A DNA stretch of 58,913 nt, counting the filler. It is 7 parts of 7 records of this genome, joined end to end, with 100 filler letters (N's around TTAATTAATTAA, not from the genome) between each part and the next. Parts side by side here need not be neighbours in the genome. Positions count along the whole stretch, not along the records: positions 19,227 to 28,189 come from DRR723986_15508; 6 more parts are not named here. One strand, 5' to 3'. Positions 1 to 58,913 of the stretch are shown one piece after another. The position numbers were made by a program, and so were the translations under genes. The notes under the pieces are model-generated. The model was not told the DNA's origin, did not search any database, and worked only from the letters and a program-made list of their open reading frames with translations. The number at the start of each line of letters is the position of its first letter. Position 1 is the stretch's first letter.

Positions 1-83
1 TGGCGGGATCATTTTTTGGCAAGTGACAACTGGGTTTGGTCACCTTCGATGATTTTGCCTCATGTATAATTTGAGCACTAGCT
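1..83. repeat. Dispersed repeat, copy A (contig-end element; possible IS/MITE end)
   Basis: 77/83 identical to the reverse complement of 45175-45257; both copies are cut by a contig end at the same base. Confidence 0.85.
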
Positions 84-371
84 AGACAGATTTTTAGCTC
101 AACGCTGTAAGTACTTGCGGCAAGTTTAGGCATTTGAAATTGAATAGCTCAAAGCTGTATTAACGGCAGTGCCTGAGGCAGCGTTTCTGAGCTTATTAAT
201 TGCGCGTTCTCTTCGTCGGAAAACCGAGTGTAATTTCTCCGCTCGATTATTCCGTCATCACCAAACTTCCTGAAGATGTTTTACATCTAAATCTTTAAGC
301 CAAGCTCTATAAGAACCACGTCGGTCGGTTGCAATTTCTGCCGTCCAACCAACTTAGTCTGACGGAGTCCC

Positions 372-1019
372 TTAAAGCCCACCAAGGTCGACGATAAATT
401 CAGCCACTTCTTTCACGCCCTTACCATCCTTTATATTGGTAAAAATGAAAGGCTTTTCGCCTCGCATTTTTTTGCTGTCACGGTCCATCACTTCAAGGCT
501 CGCACCCACATACTGCGCCAAGTCAATTTTATTGATGACGAGCAAGTCTGATTTGGTGATGCCTGGCCCACCTTTCCTAGGTATTTTGTCACCGGCACAA
601 ACATCAATTACATAAATGGTAATGTCAGCGAGCTCTGGTGAAAAAGTAGCCGCCAAGTTATCGCCACCGCTTTCGATAATCACCAAATCAAGGTCAGGAA
701 TGCGGTCATTCATTTCGCGGATTGCCGCCATGTTAATCGATGCATCTTCACGAATAGCCGTATGCGGGCACCCTCCTGTTTCAACACCCATGATACGCTC
801 AACCGGCAAGGCGCCCGAGCGTGTTAAAAACTCGGCGTCTTCCTTTGTGTATATATCGTTGGTGATTGCGGCGACAGAATATGTATCCCGCATATGTTTA
901 CATAGAGCATCCGTCAGCGCTGTTTTGCCGGACCCCACAGGCCCACCAATACCAACGCGCAAGGGCCCTGTATGTGTTTTAACGTTAGAATTTTCAGTAA
1001 CAGATGTAGTTTTAGTCAT
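372..1019 (-). CDS. ureG: Urease accessory GTPase UreG
   Basis: P-loop [12 protein letters not shown] Ni motif ([13 protein letters not shown]), NKID. Confidence 0.98.
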
Positions 1020-1708
1020 GACCTAAAAAGCCTTGTATATTGTGTTTCATGTTTCATTGAGCCAATGTCCGCCATCAATGTGTTTGTTGAGAGATCGTCT
1101 AGGCTCGCCGCTTGCGCTCTAATTACTACATCGGGGATAACCTCAGCGAGGGCCGCTGTTATCACCTGACCGTCCGTTTGGCCCAGCGGAATAAGCCGCA
1201 CCGCAGCAGATGCCATGTTAGCAGCAAACGCGTGCAAATAAGCATATACCACCGCTTCAAGCGGAATTGCATGCGCCTTTGCTGCCATGCCCACCACCAC
1301 TGGATAAGGATAGGGTGGGGCGTAATTTTTTTGCAAGTTGGTTAAAGCGTCAGAAGGCCAAGCCTTTTCGGTGATTTCAAGAAATGCCGCGCCTTGCATG
1401 GTGCTCTCAAGTGCTAATTCCGCAGTGGGAATAAAAGCATTAGAAAACTCAAGCAAACCCTCCAGCGTTTTTTCATCATCTCCGGCCCGATATGCATGCG
1501 ACAGCACAACTGCGTCCACAAATCCGTCACCGTCCACTATGATTTGGGTGATCCATTCACGAGTGTCATCTGCATTATTGACCCAACCAGCTTCCACGCC
1601 GTGCTCCAAAGCATGGCTGTAAGTGTATGCACCCACCGGATAAGACGGGGAAAGCCAGGTCATTAATTGGCAAAGCGCACTTCCAGTAAGCCCCAATTCA
1701 GTGCTCAT
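1016..1708 (-). CDS. ureF: Urease accessory protein UreF
   Basis: [25 protein letters not shown]-terminal [11 protein letters not shown]; start moved to ATG 1708 overlapping the ureE end. Confidence 0.96.
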
Positions 1709-2192
1709 GTGAATGGCCGTCTTCATGAAGATGATCATGGCTATTAAAACGGCGGTGACCACCGTAAGCACCGCCTTCAGGGTCAAAAGGTGCGTTAATC
1801 ACCTCTGCACCTGCGCCCAGCCCGCTTACCATATCAAGGATAACCTTATCGTAGCAAATGCGCAGGCAGTCGCCATCGATTTGGGTTGGCAGATGCCGGT
1901 TTCCCAAGTGCCATGAAACGCGCAGCAAATGCGTAGGATTTTCACAGCGGATTTCAATAAGTTTCTCGGACGCGGCCACTACTTCGATTAAGCAACCATC
2001 ATTTGCTTCTAATGCGTCACCTGTGTGAAGGTGCTTTGCTTCTTTCAAGCTCATCAGCACTTTGGTACCCTTTTCACCGGTCAGTAATATACGCCTTCTA
2101 AAGCGGTCTTCATATGATAATATTACCCGGTCAAAGGCCACGCCCGACCAATCACCTTTAGCTTTGACAGTATGTGCTGTTAAATCGGCCAT
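1698..2192 (-). CDS. ureE: Urease accessory nickel chaperone UreE
   Basis: WHLGNRHLP motif, FDPEGGAY, His-rich tail [13 protein letters not shown]. Confidence 0.97.
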   Translation of the reverse strand: MADLTAHTVKAKGDWSGVAFDRVILSYEDRFRRRILLTGEKGTKVLMSLKEAKHLHTGDALEANDGCLIEVVAASEKLIEIRCENPTHLLRVSWHLGNRHLPTQIDGDCLRICYDKVILDMVSGLGAGAEVINAPFDPEGGAYGGHRRFNSHDHLHEDGHSHEH

Positions 2193-2203
2193 TCGCGCCT
2201 CGC

Positions 2204-3916
2204 CTAAAACATGAAATAGCGCTGGGCCATGGGCAGCACTTTTGCAGGTTCGCAGGTTAATATTTCGCCGTCAGCCTTCACTTCATACGTTTCAGGGTCA
2301 ACGGTTACATCTGGTGCATGGTTATTATGAATCATAGCCGATTTATTCACCGCACCGCGGGTGTCTTTCACTGCGATCAATTGCTTCCGCAAACCATAAA
2401 GGTCACCGATCCCACTCGACAAACCCGCTTCAGAAACAAAGGTCACACTGGAGGCTGTTAGGCTTGCACCAAAAGCCCCGAACATAGGGCGGTAGTGCAC
2501 GGGTTGTGGTGTTGGGATAGATGCGTTTGGGTCTCCCATCAACGCGGCAGCAATGGTCCCCATTTTCAAAATCAGATCAGGCTTCACGCCAAAGAAAGCC
2601 GGTGACCACAAAACAAGATCTGCAAGCTTACCAACTTCCACCGAGCCTATATGCGCGCCCATACCGTGGGTGATTGCAGGATTAATAGTATATTTTGCGA
2701 TATAGCGTTTTACACGGACATTATCATTATCGCCGATTTCTTCGGGCAAACTGCCCCGCTGACGCTTCATTTTATCTGCGGTTTGCCATGTGCGGATGAT
2801 AACTTCACCCACGCGACCCATTGCTTGACTATCCGATGCAATTATCGAAAAGGCCCCCATATCGTGCAATATGTCTTCGGCGGCAATCGTTTCCTTGCGA
2901 ATGCGGCTTTCCGCAAAAGCTATATCTTCCGGGATTGAAGGATCAAGATGATGACAGACCATCAGCATATCCAAATGTTCTTCAACCGTATTAACAGTAT
3001 AAGGGCGGGTTGGGTTTGTTGAAGAAGGAATGAAATTCTCATACCCCACAACCTTGATAATATCTGGCGCATGGCCACCACCGGCGCCTTCCGTATGAAA
3101 AGCATGAATTGTGCGGCCGTTTATGGCCTTGATTGTGTCTTCCACAAATCCGCTTTCATTGAGCGTGTCTGTGTGAATCATCACCTGCACGTCCATCTCG
3201 TCTGCCACGCTCAAACAGGTATCGATAGCCGCTGGCGTGGTGCCCCAGTCTTCATGTAGTTTAAGGGCGCAGGCACCTGCTTTAATCTGCTCTTCAAGCG
3301 CGGCTGGCGTGCTTGCGTTGCCTTTACCCGCGAACGCCAAATTCATTGGGAAGGCCTCAGCAGACTGCAACATGCGTTCAATGTGCCACGGACCCGGCGT
3401 ACAGGTGGTGGCATTGGTGCCGGTCGCCGGGCCTGTGCCGCCGCCCAGCATGGTGGTAACACCGCTCATCAGCGCTTCTTCAATTTGCTGCGGGCATATA
3501 TAATGGATATGTGCATCAAAACCACCAGCGGTTAGGATCTTGCCTTCGCCAGCGATTGCCTCGGTTCCCGGCCCAACAATAAAGTCCACACCGTCCTGTA
3601 CATCGGGGTTGCCGCCTTTACCAATGGCGTGAATACGCCCATCCTTAAGGCCGACATCTGCTTTAACAATACTCGTGTGGTCAATGATCAACGCATTGGT
3701 GATGATAGTATCCACTGCGCCGTGAGCGCGGGTGGTTTGAGATTGCCCCATACCGTCGCGAATAACCTTACCACCACCAAATTTCACTTCGTTGCCATAG
3801 GTGGTGAAATCCTTCTCCACCTCTACAAACAGTTCCGTGTCTGCAAGGCGAACTTTATCGCCCACTGTGGGACCAAACATAGCGGCGTAATCGCTGCGTT
3901 TCATCGTGTAAGCCAT
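2204..3916 (-). CDS. ureC: Urease subunit alpha
   Basis: [44 protein letters not shown]; 570 aa. Confidence 0.99.
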
Positions 3917-4236
3917 TAGTCAAGCGCCCCCATTATTTTCCCCTGGAACCCAACAGCCTTCCGTTCGCCGCCGAATGGTATCAAGCGCACATCGCGCTCC
4001 ATACCTGGCTCGAACCGCACAGCTGTGCCTGCTGGAATATCAAGACGCAGCCCTTTCGCGGCAGCGCGATCAAACACAAGGCCAGCGTTAACCTCAAAAA
4101 AATGATAGTGGCTTCCAACCTGCACGGGCCTATCGCCCGAATTTGCAACGGTCAGAAAAGTTACTTCACAGCCTTCATTCAGAGTGATTTCACCCTCACC
4201 AGCTATGACTTGTCCAGGTATCATTTTACGTGTCAT
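3916..4236 (-). CDS. ureB: Urease subunit beta
   Basis: [32 protein letters not shown]. Confidence 0.98.
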
Positions 4237-4245
4237 ATCAGCCCC

Positions 4246-4548
4246 CTAGCGAATTGGTTCATGCACGGTGACAAGCTTGGTGCCGTCCGGAAAAGTGGCT
4301 TCCACTTGAACGTCATGGATCATTTCGGGCACCCCATCCATCACTTGCTCCCGCGTGATAACCTCTGCCCCAGCAGCCATTAATTCGGCGACTGACCTAC
4401 CATCCCGCGCGCCTTCGACCACAAAATCAGTGATCAGCGCCACTGCTTCCGGATAATTCAGCTTTACGCCGCGCGCTAAGCGCCTTTCGGCTACCATGGC
4501 TGCAACGCTTATGAGCAGTTTGTCTTTTTCTCTTGGGGTCAGGTTCAT
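4246..4548 (-). CDS. ureA: Urease subunit gamma
   Basis: [11 protein letters not shown]...[17 protein letters not shown]. Confidence 0.99.
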
Positions 4549-4581
4549 GGTAAGTTCCTTAGGGTTAGAAATTCAAATTCA

Positions 4582-5454
4582 TCAGAAAATCCAGCGCGGC
4601 AAGATAGCCTGCGTAACGCCCATGGAGCCAAGCATATGCTGATCTGCCACAGCACATACCTCGGCCATTATTCTTCTTAGCGCTTTTGCCTCTTGCGATG
4701 CAAAACGGATCACAAGCACCTGCCCGCGCAAGCTACAACCGGCTGCAATAGAGCTTTGATCTTCAAGAATGTCACGCACAGGTTTTTTTAGGGCTTCCGC
4801 ATCAGCACCGATATAAAACAAGGAAGCATATGCAACTGAATTTGCAAGCTGGGCTTTGCCGCGCGCGGAGTTTACCATTTCACCGCCTAGTTTAAAGCCA
4901 TCGGCAAAGGCCAGCTTACCACCCACGCGGATACGCCAGCGATCAAACAAATTGCACCGAGCAACCTGTTCGCTCATGGCGGTACGGCCAAGCACTATCA
5001 TTTCACAGCCTAAAAACTGCGCGCCTTCTGCAACTTCAATATCAAATTTTCGGTGAACGGCGCCGCCGTCAAACAGAATGGTTTCTTGCGGCAACCAATA
5101 AAGGCATGCATTCGCATGGAGCTTTAGAGAGGTGTCGATACTTGCTGGCTTATCGATATCCCGCGCACGGTAAACACGTTCGGCTGCTTGCGTCGTTAAC
5201 GCCAATTCTGCATTTTCTAAAATATCAACATACGTGGTAAGTTTGTCGCCATCAGCAATACCCCCTGTGGTGTTTATCAACACACCGCGCTTGGGCCCTG
5301 CTTCATGCATTTGTGGAAAACGTGCCTTCAAGCAGCCATCCTGCAACAAATGGACAAGGCCAGTAGTATGACCTTTTTTGGAAACACAGAATTCCAGCCT
5401 GCCTTCAGAGCGTTCCAGTAGGACCAGATCATCAACGGATGCATCTAAGGGCAT
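4582..5454 (-). CDS. ureD: Urease accessory protein UreD/UreH
   Basis: INTTGGIADGD, TTQAAERVYRA, WLPQETILFDG; immediately upstream of ureA. Confidence 0.96.
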   Translation of the reverse strand: MPLDASVDDLVLLERSEGRLEFCVSKKGHTTGLVHLLQDGCLKARFPQMHEAGPKRGVLINTTGGIADGDKLTTYVDILENAELALTTQAAERVYRARDIDKPASIDTSLKLHANACLYWLPQETILFDGGAVHRKFDIEVAEGAQFLGCEMIVLGRTAMSEQVARCNLFDRWRIRVGGKLAFADGFKLGGEMVNSARGKAQLANSVAYASLFYIGADAEALKKPVRDILEDQSSIAAGCSLRGQVLVIRFASQEAKALRRIMAEVCAVADQHMLGSMGVTQAILPRWIF

Positions 5455-5655
5455 TTAGCGCTGAGAACGCTTCACAGTAAAACGCCATGCCAGTAACGCA
5501 CCTGAGGCCAACAATAATGCGCCTAAATGCAGGGGTTCAGAAAGAAAATGCATTATAGCTTCAATGAAGGCAAGGGTGCCATGATCCCCAGCGTGCGCGC
5601 TAGCTGCACTTGAAACGGCCACAATAGCACCAAGTGAAGAGATACTTTTAAGCAT
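5455..5655 (-). CDS. Small His-containing membrane/secreted protein resembling the N-terminus of HupE/UreJ
   Basis: Signal peptide ending ASA, then HAGDHG, HFLSEPLHL and one TM helix; stop codon abuts the ureD ATG; AAGGA upstream. Confidence 0.75.
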   Translation of the reverse strand: MLKSISSLGAIVAVSSAASAHAGDHGTLAFIEAIMHFLSEPLHLGALLLASGALLAWRFTVKRSQR

Positions 5656-5713
5656 CAGATAAGTCCTTTTCTAACAGCTTTAAATTTTCTCTCCGGCACC
5701 AACTTGACTTAAC

Positions 5714-5742
5714 GATTTCGTTACCTCCCAAATAACGAAATC
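5714..5742. promoter_or_regulatory. Perfect 10-bp inverted repeat upstream of the urease operon
   Basis: GATTTCGTTA-cctcccaaa-TAACGAAATC. Confidence 0.45.
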
Positions 5743-5956
5743 TCATCAAACTGATGTGTTTAACTTATGCAACTCCGATCCAAATAGTCAAGCTCCACTA
5801 TTTTGATAGCACTCCGAGCCCGCTTCTCGCACATACTCCTCGTGAGAGCTTTTCATAATCGGATACAAATTTTTGTAAGAAACGTTTGTCCCCAAACAAA
5901 ACAGGCTAGAGGTCACTTTGAAGAACCTGCCCAGAACGTTGCGGGCAGGAATGGAC

Positions 5957-6056
5957 NNNNNNNNNNNNNNNNNNNNNNNNNNNNNNNNNNNNNNNNNNNN
6001 TTAATTAATTAANNNNNNNNNNNNNNNNNNNNNNNNNNNNNNNNNNNNNNNNNNNN
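5957..6056. other. Artificial contig linker
   Basis: N44-TTAATTAATTAA-N44, giving stops in all six frames. Confidence 0.99.
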
Positions 6057-9000
6057 CAGCCGGCGGAGGCACAATCGCCACCGTCATGCTTGTTGAGCCC
6101 ATATCGCCGGAACCATCATGTGTCCAGGTAAAGGTTGCTACCGTCGTTGTACTACCATTGTAGATAATACTGACAGCATGGGCATCTGTAACTGCAATCG
6201 GTGAAAACGTGAATGTCGTTCCCGCAGTAATAACCACTTCAGGAATATCAACCGTCATCGTCACTGTTGTAGTGAAGAAGAAGATTGGGAACGTGTTATT
6301 ACCAGTAGCCGTGAGGTGGTTAAAGCCGTCAAAAGATGACAGACTCACGCTGAAGGTTGTAGTAGGTGTCGGTACCAAAGTAGTATTACCCTGGTTAAAA
6401 CCGTCCGTTCCAATGCCTTCGCCGGAATTACCACCAATCACACCGTTCATCGTACTGACGCCAATTTGGTTGGTCGTCGGAGTCAAAACAGTGAGAGTTA
6501 CGGTTGTGGCCGAAACATCGCTGTTGGTTGCTGTGACACTAAAGTTAGCCCCGCGTGCAAACAATGCGTTATTGTCAACCCGGAAGGTACTAGTTGTAAC
6601 TGCGTTGGTAGTTGTATACACAGGCTCGGTATTACCGGTCGTTACAACCGCCATATCTCCAAAACCAGTGAACAACGACATTTCAGCCGTAATGGTCGAC
6701 TTGGATGCAACCGGACCGGCAAAGTTCATTGACGCCGAGGTAACCGTGAGGGTCGTCGACAAACGCGCTCCGCCGTAACCGGCGGGCCCGATAATAAATC
6801 GATTTCCGAATCCTGTTGCATCGTCAGCGTTAAAACCGGAGTTGTCGTCCGTCGCAGTTGTGCTCATTGCCAGCGCCGAAGGCGGCGTTGGGCAAATTGT
6901 TACCGTAATGGTTGTCGTGATGAGGGTACCATTCCCCTCCTCGGCGCCACCACCAGCAGTTAAACTCAATGTGAAAGTTGTTACAGTTTCACCCAACCAG
7001 GCAAACTGCAACACACCACTACGCAAAGAAGCCGTCGAGCTAAGTTTCACCACTGCAGAGGTTGAAGTAACCGCTGGTCCAGCGGCCCACACACCACCAA
7101 CACCAACAATTGTTGGTTTAATGGCTGGATTCGACGGGAATGGACTATCAACAATTCGCATTGTTGCCTGGCCGAAGCGTTGCTCGTTCGCAAGCATCAA
7201 GTCTGCGCTGGTAGCGCTACGACACTCGGGGAAGCTGAAACTCGCGAAGTTCGCATTAAAGATCTGCTGATTAGTAATCAGCAATTCACCGCCGTTAAAA
7301 TTGTCGGCGTTATTTATGGCGCTCGTAGACCATGCCAGCCATTTGGCCGGCGGCTGTGTAATTGCCAATGTAACTGTTGTGGATGCCAGGCCGGAGTTGG
7401 CGGCGCTAACCGTCAAGTTCCCAATGCTAGGAGCGTCACCCTTATACACAAGGGTCACGGTCGTTGTATAAACCGCTGTACTAGTGTTCAAAGGCACGAT
7501 GCTCGCAACCGAAGAACCTTCGCCCAAATCATAGCTGATCACGGCATTCGTAGCCGTCGTTACAGCCGTCTGGCATTCAGTCGTGCCATCATAGGCCCAG
7601 CTTGCAAACGTAACGACCAGATCGTATGTCTTGTTCGCAAACGTAATATTGCGCTCAGAAACGCCCTGTGTGCCTACGGTGGAACTAGTTGAGAATGCAA
7701 GAGTTGAAGGAGCTACCGGCAGGACGTCAATTGTCAACGTCGTTGTTCCCATTCCCGGTCCATCAGGAGTAATCGTCAGCACCGCCGTTGTAGCACCAGT
7801 TCCGGTGTAGCGAATGCCAATTGTTCCGGTTGTAGTTGCACCAGCATTACTGATCGATATCGAGGTTCCGGTAGTGAGCGTAGGTCCCTGCGCTCCTCCA
7901 CCTGTAAGTGTGACGGTAAATGTGGTCGAATACGTCCCTGAGGCAATATTACCTTCAGTTGCCGTCAGCACACCACAATTGTCAAACAAACCAAGCGTAT
8001 ACCCAAACAGTGTTGGATTCGTGCATGTTTCCATTTGGGCTGTTTGAGAACCACTGAAGATCCCACCGCTTCCCGTCGTTGAGCTGGTGCTAAACGCGAT
8101 AGCCTCAACATCAGGAACAAGCAGGTTCAAAGTCGCCGACGTTCCGATGAAGTTTGGATCGTCAAGTGAAACGGAGACTGTTGTCATCCGCTCGCCACCA
8201 TATTCAACCGCAAGCACTCCAAATACGCCCAAGAATGGCTGCTCAGGAATCGCATTGGCCGCAGTAGTTGTAAAGTTTGCCTGGGTTTCCGATGCAAGAT
8301 CAGTGATCAAATTCGCACCTGAAATAACATATGGAACTGAAAAGTCCGCAGTTGTAGCAGCGCGATCACCAAGCGGATTGAATGTTGCAACCGTCACCAG
8401 CATCGCATACAAACGCGATGGACTCACTCCATTGGTTGTACACTGCGTTGGCATACTGAATGTTGCCGACGTTTGAAGTCCATCAAAAAGTCCAAGAAGC
8501 CCCGACTGATTTGTCGTGGCGGAAGAACTGAAGGCGATCACGTTAGGAGGAACTGGTGAGACAGTCACGTCAGCCACAGTGGAGGTCAACACTGCGCCGG
8601 TAACTGAAGCCAGAGTCACCGGAATCGTTACCGGAGCCTCACCGCGATAAAAGAACTGCAATGTAGCCGTCGAAAAAGCATCGAGGTCAAATGCCGCCAA
8701 ACTGGCTTCCGTCGTACCAACAGCACTCGTGGCGTTGAACGAAACTCCACTTGCAGTTGAAATTTGAAACTCCAACTCAGTGTTTTGTGCAAGACCAGCT
8801 GGAAAGTTTTCATCGTTAATGCCCTGGTAGGCCACTTCAACCAAATCTTGTGATGTTGGTGTCAAAGTCTCCCAACCACTTAGATCGTAAGGGTTGAGGT
8901 CCGGCGCCGCTGACGTAGAGTACGCCAGTTTCGATGCCGGAGGGCCAACTATGATTTCCGCCGTAGTCGTCAGCACAGGATTGTTCCCCCCTGTGATCTG

Positions 9001-9531
9001 GCGAATGCGCATCGTCACCGTGACCGATGACGTAGAGGTGGAAATCACCGTCAGCGTCGTTGAACTTGTGAACTGACCGGCACCTGAGTTATAGGTAGCC
9101 TCGGTAGATCCAATGAATGAAACGTACTGAGCGTTCGTTCCTTCCAGTTGGTACTGGATAGTCTGGATACCACCATTAAAACAGGAGATAGAGTAATCAT
9201 TGACCTGCATTGAAGTCATGATTGAAACAAATGGAATTCCATTCCCTACGCGAGGCGTCGGGCTGAAAGCACCATTTGTACCTACTTCTCCATTAATGGA
9301 TCCATAGACCGCCTGACACGTTTGCGCAGCCACTTGCTGCGGTAGTGCCAAAACAAATAATGTTGCAACAGCAGCCATCAGCAAGCCCGCCACACGTCGT
9401 AATGACGTACGCCTGCTTACCGACCCAGCCAACGAAGCCGAACTTCGCCATGCTGAACTTGCTGTGGAACAATTCTTTGTCGGACGCATGTATTCATGCG
9501 CCGAACTGTTCAAAGAGTAATGAGTAGTCAT
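6057..9531 (-). CDS. Large Thr-rich secreted/surface protein with tandem beta-rich domains (3' truncated by contig end)
   Basis: ATG 9531 with GGAG RBS; signal-like RRVAGLLMAAVATLFVLALPQQVAA-Q; recurrent P-x(3-5)-(L/I)A(F/W/Y)STS motif every ~120-155 aa. Confidence 0.85.
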
Positions 9532-10656
9532 AGTACTACCAGCTCCAAAGAAAAAACAGGACCTACACGTGACCGACCTCAATGTCTAGATCACATAAGA
9601 AACGCTGCCAAACAGGAAGTCGAATATCTGCTTCCTGATCGACAAATTTTGTGGGCAAACCGTCAAACGCAAAAAAAGCGCGACACCTCAAAAAAATATC
9701 TGAGCATCACGCCTTGCATTAAGGCCAAATCGTAAGCTGGAATTGTGACAGGTGGGAATAGACAAATTCGGGCGCCTTAGCACTATGCGCCCTGGGGTAC
9801 GACGACTTCGCCCCCTTCTTTGCCTCTTTAATCTGTTCGCTAATGCAAAAAGCTGCAAACACCCTGCTGCCCGGCTTACTGCCGCTTGAATACTCAAACG
9901 GTCATGGATTACATATCCGCCATTCATACGCTGTACCGCTACATAATGCCACTCTGAGGTGGCTTAACGTCACTGGCACATCCTTGTCGTCGGTTGGTCC
10001 TTCCCACATTCACTTGCACAGATTTCCGCGGTTCTGCGCAGGTAGTCCTTCCGACAGAGAATGACGACGATTTGCGACGGCGAAAATACAGGATTTTTTT
10101 CAATGAGCAAGCCATAACAATTCACCAGAATCAGATTTAGCGAATAAATTCGACCAAAATCGGCCAAAAATCACCTGCTTCGTTACAAAATCGTACTACC
10201 CAAATCCAAAATCCTGCCCGCTGGTCACTCATAGGCAGAAATCTGGCACACCTTCAAATTTCCGCAAAACAAAACGTATATTTATGCCTGCTTCCAATGG
10301 AGACTGGTTCTGAAGCCTCAGACGTACAAGTTGGGTATGCGACGCGCGAACTCCGCCGCCCAATATGTCTTAGCATCTGTAGCATTGGTTCCAGCGCGCA
10401 TGCGCCTTTGGAATCATCCCCCTTGTACTTCCAGGCCTGGGCCCCTGGAGTACCGCACTGCTGCTCCCGGTTCTTATCTGAAGCAGCCCCCAATCGACAT
10501 CGATGAATTCACAAATAGCGCTGAGACTCACTTCACGAGTCCAACGGTCCCCTTCTATTTGCCAATTCGTGCCTTTTCCGCACTGTCGGACATTAGTCAA
10601 ATACGACTGTAGCTAAAATGGTCGTTTTCAGCTGTAATACTATAAATTGGTAGCAC

Positions 10657-11358
10657 GTGGCAACGAGCCGGTCAAACAATAGATTTGAGAAGCCGATCCC
10701 CCTCTTCAGGGCTTGGCGCAAAGCAATGGGTGATGCGCGTTTCAGAATGATGGTTGTAATCACAGCTATCTGTGGCTTCGTCATCGTACCCATTAAGTCA
10801 TCCTTCCTTCGCGTAAACGAACTTCGTGAAGGCGTAATACTACAGGATCCAGTCCTCGAAATTATTGGGCCCGCCGATGTCACCTGGTTCATTTTTGGCC
10901 TCCTCTATTCAGCCATTCTAATTGGTGGGTACGAACTTCTGCGGCGCCCATATCGCTTCCTCATTGGAGCACAGGCCTATTTCCTGATAATGGTAGTTCG
11001 GATCGTCACTCTCTGGCTCGTCCCCCTCGATCCTCCCGCTTCCACAATTCCCCTGGTTGACCCCGTCGTTGACTTTTTTGTGGAAAGCGACACTGTCCTT
11101 ACCCGCGACCTATTCTTTTCCGGTCACACGTATACCTCGTTTTTGGTTTTCCTCATGGTTCTAAAGCCCTGGCGTAAGCTGCTACTTGGCGTTGTCATGT
11201 CGCTCATCGGTATACTTGTTATTGTTCAACACGTACACTATGCCATCGATGTCCTCGCAGCCCTATTTTTTGCATTTGGATGTGTCCATTTTATCCGCCA
11301 AATCAACAGTCGTTTCTGTTCCGAACCAGATGACCAGTTCAATTGCTCCTCCGGCTAA
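10657..11358 (+). CDS. Sphingomyelin-synthase-like / PAP2-related membrane phosphotransferase
   Basis: Multiple TM segments, DLFFSGHT and HYAIDV motifs; start uncertain. Confidence 0.8.
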   Translation: MATSRSNNRFEKPIPLFRAWRKAMGDARFRMMVVITAICGFVIVPIKSSFLRVNELREGVILQDPVLEIIGPADVTWFIFGLLYSAILIGGYELLRRPYRFLIGAQAYFLIMVVRIVTLWLVPLDPPASTIPLVDPVVDFFVESDTVLTRDLFFSGHTYTSFLVFLMVLKPWRKLLLGVVMSLIGILVIVQHVHYAIDVLAALFFAFGCVHFIRQINSRFCSEPDDQFNCSSG

Positions 11359-11749
11359 GTCCCGGCCAAAGTTAATTTTTGGATTTACTCCCGCCTTCAA
11401 GTGCGCATCATGCATATTAACAGCAGGCTATTTTGGATCTCACATCCAAATTTCAGCCTAACAACGCGCAAGCTAGTTTGATCATTGGCCAGATTTCTGC
11501 ACCGTTTAACGCTGATTCCGGGCACTTAAACATTAAACTGGGCACGTTTAGGTATTTCGAGGATTCTACCCGTGCAAATAAGTTGTAAACTTCCCAATAG
11601 TCAATGTGATCACGTGCGCATGGCTGTCTATATCTGCAACTCCTTTTGACTTTTTTCTCTTACTCCGACTCGCTCGGGTAAGGGAGGGTGTGTACCAGGA
11701 GGCTACTTTTTGAAAGGTGGTGGTGGGGAGGACCCCTTGATCACGCAAA

Positions 11750-11849
11750 NNNNNNNNNNNNNNNNNNNNNNNNNNNNNNNNNNNNNNNNNNNNTTAATTA
11801 ATTAANNNNNNNNNNNNNNNNNNNNNNNNNNNNNNNNNNNNNNNNNNNN
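11750..11849. other. Artificial contig linker
   Basis: N44-TTAATTAATTAA-N44. Confidence 0.99.
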
Positions 11850-11910
11850 GATGACCATGGGAAAAATCGATATTGCTGCTATCAAAAATCTCAGTGGAGG
11901 CTAGAACGGG

Positions 11911-12330
11911 CTACAACATTCTATCAAGTGTTTCCAAGCTTTCAGGCCCGCCGGCCAATCGCACACACCGAGCCGATTCTTCTTCCCAGGATGCAGCAGA
12001 CTCTGTGTGAAGATGAACAGATATCTTCGACGTAAGAGTCTCTCCCAACAAACCAGCAGGAATCCAGACCATCCCGCTGTCCCTCAGACTATTAGGAACC
12101 GGACTGCCACAGACCGAGCAAAAATCGCTTCTGAACCCACTGGGCTTCTTGTAACTGCGTATACCACTCTCACCGGAAACCCAACGAAAGGCATGCTCAT
12201 TTACAAAAGTTGCGGCATTCGCCGCCGCTCCAGTGGCTTTTCGGCAGAGCGAACAGTGGCACTGATAGAGGTTTCGGATTTCCTCTGTGATTTCAAACTT
12301 TACATTTCCACAGAGACATTCGCCCTTCAT
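11911..12330 (-). CDS. GFA/CENP-V family Zn-binding protein
   Basis: GECLCG, CHCSLCRK, FCSVCGSP. Confidence 0.93.
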   Translation of the reverse strand: MKGECLCGNVKFEITEEIRNLYQCHCSLCRKATGAAANAATFVNEHAFRWVSGESGIRSYKKPSGFRSDFCSVCGSPVPNSLRDSGMVWIPAGLLGETLTSKISVHLHTESAASWEEESARCVRLAGGPESLETLDRML

Positions 12331-12333
12331 AGA

Positions 12334-12681
12334 TCATTCCTTTCGCCAGCTACCCCGTTCCCGGACTAATACCTTATCCCGGTTACGTATAACTTCAAGC
12401 AATCCATCCTGATGCACGTAGTACGTGGTATTTCCATTCTCAAACTTATACCCGAGAAAACGGCAGGGAGTATCGCCGTCGGCACAGAGTGTGTGCCAGG
12501 AACTCCCTTCCAGCATGATGCTATCTCCTGTTGCCTTGCTTGTACCGTGATAGGTCATTTGGTTGCACGAAACCTCGCCTTCAGCGCAGCGAGATTCTAT
12601 ATTGATGATGAACCTCTCTGTTGCCAGCTCCGCTGCCGAGGCAGAAAACGAAAAAAAAGCGATGACAATGAGCTTTTTCAT
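12334..12681 (-). CDS. Secreted hypothetical protein (cassette-like)
   Basis: Signal peptide MKKLIVIAFFSFSASAA, two Cys pairs; GTTAAGC core site just upstream of the ATG. Confidence 0.8.
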   Translation of the reverse strand: MKKLIVIAFFSFSASAAELATERFIINIESRCAEGEVSCNQMTYHGTSKATGDSIMLEGSSWHTLCADGDTPCRFLGYKFENGNTTYYVHQDGLLEVIRNRDKVLVRERGSWRKE

Positions 12682-12779
12682 ATGCGGCTTAACCCGTTGA
12701 TTACGAGGGGCATCTCCCAGTTCTGAACTCACAGCATAGTCTTCAGTTATTCATAAAATTGCGGTGTTGCTCTTCTTTT

Positions 12780-13448
12780 TTATTCCACTACGACCAGAAG
12801 AGACAAAGGCAGCTCCGTGGATGGGTGACGAGGCTCGGTTAGTTCTATGATGGAGTAACCGCAGTCCCGGAACAACGCTACCCAGGAGCCTAGCGTGCGA
12901 AAGTACCAGGGCATGGATTGCCATCTTCCCGGGAAATCCCGAAAATCCTCATTGCGCCAACCGTCGAGATAGGGGCCGCTCACCAACCAGGGATGCACCG
13001 TCTGCATGACCATTCTTCCCCGAGGAGCAAGCAACGGCCGGAGAGCCCGCAATAACCCGGCCACGTCTTCATGGAGGATCGCGAAGTTCACAGAGACCAC
13101 ATCAAAGTCGTGGCCTATCTTCCGGGCATCGTCCACAAGCTCAGAATAGGTACAGACGTGGAATCGTCCTCCCCCAAGGGACCGGGCCGCTTCAATCAAC
13201 CCGGGTGAGCCATCCACCCCGACGCAGTCAACACCATGACTGGCGAGCGCCCGTACCAGCCAACCTTCTCCGCACCCCAGGTCAAGCACCCGTCTTGGAT
13301 GTTGGGCGAGCACGGCGTTGATCATGGCATGGTCAGTCACCAGGCGGCGACTCTCGATATCGCCGTCGCGGACCGCCGAGGTCCAGAGTTCGGCATTCGT
13401 TATCCAGCTTTGCGCCAACTCGGATGGTTTATTGGAGCTGCTGCTCAT
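12780..13448 (-). CDS. Class I SAM-dependent methyltransferase
   Basis: VLDLGCGEG motif I, GVDGS. Confidence 0.92.
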   Translation of the reverse strand: MSSSSNKPSELAQSWITNAELWTSAVRDGDIESRRLVTDHAMINAVLAQHPRRVLDLGCGEGWLVRALASHGVDCVGVDGSPGLIEAARSLGGGRFHVCTYSELVDDARKIGHDFDVVSVNFAILHEDVAGLLRALRPLLAPRGRMVMQTVHPWLVSGPYLDGWRNEDFRDFPGRWQSMPWYFRTLGSWVALFRDCGYSIIELTEPRHPSTELPLSLLVVVE

Positions 13449-13489
13449 TCAGAATTCCCGCGTGCCACCAAGCATGCCCTGCCCGGCAG

Positions 13490-14374
13490 TTAAATGGGTT
13501 TACTGCCCTTTTCCTCGATCGAGTCAATGGCCTGTTTCAAAAGCTCATTGAACGCCTCAGGCCTTTCCAACATCGGGAAATGGCCAGCGTCCTCAATGTA
13601 CAGAAGCTGGTAATCATCAATGTGTTTTCTATTCTCTTCCACCGCTGTCGGCCACAACCTGGCGTTTATCGAGATGACGGGAACCCTGACATCATCAAAC
13701 GCAGTGGCCGCTTCGCCAGTGACATATCGCCCGAGATAGTTTCGGAAAGCGTTCAAGGCAATGGCCTTTGGCGCAGAAGACATATCTTCTTTCACCCAGG
13801 CAACCAAGGGCTCATCGGCACCTTCAGGAAACATAGGTGCGACAAAATCCTTTGCCGCCGTCGTAAAGTCAGCTTCAAAGGGCTGAGCCATTTCTTCAAC
13901 GACACTTTGGGGAATTCGCTCCGCAACGTTCTGCAAGGTATCAACCCCTATCACACCAACAACTCTGGCCGGCATCAATCTGGCTGCTTCGGCAATCACC
14001 GCACCGCCCATCGAATGCCCTACCAGAATCGCACGTTCAATGCGCTCTTGATCAACAATGGCCTTCACATCGTGAGCGAAAGCCACCATCGAATAATCAG
14101 AGCGGCCAACCGATGAGTGCCCATGGCCCGCCAGATCAACCGTAATCACCTGATAATCGCCGGCAAACGCCGGTATTTGTTGCTGCCAGTAGCGTCCATC
14201 ACAACTCCAGCCGTGGATAAACACCAGAGCCGTTTTTCCACTCCCGACCACGTCATAAGCGATTCGTTCTGAGTCAGAAGACAGGGCGACCTTGTGCCTG
14301 ACAGGTATCTGGTGAGAGGCACAGCCTGTCAGCAGGAGGAAAGACAACACAACCAACACTATCGATCTATGCAT
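13490..14374 (-). CDS. Alpha/beta hydrolase, predicted lipoprotein
   Basis: Lipobox LLTGC, HGWS, GHSMGG nucleophile elbow, AGHF. Confidence 0.92.
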   Translation of the reverse strand: MHRSIVLVVLSFLLLTGCASHQIPVRHKVALSSDSERIAYDVVGSGKTALVFIHGWSCDGRYWQQQIPAFAGDYQVITVDLAGHGHSSVGRSDYSMVAFAHDVKAIVDQERIERAILVGHSMGGAVIAEAARLMPARVVGVIGVDTLQNVAERIPQSVVEEMAQPFEADFTTAAKDFVAPMFPEGADEPLVAWVKEDMSSAPKAIALNAFRNYLGRYVTGEAATAFDDVRVPVISINARLWPTAVEENRKHIDDYQLLYIEDAGHFPMLERPEAFNELLKQAIDSIEEKGSKPI

Positions 14375-14406
14375 AAACAATCCCTTTGGTTCATACAAGG
14401 CTGTTG

Positions 14407-14432
14407 TTAAGCGCCCGACGCGGGCATCCGGT
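14407..14432. repeat. Degenerate copy of the attC-like intergenic repeat
   Basis: TTAAGCGCCCGACGCGGGCATCCGGT resembles 15870-15899 and 19097-19126. Confidence 0.5.
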
Positions 14433-14467
14433 TCACTGGATTGGAAAGCTCAGAAAAGCCAATGGCC

Positions 14468-15064
14468 TCAGGCCATCGGCTTGAAATCTGGCAACGAAGC
14501 CACCCGGTTCAGCCATGCCAGAATCGCCGGATAGTCTGCCAGTTCAAAGCCGCCCTCGTGAGCTACGTGGGTGTAGGCATAAAGCGAGATGTCTGCCGTG
14601 GTCGCATGCTCGCCTGTGAGATAAGGCGTTTTCTGAAGCTGCTGCTCCATCACTCGCAACGCTTTGTGGCCGCCGGCTTGCTTCGACGCATATTCCTCTG
14701 CTCTGTCATCAGGCAGCCCAAGGTATTTATTGATGAAGCGGGCTACCGCGATATAGGGCTCATGGCTGTATTGTTCGAAAAACTGCCACTGCAGAATGCG
14801 CGCTTGAGCCAGCCCACCCTCGGGGTAGAGCGTCGACCCGCCTGCCAGGAAGTTGATAATGGCGTTGGACTCGGAAAGCGTCTCGCCCTCATCGAGCTCC
14901 AGCAGAGGTATTTTGCCATTGGGGTTCTTTCGCAAGAACTCGTCGGACCTGGTGTCGCCAGCCAGAATATCGACCTCAATCCACTCGTGGTCGATGTTCA
15001 GGAGGTTACACACCAGCTGAACTTTGTAGCAGTTGCCGGATTTGGCATCACCGTAAATTTTCAT
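14468..15064 (-). CDS. Glutathione S-transferase family protein
   Basis: SGNCYKV, NPNGKIP, LSESNAI, TADISLYAY. Confidence 0.95.
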   Translation of the reverse strand: MKIYGDAKSGNCYKVQLVCNLLNIDHEWIEVDILAGDTRSDEFLRKNPNGKIPLLELDEGETLSESNAIINFLAGGSTLYPEGGLAQARILQWQFFEQYSHEPYIAVARFINKYLGLPDDRAEEYASKQAGGHKALRVMEQQLQKTPYLTGEHATTADISLYAYTHVAHEGGFELADYPAILAWLNRVASLPDFKPMA

Positions 15065-15078
15065 CTGCTCTCCTTACC

Positions 15079-15140
15079 GTGCCCCACAGGAGCACCCGAT
15101 GTAAGCTCCAATCCGGAACGAACTACAATAACGTGTTAAT
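15079..15140. repeat. Degenerate copy of the attC-like intergenic repeat
   Basis: GTGCCCCACAGGAGCAC hairpin followed by CCG...CCGGAACGAACT...GTGTT. Confidence 0.5.
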
Positions 15141-15317
15141 TGACACGGAGGCAGGCCTCCAGCCTCTCTCTCCAGTGCGGCCTGCAGGCATTGAGATAAG
15201 CGACGTGTCCTGCAATAACTTCGAACTCAGAAAGCTCTTCAGTAACCGGTTTCGTAGTCTTTCAAATGATCCCGTACTCATTGCCATCACTGGTTCCGAA
15301 CACTTGCGTCATAACGA

Positions 15318-15366
15318 GCCCTATCGCCCACCATCACGCACTCGTCGCGTGGATGGCCTTGTTGGC
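15318..15366 (-). mobile_element. Short attC site with a mutated crossover triplet
   Basis: Minus strand GCCAAC-AAGG-CCATC(C)ACGC-loop-GCGTGATGG-TGGGC-GATAGGGC: R''/L''/L'/R' layout with an extrahelical C; GTT replaced by GAT. Confidence 0.65.
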
Positions 15367-15825
15367 ATCCGCTATCTCATGTTGGCTAAACACCTGAATA
15401 CCATGCCGACGCAGCAACGCGGCCGTAACCCCGATGCCAGGAGTCCGATTACCTGAAAAGCTACCATCATAGATGAAAGAGCTGCCGCAAGAAGGACTGG
15501 ACTCAGCCAGTACGGCTATCTCAATGTTGAACTTTTTGCACAGCTCCAAAGCAATGGAGGCACCTGCGATAAAATCATCGGTGACAACATCTCCGCCTTT
15601 TTCAAAAACGTCAGCTTCACCGTCTAACACACTGGTTCCGCTACCTCCGAAGATCTCCGCAGGTTTCCTGGGGATACTCATCCCGGCCTCCACTTCCGGG
15701 CACACGGAAACGATCCGGCCTTCAGATACCCACTTCTCCACAAGTTGATCGTGTACCGAAAGGCTTCCACCATCGTATCTGACCTTTTTCCCTAAAAGGC
15801 ATGCACTCATCAATACTTTTCTCAA
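15334..15825 (-). CDS. DUF523 / TudS-like (2-thiouracil desulfidase family) Fe-S protein
   Basis: SACLLG, VCPEV, SPSCG. Confidence 0.9.
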   Translation of the reverse strand: MRKVLMSACLLGKKVRYDGGSLSVHDQLVEKWVSEGRIVSVCPEVEAGMSIPRKPAEIFGGSGTSVLDGEADVFEKGGDVVTDDFIAGASIALELCKKFNIEIAVLAESSPSCGSSFIYDGSFSGNRTPGIGVTAALLRRHGIQVFSQHEIADANKAIHATSA

Positions 15826-15850
15826 ATTACTAGCCCCTCAGGGTTGCGGT

Positions 15851-15899
15851 TCTAATGCTGAAATAAGCAGGGCCCTGACAAGGGCGTCCGGTGGAGGCT
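15851..15899. repeat. Truncated attC-like repeat
   Basis: 15870-15899 is 26/30 identical to 19097-19126, with a compensatory change in the hairpin. Confidence 0.7.
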
Positions 15900-16271
15900 G
15901 GGGTGTGACATGTGTATCGGGGTAAGTCCAAACCAAGCCGCCGTGGGTCCAGATACCGTGACATTAGGCTGAAACCTAAGGATAAGGTATACCAAAACCT
16001 TCGCCTTACGGGAAACTTACACTTTCCTAATCAAAGTATAATTCCGTTTATTTTCAAATACTTAAAAACTATATACATAAGCTCACCCGAACGATAGCCG
16101 GGCCATTCATTGTCACGTTTTTGTTTGTGTGCCACGTTAAAAACCGAAGGAACGCAGTAATCACAGCAAATTGGCATCACGTTAGTCGATGCCAATCTCC
16201 ATGCACTGAAGTTCTGGCCTTCGGTCCTGCATCCAGGGATCTACTCAGGGGCCAACAATGAGGAGGATGCT

Positions 16272-16463
16272 ATGAATAACGACATTTTGGAAGGCAACTG
16301 GAAACAGCTGAAAGGTAAGGTGCGCGAAAACTGGGGTAAATTAACCGACGATGACGTGGACCAAATCGGCGGTAAAAGAGAGCACTTTATCGGCAAGCTT
16401 CAGGAAAAGTACGGCATGAAGAGAGACGAAGCAGAGAAAGAATGGGACAAGCTCACTAACTAA
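16272..16463 (+). CDS. csbD: CsbD/YjbJ family stress protein
   Basis: MNNDILEGNWKQLKGKVRENWGKLTDDD; GAGGAGG RBS. Confidence 0.93.
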   Translation: MNNDILEGNWKQLKGKVRENWGKLTDDDVDQIGGKREHFIGKLQEKYGMKRDEAEKEWDKLTN

Positions 16464-16786
16464 CCGTCGTTTTTATTCTTGAGCCCGGGCCGATGGTGTG
16501 ACGTATGCCATCGGCCACTCGCTGCTCCCCTTCCCCCTTCCAAACCTAATCTAAGCCCTCGCGGACGTTGAGATTGTGCATTGGCACAACCGGGAATTTC
16601 CAACTCTGGGTGGACCTGATACGGGGTCAGGGTCATTGTGGCAGCGCGCCAAAATACGTCTGAAGCGGTTCTAAAACCCTCCGTGGAAACGGTGTAGAAC
16701 CCACACCCGGATTGAAAGAACCTCGTTTCGCCCCACGTGAAACGACTATCCCCCAAGAACTGATATGCAGCGAAAGGAGGCAAACC

Positions 16787-17041
16787 ATGGTAAATGCGAA
16801 CGAATGGAAATCCGAGCGTGAAGGCTATGATGCGGCATGGGCCAAATACCAGAATGTGGCAGAACGGATTGATGCCAAATATGAAAGCCTGGACAGCGGT
16901 ACCCAGGATCAGACGCCCGCGCAGGAGGATTTATCCGAATTGCAGGAAGCCTGGGAGGAACTTGAAAACGCTCGGCAGCGGCTAGGCGAATATATGGACG
17001 AATTTCACGAGCGGCATATGGCGCAAGGGAAAAGCATGTAA
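16787..17041 (+). CDS. Small acidic helical hypothetical protein
   Basis: AAGGAGG RBS before ATG 16787; 84 aa. Confidence 0.75.
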   Translation: MVNANEWKSEREGYDAAWAKYQNVAERIDAKYESLDSGTQDQTPAQEDLSELQEAWEELENARQRLGEYMDEFHERHMAQGKSM

Positions 17042-17059
17042 CGTCGCGTCAGTAGGCCA

Positions 17060-17089
17060 AAGCCACCCCGGTTTTACCAGGGGTGGCTT
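17060..17089. terminator. Hairpin between convergent genes, probable bidirectional terminator
   Basis: AAGCCACCCC...GGGGTGGCTT. Confidence 0.7.
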
Positions 17090-17104
17090 GTTCTGGCGTG
17101 AGAG

Positions 17105-17560
17105 TTATAAGTCAAGGTGCTCGATAATAGAGTCAGTCTCCTGTCGCACCAGGTCTTTGTCGATAGACTTCACCACCGCCGCCATACAGTCTTTGCTTAA
17201 TTGGTGGCGCAGGACCCCCAGGAACTCCGGGGGCGCAATGAGAACGAGATTATCAAAGTGGCCTTCATGGCGGGCCTTTTCGAGTTGTTCGCTGAGTTGT
17301 GCGGCAAAACGCCGTTCTTCAGGGTCTTCAGAGGGTTCACGGTCATAGCTTTGGTAGCCGCCAACACCACCATGATCGCTTCCCGGCCGGTCAGAATAGC
17401 GTTCCGAGTCTTTTTCGCGGCCCTTTTCATGCTCTTTGGTCACAACCTCATTTAGCACTTTTACAGGCGTGACCGCCTGGAAAAGCCTGGCTCGGGAACT
17501 ATCTGCCACCAATACGTAAAGTGTTTCCTGCGCGAGCGGCTTGTCAGCGTCTTGGTTCAT
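17105..17560 (-). CDS. Host attachment family protein (baeRF/AtsE-like)
   Basis: VLVADSSRARLF, SDRPG, LVLIAPPEFLGVLR, IDKDL. Confidence 0.88.
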   Translation of the reverse strand: MNQDADKPLAQETLYVLVADSSRARLFQAVTPVKVLNEVVTKEHEKGREKDSERYSDRPGSDHGGVGGYQSYDREPSEDPEERRFAAQLSEQLEKARHEGHFDNLVLIAPPEFLGVLRHQLSKDCMAAVVKSIDKDLVRQETDSIIEHLDL

Positions 17561-17817
17561 GGCTTTGCCCTCGTAGTCTGTGTGATTTCACCCTTCAAAG
17601 TAGCAGTCATCCTGATGGCGTCAAAATAGGGCAATTCCGTGATGGTGGCAGGCCACGGTTTACTAGACGCTTGATAGTGTTATGAAGTACTGCCTTTCGA
17701 AGTCCACCGGTGCCAAGGTACAAAAGGCCCTCGTAGCTCTGAGTGTAGGGGTTGTCTTACGTGCCAGTTAACGCCGCCAGTACGCGGCTTTGATCTTGCA
17801 CCACTTTGGTGGACACT

Positions 17818-19040
17818 TTACGCACTGAGCTTTTCATAATCCTCCGGGGATTGGTAGCCTAGGCTTGAGTGCAGCCGCTCGCTGTTATAGAACATCATGT
17901 AGTGAATGATTTCCGAGACGGCCTGCACTTTCGTGTCGAACAGGCGCTTGTGCACCAACTCCGCCTTCAGGGTATGGAAGTACGACTCCATGGCGGCATT
18001 GTCGAGGGGATTGCCCTTTCGACTCATACTGCGAACCATACCCGCCATCTCCAGTAACTCCCGATAGTCGTGCGCGGCGTATTCGATACCCTGGTCCGAG
18101 TGGAAGAGGCAACCCGGTGCCGGTGCCTCGTTCAGCAAAGCCATTCGCAGCGCACTCTTGGTCAGTTTGCTGTTGCGGCGGCTGCTGAATGACCAACCCA
18201 CCACTCTGCGACTGAACAGGTCAATGATCGCGGCATGATACAGCCAGCCGGTGCGCGTTTTCAGGTAGGTGAAGTCACCGGCCCACTGCTGCCCGCAACC
18301 AGTCGGCGCATTACTGCCTTTGAGTTGATTGCCGGCCGAGCTGTAAAACGCATGCTGACCCGGTCGCCAAGCATACAGACCGGTGGTGGACGCTTTGATC
18401 TCCAGGGCTCGCATCAACCGATTCACCCGTCGACGACTGCAACTCAGCCCCTGCTGGCGCAACGCCTGATGTACCCGTGGCGCGCCATAGGCTCGCCGAT
18501 ACCCCTGGTGCAGTTCAACGATGGCACCTTTGAGTGTTTCATCGTATTGCCGGTGCACACTCGTGGGTCGGGCAAGCCAAGCGTAAAAGCCGCTACGCGA
18601 CACACCAAAAAACAGGCAGAGGCGCTTGATACTGAACTGATCCCGGTTCTTCTCGATAAACGCAAAAATCAGTGACGGTTTTTCTCGAAGAACCGGCGCG
18701 CCTTTTTTAGAAGATCAATTTCCTCTTGGCGTGCATTCAGCTGTTTTTCCAGATCCTTGATGCGCTTCTTAGCCTTGGCCAACTCATCTTCGGCAGCGGC
18801 TTCAGAATCCGGTGGAGGATTTACTCTTTTGGGAGAGGGCTTCTGCTTTTTCATGTGTTTGTTTTCAACCAGCGTCCCGTTGCGATGCTCCATACACCAG
18901 CGGTACAGCATCACCGGGTGTATCCCCAGCCCCTCCGCAATATCTTTGGTTTTAACGTTAGGGTGATTAGCCAGTTTAACGGCCCGCAGCTTGAACGCCA
19001 GGGTGTAACGGTCGTAGTTTCTTTTGTAGGTGTGCCCCAT
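17818..19040 (-). CDS. IS3 OrfAB transposase (-1 programmed frameshift)
   Basis: orfA 18669-19040 (HTH); orfB DDE motifs WAGDFTY, FHSDQG, NAAMESYF; the -1 frame is open from the slippery site into orfB. Confidence 0.93.
18702..18708 (-). other. A_AAA_AAG slippery heptamer
   Basis: CTA AAA AAG GCG at the end of orfA. Confidence 0.88.
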
Positions 19041-19096
19041 GACAGGCCCCCTCTAGTGTCCGGTAAATGACCGTCCACTAAAGTGGTGCAAGATCA

Positions 19097-19126
19097 GCGC
19101 CCCGACAGGGGCGTCCGGTGGAGGCC
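19097..19126. repeat. attC-like repeat directly abutting the IS3 end, cut by the contig end
   Basis: GCGCCCCGACAGGGGCGTCCGGTGGAGGCC. Confidence 0.7.
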
Positions 19127-19226
19127 NNNNNNNNNNNNNNNNNNNNNNNNNNNNNNNNNNNNNNNNNNNNTTAATTAATTAANNNNNNNNNNNNNNNNNN
19201 NNNNNNNNNNNNNNNNNNNNNNNNNN
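19127..19226. other. Artificial contig linker
   Basis: N44-TTAATTAATTAA-N44. Confidence 0.99.
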
Positions 19227-19253
19227 GCGCTCTCCCAACTGAGCTATGGCCCC
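19227..19253 (-). tRNA. tRNA-Ala, 5' fragment (truncated by contig end; anticodon not visible)
   Basis: Minus strand GGGGCCATAGCTCAGTTGGGAGAGCGC. Confidence 0.88.
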
Positions 19254-19404
19254 ATGTTCCATATGAGAGCCGGTTTGGGTGCCGGCGTCGATGGAGGCGG
19301 GTTATAGTCACACCTCCACACAAGATCAAGCAGAAAATATCAGGATCTTTTCTGCCGCTTGTGGAAAAGCCCGGACAGACTGAAAAGCCTGTCCGGACAA
19401 TAGC

Positions 19405-19803
19405 TTAGCGATCCGTATCTTCGTCGATTTCGACGCGGATGCCCGGGACGGATTCTTCGTCTTCATCTTCATCGTCGATAAAGACGTCGTCGTCGTCGTC
19501 ACTATTTTCGTCGTCGTCGAGATCGACGTCCGTATCTTCCAGATCCGGCACATCGTCGTCGCCGCCTTCCGCTTCCGCATCGGCCTCTTCCAAGGTCACG
19601 ATTTCCGGAGCTGCGACGTCGTCTTCTTCTTCATCGTCTTCCGGCGTCTCTTCGACCTTCGCAGCCTTCGCGGCACGGGAGGTCATGACCGCCTCGAACA
19701 CCGTGCCGCATTTCGGGCAGGTGACCGGGTTCCGGTTGAGATCGTAGTATTTGGCGCCGCAGCTCGGGCAGAGCCGCTTTGTGCCAAGTTCAGGTTTTGC
19801 CAC
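19405..19803 (-). CDS. TIGR02300 / FYDLN acid-rich Zn-ribbon protein
   Basis: AKPELGTKRLCPSCGAKYYDLN...CPKCG and an Asp/Glu tail; divergent from aroA. Confidence 0.93.
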   Translation of the reverse strand: MAKPELGTKRLCPSCGAKYYDLNRNPVTCPKCGTVFEAVMTSRAAKAAKVEETPEDDEEEDDVAAPEIVTLEEADAEAEGGDDDVPDLEDTDVDLDDDENSDDDDDVFIDDEDEDEESVPGIRVEIDEDTDR

Positions 19804-20082
19804 TGTGCTCACCCTTCTTCGTTATGCAATCGACTTGAATTCGTGGGCCGCCCCATAGCCTCAAGCCGTTCCGGTGTCAAAGGCAAATCAATCGAAAAAC
19901 ATTCTTCGGATTATTGTTCTGCACGTTGTGACTCAAATTTCAAGCACCTGACCGCGTTACCCACACGCCCTGCAGACCGGCACACGTTTGAATCTGCTTG
20001 TCGTTCTGACAATGCCGGGAAATTTTGCGAAGTTCGGATTCGGGTGGTCTGAACGGATGACGCAGGCGCATCCACATGATAG

Positions 20083-22106
<2,024 letters not shown>

Positions 22107-22378
22107 TAAGGACAAGGGGTTCACCACCGGTGCGCCCCTGTTTGTGCATCCGGAACGCATGTGGCCTCAGGCCATCAGTTCTTTACGGAACGACCAGAGA
22201 ATTTCGGCAGGGCGCCTTTTCCGGCGACCTGTGACGAGACCGGATTTTCCGCCTCTCGCCCCGCCGGCCCGCTTTCGATAGCGGCAGGATCAGCGGAAAC
22301 CGCGATCCCGGGAGAAGGACAGATCCGGAGTGCAACACCAACCCGCCGGCGGCGCGCCTGAAGGCGCCAGGAGCATAT

Positions 22379-24076
22379 ATGTCTGATTACAATCCCTCCA
22401 TGGAGGATTTCTCCGCTCTTCTCGAAGAGTCCTTCGTTCAGAACGACCTGTATGAAGGTGCCGTCGTAAAGGGCACCGTCGTCGCGATCGAAAAAGACCT
22501 GGCAGTCATCGACGTCGGTCTGAAGGTCGAAGGCCGCGTGCCGCTGAAGGAATTCGGCGCAAAAGGCCGTGACGGCGAAATGAAGGTCGGCGACGAAGTC
22601 GAGGTTTACTTGGAGCGCGTTGAAAACGCTCTTGGCGAAGCTGTTCTGTCGCGCGAAAAAGCTCGCCGCGAAGAAAGCTGGGTCCGCCTGGAAGTTGCTT
22701 TCGAAGCAAACGAAAAGGTCAACGGCCAGATCTTCAACCAGGTCAAGGGTGGTTTCACCGTCGATCTGGATGGCGCAGTTGCCTTCCTGCCGCGTTCGCA
22801 GGTCGATATCCGTCCGGTTCGCGACGTGACCCCGCTGATGCACACCCCGCAGCCGTTCCAGATCCTGAAGATGGACAAGCGCCGCGGCAATATCGTCGTG
22901 TCTCGCCGTGTCGTTCTGGAAGAAACCCGCGCCGAACAGCGTTCGGAACTGGTCCAGAGCCTGGAAGAAGGTCATACCGTGGAAGGTGTGGTCAAGAACA
23001 TCACCGATTACGGTGCGTTCGTCGACCTCGGCGGTATCGATGGCCTGCTGCACGTCACCGACATCGCGTGGCGCCGCATCAACCATCCGTCGGAAGTTCT
23101 CACCATCGGCCAGACCGTCAAGGTGCAGATCATCCGCGTCAACCAGGACACGCATCGCATCAGCCTCGGCATGAAGCAGCTTGAAACCGATCCGTGGGAT
23201 GGCATCGAAGCCAAGTACCCGATCGAAGCCAAGTTCACTGGCCGCGTGACCAACATCACCGACTACGGCGCATTCGTGGAACTGGAGCCTGGCATCGAAG
23301 GCCTGATCCACGTTTCCGAAATGTCCTGGACCAAGAAGAACGTCCATCCGGGCAAGATCGTTTCCACTTCTCAGGAAGTCGAAGTGATGATCCTGGAAGT
23401 CGACCCGGTCAAGCGCCGCATCTCCCTAGGCCTCAAGCAGACCCTGCAGAACCCGTGGGATGCATTTGCCGAGCAGTTCCCGATCGGCACCGAAGTCGAA
23501 GGCGAAGTCAAGAACAAGACCGAATTCGGCCTGTTCATCGGCCTCGACGGCGACGTGGACGGCATGGTTCACCTCTCCGACCTCGACTGGAACCGCCCGG
23601 GCGAGCAGGTTATCGAAGAGTTCAAGAAGGGCGACATGGTCAAGGCCGTCGTTCTGGATGTTGACGTCGACAAGGAGCGTATCTCCCTCGGCATCAAGCA
23701 GCTTTCCGGCGATCCGATGGAATCGGGTGCAGCTGGCGAACTGCGCAAGAACTCCGTCGTGACCTGTGAAGTCATCGAAATCAAAGACGGCGGCCTGGAC
23801 GTCAAGATCGCAGACAGCGACCTGACTGCCTTCATCCGTCGCGCCGACCTGTCCCGCGATCGCGAGGAACAGCGTCCGGAGCGTTACTCCGTTGGCGACA
23901 AGTTCGATGCCCGCATCACCCAGTTCGACAAGAAGACCCGTCGGGTCACCGTGTCGATCAAGGCTCTCGAGATCGCAGAAGAGAAGGAAGCTGTCGCTCA
24001 GTACGGCTCTTCCGACAGCGGTGCGTCCCTCGGCGACATCCTCGGTGCAGCTCTGAAGCAGCAGTCCGAAGACTAA
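22379..24076 (+). CDS. rpsA: 30S ribosomal protein S1
   Basis: Repeated S1 domains (KNITDYGAFVDLGG etc.); 565 aa; follows cmk. Confidence 0.99.
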   Translation: MSDYNPSMEDFSALLEESFVQNDLYEGAVVKGTVVAIEKDLAVIDVGLKVEGRVPLKEFGAKGRDGEMKVGDEVEVYLERVENALGEAVLSREKARREESWVRLEVAFEANEKVNGQIFNQVKGGFTVDLDGAVAFLPRSQVDIRPVRDVTPLMHTPQPFQILKMDKRRGNIVVSRRVVLEETRAEQRSELVQSLEEGHTVEGVVKNITDYGAFVDLGGIDGLLHVTDIAWRRINHPSEVLTIGQTVKVQIIRVNQDTHRISLGMKQLETDPWDGIEAKYPIEAKFTGRVTNITDYGAFVELEPGIEGLIHVSEMSWTKKNVHPGKIVSTSQEVEVMILEVDPVKRRISLGLKQTLQNPWDAFAEQFPIGTEVEGEVKNKTEFGLFIGLDGDVDGMVHLSDLDWNRPGEQVIEEFKKGDMVKAVVLDVDVDKERISLGIKQLSGDPMESGAAGELRKNSVVTCEVIEIKDGGLDVKIADSDLTAFIRRADLSRDREEQRPERYSVGDKFDARITQFDKKTRRVTVSIKALEIAEEKEAVAQYGSSDSGASLGDILGAALKQQSED

Positions 24077-24108
24077 GATTTTCGTCTCTCTCACGAGAGT
24101 TGAAAGCG

Positions 24109-24138
24109 AAAAGCCCGGCAGCAATGCCGGGCTTTTTT
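24109..24138 (+). terminator. Intrinsic terminator of rpsA
   Basis: AAAAGCCCGGCA-GCAA-TGCCGGGCTTTTTT. Confidence 0.92.
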
Positions 24139-24260
24139 GTTTCTGCGTTGCGAGGGGGTTAGTGTAGGTAACGCGCCCCTCAATTTACGCCCCAAATGGG
24201 GAATGCGGCCAGCTGCAGCGTGCACTAGCTTCCGGTCATGCCACCACCTGGAGGAAGAGC

Positions 24261-24557
24261 ATGTTCGACTGGTATGACCTGCGTAATTTCCTGGAAGACA
24301 ATCTGATAGTCAGCATATTCGTCGGCATTGCCTTCGCAATTGCCATTGTCTGGGCGGTGGTCGTGTTCGTCCAGGCCCGCGGCGGCGGGTTCAAGGCTGT
24401 TTCAGCCAGCCTCTTTGCGACAATCGTTTCCCTGTTCTATCTCGTGATGGCCTTCGCTCTGGGCTCGTTTGCCGAGCCTCTGGTCATCATGCCCTATTTC
24501 GCCGTTCTCGCCGCGCTCAAGTCCATGGCCGTCGCCTGGCGTATCGGCGCACGTTGA
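24261..24557 (+). CDS. Small membrane hypothetical protein
   Basis: GGAGG RBS; three hydrophobic segments. Confidence 0.75.
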   Translation: MFDWYDLRNFLEDNLIVSIFVGIAFAIAIVWAVVVFVQARGGGFKAVSASLFATIVSLFYLVMAFALGSFAEPLVIMPYFAVLAALKSMAVAWRIGAR

Positions 24558-24625
24558 TACCAAGTTCCCAGGCGGATGACGTCAAACCGGCCTGGCGCGT
24601 TACGCCTGTGCTGAGAAACGCAGAC

Positions 24626-26557
24626 TTAGCGCCGCTCTTTCAGAATGCCCTGGAAATAGCCCGACAATGCTTCATGGGCATCCAGCGGCAATACCTGGGC
24701 GACGTATTGATCCGGCCGGACGATGACCAAACAGCCTTTATCCCGGTCAATGCCGCGCAATTCGAAAATGTCGTTGCCGCTTTTGAGATCCGGGCAGAAC
24801 ATCTTTTCATAGTCCCTCAGCCCGTAGCGGCCTTTTGCCGGCAGCAGCAGTGACGGCATGCGTTCAAGGGTCAGATCGCGATGGTTTTGCTGGAAGACTG
24901 CGCGAAGATCGATAACCGCATCTATATCCTCACCTGCCGCCGTATGACGCAAAACCGGTGAGCTCTGATCGTCTTGCAGAAAGTTACATAGACGACGGAT
25001 AGCCGACGTTTCCGCTGCCGGGTCGCCTTTATCGGCAAAGGCGAAGATCCGCCAGCGACCGTCCGCCTTTACGACATGGCCCAGCTGTACCGGCTTGGCG
25101 TCGGCAAGACGAACGACAGGGGCGGAATGAAACCGCATGCCGATCTGGAAACCTTCCGCCAATTGCTGATGCGCGCCGTCACCCGTCAACAGGGACGGGA
25201 GATAGCGCGAGGCTGTCCCGGCGGTATAACGGCCATGCTGCACAAAGTATTTCTGAACTTCAGCCGGTTCGACGCCATCGGGATTGCTTTCCGATCTCAC
25301 CGGCGCGCTGACAAGCTTTGCCCATTCCCGGTCGAAATCGATCAGGTTCTGCGCAATCGCCTGGCGTTCGGCCGAATAGCTGGCAAGCAGCTCCGGTTCG
25401 CTCAGTCCCTTCAGTACGTGGGCGAGTTTCCAGCCAAGATTGAACGTGTCCTGCATGGAGACGTTCATGCCCTGCCCGGCCTTAGGGCTGTGCGTGTGGC
25501 AGGCATCGCCTGCAATAAAAACGTGAGGCAAGCGGCCCGGAGCACCTTCTGCCGGAACATCATCGAACTTGTCGCAAAGCCGCTGACCGATTTCGTAGAC
25601 CGACCACCAGGCGACTTCCTTCACGTCGAGAGAATAGGGATGAAGGATGCGTCCGGCTGCGGCGATCAGATGATCGACCGTAATGTTCCGGTTCGCGACC
25701 CGCTCGTCCGGCCGCAGCTTGTCGAGTTCGACATAGATGCGGACCAGATATCCGCCTTCACGCGGAATGATCAGGATGCTGCCTTCACTGGCCGACTGCA
25801 CCAACGCCTTGAAGCGGATATCCGGGAAGTCCGTCACGGCAAGAACGTCCATCACGCCCCAGGCCTGATTGGCACTGTCGCCCTTCAACTCGCGGCCCAG
25901 CGCCCTGCGCACGGAACTGCGGGCGCCGTCGCAACCGACAACGTATCTTGCGCGTACCGTTTCCGTTTCACCTTCGTGTCCGGGGTCCATGCGTTCCAGC
26001 TGAACCGTAACCGGCCACTCCCGCCCTGCTTCAACCGCCATATCCAGATCGACCAGCCGGCGGGAGTAGTTGGGCTCCAACCTGTTTGGCGAATTGCGCA
26101 TGATCTCGAGATAAAAGTCGTGAACGCGCGCCTGGTTCAATATGACATGCGGAAACTCGGACAGACCGTCCTCGACATCCTGAACCCTGCCGCTGCGGGC
26201 GATCGTGTCCGGAGACGCCGGGTCCGGTTTCCAGAAAGTGGTCTCGTTGACCCAGTAAGCTTCCTTTTCCAGTCGCTCGGCAAAGCCGAACGCCTCGAAC
26301 ATTTCCATTGTCCGGCAGGCGACACCATCCGCCTGGCCAAGCTGCAAGGGGCCGGCTTTCTGCTCCACGATACGGGTTCGGATATCCGGGAAAGCCGCAA
26401 GTTGAGCGGCAAGCGTCAGGCCCGCGGGACCGCAACCGACAATGAGGACATCGACTTCTTCCGGCAGGCTGTCTGTGTTAGCCAGGGCAGTGGCGTCGGC
26501 ATTAGGTTCATGAATGACCGGATCACCGGTCTTGAAGCCGTCGAGATGAAATTGCAT
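24626..26557 (-). CDS. Phenol 2-monooxygenase family flavoprotein, 3-hydroxybenzoate 4-hydroxylase (MobA)-like
   Basis: MQFHLDGF start, GCGPAG, GCDGARS, GDACHTHSPKAGQGMN, C-terminal VRPDQYV thioredoxin-like domain. Confidence 0.9.
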   Translation of the reverse strand: MQFHLDGFKTGDPVIHEPNADATALANTDSLPEEVDVLIVGCGPAGLTLAAQLAAFPDIRTRIVEQKAGPLQLGQADGVACRTMEMFEAFGFAERLEKEAYWVNETTFWKPDPASPDTIARSGRVQDVEDGLSEFPHVILNQARVHDFYLEIMRNSPNRLEPNYSRRLVDLDMAVEAGREWPVTVQLERMDPGHEGETETVRARYVVGCDGARSSVRRALGRELKGDSANQAWGVMDVLAVTDFPDIRFKALVQSASEGSILIIPREGGYLVRIYVELDKLRPDERVANRNITVDHLIAAAGRILHPYSLDVKEVAWWSVYEIGQRLCDKFDDVPAEGAPGRLPHVFIAGDACHTHSPKAGQGMNVSMQDTFNLGWKLAHVLKGLSEPELLASYSAERQAIAQNLIDFDREWAKLVSAPVRSESNPDGVEPAEVQKYFVQHGRYTAGTASRYLPSLLTGDGAHQQLAEGFQIGMRFHSAPVVRLADAKPVQLGHVVKADGRWRIFAFADKGDPAAETSAIRRLCNFLQDDQSSPVLRHTAAGEDIDAVIDLRAVFQQNHRDLTLERMPSLLLPAKGRYGLRDYEKMFCPDLKSGNDIFELRGIDRDKGCLVIVRPDQYVAQVLPLDAHEALSGYFQGILKERR

Positions 26558-26750
26558 GAAACCGTCTCCTCCGCCACATTCCGGCAGTTTGGCAACCGGC
26601 CCTCCTTCTTGGGAAAGGCCGGCGCCAGCATGATGGGGCCACGCGAAAGCTGCCGGTGTTCAAGCCCGGACTTTCTTGTCGCATTGCGGGTCTTTCGCGT
26701 TTGACAATTCCGCCGCGATGTCCAAACAAACATCGACAACGGATTAATTA

Positions 26751-26800
26751 GAAAGCATACTGATTATCAGCATGCTGTCAAATATAATCAGCATACTTCC
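26751..26800. promoter_or_regulatory. Three imperfect palindromes, probable MarR operators
   Basis: GAAAGCATACTGAT, ATCAGCATGCTGTC and ATCAGCATACTTCC between the divergent hydroxylase and MarR genes. Confidence 0.65.
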
Positions 26801-26825
26801 TTTTCTGAACTCCCTGGAGGCGGCG

Positions 26826-27305
26826 ATGCGAAACCTTGAACAGATGCCCGGACACCTGATCCGCCGTTTGCAGCAGATCGCGGTGGCAGTGTTTCATACG
26901 GAAGTGGATGCCGTCGGATTCGACATGACGCCGGTGCAATTCGCGGCGCTGGTCCGGGTGGCGGAAAACCCGGGCATTGACCAGATAACGCTGGCAGGCC
27001 TGATTGCCTATGACCGGACCACGATAGCCGGCGTTGTCGACCGGCTGGTGCAGAAGGGCTTCCTGTCACGCGCCGTGAGCGAAAAGGACAGGCGCGCAAA
27101 GGTGCTTCACATGACAGACGCCGGAACCGATGCGCTGTCGCGGCTTGGCCCTGCGGTGGAAAAGGCGCAACAGGTGATGCTAAGCGGGCTCGACCGCCAA
27201 GAGGCTGACGATTTCATGCGTCTGTTGCAAAAGGCAACAGAGGCGGTCAACGACCTCAGCCGCGCGCCACTGCGTTCCGGTTCAAAGGCTGCGGAAAAAG
27301 ACTGA
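26826..27305 (+). CDS. MarR family regulator (MobR-like)
   Basis: PGHLIRRLQQ, TPVQF, DRLVQKG, DRRAK; GGAGG RBS. Confidence 0.93.
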   Translation: MRNLEQMPGHLIRRLQQIAVAVFHTEVDAVGFDMTPVQFAALVRVAENPGIDQITLAGLIAYDRTTIAGVVDRLVQKGFLSRAVSEKDRRAKVLHMTDAGTDALSRLGPAVEKAQQVMLSGLDRQEADDFMRLLQKATEAVNDLSRAPLRSGSKAAEKD

Positions 27306-27348
27306 CTGGCCTGCGAAGGTTCAGCATCAAGACCGCAACAAGCGGTGA

Positions 27349-27843
27349 CTATTTCCCTGCCCAGAAATCCGCCTGCAGGCCGGCCGCTTCCTCTTCCAGA
27401 AGCGGACCGACAACCTCCACCTTGCGTTGCCCCGCCGCAAACACCGTCCTGCAGGGCAGATCGAGTGTCGGATTTTCCTCGTGATCGCCCGTCTGTTCCT
27501 TCAGGGACTTTTCGGTCTGGCCAAAGACGACCCGACCAATGCCCGCCCAGTATACGGCACCGGAGCACATGGCGCACGGCTCTGCCGACGTGTACATGGT
27601 GCAGCTTTCCAGAAAATCCGGGCGCCAGCGCTTGCTTGCCCGTGTCGCCAGCAGCCTTTCGGCGTGGGCGGTCATGTCCTGCCCTTCGGCGGAATAACCG
27701 TTACCCTGCTCCATCAGAACCTCTCCGTCCGGGCCTGCCAGCAGGCAGCCAAATGGATGATCGCCCGTTTCCCGCGCCTGTCGCGCGATTTCGAATGCCC
27801 GGCGCAACAGCGCGATATCTTTGTCGTCATGAGTATCGGTCAC
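27349..27843 (-). CDS. Nucleoside/nucleobase deaminase (CDA fold, guanine-deaminase-like)
   Basis: HAE and EPCAMC zinc motifs; AAGGAG RBS before GTG. Confidence 0.92.
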   Translation of the reverse strand: MTDTHDDKDIALLRRAFEIARQARETGDHPFGCLLAGPDGEVLMEQGNGYSAEGQDMTAHAERLLATRASKRWRPDFLESCTMYTSAEPCAMCSGAVYWAGIGRVVFGQTEKSLKEQTGDHEENPTLDLPCRTVFAAGQRKVEVVGPLLEEEAAGLQADFWAGK

Positions 27844-28058
27844 GCAAGGCTCCTTTGATTTCTTCCCCCCTGAAGGGAGCATGAACACGCTCACCCCGCA
27901 AGACTTTGCAAACAGTCAGTCACGTTGAACAGAAACACATCAAAAGACTGGCAATTTAAAAGGCAACTGCTGAAATATTGGCCTCTTGATCACTATTCTC
28001 GCGGTTTCATCTTGAGGCTTTCTTGACAAAAATCGCGCACCGGTTTCCCGTAGAGGTC

Positions 28059-28097
28059 GAGTAGAAGCGGTGGAGCCCAACGGTTCCGACATTGCTC
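28059..28097 (+). ncRNA. Probable xanthine-I (NMT1 motif) riboswitch, compact variant
   Basis: GAGTAGAAGCG...hairpin GAGCC-CAAC-GGTTC...CGACATTGCTC matches the recalled NMT1 frame GAGUAGAAGCG...CGGAAAUUGCUC; next to a purine-type deaminase and 5' of an AGGAG-ATG gene start. Confidence 0.7.
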
Positions 28098-28189
28098 ATC
28101 TTTCAGTTGATCGACGATGCCCGGCACGAACGCGCCCGCATCCAAGACCAGGAGATGAGAATGCCGGCCGAAGACAACAAAACGCTCCC

Positions 28190-28289
28190 NNNNNNNNNNN
28201 NNNNNNNNNNNNNNNNNNNNNNNNNNNNNNNNNTTAATTAATTAANNNNNNNNNNNNNNNNNNNNNNNNNNNNNNNNNNNNNNNNNNNN
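28190..28289. other. Artificial contig linker
   Basis: N44-TTAATTAATTAA-N44. Confidence 0.99.
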
Positions 28290-28911
28290 CCCGGAGAGCG
28301 GCCATTTCCTTCACCATACCGTCGTCCGCGACGGCGCCGGCGAACTTGATTGCCTTGAAGCCCTTGTTCACCCATTCGACCGCAAGATCACAGCGTTCCT
28401 GCAAGGTTGCGCGTGGCAGGCCAGAGACATAGGCCGGAAGCGTTTCCTGCCGGCGGCCGCCGAGCAGCTGTGAGACGGAAAGTCCCGTTATCCGACCATA
28501 GAGATCCCAAAGCGCAATATCGACACCGGCAAGCGCATCGACAAAATATCCGCCGAAGAACCCGCGCACGCGCATGAGGTCGTAAAGATCGTCATGGATC
28601 ACGGCAGGTGCGGAAACATCCCGGCCGACAATGACCGGAGCCAGCAGGTTGTCGACAATCGCCTTGACCGCTTCCGGCGCTGCGATGCCATAGGTTTCCC
28701 CCCATCCGATCCGGCCGCTTTCCGCGGTTACCTTGAGCACCACCGTCTGGTCTGTCGACGGATAGATTGACCGGTTACCCTTGCGGATCAGGTAGCCCTT
28801 TTCATTGATGAATTCGCCATCGCGCAAGGGACCGAGGTAGGGCACGTCGCGTGGGACGCGGACAATGAAACACTCCAGTTTCTGGATCGCGTCGAGTGGA
28901 GCAGTGGACAT
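28290..28911 (-). CDS. Mandelate racemase/enolase superfamily acid-sugar dehydratase (3' truncated)
   Basis: GWGE, AGVDIALWDL, KxK-type GFKAIKF. Confidence 0.88.
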
Positions 28912-28924
28912 GTTTCGGCTTCTC

Positions 28925-29848
28925 CTACTCGGCGGCCTGAAGAGTGGTCAGTGGATATTTCGACAGTTCTCCGGTCAATTGCCCCAGAAGAGCTGCCAGT
29001 TCGTTGCGGTCGCCCTGATCCATGCGCGGGCCTTTGCCGCGAACGAACGTATGCTCCAGCACACCCCGCTGGCGCAGTGTTTCCTTTGTCATCTGCATAC
29101 GGAAGATGGCCTGGAAATTAAGCGCCGGCATCATCACCATGAAGAGGCGCCGGGCTTCGGTTTCCTGACCGTCCAGCCATGCATTGACGAGCTTCACATG
29201 CAGATCGGTAAACTCGGCTGCCGGCATGGTGCCCAGTGAACCGCGGGCGAGTTCGTCGGTGATATACCGGCCGCCAGCCCCTCCGAAGACACCAAGGATC
29301 GTGTCGCCGCAGGCTTTGGAAATCCGGGAAAGGTTCTGCCCGCAGGGCATGGTCTCTTCCTTGACATACAGAACGTTCGCTATGTCGCGAACGATCGCCG
29401 AAACGCTTTCCGGCGACAGGCCTGCGCCGATCGGCACCGGTGCATTCTGCAGCATGATCGGGATCGGTGAGGCAGCGGCAATCTCGTTGAAGAAGGCCGA
29501 CTGTGCGGCAACATCCTGGCCGAGAGCTCCCGGTGCCATCACCATCGCGGCAGACGCGCCGGCCGCCGCACCGGTCTTGATATGCTCCAGCACTTCCTCA
29601 GGTGTCGCCGCCGACGCACCGACGACAAATGGAATGCGGCCGGCGAGGCGTTCGCCGAGGCGGGCAATCATTGTCGCGCGTTCTTCGGCCGACAGTGTGT
29701 CTACCTCACTGGCGACACCCGGATAAACACATCCATCCGCACCACACGCGACGACATAGTCGATCAGCCGGTCGAAATCTGTGTCCGAAATGACGCCATC
29801 GTCTTTGAATGGCGTGCATAGGACAGGGTAGGTTCCCTTGAGGATCAT
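28925..29848 (-). CDS. DHDPS/NAL family enzyme (2-keto-3-deoxy acid dehydratase/aldolase-like)
   Basis: PVLCTPF, GVASE, IMLQNAP, Schiff-base YVKEE. Confidence 0.88.
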   Translation of the reverse strand: MILKGTYPVLCTPFKDDGVISDTDFDRLIDYVVACGADGCVYPGVASEVDTLSAEERATMIARLGERLAGRIPFVVGASAATPEEVLEHIKTGAAAGASAAMVMAPGALGQDVAAQSAFFNEIAAASPIPIMLQNAPVPIGAGLSPESVSAIVRDIANVLYVKEETMPCGQNLSRISKACGDTILGVFGGAGGRYITDELARGSLGTMPAAEFTDLHVKLVNAWLDGQETEARRLFMVMMPALNFQAIFRMQMTKETLRQRGVLEHTFVRGKGPRMDQGDRNELAALLGQLTGELSKYPLTTLQAAE

Positions 29849-30681
29849 TTGACGGCTCCTGCGGTGACACCCTGAATGAAGAAGCGCTGCAGCAGCATGA
29901 AGCCGATGACGACCGGACAGGCGGCCATCAGGGACGCGGCCATGGCTCCGCCCCAGTCAGAGTTGGTTTCGTTGAGATAGTTCAGAAGAAGGCCCGGACC
30001 GATCGTGCGCTTGTCGTCGGAAACGATCAGGGTCAGGGAATAGAGAAGGTCGTTCCAGCTCCACATGAAGCTGTAGAGGAAGACCGTTATGATCGGCGGA
30101 AGCGAGATCGGCAGAACGATCGTATGGAAGATCCGAAGGTCGCTCGCACCATCCGCCCGCGCCGCCTCGATCAGTTCGTTCGGCACCTGGCTGAAATAGC
30201 TGTAGAGCATGTAGGTGGCCACCGGCAGGGCAAAGACGATGTAGCTGATCATCAGACCGAAGCGGGTGTCGATCAGGCCAAAGTCGGTGAACATCGGATA
30301 GATGGTGATGAGCAGCAGGCCGAAGGGGAACATCTGCGCCGACAACATGAACAGCATAACCGGCCGGCGCCCGAAGTAACGATACTTCGCAAAGGAATAT
30401 CCGGCATAGACCGCAAGCGTTGCATTGATAGCCGCCGAAGACAGCGACACGATCAGAGAATTGGTGAGCTGCAGGCCAAGGCCGGCTTCGAACAGCGCCT
30501 TCCTGAAATGCTCCAGCGTCAGGACATGCGGATAGAAGGTCGGTTCGAGAGCATAAAGTTCGGCATCGACTTTCAGCGACGAAATGAACAGCCAGTAGAC
30601 CGGAAAGAACAGGAAACAGCCGATCAGGAGCGTGCAGACGGCAAAGATTGTCTTGGCCTGCCAGGACGAGAGGTCAAGCAT
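29845..30681 (-). CDS. Carbohydrate ABC permease (MalG type)
   Basis: EAA loop ELIEAARADGAS, WSWNDLL, FIQGVTAGAVK. Confidence 0.95.
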   Translation of the reverse strand: MLDLSSWQAKTIFAVCTLLIGCFLFFPVYWLFISSLKVDAELYALEPTFYPHVLTLEHFRKALFEAGLGLQLTNSLIVSLSSAAINATLAVYAGYSFAKYRYFGRRPVMLFMLSAQMFPFGLLLITIYPMFTDFGLIDTRFGLMISYIVFALPVATYMLYSYFSQVPNELIEAARADGASDLRIFHTIVLPISLPPIITVFLYSFMWSWNDLLYSLTLIVSDDKRTIGPGLLLNYLNETNSDWGGAMAASLMAACPVVIGFMLLQRFFIQGVTAGAVK

Positions 30682-31625
30682 CAGTCGGCTCCCTTCATGA
30701 GCTGGCGCAGGTAGAAGTAGGCAGGGGGCAGGATGGTTGCGACCCACAGGACGCCGACCGTTGCCGCCATCCCGATATCCCATTGCTCAAAGGCCCGGCG
30801 GTAAACCTCGACGGACAGCACGGTTGTCGCCCGTACGGGTCCACCGCCGGTCAGCGCCCAGATCGTGTCGAACTGCTGAAGGTTGCCGATCATGGCCAGT
30901 ACGATCACGACCAGGAGGACAGGGCGCAAATGGGGAATGATATGGTCCTTGAGGACCGAGAAGTTGCCGGCACCATCCACGCGGGCAGCCTCGATCTGCT
31001 GGCGGTCCATGCTCGACAGGCCCGCAAGAAAGAACGCCATGAACAATGGAATGGACAACCAGACCTTGGTGACGATGACGGCTGCCATGGCGCCACTGGG
31101 TGTCGACAGCCAGGCTTGCGGATAGTCGATCAGATCGGCGCTCATCGCCGCGTAATTGAGCAACCCGTATCTGGAATTGAAGATCCAGCCCCACAGGAAC
31201 GCCGTGACGACGGAAGGCATGATCCACGGAAGCAGGGAAATGGAGCGCATGACGTCACGCCCCCGGAAAGGTTCGTTCAGGATCAGGGCCCAGGCGAAGC
31301 CGAGAACGATCGAAAAGAAGGTGGTCAGCACCACATAGATTGCCGTGACGGTGAGCGACTCCCAGAAGCCCGGGTCGCTCAGGACCTTTTGAAAGTTCGC
31401 AATCCCGACCCAGATGGGCTCGGGTGTGTAAAGCGTGTATTCAAAGAACGAATAAGCGAGGGCCTGCAGAAACGGCCACATGACAACCAGCCCGAATGCA
31501 CAGAGGGCCGGCACCAGAAGAAGGACACCGAACCGGCCTTCGCCGGCTTTCAGGCCACCTCTTCGGGCATGGGCTGAGACCGGGGCATCGGTCAGCCGTG
31601 ATCCTGACAGGTCTGCAACAGACAT
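30681..31625 (-). CDS. Carbohydrate ABC permease (MalF type)
   Basis: LLPWIMPSVV, EAARVDGA, LTGGGP. Confidence 0.95.
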   Translation of the reverse strand: MSVADLSGSRLTDAPVSAHARRGGLKAGEGRFGVLLLVPALCAFGLVVMWPFLQALAYSFFEYTLYTPEPIWVGIANFQKVLSDPGFWESLTVTAIYVVLTTFFSIVLGFAWALILNEPFRGRDVMRSISLLPWIMPSVVTAFLWGWIFNSRYGLLNYAAMSADLIDYPQAWLSTPSGAMAAVIVTKVWLSIPLFMAFFLAGLSSMDRQQIEAARVDGAGNFSVLKDHIIPHLRPVLLVVIVLAMIGNLQQFDTIWALTGGGPVRATTVLSVEVYRRAFEQWDIGMAATVGVLWVATILPPAYFYLRQLMKGAD

Positions 31626-31725
31626 GGGATTCAACTCGCTTCTTGAACGGGTGGCCAGAACTGCCGTCCGGCTGGAAAGACCGGCCCCGGAAACCGGGAC
31701 CGGAAGTTGGGGGGACGTGCGGTCC

Positions 31726-32988
31726 TTACATGACCGCTTCGAGTTTGCTCTGCATGTCGTCGGCCGCCTGTTGCGGGGACTTCATGCCAAGAACCGCTGC
31801 CTGCACCTCGGCGCCGATGATGTCCGAGATCTGGGCACCGTTTTCCAGGGAGGCGATCGAGTTACGCCGTGGAGACACGGCTGAAGCAGCCCAATCTGCC
31901 AGATAGGTATTCGATTTCACGGCTTCCGAAGCGATACCGGCCTTGGTGGCGGGCAGGACGCTCTGGTCGGTCGCATAAGGCACAAGGACATCCGTGGACA
32001 GCAGATACTTGATCCATTCCACTGCCGCGCTGTCAGGTTTGCCGTTCTCGTCACCGAACAGGACCAGGACATGGCCCCACTGCATGGATACAGGCGTATC
32101 GCCTTCCTTCAGGACCGGCGCCTTGACCGGTTTGACGACGGCGTCGATTTCCTCGCCTCTACCGGACAGTTTGCGGGCGAATGAAAGTGCTTGAGGCGCG
32201 TCGATGTAGAAGGCTGTCGCACCATGGGCGAACAGACGGCGCGCGTCTGGCCGGTCGATTTCGGGGGCGGCGAGACGATTCTTGACCGCATCTGCCATGA
32301 ATTCCAGCGCAGCCACTGCTTCAGGAGAATTGACGGCCGGCTTGCCGTCCGCCGTCAGCGGATCGCCGCCGAAGATCCAGACCCAAGTCATGTAGTCGAG
32401 AAGAATGGAGTTGTTGTTCTTCGTGGCAAGGCCAAGCGGAACGGAGTTCGGCACCTTGTCACGCACCTGTTCCAGGGCTGCCTTGAATTCTTCGACTGTT
32501 GTCGGCACTTCGCTGATGCCGGCTTTTTCGAGAACTTCCAGATTTGCGACCATGCCGATGGTGCCGGTGATCCAGGGCAGCGCGACCTGCTTGCCGTTGA
32601 CTTCGCCCATGGAGAGGAAGCCTTCGTCGAAGATGTTCAGCAACTCTTCGCGACCGATGACTTCGTTGAAGTCCTGAAGCTGATCGATGTTGCCAATGAC
32701 CGGCAGCAGTCGACCTTGCGACTGGCCGACATCAGGCAGCGTGTTGGAACGGGCCCGCAAGATATAATTCTTGTTCATCTCGCCCCAGGCATATCCCTGA
32801 AACTCGACCTTGTTGCCGGTATTCTCCTCAAAACCGGCAGCCATCTTGCCCACGATTTCCTTGCCGGTCTCTTCCGCAACCGTCCAGCTCATGAAATCGA
32901 CCTCATCGGCCAGCGCCTGACCAACCGAGGACGACACCATCGCAGCGGCGAAACCCGCCATCAGAACCTGCTTCAGCTTCCTCATCAT
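31726..32988 (-). CDS. Sugar ABC transporter substrate-binding protein
   Basis: Signal peptide ending ALA, SBP family-1 features, GGGAGG RBS. Confidence 0.93.
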   Translation of the reverse strand: MMRKLKQVLMAGFAAAMVSSSVGQALADEVDFMSWTVAEETGKEIVGKMAAGFEENTGNKVEFQGYAWGEMNKNYILRARSNTLPDVGQSQGRLLPVIGNIDQLQDFNEVIGREELLNIFDEGFLSMGEVNGKQVALPWITGTIGMVANLEVLEKAGISEVPTTVEEFKAALEQVRDKVPNSVPLGLATKNNNSILLDYMTWVWIFGGDPLTADGKPAVNSPEAVAALEFMADAVKNRLAAPEIDRPDARRLFAHGATAFYIDAPQALSFARKLSGRGEEIDAVVKPVKAPVLKEGDTPVSMQWGHVLVLFGDENGKPDSAAVEWIKYLLSTDVLVPYATDQSVLPATKAGIASEAVKSNTYLADWAASAVSPRRNSIASLENGAQISDIIGAEVQAAVLGMKSPQQAADDMQSKLEAVM

Positions 32989-33005
32989 TTCCTCCCATGA
33001 AAAGT

Positions 33006-33078
33006 TTGAAACCAAGTTTCAATTTTAAGGCTAGCAGAGCCAATCCATCTCCGCAAGTGAGTTGAAACTTAGTTTCAA
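33006..33078. promoter_or_regulatory. Two 17-bp palindromic operators TTGAAAC-N3-GTTTCAA
   Basis: 33006-33022 TTGAAACCAAGTTTCAA and 33062-33078 TTGAAACTTAGTTTCAA. Confidence 0.8.
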
Positions 33079-33088
33079 AAGTAATTCG

Positions 33089-33898
33089 TCAGACGACACC
33101 ACCATCGACGACAAAGGTCTGGCCGGTGATCATCCGGCTGTCGTCAGCTGCCAGAAACAGCGCCATGCGGGCAACGTCCGGCGGCAGCAGGAATTCCTTC
33201 AGGCACTGCTTGGCGAGGTAGTCATCGAACTTGTCCTGAAAGACCTTTTTCGCCCGGGTGACTTGCCGATCGGTCAGGACCCAGCCGGGGGCAATCGAGT
33301 TCACCCGGATCTTTCGAGGCCCGAGTTCCCGCGCGAGACATTTCGTCAGTCCCTGAACTGCAGATTTTGCAGTCGTGTAGCAAATGAGGGTCGCAACACC
33401 CTGCATCCAGCTGTTGGAGCCCATGTTGATGATGGCACCACCTTCCGCCATATCCGGAAGGACAGACTGCACCGTAAAGAACTGGTGCCTGAGATTGGTG
33501 TTGAAGCGCTCGTCCCAATACTCCGGGGTAATGTCCTCGACAGGCAATCTGTCATCGTTACCTGCGTTGTTGACGAGAACCGTAAGGGACCCGAGGCTTT
33601 CGCGAAGCGCGGCAACGGCCGCTTTCAACTGGCCTATGTCCGTAAGATCTGCAATTCGGAACTGCGGCCTGTTCCCGGTCTCCTGTTCGCAGACTTCCGC
33701 CACGCGGGTGCTGGCTTCCGCGTTGATATCGATGAAACCGACCCTGGCTCCCTGCGCGCAGAAGGCCTCGACCAGATACATGCCGATGCCGGATCCACCC
33801 CCGGTTATCAGCACACCCTTCCCCTTAAGGCTCGGATAATGTGCCGCCTCGATCGGGATTGGTCGCAATTCCTCATGATCGGATGTTTCCAGCGTCAT
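33089..33898 (-). CDS. SDR aldose 1-dehydrogenase (Caulobacter XylB-like)
   Basis: YPSLKGKGVLITGGGSGIG, NNAGNDDR, YWDER..NLRH, YTTAK, QCLK. Confidence 0.88.
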   Translation of the reverse strand: MTLETSDHEELRPIPIEAAHYPSLKGKGVLITGGGSGIGMYLVEAFCAQGARVGFIDINAEASTRVAEVCEQETGNRPQFRIADLTDIGQLKAAVAALRESLGSLTVLVNNAGNDDRLPVEDITPEYWDERFNTNLRHQFFTVQSVLPDMAEGGAIINMGSNSWMQGVATLICYTTAKSAVQGLTKCLARELGPRKIRVNSIAPGWVLTDRQVTRAKKVFQDKFDDYLAKQCLKEFLLPPDVARMALFLAADDSRMITGQTFVVDGGVV

Positions 33899-34379
33899 GC
33901 CGCATCCGCCCGCTCGTTCGTCAGCGCAACGGTTTTGCCGGCCTGATCAAACGCATAAACGGAGGCCAGATCGAAGGTCACCGAAACTTGCGAGCGGTGA
34001 TCCAACCGCCGCTCGCCCGGCAGCCGCACCATGATCGGGCGGGGCTGACCCTCAAGCTGAACGATTGCAAAGGTATCCGAACCGAGATGCTCCGTGGTCT
34101 CGACTGTTCCGGCAAAGACGCCATCGCCATCCGTTCCAAGGCGCAAATGCTCGGGCCGGATGCCGATTTCGCTCACGTTGCCGGCTTCCGCCGAAACCTT
34201 CAGCAAGCCACCCGGCAGCACATATCCGTCCGGTCCCGGCTTCACCGGCACGAAGTTCATTTTCGGCGAGCCGATGAACCCGGCCACGAACCGGTTGACG
34301 GGTCGTTCATATAGGTCAATCGGACTGCCGACCTGCTCGACGACACCGTCCTGCAACACCACGATCTTGTCGGCCAGCG
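33895..34379 (-). CDS. Sugar ABC ATPase, C-terminal part (5' truncated)
   Basis: LADKIVVL, FVAGFIGSPKMN, GIRPEH, TOBE-like end. Confidence 0.92.
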
Positions 34380-34479
34380 NNNNNNNNNNNNNNNNNNNNN
34401 NNNNNNNNNNNNNNNNNNNNNNNTTAATTAATTAANNNNNNNNNNNNNNNNNNNNNNNNNNNNNNNNNNNNNNNNNNNN
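34380..34479. other. Artificial contig linker
   Basis: N44-TTAATTAATTAA-N44. Confidence 0.99.
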
Positions 34480-36623
34480 TAGAGCGCCCTGACCAGGACG
34501 TGCGGAATGATGCTGCACGTCAACTCATGGTGGCGGCAAATCAGAACAAGAGTGACTGGTTTACGACTGGTGGACAATTCGGTGAAACTCACTATTCAGC
34601 GCTTGATCAAATTGAAAAAAGCAATGTTGCAGATCTTGGATTCGCTTGGGATTATGACCTTGGCACCCGCCGAGGTATCGAATCGACACCAGTAATTGTT
34701 GATGGTGTTGTTTACGGCACAGGCACTTGGGGCATCACTTATGCTGTTGACGGCAAAACCGGCCAGGAAGTTTGGCGCTTTGACCCTGAAATGGACTATC
34801 AAATAGCCAAAGACGCTTGCTGCGGTCTGGTCAATCGGGGTGTCGCAGTGTGGGATGGGCTTGTTTATACAGCTGCATTAAACGGCGTGTTATACGCGCT
34901 TGATAAAAACACGGGCGAAGTGGCATGGCAGGCAGATACTTTCGCAGGCGAGCCTGGACGCAAAGCTTCAACCGGAGCCCCCCGTGTCGCGGGCGATATT
35001 GTTGTCATCGGCTTCGGAGGCGCAGACATTGATGCCCGCGGCTACATCACCGCCTATGATCTTAAAACAGGCGAAAAGAGATGGCGTTTTTATACAGTTC
35101 CAGGCACCCCTGAAAAGGCCTATGAGCATGCAGAACTTGAGTGGGCAGCAGAAACATGGGACCCAAATAGCCGCTGGGAAGCTGGGCTTGGCGGCACAGT
35201 TTGGGACAATATGGTCTATGACCCAGAACTGAATTTACTTTATGTGGGGACCGGTAACTCAGCCGTCTATGCGCAAAAGCATAGAAGCCCCAACGGCGGA
35301 GATAACCTGTTTGTTGCCTCCATTCTGGCCATTAACCCTGATGATGGGTCGCTTGTATGGCACTACCAAACGACGCCTGGTGACCAGTGGGACTATACCG
35401 CAACCCAGAATATGATTCTGATCGATATGGAGTTTGATGGCGCGCTTAGAAAAGTTTTGATGCAAGCGCCTAAGAACGGCTTTTTTTATATTTTAGACCG
35501 GATAACCGGCGAACTTTTATCGGCTGAAAAATATGCTCCAGCAAACTGGGCTTCGCATGTGGACATGGAAACCGGAAAACCGGTTCTCACAGAAGCTGCA
35601 GATTTTGTTACCAAGCCAACTGTTATGTGGCCAAGCACACGCGGCGCTCACAATTGGCGGCCAATGTCATACAGTGAAGATACCGGGCTTGTATACATTC
35701 CCGCTTACGAGGCGGTTGATCTCAAGGTGAACCTCTTTCCGCATACTTTCGAATATAATCCGAATTTGTGGTCGGCTGGCGTTTTGCCTCTTCCTTTGAT
35801 AGAGGCGGCTGTTGATGCTGCGGACGGTTTTTATCCTGCGGATGGGTCCATTGATAAAGAATTGCTGAAAAAAATCATCCGCGAAAACAAAGATAAAGTG
35901 CCTCCTAATCGGACAATTCTGAGAGCTTGGGACCCAAAGAAAGAAGAAATCGTTTGGGATATCGAAATTGACCAGTTTGGCAACAGCGGAGCGGTTCTTT
36001 CAACCGCAGGAGGCCTTTTGTTTCACACAAAGCCGGACGGATTACTTAATGTTTATGATGACCAAACTGGGGCGCTGCTAAAATCAATCGACACAGGTAG
36101 CGGCATGATGGCGGCACCGGCTACGTATATGATTGACGGTGAGCAATATGTAGTTGTGATGGCGGGCCTTGGCGGCGGCGGCTTCTTCACCTATCCGCAA
36201 TACACTGCCGCTTATAAATACGGCAATCAAGGTCGGATGATGGCCTTTAAGTTGGGTGGCGGCGAAACGCCCAAGCCTGATGTTGCTGAATGGCCAACTC
36301 AGCCCAAGCCACCAGAGCGTATTGGTGATGCTGAAATGATTGCTAAAGGCAAGCGCGCCTTCGCGTGGAACTGCTCACTGTGTCATGCAAATGCTGGTGT
36401 CGGTTCCATACCCAACCTCAGGAAAATGCAACCCTATACGCACGAAATCTTCAGTGAAATTGTTCTTGAGGGGCTTCTGGTTACCAATGGCATGCCAAGC
36501 TTTGAAGGTGCTCTGAGTGAAGCTGATATTGAGGCCATACATGCATATCTCATTGATATTGCATGGCAGTCCTACGGCTCGACAAACAAGGAATTAGAAG
36601 TGGGAGGGCTAAGCCAGCACTAA
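34480..36623 (+). CDS. Type II quinohemoprotein (PQQ + heme c) dehydrogenase, 5' truncated
   Basis: Trp-docking propeller motifs, vicinal CC (DACCGLVNRG), WDYTA, QAPKNGFFY, C-terminal CSLCH...GMP; frame open to the contig start. Confidence 0.94.
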
Positions 36624-36678
36624 CACATTTTTTTTAAACTATCCGTTAGTGCCTTAGCCCCAAGGAAATAGACACATT

Positions 36679-37674
36679 ATGTTTGATAGAAAAACACCCA
36701 GCCACACGTCAGTTAATCCGGTTGTATCAGCCGTCAATCTCACACGTCTTTTTGTTGCAGCATTACTAGTTTTTGCTGCGAGCTTTGGTTTTTCTCAATC
36801 TGTTGTTTTGGCGATAGATACTGAGCAAGACAAGGAGATTGCGAGTAGTGACAGGAACCTAGTTGAGTCCATGCTTTATCAATGGTGGGCGCCTTTCGAA
36901 GCACCGAATGGCAAGGTCTTTTTGCCCTTTGTAGATCGGGTTTTTGCTGGTGATGCTTACCTAAAAATGGGTGATGTTGAACTCAAGGGTAGAGAAGCCA
37001 TACGGCAATCACTTAAAGCACGCCCTCTAAAGGGGGGCATATCGCATCACTTGGACAGCATGGAAATCACGCCGTTAACGGGGGGCCAGTTTCAGATTGA
37101 TGCCGGTTTCATTTATCAAGTGCAATTGCCGGACGGTAAAGTTCAAGCGGGTAAATCCAGTTACACTCATACTGTTGAAAAACAGAGGGATGGAACTTTC
37201 CGGTTTAAGGTTTTAACGGCAAATTTGGGTGCGCCGATAACAGGCGTTGAGTTTAAAGATACGCACTATATGCATCAAGCCCATGGCACCATCACACAGT
37301 ATTTGGGCATTACGGATTTACTTGATAGCGACTACGCGCGGTTAAGCGATGTTATGACCGACGAAACCGAAATCCACGGCATGTTTGATCCTGCAAAAGA
37401 GACATTTAATGAGCGCGGCGATGGCATTTTGCGCGGCGCTAGGGAAATTAAAGTCTGGCTTTCCAGCCGAAAAAATAATTTCAGCTGGGTATCTCATCAT
37501 CTGACCTCTGTTGATCTTAAGGCTTTGGGTAACAATCGTTTCCAAGCCTCAACAACAATGGATGTGAAAGCCGCTCCTTTGTCTGGCGGTTTGGTTGAGG
37601 TGTCTCTGCCCATCAAACTGACACTTAAAAGCGACGGTAGTCAGTTCATGAAAATTATTAGGGTCGACCGTTAA
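36679..37674 (+). CDS. Secreted protein with probable tandem NTF2/SnoaL-like domains
   Basis: Signal-like N-terminus; two similar halves (LKGREAIR...ISHHL / LRGAREIK...VSHHL). Confidence 0.75.
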   Translation: MFDRKTPSHTSVNPVVSAVNLTRLFVAALLVFAASFGFSQSVVLAIDTEQDKEIASSDRNLVESMLYQWWAPFEAPNGKVFLPFVDRVFAGDAYLKMGDVELKGREAIRQSLKARPLKGGISHHLDSMEITPLTGGQFQIDAGFIYQVQLPDGKVQAGKSSYTHTVEKQRDGTFRFKVLTANLGAPITGVEFKDTHYMHQAHGTITQYLGITDLLDSDYARLSDVMTDETEIHGMFDPAKETFNERGDGILRGAREIKVWLSSRKNNFSWVSHHLTSVDLKALGNNRFQASTTMDVKAAPLSGGLVEVSLPIKLTLKSDGSQFMKIIRVDR

Positions 37675-37739
37675 ATGCAAGCGGCCACACAGCGAGACAC
37701 AGCGAAAAAAACTTCGAATGTAAATGGAGATCCAAGCAT

Positions 37740-39662
37740 ATGAATTCCGATAAAAAAATGGCGCAACCCACCAGCGCAATTGATGAAGTGTTTATTCGCA
37801 AAGTTGTGGAAGAGGCCAACATCGGTGTATTGCGCGTTGCCTTGTATCATCAAACTAAAGACCCTGAGCTTGCGGCGATTCCTTCAATCGAATGGCCGGT
37901 GCGTGGTGGTGCACTCATGGCGTTTAGCCTGCCCAGAGATAGTCATGATATTGTGAAGGAAAAGGCTGTTGCGTATCTTTTAAGCGGTCAAGCACCTCTT
38001 GCGCCGCCGACTAAAAAAGAGTCTGCTGAATTGATGAAGATGTTCACCGGTAAAGAGCAATCGCCCATTGCCGTTGACTACGGCTATGAGGAGTTAGCTT
38101 ATGAGGATATTCCTCGAGATGCACAGTGGAAAACAAAGCCCGATCAATCGGTTTTAGACGACTTTACAGTAACAATTGTTGGTGCAGGTTTAAGCGCATT
38201 TGCAACAGCGATTCAACTGGACCGGTTGGGCATAAAGTGGCGCATTATTGAGCGCCACCCAGACCTTGGCGGCACTTGGCTCATCAACAATTATCCCGAA
38301 GCCCGCGTTGATGTTTCAACTTTTCTGTATCAGTACAAGTTCGAAAAAAACTACCCGTGGGAAAGTTATTACGCACCAAGGGACGAACTGCAAAAATATG
38401 CAAACTATATCGTTGATAAATATGGTTTGCGCGACCGGATGCAGTTTAACTCGAAGTTGGTTTCTGCTGTTTGGCAGGAAAGCGAAAGCAAATGGAAAAT
38501 TACGCTGGAAAAGACAGATGGCACCGAAGAGGTGCTTGAAAGCAATGCAGTCATCAGCGCGAGCGGGCTTTTCAACACGCCGAAACTTCCTGACATTGCT
38601 GGAATAGAAAAATACAAAGGGAAAATGTTTCACACTACAGCGTGGGACCATAGTTTTGATTATAGCGACAAAAAAGTGGCGCTTATAGGCACTGGTTCAA
38701 CCGGCTTACAGCTCGCGCGCGGAGTAGCACTTAAGGCCGGTCATCTTACGGTTTTCCAACGGACTGCAAGTTGGGTGACTCCTGTTAAAGGGTACAGGTC
38801 TAAAATCTCTGAAGGCAAACGGTGGTTATTGGACAATATGCCTGGGTACAACAATTGGTACGTTTACCTCAATTATTACGCTGAACTGCAAATGCAGGAT
38901 TTCCAGGAAATTGATCCAGAATGGGTTGCGAAAGGTGGCCGTGTTAATGAAAAAAATGCCCTCTTTACAGAATCGCTGAAGGAGCAAATTCGAGAGCGCG
39001 TAGGCGATCGTGACGATCTATATGAAAAGCTCGTACCCACTGCTGTGCCCATGTCGCGAAGATTGGTGATCGACAATGATTGGTATGAAACAGTATTGCG
39101 TGACAATGTAACCCTGGAAACGGGCGGCATACAGGAGTTTACAGAGAAGGGTATTCGCACCAAAGACGGTGTAGAGCACGAGTTTGACCTGGTCATTCTG
39201 AGCGCTGGTTTTGATGTCTCGCGCTACCTTCTTCCCGCAAATTATACCGGTGTTGATGGCATAACTTTGGGTGACCTTTGGGACAAGGACGGTGCGCGCG
39301 CGTTTAAGGGTCTCACGTTACCTGGCTTCCCAAACTTTTTTATGATGTATGGCCCAAATGGTCAGGCACGTATTGGTTCCTTCCATTCATGGGCAGAAAA
39401 TTTTGCGCGTTATATCGGCGGGCTGCTTGCGCATACGATAGAGCAAGGTGGTAGCTCTGTGGTTGTTTCCCGAAAGGCATACGATGACTATAACTCGGCG
39501 ATGGATGAGGCCATGAAAGGCCTGCTCTGGGAAACTGAAACCGGCACCGGGTATTATGTAAATCAACATGGTCGTTCGGGCGTTAATATGCCTTGGAATG
39601 TCCATGAATATTATTCGATGGTCAAAGAAATTGACCCCGAAAACTATGAAATCGCTAAGTAG
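37740..39662 (+). CDS. Baeyer-Villiger monooxygenase with N-terminal extension (HAPMO-like)
   Basis: GGTWLINNYPEARVD, fingerprint YKGKMFHTTAW, IGTGSTG, SAGF; 640 aa. Confidence 0.93.
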   Translation: MNSDKKMAQPTSAIDEVFIRKVVEEANIGVLRVALYHQTKDPELAAIPSIEWPVRGGALMAFSLPRDSHDIVKEKAVAYLLSGQAPLAPPTKKESAELMKMFTGKEQSPIAVDYGYEELAYEDIPRDAQWKTKPDQSVLDDFTVTIVGAGLSAFATAIQLDRLGIKWRIIERHPDLGGTWLINNYPEARVDVSTFLYQYKFEKNYPWESYYAPRDELQKYANYIVDKYGLRDRMQFNSKLVSAVWQESESKWKITLEKTDGTEEVLESNAVISASGLFNTPKLPDIAGIEKYKGKMFHTTAWDHSFDYSDKKVALIGTGSTGLQLARGVALKAGHLTVFQRTASWVTPVKGYRSKISEGKRWLLDNMPGYNNWYVYLNYYAELQMQDFQEIDPEWVAKGGRVNEKNALFTESLKEQIRERVGDRDDLYEKLVPTAVPMSRRLVIDNDWYETVLRDNVTLETGGIQEFTEKGIRTKDGVEHEFDLVILSAGFDVSRYLLPANYTGVDGITLGDLWDKDGARAFKGLTLPGFPNFFMMYGPNGQARIGSFHSWAENFARYIGGLLAHTIEQGGSSVVVSRKAYDDYNSAMDEAMKGLLWETETGTGYYVNQHGRSGVNMPWNVHEYYSMVKEIDPENYEIAK

Positions 39663-39697
39663 GATGACTGCCGTCAAACCTGTCGGGGGAGGACTAT

Positions 39698-41227
39698 GTG
39701 AATAGGCGTTATCATCCTTCTCTCATTGCGCGCGATGCGCCGGAGCAAACTGCATGCATTTCAGCGGCTACGGGAGAGACTTTATCATACCGCGCGCTTG
39801 ATGAGGCATCAAATAAGACAGCTCATCTTTTCCGAAGGTTGGGATTGCGTGCGGGTGATTCTGTCGTCATTTTTTGCCAAAATGACCCGCGTTACTATGA
39901 GGTTGTTTGGGCAGCACATCGTGCTGGCTTATATTACACACCTGTCAGTTGGCACTCCAAAGCTGAAGAAATAAAATACGTTATCGAAAACTCATGTGCC
40001 AAAGCGTTTATTGCTTCAGCGCGTTTTTCAGATGTTGCTCGGCAAACAATGGATCGGATTGACGGCCAAGTTAAAGCATTGTCAATTTTAGGTGACATTG
40101 CTGGGTTTGAGCGGCTCGAAATCGCATGCGCAGAATTGCCTGGGACACCTATAGGGGATGAAGTAGCGGGTCGGGAGATGTTGTATACGTCTGGAACAAC
40201 GGGTCGACCAAAGGGTGTGAAATTTCCTTTAAACGGACACCAGATTGAACATACAACCGACAGCGATTTGTACTACAAAGCAGAAGGTTACGGCAAAGAT
40301 GCAGTTGTTCTTGCGCCTGGGCCCGCCTACCACGCATCTCCTTTATTGGCGACAATGGCGGCGCATCGTTTTGGCGCAACTCTTGTTGTAATTGATAAAT
40401 TTGATGCTGAAGAATTACTGCAATTAATTGAAAAGCACCGCGTGACACATCTTGTGTGTGTTCCAACACACTTTCTCCGCTTGCTCAAATTACCTGAAGA
40501 AACGCGCAATAAGTATGATGTCAGTTCTGTTGAGTGGATCGTGCACACAGCCGCGCCCTGCCCAGTCGAAACCAAGTTTGAGATGATTGATTGGTTTGGT
40601 CCTGTGATTGTCGAAATATACAGTGGCACAGAGCGTGTTGGCGGGTCGCTTATTCGCAGTGAGGAATGGCTCGCGCACCCGGGCTCAATCGGGAGAGCGC
40701 CGGGCAATTCGGCACATGTGCTTGATGAGGCAACCTGGGAAGAACTGCCGGTTGGCGAAACCGGTGTAATTTACTTCGAAAGCGATGATGAATTCGCCTA
40801 TCACGGCGATGATGAAAAATCCAAGTCAATGTATTCGCCGCAAGGATGGAAGACACTGGGCGATATCGGTCGAATTGATGAAGATGGATACATCTATCTG
40901 ACTGACCGGAAGTCTAACATGATCATATCCGGCGGTGTGAATGTATATCCGCAGGAATCAGAAAGCAGGCTGATTACCCATCCCAAGGTTGTCGACGTAG
41001 CGGTATTTGGTATCCCGAACGAGGCATTTGGTGAGGAAGTGAAAGCTGTTGTGCAGCCAGCTCCGGGGGTGGACCCAAGTGATGATCTGGCGCTCGAGTT
41101 AATTGCCTACTGCAAAGAAACTCTAGCCTCGCTCAAGTGCCCTCGTTCGATAGATTTTCTTGAGGCGCTTCCAAGAGAAGATAATGGAAAACTATATAAA
41201 AAACAGCTGGTTGAAAGATACTTGTAA
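39698..41227 (+). CDS. Acyl-CoA synthetase (ANL family)
   Basis: LYTSGTTGRPKG, YSGTE, GDIG, NGKLYK. Confidence 0.95.
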   Translation: MNRRYHPSLIARDAPEQTACISAATGETLSYRALDEASNKTAHLFRRLGLRAGDSVVIFCQNDPRYYEVVWAAHRAGLYYTPVSWHSKAEEIKYVIENSCAKAFIASARFSDVARQTMDRIDGQVKALSILGDIAGFERLEIACAELPGTPIGDEVAGREMLYTSGTTGRPKGVKFPLNGHQIEHTTDSDLYYKAEGYGKDAVVLAPGPAYHASPLLATMAAHRFGATLVVIDKFDAEELLQLIEKHRVTHLVCVPTHFLRLLKLPEETRNKYDVSSVEWIVHTAAPCPVETKFEMIDWFGPVIVEIYSGTERVGGSLIRSEEWLAHPGSIGRAPGNSAHVLDEATWEELPVGETGVIYFESDDEFAYHGDDEKSKSMYSPQGWKTLGDIGRIDEDGYIYLTDRKSNMIISGGVNVYPQESESRLITHPKVVDVAVFGIPNEAFGEEVKAVVQPAPGVDPSDDLALELIAYCKETLASLKCPRSIDFLEALPREDNGKLYKKQLVERYL

Positions 41228-41303
41228 GACAAATAATTCATGCGCCAGCTTGGTGTATCAAGAAAATAATGCGGCGTGAGCGTCTACTATAAGGTGTAAA
41301 ACA

Positions 41304-42464
41304 ATGAAAAGAATTTCAAAGATTGATCCGGATACTCTTACAGGTGAGCCGCGGAAAATTTTCGAGCGGTGGCAACCAGACGGCAAGCCTCTCAATATCG
41401 TTTTGATATATTTTAGAAATGTGGAACTCAATCGAACTTGGTCCTACATGGCAACACATTTGTTTTTAAAAAATAGCCTTACTGATCGCCAACGTGAAAT
41501 TATTGTGCTGCGTATTAGCTGGCAGTGCGCATCGGATTATGAGTTTATCCAGCACGTCCGTATAGCGCGTGAAGGAAGCCTTCTGACAGAAGAAGAAATG
41601 TATGACCTGACCAAACCAAAACTGTTGCTTGATTGGTCTGATTCTGAGCGCGTTCTTAGTGATGCATCAGATGAACTTTTAGCCACCAATGCAATCAGTG
41701 ATGCTTTGTGGGCGAAACTTGCTAAATACTATAGTGAGAGTCAGCTGATAGATGCTGTTGCAACAGCCGGCGGATATGCCCTGAACTCTATGGCGACAAG
41801 TAGTTTTGGCGTTGATATCGAGTCTCATATGGACCGTGAAGAAGGCTTAACACCCAGCGTGAATAAAACTGCTTTTTGCTATAATGAGATTGGTAGGCTG
41901 TCTGAAAGCGGAGGAGCAGCCCGCCTTGCACCTCTAAAGTTTGATGATCTTGATGACATAGCCAAAGCACCTACTGCCTCGTATATTGAGAGCGGCAGGT
42001 TCCGAGACTTTTTTCTTACTCTTGGCCGCTACCCAAAGATTGTTAGAAATTGGCTGCCAGTCATTTCCTATGTTGATAGCCAAAACACGCTTAGTGATGT
42101 TGACAGAAACATAGTGGCATTGCGGACAGCTGCCCGATGTTATTCGGAGTATGAAGTGGCACATCGGTCAAGGGATGCAAAGGCGTTGGGTTTAAGCGCT
42201 GATGAAATAAAGAAAATTATTGGAACAACGCCTGCCGACGGCGATGACTTAAAGCGAACCTTGTTGATCGAAGCCGTTGATGAATTGGTCGAAGACAAAG
42301 TCGTTAGCGATGACCTTTGGGGCAAGTTGCTGGAACATTACAGTGAAGAACAATTGATGGATATTGTTTTTGGATGTGCCATTGGGTTGATGCTTTCGTG
42401 GATGCAAAACGCATTTTTCGTGCAATTGGAAGACGGTGTTGAGCGCCAAAAACTTCCTGCCTAA
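41304..42464 (+). CDS. Tandem carboxymuconolactone-decarboxylase/AhpD-like protein
   Basis: Two repeats: LTDRQREIIVLRISWQCASDYEFIQH and LSDVDRNIVALRTAARCYSEYEVAHR. Confidence 0.85.
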   Translation: MKRISKIDPDTLTGEPRKIFERWQPDGKPLNIVLIYFRNVELNRTWSYMATHLFLKNSLTDRQREIIVLRISWQCASDYEFIQHVRIAREGSLLTEEEMYDLTKPKLLLDWSDSERVLSDASDELLATNAISDALWAKLAKYYSESQLIDAVATAGGYALNSMATSSFGVDIESHMDREEGLTPSVNKTAFCYNEIGRLSESGGAARLAPLKFDDLDDIAKAPTASYIESGRFRDFFLTLGRYPKIVRNWLPVISYVDSQNTLSDVDRNIVALRTAARCYSEYEVAHRSRDAKALGLSADEIKKIIGTTPADGDDLKRTLLIEAVDELVEDKVVSDDLWGKLLEHYSEEQLMDIVFGCAIGLMLSWMQNAFFVQLEDGVERQKLPA

Positions 42465-42507
42465 AAATGGGTTTTAATGGCCGGTTATCAGCCTAGGAAA
42501 GGGCCTC

Positions 42508-43401
42508 ATGAAAAACGAACGGCCTATAGAAAAGCTGAAGAGACTGTTTGCCGGGGCGCCGAATCCCAGCACACTGAGTATTGATCAAATCAGGCGTGGC
42601 ACAGAACAGCTTACAAAGGTCAACCCTGCAGCTAGCGACATTAGGACTCGCAAGCATGAAATTTCCGGCGTTCCAGTAGTATGGGTTGATGTCAAAGGGT
42701 CTTGTTTTAATAAGGTTGTATTATACACACACGGCGGTGCCTTTGTAGCGGGTTCGCCGAACTCACACTTATCAATAATGGGCGAGTTGGCGCGCGCCGC
42801 TAAAGCGAGGGTATTGGCGATAGATTACCGGCTGGCACCCGAGCATCCGTTTCCGTCAGGCCTTGATGATTGCATGGCTGTCTATGAAACTGTTTCAGCT
42901 AACCTTGATTTCGAGCATCTGGCAGTTGCGGGCGATTCTGCGGGCGGTGGATTGGCACTTTCAACTCTTATGCGTGCCAGAGAGAATGGTTGGCGAAATA
43001 TTGATGCCGCGGTTTTTTTTAGCCCCTGGTTGGATTTGAGTTGTTCGTCAAGTTGCTATGAGGAACTGAGACATGAAGATCCGCTGCTCAACCGCGAACT
43101 GCTTATGCTTATGGCAGAGCACTACCTAAATGGTGTCGATCCGGGAGATTCCAAAGTCTCTCCATTGTTTGGTGATTTTAGTGGCCTGCCACCGACCCTG
43201 ATTCAAGTGGGGGAGTGTGAAGTTTTAAGAGGTGATTCAATCTTGTTTAAGAAGCATCTTAAGTCAGCCGGTATTGAGGTTGAAATAGAGGTTTGGTCGG
43301 AGATGTTTCATGTCTGGCAAGGATATACAACGATACTGCCCGAAGCCCTTCAGGCACTTCAGCGTGCGGGTGAATATCTTAATTCAGTTTGGGGGCGCTA
43401 G
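42508..43401 (+). CDS. HSL-family esterase/lactonase
   Basis: HGGAF, DYRLAPEHPFP, GDSAGG, MFHVW. Confidence 0.94.
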   Translation: MKNERPIEKLKRLFAGAPNPSTLSIDQIRRGTEQLTKVNPAASDIRTRKHEISGVPVVWVDVKGSCFNKVVLYTHGGAFVAGSPNSHLSIMGELARAAKARVLAIDYRLAPEHPFPSGLDDCMAVYETVSANLDFEHLAVAGDSAGGGLALSTLMRARENGWRNIDAAVFFSPWLDLSCSSSCYEELRHEDPLLNRELLMLMAEHYLNGVDPGDSKVSPLFGDFSGLPPTLIQVGECEVLRGDSILFKKHLKSAGIEVEIEVWSEMFHVWQGYTTILPEALQALQRAGEYLNSVWGR

Positions 43402-43434
43402 TCGCTTTCAAAAGGCAAGGTTGCGAGGAAGAGT

Positions 43435-44754
43435 ATGACAAATCTATTAGCGGCGAATAGTACAGGAAAGTTTAAAGCTTGGTATTTCGTAGTCCTGCTT
43501 GCATTGCTGTCGATTGTTTCATACGCGGACCGGCTAATTCTGGGCATCTTGGTGGACCCCATCAAGGCTGAATTGCATGTCAATGACACACAAATGGGCT
43601 TTCTTCTTGGGCTTTCATTTTCGTTTGTGTATGCGACCCTTGCCCTTGTTTTGGCAAATGTTGCGGACCGTCATAATCGGCGCAATCTCATCATTTTTGG
43701 TGTTCTGATTTGGAGTGTTATGACATCGGCCTCAGCTTTTTCCGACGGCTTTTGGCAGCTTGCTTTCTGCCGGTTGGGCGTGGGCATCGGCGAAGCGGCG
43801 TTGGGGCCAGCTGCGCTTTCAATAATATCGGATCTATTTGAGAAGGAACGCCGCCATACACCTCTCAGCGTTTTTCTAGCCGCAGGTGTGATCGGTGGTA
43901 CCGGTGCTTATATTATTGGAGGTGGCGCGGTATTGTTTGTATCGCAAATGTCTGATGTCGCCTTGCCGTTCATCGGGGAGCTATCACCTTGGCGTCTGGT
44001 GTTTCTGAGCATGGGAATTCCAGGTATTATTTTAGGCTTGCTCATGCTGGTAAGTGTGTCTGAACCCAAGCGCAGGAACGATGCCAACGAAGTGACAGTC
44101 GAACGTGCAACCACTGTTGATATTATTGCCCACCTTAAACAAAGGCGCGGTCAGTATTTGCCAATTTTTGGCGGTATCCTATTGGTTCAGATGATGGTTT
44201 ATGCGGTGGCAAGCTGGTATGCTTCGGTTCTCATTCGATCATATGGCTTAGGTATATCATCCGCTGGGTTTGCTTTCGGAACAGTGGGGTTAATATTCGG
44301 CACAACCGGTGCCATTATGGGACCATATATTGTCGGTGTACTTGAGCGCCGCGGCCGGGCAGACGCATTGTTTATAGCGGGGCTTGTGACTGTGGGGGTA
44401 GCGGTGCCAGCGACTATTTGGTCGCCGATTGCTCCAACTGTTCCCTTATCACTAGCGGCGATGGCAATTGTAATGTTCTGCTTGTCGGCGGCCAGTGCTA
44501 TGGCACCTTTGCTGCCGCAGCTAATTGCGCCAAACGCCATGCGTGCTCGTGTTACAGCTTTATATTTCTTTATAGCCAACTTGATCGGTCTTGGTTTAAC
44601 GCCGATCATTATTGGTTTTATCAATGATGCTGGCTTGTTTGGTGTTTCGGGCATCCAGGAGGCCATAGCGTTAACCGCGGCGGTTCTACTGCCGGTCTCG
44701 TTTGTAATTCTGTTTTTCGGTAGGTGGATGTTGCTTAGAAGGCAAGCGCCCTAA
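43435..44754 (+). CDS. MFS transporter (spinster-like)
   Basis: SYADR, ADRHNRR motif A, GVGIGEA. Confidence 0.94.
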   Translation: MTNLLAANSTGKFKAWYFVVLLALLSIVSYADRLILGILVDPIKAELHVNDTQMGFLLGLSFSFVYATLALVLANVADRHNRRNLIIFGVLIWSVMTSASAFSDGFWQLAFCRLGVGIGEAALGPAALSIISDLFEKERRHTPLSVFLAAGVIGGTGAYIIGGGAVLFVSQMSDVALPFIGELSPWRLVFLSMGIPGIILGLLMLVSVSEPKRRNDANEVTVERATTVDIIAHLKQRRGQYLPIFGGILLVQMMVYAVASWYASVLIRSYGLGISSAGFAFGTVGLIFGTTGAIMGPYIVGVLERRGRADALFIAGLVTVGVAVPATIWSPIAPTVPLSLAAMAIVMFCLSAASAMAPLLPQLIAPNAMRARVTALYFFIANLIGLGLTPIIIGFINDAGLFGVSGIQEAIALTAAVLLPVSFVILFFGRWMLLRRQAP

Positions 44755-44817
44755 CCTTTGGTATGTGCCGATGAGTAATGGTTTGCTATTTCAGGAATAG
44801 TTAAATGGAGCAACAAA

Positions 44818-45159
44818 ATGGCTGTCTATTGGATTAGCACCGGGCTGGTCACTGCGATGTTGCTCGCAAGTTCGGCGTCTTACATTTTTCACGACGTGAC
44901 TATCCAGGGTGTGCGCGACCTCGGATTTCCTGACTTTTTCCGCATTCAACTCGCCATTTTAAAAGTTATCGCGGTTATTGTTTTACTGGCACCACAGGCC
45001 TCTGTTCAAATGAAGGAATGGGCGTATGCAGGAGCGGCGTTATTTATCATAACCGCCATGGTTGCTCATTATGCTCATGACGATCCTTGGGTATTAAACG
45101 CTCTGAACGTGGCTTTTCTTACCTTGTTAGGTATATCTAATTATCACCTGCCGCGTTGA
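44818..45159 (+). CDS. DoxX-like family membrane protein
   Basis: YWISTGL, LGFPDFF, KEWAYAG. Confidence 0.88.
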   Translation: MAVYWISTGLVTAMLLASSASYIFHDVTIQGVRDLGFPDFFRIQLAILKVIAVIVLLAPQASVQMKEWAYAGAALFIITAMVAHYAHDDPWVLNALNVAFLTLLGISNYHLPR

Positions 45160-45174
45160 ATTAAAAAGCCATCG

Positions 45175-45257
45175 AGCTAGTGCTCATATTATACATGAGG
45201 TAAAATCACCGATGGTGACCAATCCCGGTTGTCACTTGCCAAAAAATGATCCCGCCA
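45175..45257. repeat. Dispersed repeat, copy B
   Basis: Reverse complement is 77/83 identical to 1-83. Confidence 0.85.
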
Positions 45258-45357
45258 NNNNNNNNNNNNNNNNNNNNNNNNNNNNNNNNNNNNNNNNNNN
45301 NTTAATTAATTAANNNNNNNNNNNNNNNNNNNNNNNNNNNNNNNNNNNNNNNNNNNN
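45258..45357. other. Artificial contig linker
   Basis: N44-TTAATTAATTAA-N44. Confidence 0.99.
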
Positions 45358-46599
45358 GGCAAGAACGCCATCGGTATCGAACTGCCGAATGAAGATCGCG
45401 ATACGGTCTATCTCCGCACGCTGCTGCAGTCGGATGCCTATACCGGCTCGCGTGCCAGCCTTCCGATGGCATTGGGTGAAGATATTGGCGGCGTGCCGAC
45501 TGTCGTCGACCTGGCCAAGATGCCTCACCTGCTGATCGCGGGTACGACGGGCTCGGGTAAGTCGGTCGGCGTCAACGCGATGATCCTGTCACTGATCTAC
45601 CGTCACACGCCGGAACAGTGCCGCTTCATCATGATCGACCCGAAAATGCTCGAGCTCTCGATCTATGAAGGCATCCCGCACCTGTTGGCGCCGGTCGTGA
45701 CCGATCCGAAGAAAGCCGTGAACGCGCTGCAGTGGACCGTGCGCGAAATGGAAAGCCGCTACGAACTGATGTCGAAAGCGGGCGTCCGGAACCTCGCGGG
45801 CTTCAACGAGAAAGCTGCGAAATACCGCAATGCCGGCGAGAACCTCGTCCGCAAGGTGCAGACCGGTTTCGATGATCGCGGCAAGCCGGTCTACGAGACC
45901 GAGATCCTGCCGACCGAGCATATTCCGAACATCGTAGTCGTGATCGACGAGATGGCCGATCTGATGCTGGTGGCTGGCAAGGAAGTGGAAGGTTGCGTCC
46001 AGCGTCTCGCCCAGATGGCGCGTGCGGCAGGCATCCACCTGATCACCGCAACGCAGCGTCCGTCCGTGGACGTTATTACCGGTACGATCAAGGCGAACTT
46101 CCCGACCCGTATCTCCTACATGGTGACGACGAAGATCGACTCCCGCACCATCCTCAACGAGCAGGGCGCTGAACAGCTGCTCGGGATGGGCGACCTGCTC
46201 TACCAGGCACCGGGCCATAAATCGACGCGCCTGCATGGCCCGTTTGTTTCCGATGAAGACGTCGGTGCCGTCACCGACTGGCTGCGGGAGCAGGGCGAAC
46301 CGGACTATGTGATGGATATCCTGGAAGCGCCGGATGATGGTTCCACCGGGTCCGCCGTGATGGATGCGATGCTCGGCACTTCAACCGGCGATGAAGAAGA
46401 CGATCTCTTCTCGCAGGCCATCGCCATTGTTGTCCGCGACCAGCGCGCCTCGACCTCTTACCTGCAGCGCCGCCTGAAGATCGGCTACAACAAGGCGGCA
46501 GGTGTTATCGACCGACTGGAGGAAGAGGGCATCATTTCCGCGCCGAACCATGCCGGCAAACGCGAAGTCCTGGCGAATGCGCGTCCTTCTCCGGAATGA
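45358..46599 (+). CDS. ftsK: DNA translocase FtsK, C-terminal part (5' truncated)
   Basis: AGTTGSGKS, IDEMADLM, ATQRPSVDVITG, gamma domain LQRRLKIGYNKA. Confidence 0.97.
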   Translation, partial: GKNAIGIELPNEDRDTVYLRTLLQSDAYTGSRASLPMALGEDIGGVPTVVDLAKMPHLLIAGTTGSGKSVGVNAMILSLIYRHTPEQCRFIMIDPKMLELSIYEGIPHLLAPVVTDPKKAVNALQWTVREMESRYELMSKAGVRNLAGFNEKAAKYRNAGENLVRKVQTGFDDRGKPVYETEILPTEHIPNIVVVIDEMADLMLVAGKEVEGCVQRLAQMARAAGIHLITATQRPSVDVITGTIKANFPTRISYMVTTKIDSRTILNEQGAEQLLGMGDLLYQAPGHKSTRLHGPFVSDEDVGAVTDWLREQGEPDYVMDILEAPDDGSTGSAVMDAMLGTSTGDEEDDLFSQAIAIVVRDQRASTSYLQRRLKIGYNKAAGVIDRLEEEGIISAPNHAGKREVLANARPSPE

Positions 46600-46694
46600 C
46601 CGCCGCCTGAACAATATCACCCAGCTAAGGTGGGCACTTGGGGCAACCCCCGTTCGCGGTGAAATGCGAACGGGGGTTTCATTTTGTGGAGGGG

Positions 46695-47711
<1,017 letters not shown>

Positions 47712-47785
47712 GTTGGCGTTCTCCCATTGTCTTGTTGATCGCGACACTAGCGGCCTGAAGCGGCATCACCAGAGGCGGAAGCGAT

Positions 47786-49378
47786 CTATTTTGCCTGCCG
47801 CTCGGCGGCGTCGATGCAGCCTGCAGCTTCAAGAATGTCGAGCGCAGGCCGGAGACCGTCCTCATACCGTTTCCACCGGGCGAGCGAGCGGGTGTAGAGC
47901 GGTTCGCGTACCTGCGCCGCACTGGCCGTAGCCACGGGCGCTGTATTTTCGTGGAAGGCGACACAAGCGGGCTCAAACGCAAGGCCGCAGAAGCCCAGCA
48001 ATCTGCGGGTTTCACCTTCGATGTCGGCCACGACGCCCTCATAGCGCACTTCCGCGAAACGCTCCGGCGGCAGTGTCTCCCGGAAATGGCGGATCGTCCG
48101 GTCGAAACCGACATAGTAGCGGGCGCAGGCTTCAATGTCGTACGCGTAATTGTAGTAGGGGAACCGGGTCGCAAACAGCTGGCGGTAATTGCTGAGTACT
48201 GTGTCGGCCGGGTGGCGGCGCAGGCAGATGATGCGCGCGTTCGGCAGGGCGGCAAGGATTGCAGGCGTGTAGATGGCATTCAGCGGCAGCTTGTCGATGA
48301 ACCGGCCCCCCAGGCCAAGCGTCGTCTGAACGCGGTCCATATACATCTTGCCAAGCGCTGCGGGATCGACTCGGGCCGCAGCGGACAGGGTTTCGGCATC
48401 CAGCACATAGCGGGAGGGCGTTTTTGCCAGCGCCTTCAGCGAAACACCAAAGTCTGCCAGCTCACCGGCCGAATTGACCAGGCTGTGGCCTGACAGGATG
48501 CGGTCGACCAGCGTGGTCCCTGTACGCGGCATGCCGACGATGAAGATCGGGGCGGCTTCCTCATGCCCAGGCTGGTTGGGCGGCCGATCCGCCAGGGACA
48601 TGGCTGTTTCGAACAGCCGTGCGTCTTCCGCCGGATCGTAGGACAGGCCGGCCCACTTCGCTGCCTTAGCCCGCTTCAGCCAGTCCAGCGCTTTGGCGGA
48701 ATGCCCGAGATCTTCATGGGCTTTCGCGAGGGCGTGGCCGATGCGTAGCGCGTCTTCGGCATCATCCGAGGTTGCATCGAAAGCCGCTTCAAGCCGGGCG
48801 ATTTCGTTGCCTTCGTCTTTCTGGCGCGTGATCTGAACGATGGCGGAAAGTGCGCGTGTGTCGCGCGGATCGCGTTCCAGACACGCTTCGTAAGCATTCC
48901 TTGCCAGGTCCATTTCCCCGATAAACTGCAGCGCGGCACCGAGATTGTAGTGAAAGTTGGCCGGGTCCGGATTGGCCCGTGTGGCCGCCTCGTAAAATGG
49001 GACGGCTTCGGTGTGCAGGCCGGCACGGCTGAATACGACTCCAATTGTATCGAGCGTGTGAGCGTCCTCGGGCTTAAGCCGCGCGGCGATCCTGGCGGCG
49101 TCGACGGCTTCCTCCCGGCGGAGGAGGGCGATGAGGCTGCGGGCCTTGTAAACCAGCGCCTTGGCGTGATCCGGATCGGCGTTCAGCCCACGGTCGAATA
49201 GCTCAACAGCCTTGGCGTGATTGCCGTGATCGGCCGCAAGAATCCCAAGCAGGGTGAACGCATCTGCCGATGCAGGATCAGTTTCCAATATCTGCAGGCA
49301 AAGCGCATGTGCGCGCCGGTAATCGCCATCGGCGATGCATCGTGAAGCGCGGGTTACGAGATCCGGGTCGATGATCAG
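47786..49378 (-). CDS. TPR-containing sulfotransferase family protein
   Basis: N-terminal TPRs, PAPS loop IVGMPRTGTTL, DKLPLN, RHPADTVLS, TASAAQVR; frame stays open ~30 codons above TTG 49288, so the start is uncertain. Confidence 0.92.
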   Translation of the reverse strand: MIIDPDLVTRASRCIADGDYRRAHALCLQILETDPASADAFTLLGILAADHGNHAKAVELFDRGLNADPDHAKALVYKARSLIALLRREEAVDAARIAARLKPEDAHTLDTIGVVFSRAGLHTEAVPFYEAATRANPDPANFHYNLGAALQFIGEMDLARNAYEACLERDPRDTRALSAIVQITRQKDEGNEIARLEAAFDATSDDAEDALRIGHALAKAHEDLGHSAKALDWLKRAKAAKWAGLSYDPAEDARLFETAMSLADRPPNQPGHEEAAPIFIVGMPRTGTTLVDRILSGHSLVNSAGELADFGVSLKALAKTPSRYVLDAETLSAAARVDPAALGKMYMDRVQTTLGLGGRFIDKLPLNAIYTPAILAALPNARIICLRRHPADTVLSNYRQLFATRFPYYNYAYDIEACARYYVGFDRTIRHFRETLPPERFAEVRYEGVVADIEGETRRLLGFCGLAFEPACVAFHENTAPVATASAAQVREPLYTRSLARWKRYEDGLRPALDILEAAGCIDAAERQAK

Positions 49379-49551
49379 CCACCTTCAGAGTGCGCTCATT
49401 AAGTGAGCGGAGTCTGCCTAAATTTTGTGCATCCGTGTGATATATTCGTCTCTCTACTGCAAACTATGAATGGATTGTCTCAGCCGGACTTGCGGCCTTG
49501 GAAAGCTTCTTCTGTAGTTGCTTGTCAGGTGGGACAAACGGAAGAGAAAAC

Positions 49552-52080
49552 ATGAAAACGACTCTCAGGAAACATGCAAGAAAACATGTGAGTTTGCTGG
49601 CCCTCGCTGGCGGCATGGCTCTGGTCGCCAATGCTCAGGATTCGGACGCTGCTGCGCCAGTATCGGATGGCGAAATGCGCGCAGAAACAATCACTGTGAC
49701 GGCAACCCGCCGGGCGGAAAGCGTACAGGATGTGCCGCTGAACATTGCCGCTGTCGGCGGTGCGCAGATTGAAGAACAGGGATTTGATGAACTTTCTGAC
49801 GTTATTGCCTATGTGCCGGGCATAAACGTGGTCGACCGGGGTGGCCGTCAGGGCAACCCGATTATCGTTCGCGGTCTGAACGCGGATGGGCTTGGATCCG
49901 GGGACGGCAACAATGATGGCGGCGGTACGGTTGCGACCTATATCGGCGAAATCCCGCTGTTTGTAGACCTGAAGTTGAACGACCTTGAGCGCGTGGAGGT
50001 GCTGTTGGGCCCGCAGGGCACACTGTATGGTGCTGGCACGCTGGGCGGTGCGATCCGCTACATTCCGGTGAAGCCGCAATTCGATGGCGACACGCTGGAT
50101 GTGCGCGCCGAAGCCTACCAGTACTCTGAGGCTGACGATCTCAGCTACAAGGGCGGCCTGACGTTCAACAAGACGATCCTGCCGAATCTCGCTGTCCGGG
50201 CGTCGCTCGATTACGACAATGATTCCGGCTTTATCGACTATCCTTATGTCGTGAAAGAGATCGGCGTTTCTGATCCGGATCCGGATTTCAGCGATCCCGC
50301 AGATGTCGCTGCGAACACCTATCGCATCAAAGACGCCAACAGCGAGGAAACCACCTCAGGCCGTGTCGCGGCCCGCTGGCAGCCGACGGACTGGCTCGAC
50401 GGTACGATGACGTACTATTTCCAGAAATCGGAAATCGGCGGACGTCAGGGCTCCAGCAGGCAGCCCGGCGTTCCGACAAGCGATTATGAACTCGCCAAGC
50501 GCGTCGAAGAGCCGAACGAGATCACCAACCAGCTTCTGGCCGCGGAGTTCACGGCAGACCTCGGATTTGCGGAACTGACATCGGCGACAGGTATGTCGCG
50601 CTTTGACGATGACGGCCAGCGCGATCAAACCGATCTGCTGATCTCGCTTGAATACAGCTATGAAGCATTTCCGACCTTCACGGCATACACGCACGAGAAG
50701 GGTCGCGAGAACACGTTCAACCAGGAACTCCGCCTGGTGTCGAAAACCGAAGGCCCGCTCAGCTGGATCGTAGGCGCGTTCTACAACAATTCCGACGTGA
50801 CCTCGTATTCGCAGGAATACACGCCAGGCTATGCCGCCTATGTCGGCTTCGACCGTCCGGATGACCTGGAATACTATTCGCAGTTCTTCTCGGAACTGAA
50901 GGAGTCGGCGCTTTATGGTGAAATAGGTTACGAAATTACCGACAAGTGGAGCGTCACGGTCGGCGGGCGCTATTACAAGTACGATCTCGAATCCTTCAGC
51001 GATGTGGATTTTCCGCTATTCGATTCCGGCCCGGATTATCTCCAGCCGGTCGGCATCAGCGCCATGGAAGACAGCCTGAAAGCGGACTTTGCGGCGGGTA
51101 GCCCGAACGGAACGGAACGGACGTCACAGTCGGACAATGGGACGCTGTTCAAGTTCAATACGTCCTACAAATTCACCGAGGACTTCCTGTCCTACTTCAC
51201 GGTGTCTGAAGGATACCGGATTGGTAACTCCAACGGTATTGGTGTCTGCCCGGACTATGATCCAACGAACAACCAGCAGGGGGCGTGTGCGCTCTTGCCG
51301 GGACAGCAATTTGGACCTGGTGCAGGAGATGTCTCCACGCGGGATGAAACCCAGTATACGCCGGACAAAACGACCAACTACGAACTTGGCTTCAAATCGA
51401 CACTCGCCGACGGCCGCGCGACCCTGAACGGTGCTATCTACTATATCGAGTGGAGCGATCCGCAGCTGTCTTCGGCGACGATCAACGCCTCAATCCCGAT
51501 CACAGTGAACGCGGACGGTGCCGAGTCGAAGGGCTTCGAACTAAATGGCAGCTGGCTGGTGACGGATGCATTCTCCGTGCGCGGTAGTTACAGCCACACA
51601 GAAGCATCTCTGACGGCTCTTGCACCTGGGCTTGTGGGCACGATCTCACCGCCCGGCTTCGGCACTGTGCTGCTCGATGGTCAGGACGGTGATCGTTTGC
51701 CAGGTTCGCCGGAAGATCAGTTCTCGGTCTTCGCGACGTATGTGATGCCGCTGGCAGAAGGCCGGGAGCTGACCTTTAATGGTGGCTATGCCTGGCAGGG
51801 GGATGTGCAGACACGCACCGGCGGCCGCGGCGACGGGGTGACCCTCGATTCCTTTGGCGTGGCCAATGCGTCGGCTGTCTATGACACCGGGACCTGGAAA
51901 GCGACCTTCTTCGTCAACAACCTGTTCGATGAATATTACGAGACCGGCATCGTGGGCACACCATTGTTCAATCAGGTACTGACGGATGATGCCGGTGGTC
52001 CGGTCAATCAACGGACCTATTATGCTTTTGTTGGCGCACCGCGTACAATTGGCGTAAGGTTCAATTATTCGTTCGAATAG
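49552..52080 (+). CDS. TonB-dependent receptor
   Basis: Signal peptide, TonB box ETITVTA, VEVLLGPQGTLYG plug motif, C-terminal PRTIGVRFNYSF. Confidence 0.96.
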   Translation: MKTTLRKHARKHVSLLALAGGMALVANAQDSDAAAPVSDGEMRAETITVTATRRAESVQDVPLNIAAVGGAQIEEQGFDELSDVIAYVPGINVVDRGGRQGNPIIVRGLNADGLGSGDGNNDGGGTVATYIGEIPLFVDLKLNDLERVEVLLGPQGTLYGAGTLGGAIRYIPVKPQFDGDTLDVRAEAYQYSEADDLSYKGGLTFNKTILPNLAVRASLDYDNDSGFIDYPYVVKEIGVSDPDPDFSDPADVAANTYRIKDANSEETTSGRVAARWQPTDWLDGTMTYYFQKSEIGGRQGSSRQPGVPTSDYELAKRVEEPNEITNQLLAAEFTADLGFAELTSATGMSRFDDDGQRDQTDLLISLEYSYEAFPTFTAYTHEKGRENTFNQELRLVSKTEGPLSWIVGAFYNNSDVTSYSQEYTPGYAAYVGFDRPDDLEYYSQFFSELKESALYGEIGYEITDKWSVTVGGRYYKYDLESFSDVDFPLFDSGPDYLQPVGISAMEDSLKADFAAGSPNGTERTSQSDNGTLFKFNTSYKFTEDFLSYFTVSEGYRIGNSNGIGVCPDYDPTNNQQGACALLPGQQFGPGAGDVSTRDETQYTPDKTTNYELGFKSTLADGRATLNGAIYYIEWSDPQLSSATINASIPITVNADGAESKGFELNGSWLVTDAFSVRGSYSHTEASLTALAPGLVGTISPPGFGTVLLDGQDGDRLPGSPEDQFSVFATYVMPLAEGRELTFNGGYAWQGDVQTRTGGRGDGVTLDSFGVANASAVYDTGTWKATFFVNNLFDEYYETGIVGTPLFNQVLTDDAGGPVNQRTYYAFVGAPRTIGVRFNYSFE

Positions 52081-52104
52081 CGCGTAGGGGGCTCTCGGAC
52101 AGGA

Positions 52105-52131
52105 GGGGCCGTTCTTCGGAGCGGCCCTTTT
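52105..52131 (+). terminator. Intrinsic terminator
   Basis: GGGGCCGTTC-TTCG-GAGCGGCCCTTTT. Confidence 0.85.
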
Positions 52132-52644
52132 CTATTGTGTGTCTGTCAGCAGTTCGGTGAAGTCGATCACTTCAAATCCATGGCCGGTGGCGCGGACGAA
52201 CGCCTCGAAGTCTTTGCGAGAAACGGCAGTGGTGCCGGTATTGGTCAATGGGTGGAAGTTGACCGGGTCGTGCGCCATCAGCGCCGCATCGACCAGGAAG
52301 CGAACGCGGCCTGCCTTGTCATTCATAAGGGCAAAGGCGGTGACCGAGCCGGGTGTCACGCCAAGCAGCTCATCCATCAGATCCGGAGGTCCGAAGGACA
52401 GCCGTTTCGTGCCGATCAGGCGGTGCAGCTTGTTCAGCTTCAGCTGGGAGTGCGCCTCTGCCGCGATCAGGATGATGTTGCCGTCCTTGTCCTTCAGGAA
52501 CAGGTTCTTTGTATGCCCGCCGGGCAGGGTGCATTTTACGTCTGTGCTCTGGTCCACGGTGAACACAGCCTCGTGCCACTGCGTCGAGTGCGGGATGCCC
52601 AACTGGTCAAGATAGGCGAACAGGTCGTCGGGGGTTGCCGTCAT
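52132..52644 (-). CDS. ProX/YbaK-family aminoacyl-tRNA editing protein
   Basis: GGHTKNLFLKD, LGVTPGSVTAF, NFHPLTNT. Confidence 0.92.
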   Translation of the reverse strand: MTATPDDLFAYLDQLGIPHSTQWHEAVFTVDQSTDVKCTLPGGHTKNLFLKDKDGNIILIAAEAHSQLKLNKLHRLIGTKRLSFGPPDLMDELLGVTPGSVTAFALMNDKAGRVRFLVDAALMAHDPVNFHPLTNTGTTAVSRKDFEAFVRATGHGFEVIDFTELLTDTQ

Positions 52645-52696
52645 GGGGCCCTTTGGGCCAAGACTTGTGGCCTCCGTCAAGCGGTGAGCCTCCCCC

Positions 52697-53434
52697 ATGT
52701 TTCTTGATTGCTATAAAATCTACGACGTCGCGCCGGATCTGGTGCCAGCCCGGTCAAATCGTGACTGGATGGATGCCTTTACAGACCGCCATCCCTATCG
52801 CTGCCTGCCGCTAACCATGGCGAACTCCACGGGCTGGGAATTGCTCGCCCCGATGGACATCAAGATCGAGTGGAATGGCGGCCCGCGAAACGAGGACATC
52901 CGCCTGCTGACCCGCGGCGACCCGCGCAGCATCGAGAGTTTTGCCGGGGCGCACTTCGCCCGCGGGATCGTCACCTTCCACACGGGCCACCTGTTCCGCA
53001 CGCCGCCCGGCTGGGGCGTCTGGGTCACGGGACCGCCGAACTGGCCGAAGGACGGGATCTATCCGCTGACGGGCCTGGTTGAGACCGACTGGCTGCCATT
53101 CCCGTTCACGATGAACTGGCAGATGACCCGCAAGGGCAGCGTGATCTTCGAAAAGGGCGAGCCCTTCGCTTTCATCACATTGATGGAACACAAGAAGCTG
53201 GAAGAGATCCAGCCGGAGCGGAAGCTCCTGCGTTCGAATGAGGAGTTGGTGAAGGAATACAACGCCTGGACGGAAAGCCGCGCCGACTTCAACAAGCGGC
53301 TAGGCGAGGGCGAAGAGAGCGCCATGAAGGAGCGCTGGCAGCGCCACTATATGCGCGGTGAAAAGCCGACCGGTGACAAGGCTGACAGCCACCAGACCAA
53401 GCGCCGTCTGAAGCCGCCGAAAGAGATTTCATGA
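52697..53434 (+). CDS. DUF6065 family protein
   Basis: RDWMD, YRCLPLTMANSTGWE, GIVTFH, ETDWLPFPFTMNW (family recalled, not searched). Confidence 0.8.
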   Translation: MFLDCYKIYDVAPDLVPARSNRDWMDAFTDRHPYRCLPLTMANSTGWELLAPMDIKIEWNGGPRNEDIRLLTRGDPRSIESFAGAHFARGIVTFHTGHLFRTPPGWGVWVTGPPNWPKDGIYPLTGLVETDWLPFPFTMNWQMTRKGSVIFEKGEPFAFITLMEHKKLEEIQPERKLLRSNEELVKEYNAWTESRADFNKRLGEGEESAMKERWQRHYMRGEKPTGDKADSHQTKRRLKPPKEIS

Positions 53435-53919
53435 TCACAATCCGGGCCTATACGCCCGCAGACCTGCCGGCCCTGCACGCGATCAACGAGCAGGGGGTGC
53501 CGGGCGTCAGCCGCGAAACGATCGAAAGCCTTGGCACATGGGTCTCCCTGTCGGAATGCCTCGTCGCGGTGGATGGGACTGGCCAGCCAGTGGGTTTCCT
53601 GAATCTCGTGCCGCCGGGCACGGCTGCATATACCAGCGACAATCTCCGCTGGTTTGAGGCGCGGGGCGGCAATGTGAACTATGTCGACCGGATCGCCATC
53701 GGTGCGCGTGCGCGCGGCCAGCGGATCGGCGATGCGCTCTATCAGGCCGCCTTTGCGGCCTGCGCCGGGCGCTACGATGCCATCGGTTGCGAAGTGAACC
53801 GCCTGCCGCCCAATCCGGGCTCGCTGCGCTTCCACAAACGGCTCGGTTTCGAGGAAGTCGGCGGCCGGGCCTTCGTGCCCGGCGAAAAGGAAGTAATCTA
53901 TCTGGAGCGGAAGCTCTGA
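53431..53919 (+). CDS. GNAT family N-acetyltransferase
   Basis: YVDRIAI, ARGQRIG, NPGSLRFHKRLGF; ATGA overlap with the DUF6065 gene. Confidence 0.9.
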   Translation: MITIRAYTPADLPALHAINEQGVPGVSRETIESLGTWVSLSECLVAVDGTGQPVGFLNLVPPGTAAYTSDNLRWFEARGGNVNYVDRIAIGARARGQRIGDALYQAAFAACAGRYDAIGCEVNRLPPNPGSLRFHKRLGFEEVGGRAFVPGEKEVIYLERKL

Positions 53920-53922
53920 CGC

Positions 53923-54270
53923 TCAGTCCTTGCGGCTCGCTTTTTCCGCAATCCCGCTCTTACCTTGCCGTTGCTCCAGCGCGGCCGCTACATCATCCAG
54001 GCTGACACCGCGCACGCGCAGGCCAACAAGGGCGTGATAGAGCATGTCGGCCGCTTCGCTGGCGACGCGTTCATTGCTTTCTTCGCGCAGGGCCTGGATG
54101 AATTCGCTGGCTTCTTCCTCCGCCTTGTCCGCGCAGGCGCCGACGCCATTCGAGAGCAGCTTTGCCGTCCAGGACGCGTTCGCATCACCGGTTTCGGCGC
54201 GCGTATCGATGGTCATGCCCAGATGGGCGAGGGCTTCGGCGAGGCGGTCGGCGGATCCGAGAATAGACAT
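53923..54270 (-). CDS. hisE: Phosphoribosyl-ATP diphosphatase
   Basis: SWTAKLL, KAEEEASE, SEAADMLYH, SGIAEKASR. Confidence 0.94.
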   Translation of the reverse strand: MSILGSADRLAEALAHLGMTIDTRAETGDANASWTAKLLSNGVGACADKAEEEASEFIQALREESNERVASEAADMLYHALVGLRVRGVSLDDVAAALEQRQGKSGIAEKASRKD

Positions 54271-54367
54271 GGGGCCTCCATACTCTCCTTCCGCGAGGGG
54301 AGGAAGCCTCCCCGCTTGACGCAGGCCACCACCGCGTCACTTTTACCTGAAACGAGGAGGATTCCAG

Positions 54368-55183
54368 ATGAACGACCGGGTGACGATCACGCATCTTGAA
54401 GACGGCATCGCCGATGTCCGTATGGTGCGCACCGACAAGATGAATGCGCTCGACCCTGCCCAATTCCAGGCGCTGGCCGACACGATCGAGGAGCTGCACG
54501 GCACCAAGGGCCTGCGCTGCGTCGTGCTGTCAGGGGAGGGGCGGGCCTTCTGTGCGGGCCTCGACCTCTCCAGCATGTCAGGTAATTCCTCCGGCGACGG
54601 GGAGAAGAAGAAAGGCGGCGCAACGGGGGACCTTGCCACACGGGCCTTCGGCGATGCGAACCTCGCGCAATACGTCGCCTGGGGCTGGCGGAAGCTGGAA
54701 GTGCCAGTGATTGCTGCAGCACACGGCGTCGCCTTTGGTGGCGGCTTCCAGATCCTGTCGGGTGCGGACGTGCGGTTTATCCACCCGGACACGCGCTGCG
54801 CGATCATGGAAATGAAATGGGGCCTTGTGCCCGACATGGCCGGCTTCCCCCTGTGGCGCGGTAATGCGCGCGACGATGTGATCCGCGAGCTGACCTATAC
54901 GAACCGGGAGTTCAATGGCCGCGAGGCCCACGCCATGGGTTTTGCCACCCACGTCTCCGAGACACCGCTGGACGATGCGCTGGCCCTGGCGAAGATCATC
55001 GCCAACAAGCACCCGGCCGCGATGCGCGGCGCTAAAACGCTCTGCAATGCGATGGCGGAGCTGTCGGACGCAGACCTCCTGATGCTGGAAAGCACCGAAC
55101 AGCTGAAAGTCATCCGCACGCCAAACCAGATGGAAGCGGTGATGGCCGAGATGCAGAAGCGCAAACCCGTCTTCGCGGAATAA
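54368..55183 (+). CDS. Crotonase/enoyl-CoA hydratase family protein
   Basis: KMNALD, AFCAGLD, AFGGGFQ, EMKWGLVPDM. Confidence 0.94.
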   Translation: MNDRVTITHLEDGIADVRMVRTDKMNALDPAQFQALADTIEELHGTKGLRCVVLSGEGRAFCAGLDLSSMSGNSSGDGEKKKGGATGDLATRAFGDANLAQYVAWGWRKLEVPVIAAAHGVAFGGGFQILSGADVRFIHPDTRCAIMEMKWGLVPDMAGFPLWRGNARDDVIRELTYTNREFNGREAHAMGFATHVSETPLDDALALAKIIANKHPAAMRGAKTLCNAMAELSDADLLMLESTEQLKVIRTPNQMEAVMAEMQKRKPVFAE

Positions 55184-55186
55184 AAC

Positions 55187-55960
55187 TTAGAACGGGCGGA
55201 CGGGCGCCCCGGCGGCGTGCAGCGCGCGCCGGGCGTCTGCCACGGTCGCTTCGCCGAAATGGAAGATCGAGGCGGCGAGCACAGCGCTCGCCCCGCCGTC
55301 CAGTACGGCGGCCGGCATGTCGTCCACGCTGCCGGCGCCGCCGCTGGCCACAACCGGAATGTTTACAACAGATGTGATCGCTTTCAGCAGCGGGATGTCA
55401 TAGCCGGATTTGGTGCCGTCCTTGTCCATGCTGGTCAGCAGGATTTCGCCGGCGCCGCGCTTTTCGGCTTCCTTTGCGAACTCGACCGCGTCGATGCCCG
55501 TGGCCGTGCGGCCGCCATGGGTGAAGATCTCCCAGTGGCCGCCGACCTCGTCATTGACGCGCCGCGCGTCGATGGCGACGACGACGGCCTGACGCCCGGC
55601 CTTGGCGGCGCAGCGGGAGATGACGGAGGGGTCTGCGACCGCGGCGGAATTGATCGCCACCTTGTCGGCCCCGGCCCGGAGGAGGGCGACCAGATCGTCC
55701 GCGCTGCGCACGCCGCCGCCGACCGTCAGGGGCATGAAGCACTGTTCCGCGGTGGCGGAGACGATGTCGAGCAGGGTGCCGCGACCCTCGTGACTGGCCG
55801 TAATATCGAGGAAACAGAGCTCGTCGGCGCCCTGCGCGTCATAGGCTTTTGCCAGCGCCACGGGATCGCCCGCATCTTTCAGGTCCACGAAGTTGACGCC
55901 CTTGACGGTGCGCCCGTCTTTCACGTCGAGGCAGGGGATAATGCGGGTCTTGAGGCTCAT
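55187..55960 (-). CDS. hisF: Imidazole glycerol phosphate synthase cyclase subunit
   Basis: [37 protein letters not shown]. Confidence 0.98.
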
Positions 55961-56100
55961 GGACCCGCTTTAGCCGGGAAAGCCCGCGCCGCAAAGCCTG
56001 CGGTGCCGGACACGATAAAGAACACGATAAACACGCGATTTATGGACGATATATAGATCAAATTTCACCGACCATCTGGACGCGCTTTTAAGCATGACCG

Positions 56101-56880
56101 GTGCATAAGCGATCCATGGGACTTGAACGGGACTGGATGCCGCCGCGCGATGTGCGCCGGGCGGCCGGGGTGGGGGCGATCATCACGATTGCCTCTATAT
56201 TCTTTTCCATTTTTCCGGTCTGGGTCTGGCTTCAGATCGACCCCGTTATCCGCCTTCAGGACATCTACATTTCCTGCGTCGTGCTTCCGGCCCTGATCGC
56301 GCCGACCTGCAGCTTCTTCATCCTGCGCGCCCAGATCCGGGCCGAGCGGCTGGCGAAAGAGAATGACAGGCTGGCCAATCATGACGAGCTGACCGGCCTG
56401 CCCAACCGCCGTGCCTTCTTCGCGCGGGCAGGGGAGCTGCTGGCCCGCACCCATCGCAGCACGGATATTTTCGCCTGCGCCATCGCCGACATCGACAATT
56501 TCAAGCGCATCAACGACACGCATGGCCACGATACGGGCGACAAGGTGCTGCAGGCGCTGGCCGCCGCGCTGACGGACAGGTCTTCGGAAAACATCCTCCT
56601 GGCCCGTCTTGGCGGGGAAGAGTTTGCCACCGCCGGCATGTTCGCCAGCGAGGCCGCCGCGCGCATCTGGTTCGAGGCGCTGGTGCGGGAGGTGGAACAC
56701 CGCCGCCCGGCGGGCCTGCACGTGACGGTCAGCCTCGGCTGGTGCGTGGCGGAGGGGGCGGAAAACCTGTCGTCACAGCTCAGCCGGGCAGACCATGCGC
56801 TCTATGAGGCAAAATCCCGGGGCAAGAACCGCGCGGTGAAGACAGCGCCTGCCGGCTCGCTCAAGGTGGCCGTGGCGTAA
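56101..56880 (+). CDS. Membrane-anchored diguanylate cyclase
   Basis: Two TM helices, DELTGLPNRR, DIDNFKRINDTHGH, RLGGEEF; start may be ATG 56116. Confidence 0.93.
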   Translation: MHKRSMGLERDWMPPRDVRRAAGVGAIITIASIFFSIFPVWVWLQIDPVIRLQDIYISCVVLPALIAPTCSFFILRAQIRAERLAKENDRLANHDELTGLPNRRAFFARAGELLARTHRSTDIFACAIADIDNFKRINDTHGHDTGDKVLQALAAALTDRSSENILLARLGGEEFATAGMFASEAAARIWFEALVREVEHRRPAGLHVTVSLGWCVAEGAENLSSQLSRADHALYEAKSRGKNRAVKTAPAGSLKVAVA

Positions 56881-56928
56881 ACGTGCTGAAAATTTGACTC
56901 CCCGGCAAGCCCCCCTCATGTCTGGGGC

Positions 56929-57627
56929 ATGACGGAACAGACACAAGACGAAGCCGCCCGCTGGGCACGGATGGTCGCGGCGGAGGAACGCGCCTTCGCG
57001 CTGCTGGACGCGGTCGAGGCCGCAGGCATCATGAAACCGGGCCGTACCGAAGGCGAGGTCGACCGCGACATCGAAGCCATCGCGGCCGAGCAGTTCGGGA
57101 TAAAGCGCAACTGGCACCAGCGCCTCGTGCGCGCCGGGCCGAACACGACCTGCATCTTCTCCGACATGCCGGACGAAGCGACCATCGGGCCGGAGGATAC
57201 GGTCTATGTCGACATGGGCCCCATCTTCGAACAGGCCGAGGCGGACGTTGGCCGCACCTATGCCATGGGGCAGGACCCGGCCCGCCGTGCGCTGGTGGCC
57301 GCGCTGCCGGACGTGTTCGAGGAAATGCGCGCCTTTACGCTTTCCAAGCCTGATGTGACGGGGGCGGAGGTTTATGATTTTGCCTGCCGGGCGGCAGAAG
57401 CGCGAGGCTATCATTTCGGCGGCAAGATCGCCGGGCACACCGTGGGGGAATTCCCGCACGCCACCTGGCCGCTGGAGCCGGCCCACCAGCGCCTCTGGCC
57501 GGACAATCCCGAACCCCTCAGCAATCCGGACCATCTCGGCCGCCCCCGTTACTGGATTCTGGAAGCCCACCTCGTGGAACCGGGCCGCCAATGGGGCGGG
57601 TTTTATGAGCGGTTGCTGAGGGGGTGA
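56929..57627 (+). CDS. M24 family metallopeptidase-like protein
   Basis: YVDMGP, EADVGRTY, AGHTVGEFPH, WILEAH. Confidence 0.88.
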   Translation: MTEQTQDEAARWARMVAAEERAFALLDAVEAAGIMKPGRTEGEVDRDIEAIAAEQFGIKRNWHQRLVRAGPNTTCIFSDMPDEATIGPEDTVYVDMGPIFEQAEADVGRTYAMGQDPARRALVAALPDVFEEMRAFTLSKPDVTGAEVYDFACRAAEARGYHFGGKIAGHTVGEFPHATWPLEPAHQRLWPDNPEPLSNPDHLGRPRYWILEAHLVEPGRQWGGFYERLLRG

Positions 57628-57789
57628 CTTTCAATATCGATAATAAAGCGCCTTCCACTGAGTGCTGCCTGTGCGTCAATAAACGAGGAAGCCCTGAAAC
57701 TCCTGAAGAAAGGTGCTTTTGAGTTTAAAATTGAATTGGTGGCAAACAATCCAAATCAAGCGTTAGGCAACGCTGCAGGCGGCGATTGA

Positions 57790-58515
57790 CTACTTGGCTA
57801 CCTCAAGCGCCTCAGCCGCCACAATATCCCCATCATAAAGTGCCCGCCCCAGAATAGACCCCGCAATCGGCGCATCTGCTGCCATCAGGGCTCGGATGTC
57901 GTCCACGCTGGCGACACCGCCTGAGGCGATGACGGGGATGGAGACGGTGTTTGCGAGCTCTGCCGTGAACGGAACATTGACGCCGGTCTTCAGGCCGTCG
58001 CGACCAATGTCCGTTGCGACGATGGCGGCGACGCCGCAGCCTTCGAACGCTTTCGCAAGTTCGGTCGCCTTCATGTCGCTGGTCTCGGCCCAGCCTTCGA
58101 CGGCGACCATGCCATTCTTCGCATCAATGCCGACCACGACCTGGCCGGGCAGGGCACGGGCGGCTTCCTTTACCAGCTCCGGGTCGCGCAGGGCCACGGT
58201 GCCGAGGATGACGCGGGAAATGCCGGCCTCCAGCCAGGCATCGATCTGCGCCCGCGTGCGGATGCCGCCGCCGAGCTGCACCGGCGCATCGGTGGCTTTC
58301 AGGATCGCCTCCACCGCCGCGCGGTTCACGGCCTTGCCCTCGAAGGCGCCGTTCAGGTCCACCACGTGAAGATGGGTGAAGCCTGCGTCGCGGAAGGATT
58401 TGGCCTGCGCCGCCGGGCTGTCGGAGAAGACAGTCGCCTGGTCCATCTCGCCCCGGAGGAGGCGCACGCACTGGCCGTCTTTCAGGTCGATGGCGGGGTA
58501 GAGGGTAAACGTCAT
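57790..58515 (-). CDS. hisA: ProFAR isomerase
   Basis: [41 protein letters not shown]. Confidence 0.98.
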
Positions 58516-58522
58516 TTCGGTG

Positions 58523-58913
58523 TCAGGGCGCCCATTGCAGGAAATTGGAGAGGATCTTGAGCCCGGTCTTCTGGCTCTTCTCCGGGTGGAACTGCGTGCC
58601 GAACATGTTGCGCCGGGCCACCGCCGCCACGATCTGGTGGCCATAGTCGGCGGTTGCGGCGATGTCGGCCGGGTTGTCGGGCTTCATCGCATAGGAATGG
58701 GTGAAATAGACGTGCGGGTCGTCGCCAAGGCCGGCCAGCACAGGGTGGGGCTGAAGGTGGGTAAAGGTCAGCCCGTTCCAGCCCATGTGCGGAATGCGGA
58801 AGCCTTCGCCCGGCTCGATGAGCTCGACCGTGCCCTTGATCCAGCCGAGGCCCGGTGTGTAGCCGTCTTCCAGCCCCGCGGTCGCCATCAGCTGCATGCC
58901 GACGCAGATGCCG
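58523..58913 (-). CDS. hisH: IGP synthase glutaminase subunit (5' truncated by window end)
   Basis: GICVGMQL at the edge, IPHMGWN, YFTHSY, QFHPEKS. Confidence 0.96.

Follow-up and report, generated by a model that had tools for sequence, protein, structure and literature searches.

A Shortened Variant of the Xanthine-I (NMT1 Motif) Riboswitch Aptamer in an Ordinary Gene Context

Results

Gene Organization of the Locus

The window, that is, the whole 58,913-nucleotide stretch of DNA analyzed here, is composed of contig pieces joined by six N/TTAATTAATTAA linkers, and the piece that bears the aptamer ends at position 28189. At 28059–28097 of the plus strand, this piece carries the sequence GAGUAGAAGCGGUGGAGCCCAACGGUUCCGACAUUGCUC, in which a P1 helix (GAGUA/UGCUC), an asymmetric internal loop, and a short hairpin are present exactly as described in a first-pass annotation of the DNA. 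That annotation also placed the RNA beside a divergent CDA-fold deaminase gene and ahead of an AGGAG-ATG start whose gene is cut by the contig end, and both placements are borne out: AGGAG lies at 28150–28154, and the frame that opens at 28161 is cut at 28189. The features that define the locus are the following.

27349–27846, minus strand: divergent CDA-fold deaminase gene, a "tadA"-type partner of NMT1 motif loci (PF00383, 73 bits, E 2e-20)
28023–28028, plus strand: TTGACA, a hexamer resembling a −35 box, about 30 nt upstream of the aptamer and found at that spacing in 9 of 9 distinct compact leaders
28054–28102, plus strand: match to RF03054 (Xanthine/NMT1 motif) over the full model, positions 1–56 (31.0 bits, E 4e-5, permissive Rfam scan)

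The permissive Rfam scan covered both strands of 27850–28190 (341 nt), and its E-value of 4e-5 refers to those 341 nt; by arithmetic, extending the scan to the whole window would multiply this value by about 170. The gathering score of RF03054, which serves as the operational cut-off, is 36 bits, and the match at 28054–28102, at 31.0 bits, is absent from a whole-window Rfam scan run at gathering thresholds. The alignment to RF03054 shows consensus identity across P1 and across both strands of the large junction, J1, with no J1 substitutions. Score is lost instead through deletions at model positions 19–20 (C, A) and 41–42 (G, G) and at three positions of the terminal hairpin; the match thus falls below the cut-off because P2a, J2, and P2b are shortened by deletion. 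No second aptamer was found before the deaminase gene on either strand of 27850–28190 in the permissive RF03054 scan. Elsewhere in the window, the scan at gathering thresholds returned its sole match, 5_ureB_sRNA.

The hexamer at 28023–28028 likely represents a promoter element and is offered as a lead; a promoter at this position would place the aptamer at the 5′ end of the mRNA. A strict σ70 consensus scan found no promoter, since the −10 region is not TATAAT-like. RNA-library runs are represented by assembled contigs only, which extend for more than 11 kb across the stretch in three runs and stop at 27983 in a fourth, and which are uninformative with respect to transcription, strand, and start.

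The identity of the gene that is cut by the contig end is provided by relatives. In L107 (genome G094), whose leader is identical to that of the window, the open reading frame runs on into a protein of the NMT1/THI5-type binding family (PF09084 NMT1, 151.7 bits). Downstream of the compact aptamer, L001 has genes for an NMT1/THI5-type binding protein (PF09084, 153.6 bits), for an ABC ATPase and a permease, and for a PRK12393 amidohydrolase (604 bits); after that operon, a canonical aptamer (49.2 bits) is located directly before a DIOX_N/2OG-Fe(II) oxygenase gene. The compact form is always found upstream of an operon comprising an NMT1-type binding protein, an ABC transporter, and an amidohydrolase. 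The best matches of the amidohydrolase are chain 2paj (E 1e-119), an isoxanthopterin deaminase, and 8-oxoguanine deaminase entries. Among solved chains, the deaminase encoded at 27349–27846 most closely resembles 8wlw and 5xko (E about 3e-20), with TadA and guanine deaminases next; the 5xko enzyme acts on isoguanine and 5-azacytosine.

Genomes G011 and G074 have a canonical aptamer (50.7 and 49.3 bits, respectively) ahead of the orthologous binding-protein gene. The presence of a canonical aptamer at the orthologous position marks the compact form as an orthologous replacement and argues for the same ligand in the compact form, which is best read as the GCGGUCAG...GGGAC type minus CA and GG. 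The gene families described above, including PRK12393 and tadA, are listed as NMT1 motif associations in the available text of Yu & Breaker (2020; PMC7373994).

Architecture of the Compact Aptamer

The compact RNA can be placed in the numbering of the crystallized aptamer as described in the available text of Xu et al. (2021; PMC8266621). In that structure, P1 is topped by the pairs U5–G42 and A6–U41, and J1 is composed of G7, A8, A9, G10, C11, and G12 on the 5′ strand and A39 and U40 on the 3′ strand. P2a contains the pairs 13–38, 14–37, and C15–G36, and J2 consists of A16 opposite C33, C34, and G35. Xanthine is clamped by G10 and U40 and stacked between two base triples, A6–U41–A9 and A39–G35–C11. 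J2 adds G35 to the pocket roof, as well as stacking on G12 by way of C34, and it is the canonical J2 together with a 3-bp P2a that positions G35. Mutation of A8, A9, G10, U40, C11, or G35 abolishes binding, as do compensatory swaps of C11 and G35 and the G7A-A8G double mutant, in which G7 and A8 are exchanged. Changes are tolerated at G12, C34, and A16, with mutation of C34 or A16 costing at most 4-fold. The corresponding elements of the window are listed below.

28059–28063, plus strand: 5′ strand of P1, GAGUA, which includes U5 and A6 and pairs with 28093–28097; invariant in 9 of 9 compact sequences
28064–28069, plus strand: 5′ strand of J1, GAAGCG (G7 A8 A9 G10 C11 G12), the ligand-pocket strand; identical to the Rfam consensus and invariant in 9 of 9
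28070–28071, plus strand: 5′ strand of P2a, G13 U14, forming G-C and U-A pairs with 28090 and 28089 in 9 of 9; 2 bp versus 3 in the consensus
28072–28087, plus strand: P2b hairpin, GGAGCC-CAAC-GGUUCC, with a covarying closing pair and 97.2% of cells paired
28088, plus strand: single bulged G, the J2 remnant, between the covarying pair and A37; invariant in 9 of 9
28089–28090, plus strand: 3′ strand of P2a, A37 C38, assigned from the model alignment and the pair count
28091–28092, plus strand: 3′ strand of J1, A39 U40, pocket nucleotides by the roles described in PMC8266621; unchanged from the Rfam consensus and invariant in 9 of 9
28093–28097, plus strand: 3′ strand of P1, UGCUC; all five P1 pairs are formed in 9 of 9

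The stretch from U5 to G12 is unchanged at 28062–28069, and the nucleotides shown to be needed by mutation are all present: U5–G42, A6–U41, G7, A8, A9, G10, C11, A39, and U40, plus a G in J2. Missing relative to the canonical aptamer are the C15–G36 pair, A16, and one or two J2 nucleotides, such that the RF03054 arrangement of a 3-bp P2a, a J2 bulge, and P2b is represented in the window by a 2-bp P2a and a one-nucleotide bulge. The bulged G at 28088 is a candidate equivalent of G35 and would, in that role, pair with C11 (28068) to roof the pocket. C11 and the bulged G are both invariant among the nine sequences, and the proposed pair accordingly shows no covariation in this set.

Membership in the xanthine-I class, as the first-pass annotation had assigned it, is supported by the full-model RF03054 match and the presence of the pocket nucleotides. 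The annotation was also correct in describing the RNA as more compact than the consensus, as seen in the 2-bp P2a and one-nucleotide J2; the real difference resides in P2a and J2, outside the nucleotides that touch the ligand. Its statement that the 5′ strand is the same as that of the crystallized RNA needs correction at one position, where the window has G13 and the crystal U13.

The 3′ Strand in the Published Alignment

More consequential is the reading of the 3′ junction as changed, with ACA in place of GAAA. In crystal numbering, A39–U40 is unchanged, and the C of "ACA" is C38, a part of P2a that closes this helix as the pair G13–C38; the pair covaries, and the Ideonella crystal RNA has U13–A38 at this position. 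The published NMT1 alignment (649 rows; Supplemental File S1 of Yu & Breaker, 2020; PMC7373994) contains the following 3′ strands.

GAC-AUUGCUC: 220 of 649 rows, the commonest strand and identical to the Rfam consensus
GAA-AUUGCUC: 162 of 649 rows
GGA-AUUGCUC: 22 of 649 rows
G-AC-AUUGCUC: 1 of 649 rows

The 5′ strand GAAGCGGU occurs 201 times in the same alignment, and the Serratia RNA for which xanthine binding has been measured is of the GAC type. Together, the crystal-numbering map and the counts from the 649 rows rule out an altered J1 as the basis for a variant class. The annotation had looked to the Rfam NMT1 model for a marginal score and a coherent set of homologs. Both were obtained (31.0 bits and alphaproteobacterial relatives). 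The inference of an altered pocket junction, and with it of a new specificity, is wrong.

Inspection of the 649 rows by eye identified NZ_AQQX01000002.1/155704-155669 as the sole published row with the compact architecture. Similar to the window, this RNA has gaps at the A16 and GGG columns and a single G before A37–C38, and it differs from the window in the sequence of P2b. It is also the one row that matches G-AC-AUUGCUC. A second row, NZ_KB822693.1/389798-389749, is intermediate, with a 2-bp P2a and a small J2, and two more rows are irregular in other ways. The available text of PMC7373994 contains no comment on the NZ_AQQX01000002.1 row or on compact forms. For Roseibium aggregatum IAM 12614 and Labrenzia sp. 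OB1, the alignment includes the canonical copies, and the compact copies on the same contigs are absent from it.

Distribution, Conservation, and Covariation

The compact RNA and its flanks recur in related genomes. Among the best 80 of 103 deaminase-relative loci, which were taken for comparison, seven (L001–L007, from Stappia, Roseibium, and Labrenzia) contain the compact RNA in the same flanking context. An RF03054 search of 121 sampled genomes of the family gave a match in 14, and 13 of these have two copies approximately 4 kb apart. In nine of the 13 two-copy genomes, the upstream copy is compact and sub-threshold (26.7–33.4 bits), eight of these copies being intact and one degenerate; in the remaining four, both copies are above threshold. 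The degenerate copy belongs to G082, a genome that has lost the transporter genes and retains a stub of the binding-protein gene, with 332 nt between the two aptamers. This copy has an A inserted in J1 (3′ junction) and a broken P2b closing pair.

A metagenome pattern scan returned nine loci, and the compact form is found in five, three of which are from the same clade. L118 and L119 represent a separate lineage with the same compact architecture and a P2b of AGGGC/GCCCU. The four loose-pattern loci L113–L116 were set aside as chance matches in coding DNA without a P1. To look for spread beyond the family, 401 sampled alphaproteobacterial genomes were searched with the compact-form pattern, which matched 3 of them; G001 is the sole real aptamer of the matches inspected (L110 left out), and L112 was rejected as apparent coding DNA that has no P1.

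Across the nine compact sequences, 34 of 50 alignment columns are invariant, and the pair count, which was also made on an eight-sequence set, gives 98.4% of cells paired, with two pairs changed on both sides. The P2b closing pair beside the bulged G is A-U in five sequences and G-C in three, and the second P2b pair is A-U in eight and G-C in one. The observed covariation score was not matched by any of 500 shuffles, and in slid controls 28–48% of cells are paired. Identity to the window, with the identical L107 left out, is 79–95% in the aptamer, 49–73% in the spacer, and 54–77% in the upstream DNA.

Leader and Expression Platform

The region downstream of the aptamer contains the elements of a possible ribosome-site-based platform.

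28090–28102, plus strand: anti-SD/anti-start strand CAUUGCUCAUCUU, overlapping C38, A39, U40, and the P1 3′ strand; forms 12 bp with 28152–28163
28107–28149, plus strand: spacer hairpin, variable in sequence, that separates the strands of the sequestering helix, from folding and the 49–73% identity to relatives
28150–28163, plus strand: Shine-Dalgarno sequence AGGAG (28150–28154), 52 nt past the aptamer, and ATG (28161–28163); 28152–28163 is the partner of the anti-SD strand
28161–28189, plus strand: leader ORF of nine codons and two bases (MPAEDNKTL, then CC), cut by the contig end
28184–28189, plus strand: first part of the conserved element GCUCCCGC(C)ACUC, which the contig end truncates; the element of relatives can pair with GCGG and GAGU of the aptamer 5′ half

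In the unconstrained fold of 28052–28180, CAUU-CUCAUCUU (28090–28102) pairs with GAGAUGAG-AAUG (28152–28163), and P1 is not formed. The sequestering helix is present in the minimum-energy fold of seven of the nine distinct leaders, in one of them only in part. The anti-SD/SD duplex of the window has a predicted energy of −13.9 kcal/mol, and none of 200 shuffles is as good. Over 10 of 10 rows, which represent nine distinct leaders because the window duplicates L107, the duplex ranges from −10.8 to −13.9 kcal/mol versus shuffled means of −6.1 to −7.7, with 0 to 7 of 200 shuffles per row matching the observed energy. In leaders in which GAGAAUG is replaced by GACGAUG, the bulge moves from G42 to the adjacent C and the pairing is kept. 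When P1 and J1 are forced, the mean unpaired probability from the SD to the AUG rises in every leader, from 0.01–0.49 to 0.33–0.65.

An RNAalifold consensus of seven 200-nt leaders retains the sequestering helix and contains a second helix between the aptamer 5′ half and GCUCCCGC..ACUC (columns 9–12 with 139–142 and columns 1–4 with 144–147), as well as a conserved hairpin over the ribosome site and start of the binding-protein gene itself. In both alternative helices, the changes among these closely related Stappiaceae leaders are one-sided (G-U/A-U) only, with zero double compensations. Transcription termination was rejected as the platform, as no terminator-like site is found in 27840–28189.

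The leader frame takes two forms. In four of eight leaders, it is 21–24 codons in length, and its terminal UGA overlaps the AUG of the gene (UGAUG); in the other four, which form the clade of the window, it continues in frame into the NMT1/THI5-type binding-protein gene as a fusion. The ATG at 28161 was rejected as the plain start of the binding protein, as the conserved start of that protein, MRMFD..., which opens a signal-peptide-like N-terminus, lies approximately 75 nt further on, past the contig end. The element GCUCCCGC..ACUC is read in different frames across species and is thus conserved as RNA and not as peptide.

Discussion

A Probably Functional Aptamer in Shortened Form

The compact RNA belongs to a known riboswitch class, of which it is a rare, shortened structural form, and its gene context is ordinary. 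It is best explained as a functional xanthine-I (NMT1 motif) aptamer that would still sense xanthine or uric acid and exert translational control, a reading to which we assign a probability of roughly 80%. What the analysis shows is the sequence, its conservation, the covariation of its pairs, the gene context, and the complementarity within the leader; the identity of the ligand, the role of the bulged G, and the direction of switching are inferences, as is translational control.

Similar to the xanthine-I aptamers of RF03054, as far as these are described in the available texts of PMC7373994 and PMC8266621, the window RNA has U-G and A-U pairs at the top of P1, a J1 of GAAGCG and AU, and the pairs G13–C38 and U14–A37. 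It also shares with RF03054 a P2b hairpin of variable sequence, a proteobacterial host, and associations with an NMT1/THI5 binding protein, an ABC transporter, a PRK12393 amidohydrolase, a 2OG dioxygenase, and a tadA-like deaminase. As described for the class in the available text of PMC7373994, the platform has no terminator and is based on the ribosome site. The main differences are that P2a contains 2 bp rather than 3, that one bulged G replaces A16 opposite N33-N34-G35, and that the platform of the window is a coupled or fused leader frame, the layout of which predicts an ON switch, whereas the published test gave OFF (PMC7373994, available text).

Proposed Mechanism and Direction of Switching

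In the proposed mechanism, the aptamer would head the leader of an operon encoding the binding protein, ABC ATPase, permease, and PRK12393 amidohydrolase, after which come the canonical aptamer and the 2OG-Fe(II) oxygenase gene. In the ligand-free state, the aptamer 3′ half (28090–28102) would pair with the SD and AUG at 28150–28163 and hide the leader start; in relatives, the aptamer 5′ half could also pair with the conserved element further down the leader. Ligand binding would free the leader start site, and translation of the leader would open the downstream hairpin and couple into the binding-protein gene.

A leader start freed by ligand, combined with translational coupling, would turn the operon ON in the presence of ligand, and it is toward this direction that we lean, with slight confidence. 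An operon that is switched OFF by ligand is a tentative second possibility. The sole published reporter test of the class, as given in the available text of Yu & Breaker (2020; PMC7373994), used the RNA of another species in Escherichia coli and gave OFF; this result runs counter to the ON switch deduced here.

Alternative Explanations

It is unlikely that the one-G-bulge aptamer constitutes a distinct subtype, with an affinity or ligand preference unlike that of the canonical copy 4 kb downstream, in combination with an ON switch via the coupled leader frame. If this were true, the importer and deaminase genes would respond at one threshold and the oxygenase gene at another, or the two sets would respond to different, related heterocycles.

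A variant class with altered specificity, either for another oxidized or deaminated purine, as the first-pass annotation had proposed, or for a pterin-like substrate of the operon, appears improbable. Since J2 supplies G35 and the stacking of C34 to the pocket roof (PMC8266621, available text), remodeling of J2 could change the pocket. The occurrence of two aptamer types per gene cluster, with the compact one heading the importer genes and the canonical one the oxygenase gene, would fit different signals or thresholds, and the similarity of the amidohydrolase to 2paj (E 1e-119) and 8-oxoguanine deaminase points to a substrate other than xanthine itself. Against this, every ligand-contacting nucleotide matches the consensus and "ACA" is the majority state in the published alignment. 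The real difference lies in P2a and J2, and the unchanged pocket therefore offers no sequence basis for altered specificity. A canonical aptamer holds the same operon position in sister genomes, and, in the available texts, canonical NMT1 aptamers are already tied to PRK12393 and tadA genes (PMC7373994), such that this context is not peculiar to the compact form, and mutation of the nucleotides missing here, C34 and A16, is tolerated with a loss of no more than 4-fold (PMC8266621).

Precedent for rare purine-aptamer variants with new ligands and matching gene contexts is found in the guanine-riboswitch variants (xanthine-II, 2′-dG, and 8-oxoguanine; PMC9295807 and PMC10556655, available text). 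According to the same sources, those variants carry substitutions in strictly conserved pocket nucleotides and are associated with distinct genes, whereas the window has an unchanged pocket and an ordinary context. In the literature text available, including passages of PMC11904786, neither a J2-less NMT1 subtype nor an NMT1 variant with a new ligand was found; such RNAs may be depicted in the figures or supplementary figures of PMC7373994 and PMC8266621.

Very improbable is a decayed, non-binding relic whose leader is run by the alternative helices, an upstream ORF, or a protein factor. Such a relic would account for the sub-threshold Rfam score, for the loss of elements that are presented as important in the crystal structure (PMC8266621, available text), and for the visibly degenerating copy in G082. 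The degenerate copy, however, occurs exactly where the regulated genes have been lost. Elsewhere, the 34 invariant columns were retained while the flanks fell to 49–77% identity, the pairing of P2b was kept through compensatory changes, and the independent lineage of L118 and L119 has the same architecture. Finally, the possibility that intergenic DNA resembles the NMT1 consensus by chance, for which the score under the curated cut-off and the four of nine chance metagenome matches in coding DNA without P1 could be cited, is refuted by the conservation of position, flanks, and gene context in many genomes, the covariation of pairs, and the E-value of 4e-5.

Implications

The reading of the compact RNA as a shortened aptamer that still senses xanthine or uric acid leaves the understood ligand range of the class unaffected. 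If xanthine is bound, this 36–39-nt natural aptamer would show that one bulged nucleotide on a 2-bp P2a is enough to provide the essential C11–G35 roof pair, and it would be useful for minimal xanthine or oxypurinol sensors. The leader provides a testable case of a riboswitch that gates a short leader frame, which is either joined in frame to the regulated gene or coupled to it through UGAUG. Members of a validated riboswitch class score under the Rfam cut-off, and standard annotation misses the compact form. As the compact copies are sub-threshold and at least two are missing from the published alignment, the regulon is under-counted in Stappiaceae.

A Second, Canonical Aptamer in the Same Cluster

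Every genome that carries the compact form of the xanthine-I aptamer also carries a canonical xanthine aptamer, scoring 42-51 bits, which belongs to the same cluster and lies ~4.2 kb 3′ of the compact one, immediately 5′ of a gene for a 2OG-Fe(II) oxygenase.

L001 (a locus from a relative), 1490-1540, minus strand: canonical second aptamer; likewise in L081-L084 and L096-L100

The 3′ strand of P1 in this second aptamer runs on into GCUCC, and an AAGGAG is found ~23 nt beyond this extension. The GCUCC extension looks like an anti-Shine-Dalgarno element for this AAGGAG.

Leader Reading Frame and Divergent Intergenic Region

A reading frame of 21-24 codons occupies the leader of the binding-protein gene, with its stop overlapping the start of that gene as cUGAUG in four related loci.

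L085, L087, L105 and L106, ~105-185 nt past the aptamer start: overlap of leader frame and gene start; window counterpart at 28161-28189

In the clade of the window, the leader frame is fused in frame to the binding-protein gene by a U-to-C change (cCGAUG) together with a 1-nt indel. The peptide encoded by the leader frame shows no conservation from clade to clade.

On the other side of the compact aptamer, the intergenic region contains a motif that is kept in 9/9 leaders, takes the form GCGGAAAT[AGT]TT in more distant relatives, and may either bind a regulator or belong to the promoter of the deaminase gene.

Window 27968-27979, plus strand: motif TGCTGAAATATT, ~80-90 nt 5′ of the aptamer, between it and the divergent deaminase gene

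Past the deaminase gene lie two further genes (window 24626-27305), the first of which has a MarR counterpart at the matching position in L001.

Window 26772-27305, plus strand: MarR-family regulator gene
Window 24626-26557, minus strand: FAD-dependent phenol-hydroxylase-like monooxygenase gene

Composition of the Window

At least seven contig pieces have been strung together artificially to make up the window, and genes flanking a linker are therefore not genomic neighbors; the mandelate-racemase-like gene after 28290 is unrelated to the riboswitch. Conservation of urease-gene sequence, not a small RNA, is the probable source of a strong Rfam match elsewhere in the window (113.1 bits, E 5.5e-29).

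Window 6001, 11794, 19171, 28234, 34424 and 45302: linkers, N runs around TTAATTAATTAA
Window 3475-3763, plus strand: 5_ureB_sRNA (RF02514)

Natural Variants and an Apparently Decaying Copy

Further natural variants of P2a and J2 were observed. The aptamer of L104 (genome G114) is without U14, leaving A37 unpaired, and scores 39.5 bits. The metagenomic loci L118 and L119 have the one-G-bulge form with a different P2b and a 3-nt loop, flanked by CUCAUCGG and with CCGAUGA downstream. On the minus strand of L109 (genome G082), just 332 nt separate the compact and canonical aptamers, and only a stub of the binding-protein gene is left. The compact copy at this locus contains an extra A within the 3′ junction, and the closing pair of its P2b is replaced by an A-G mismatch. 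With the genes that it regulated lost, this copy is apparently in decay.
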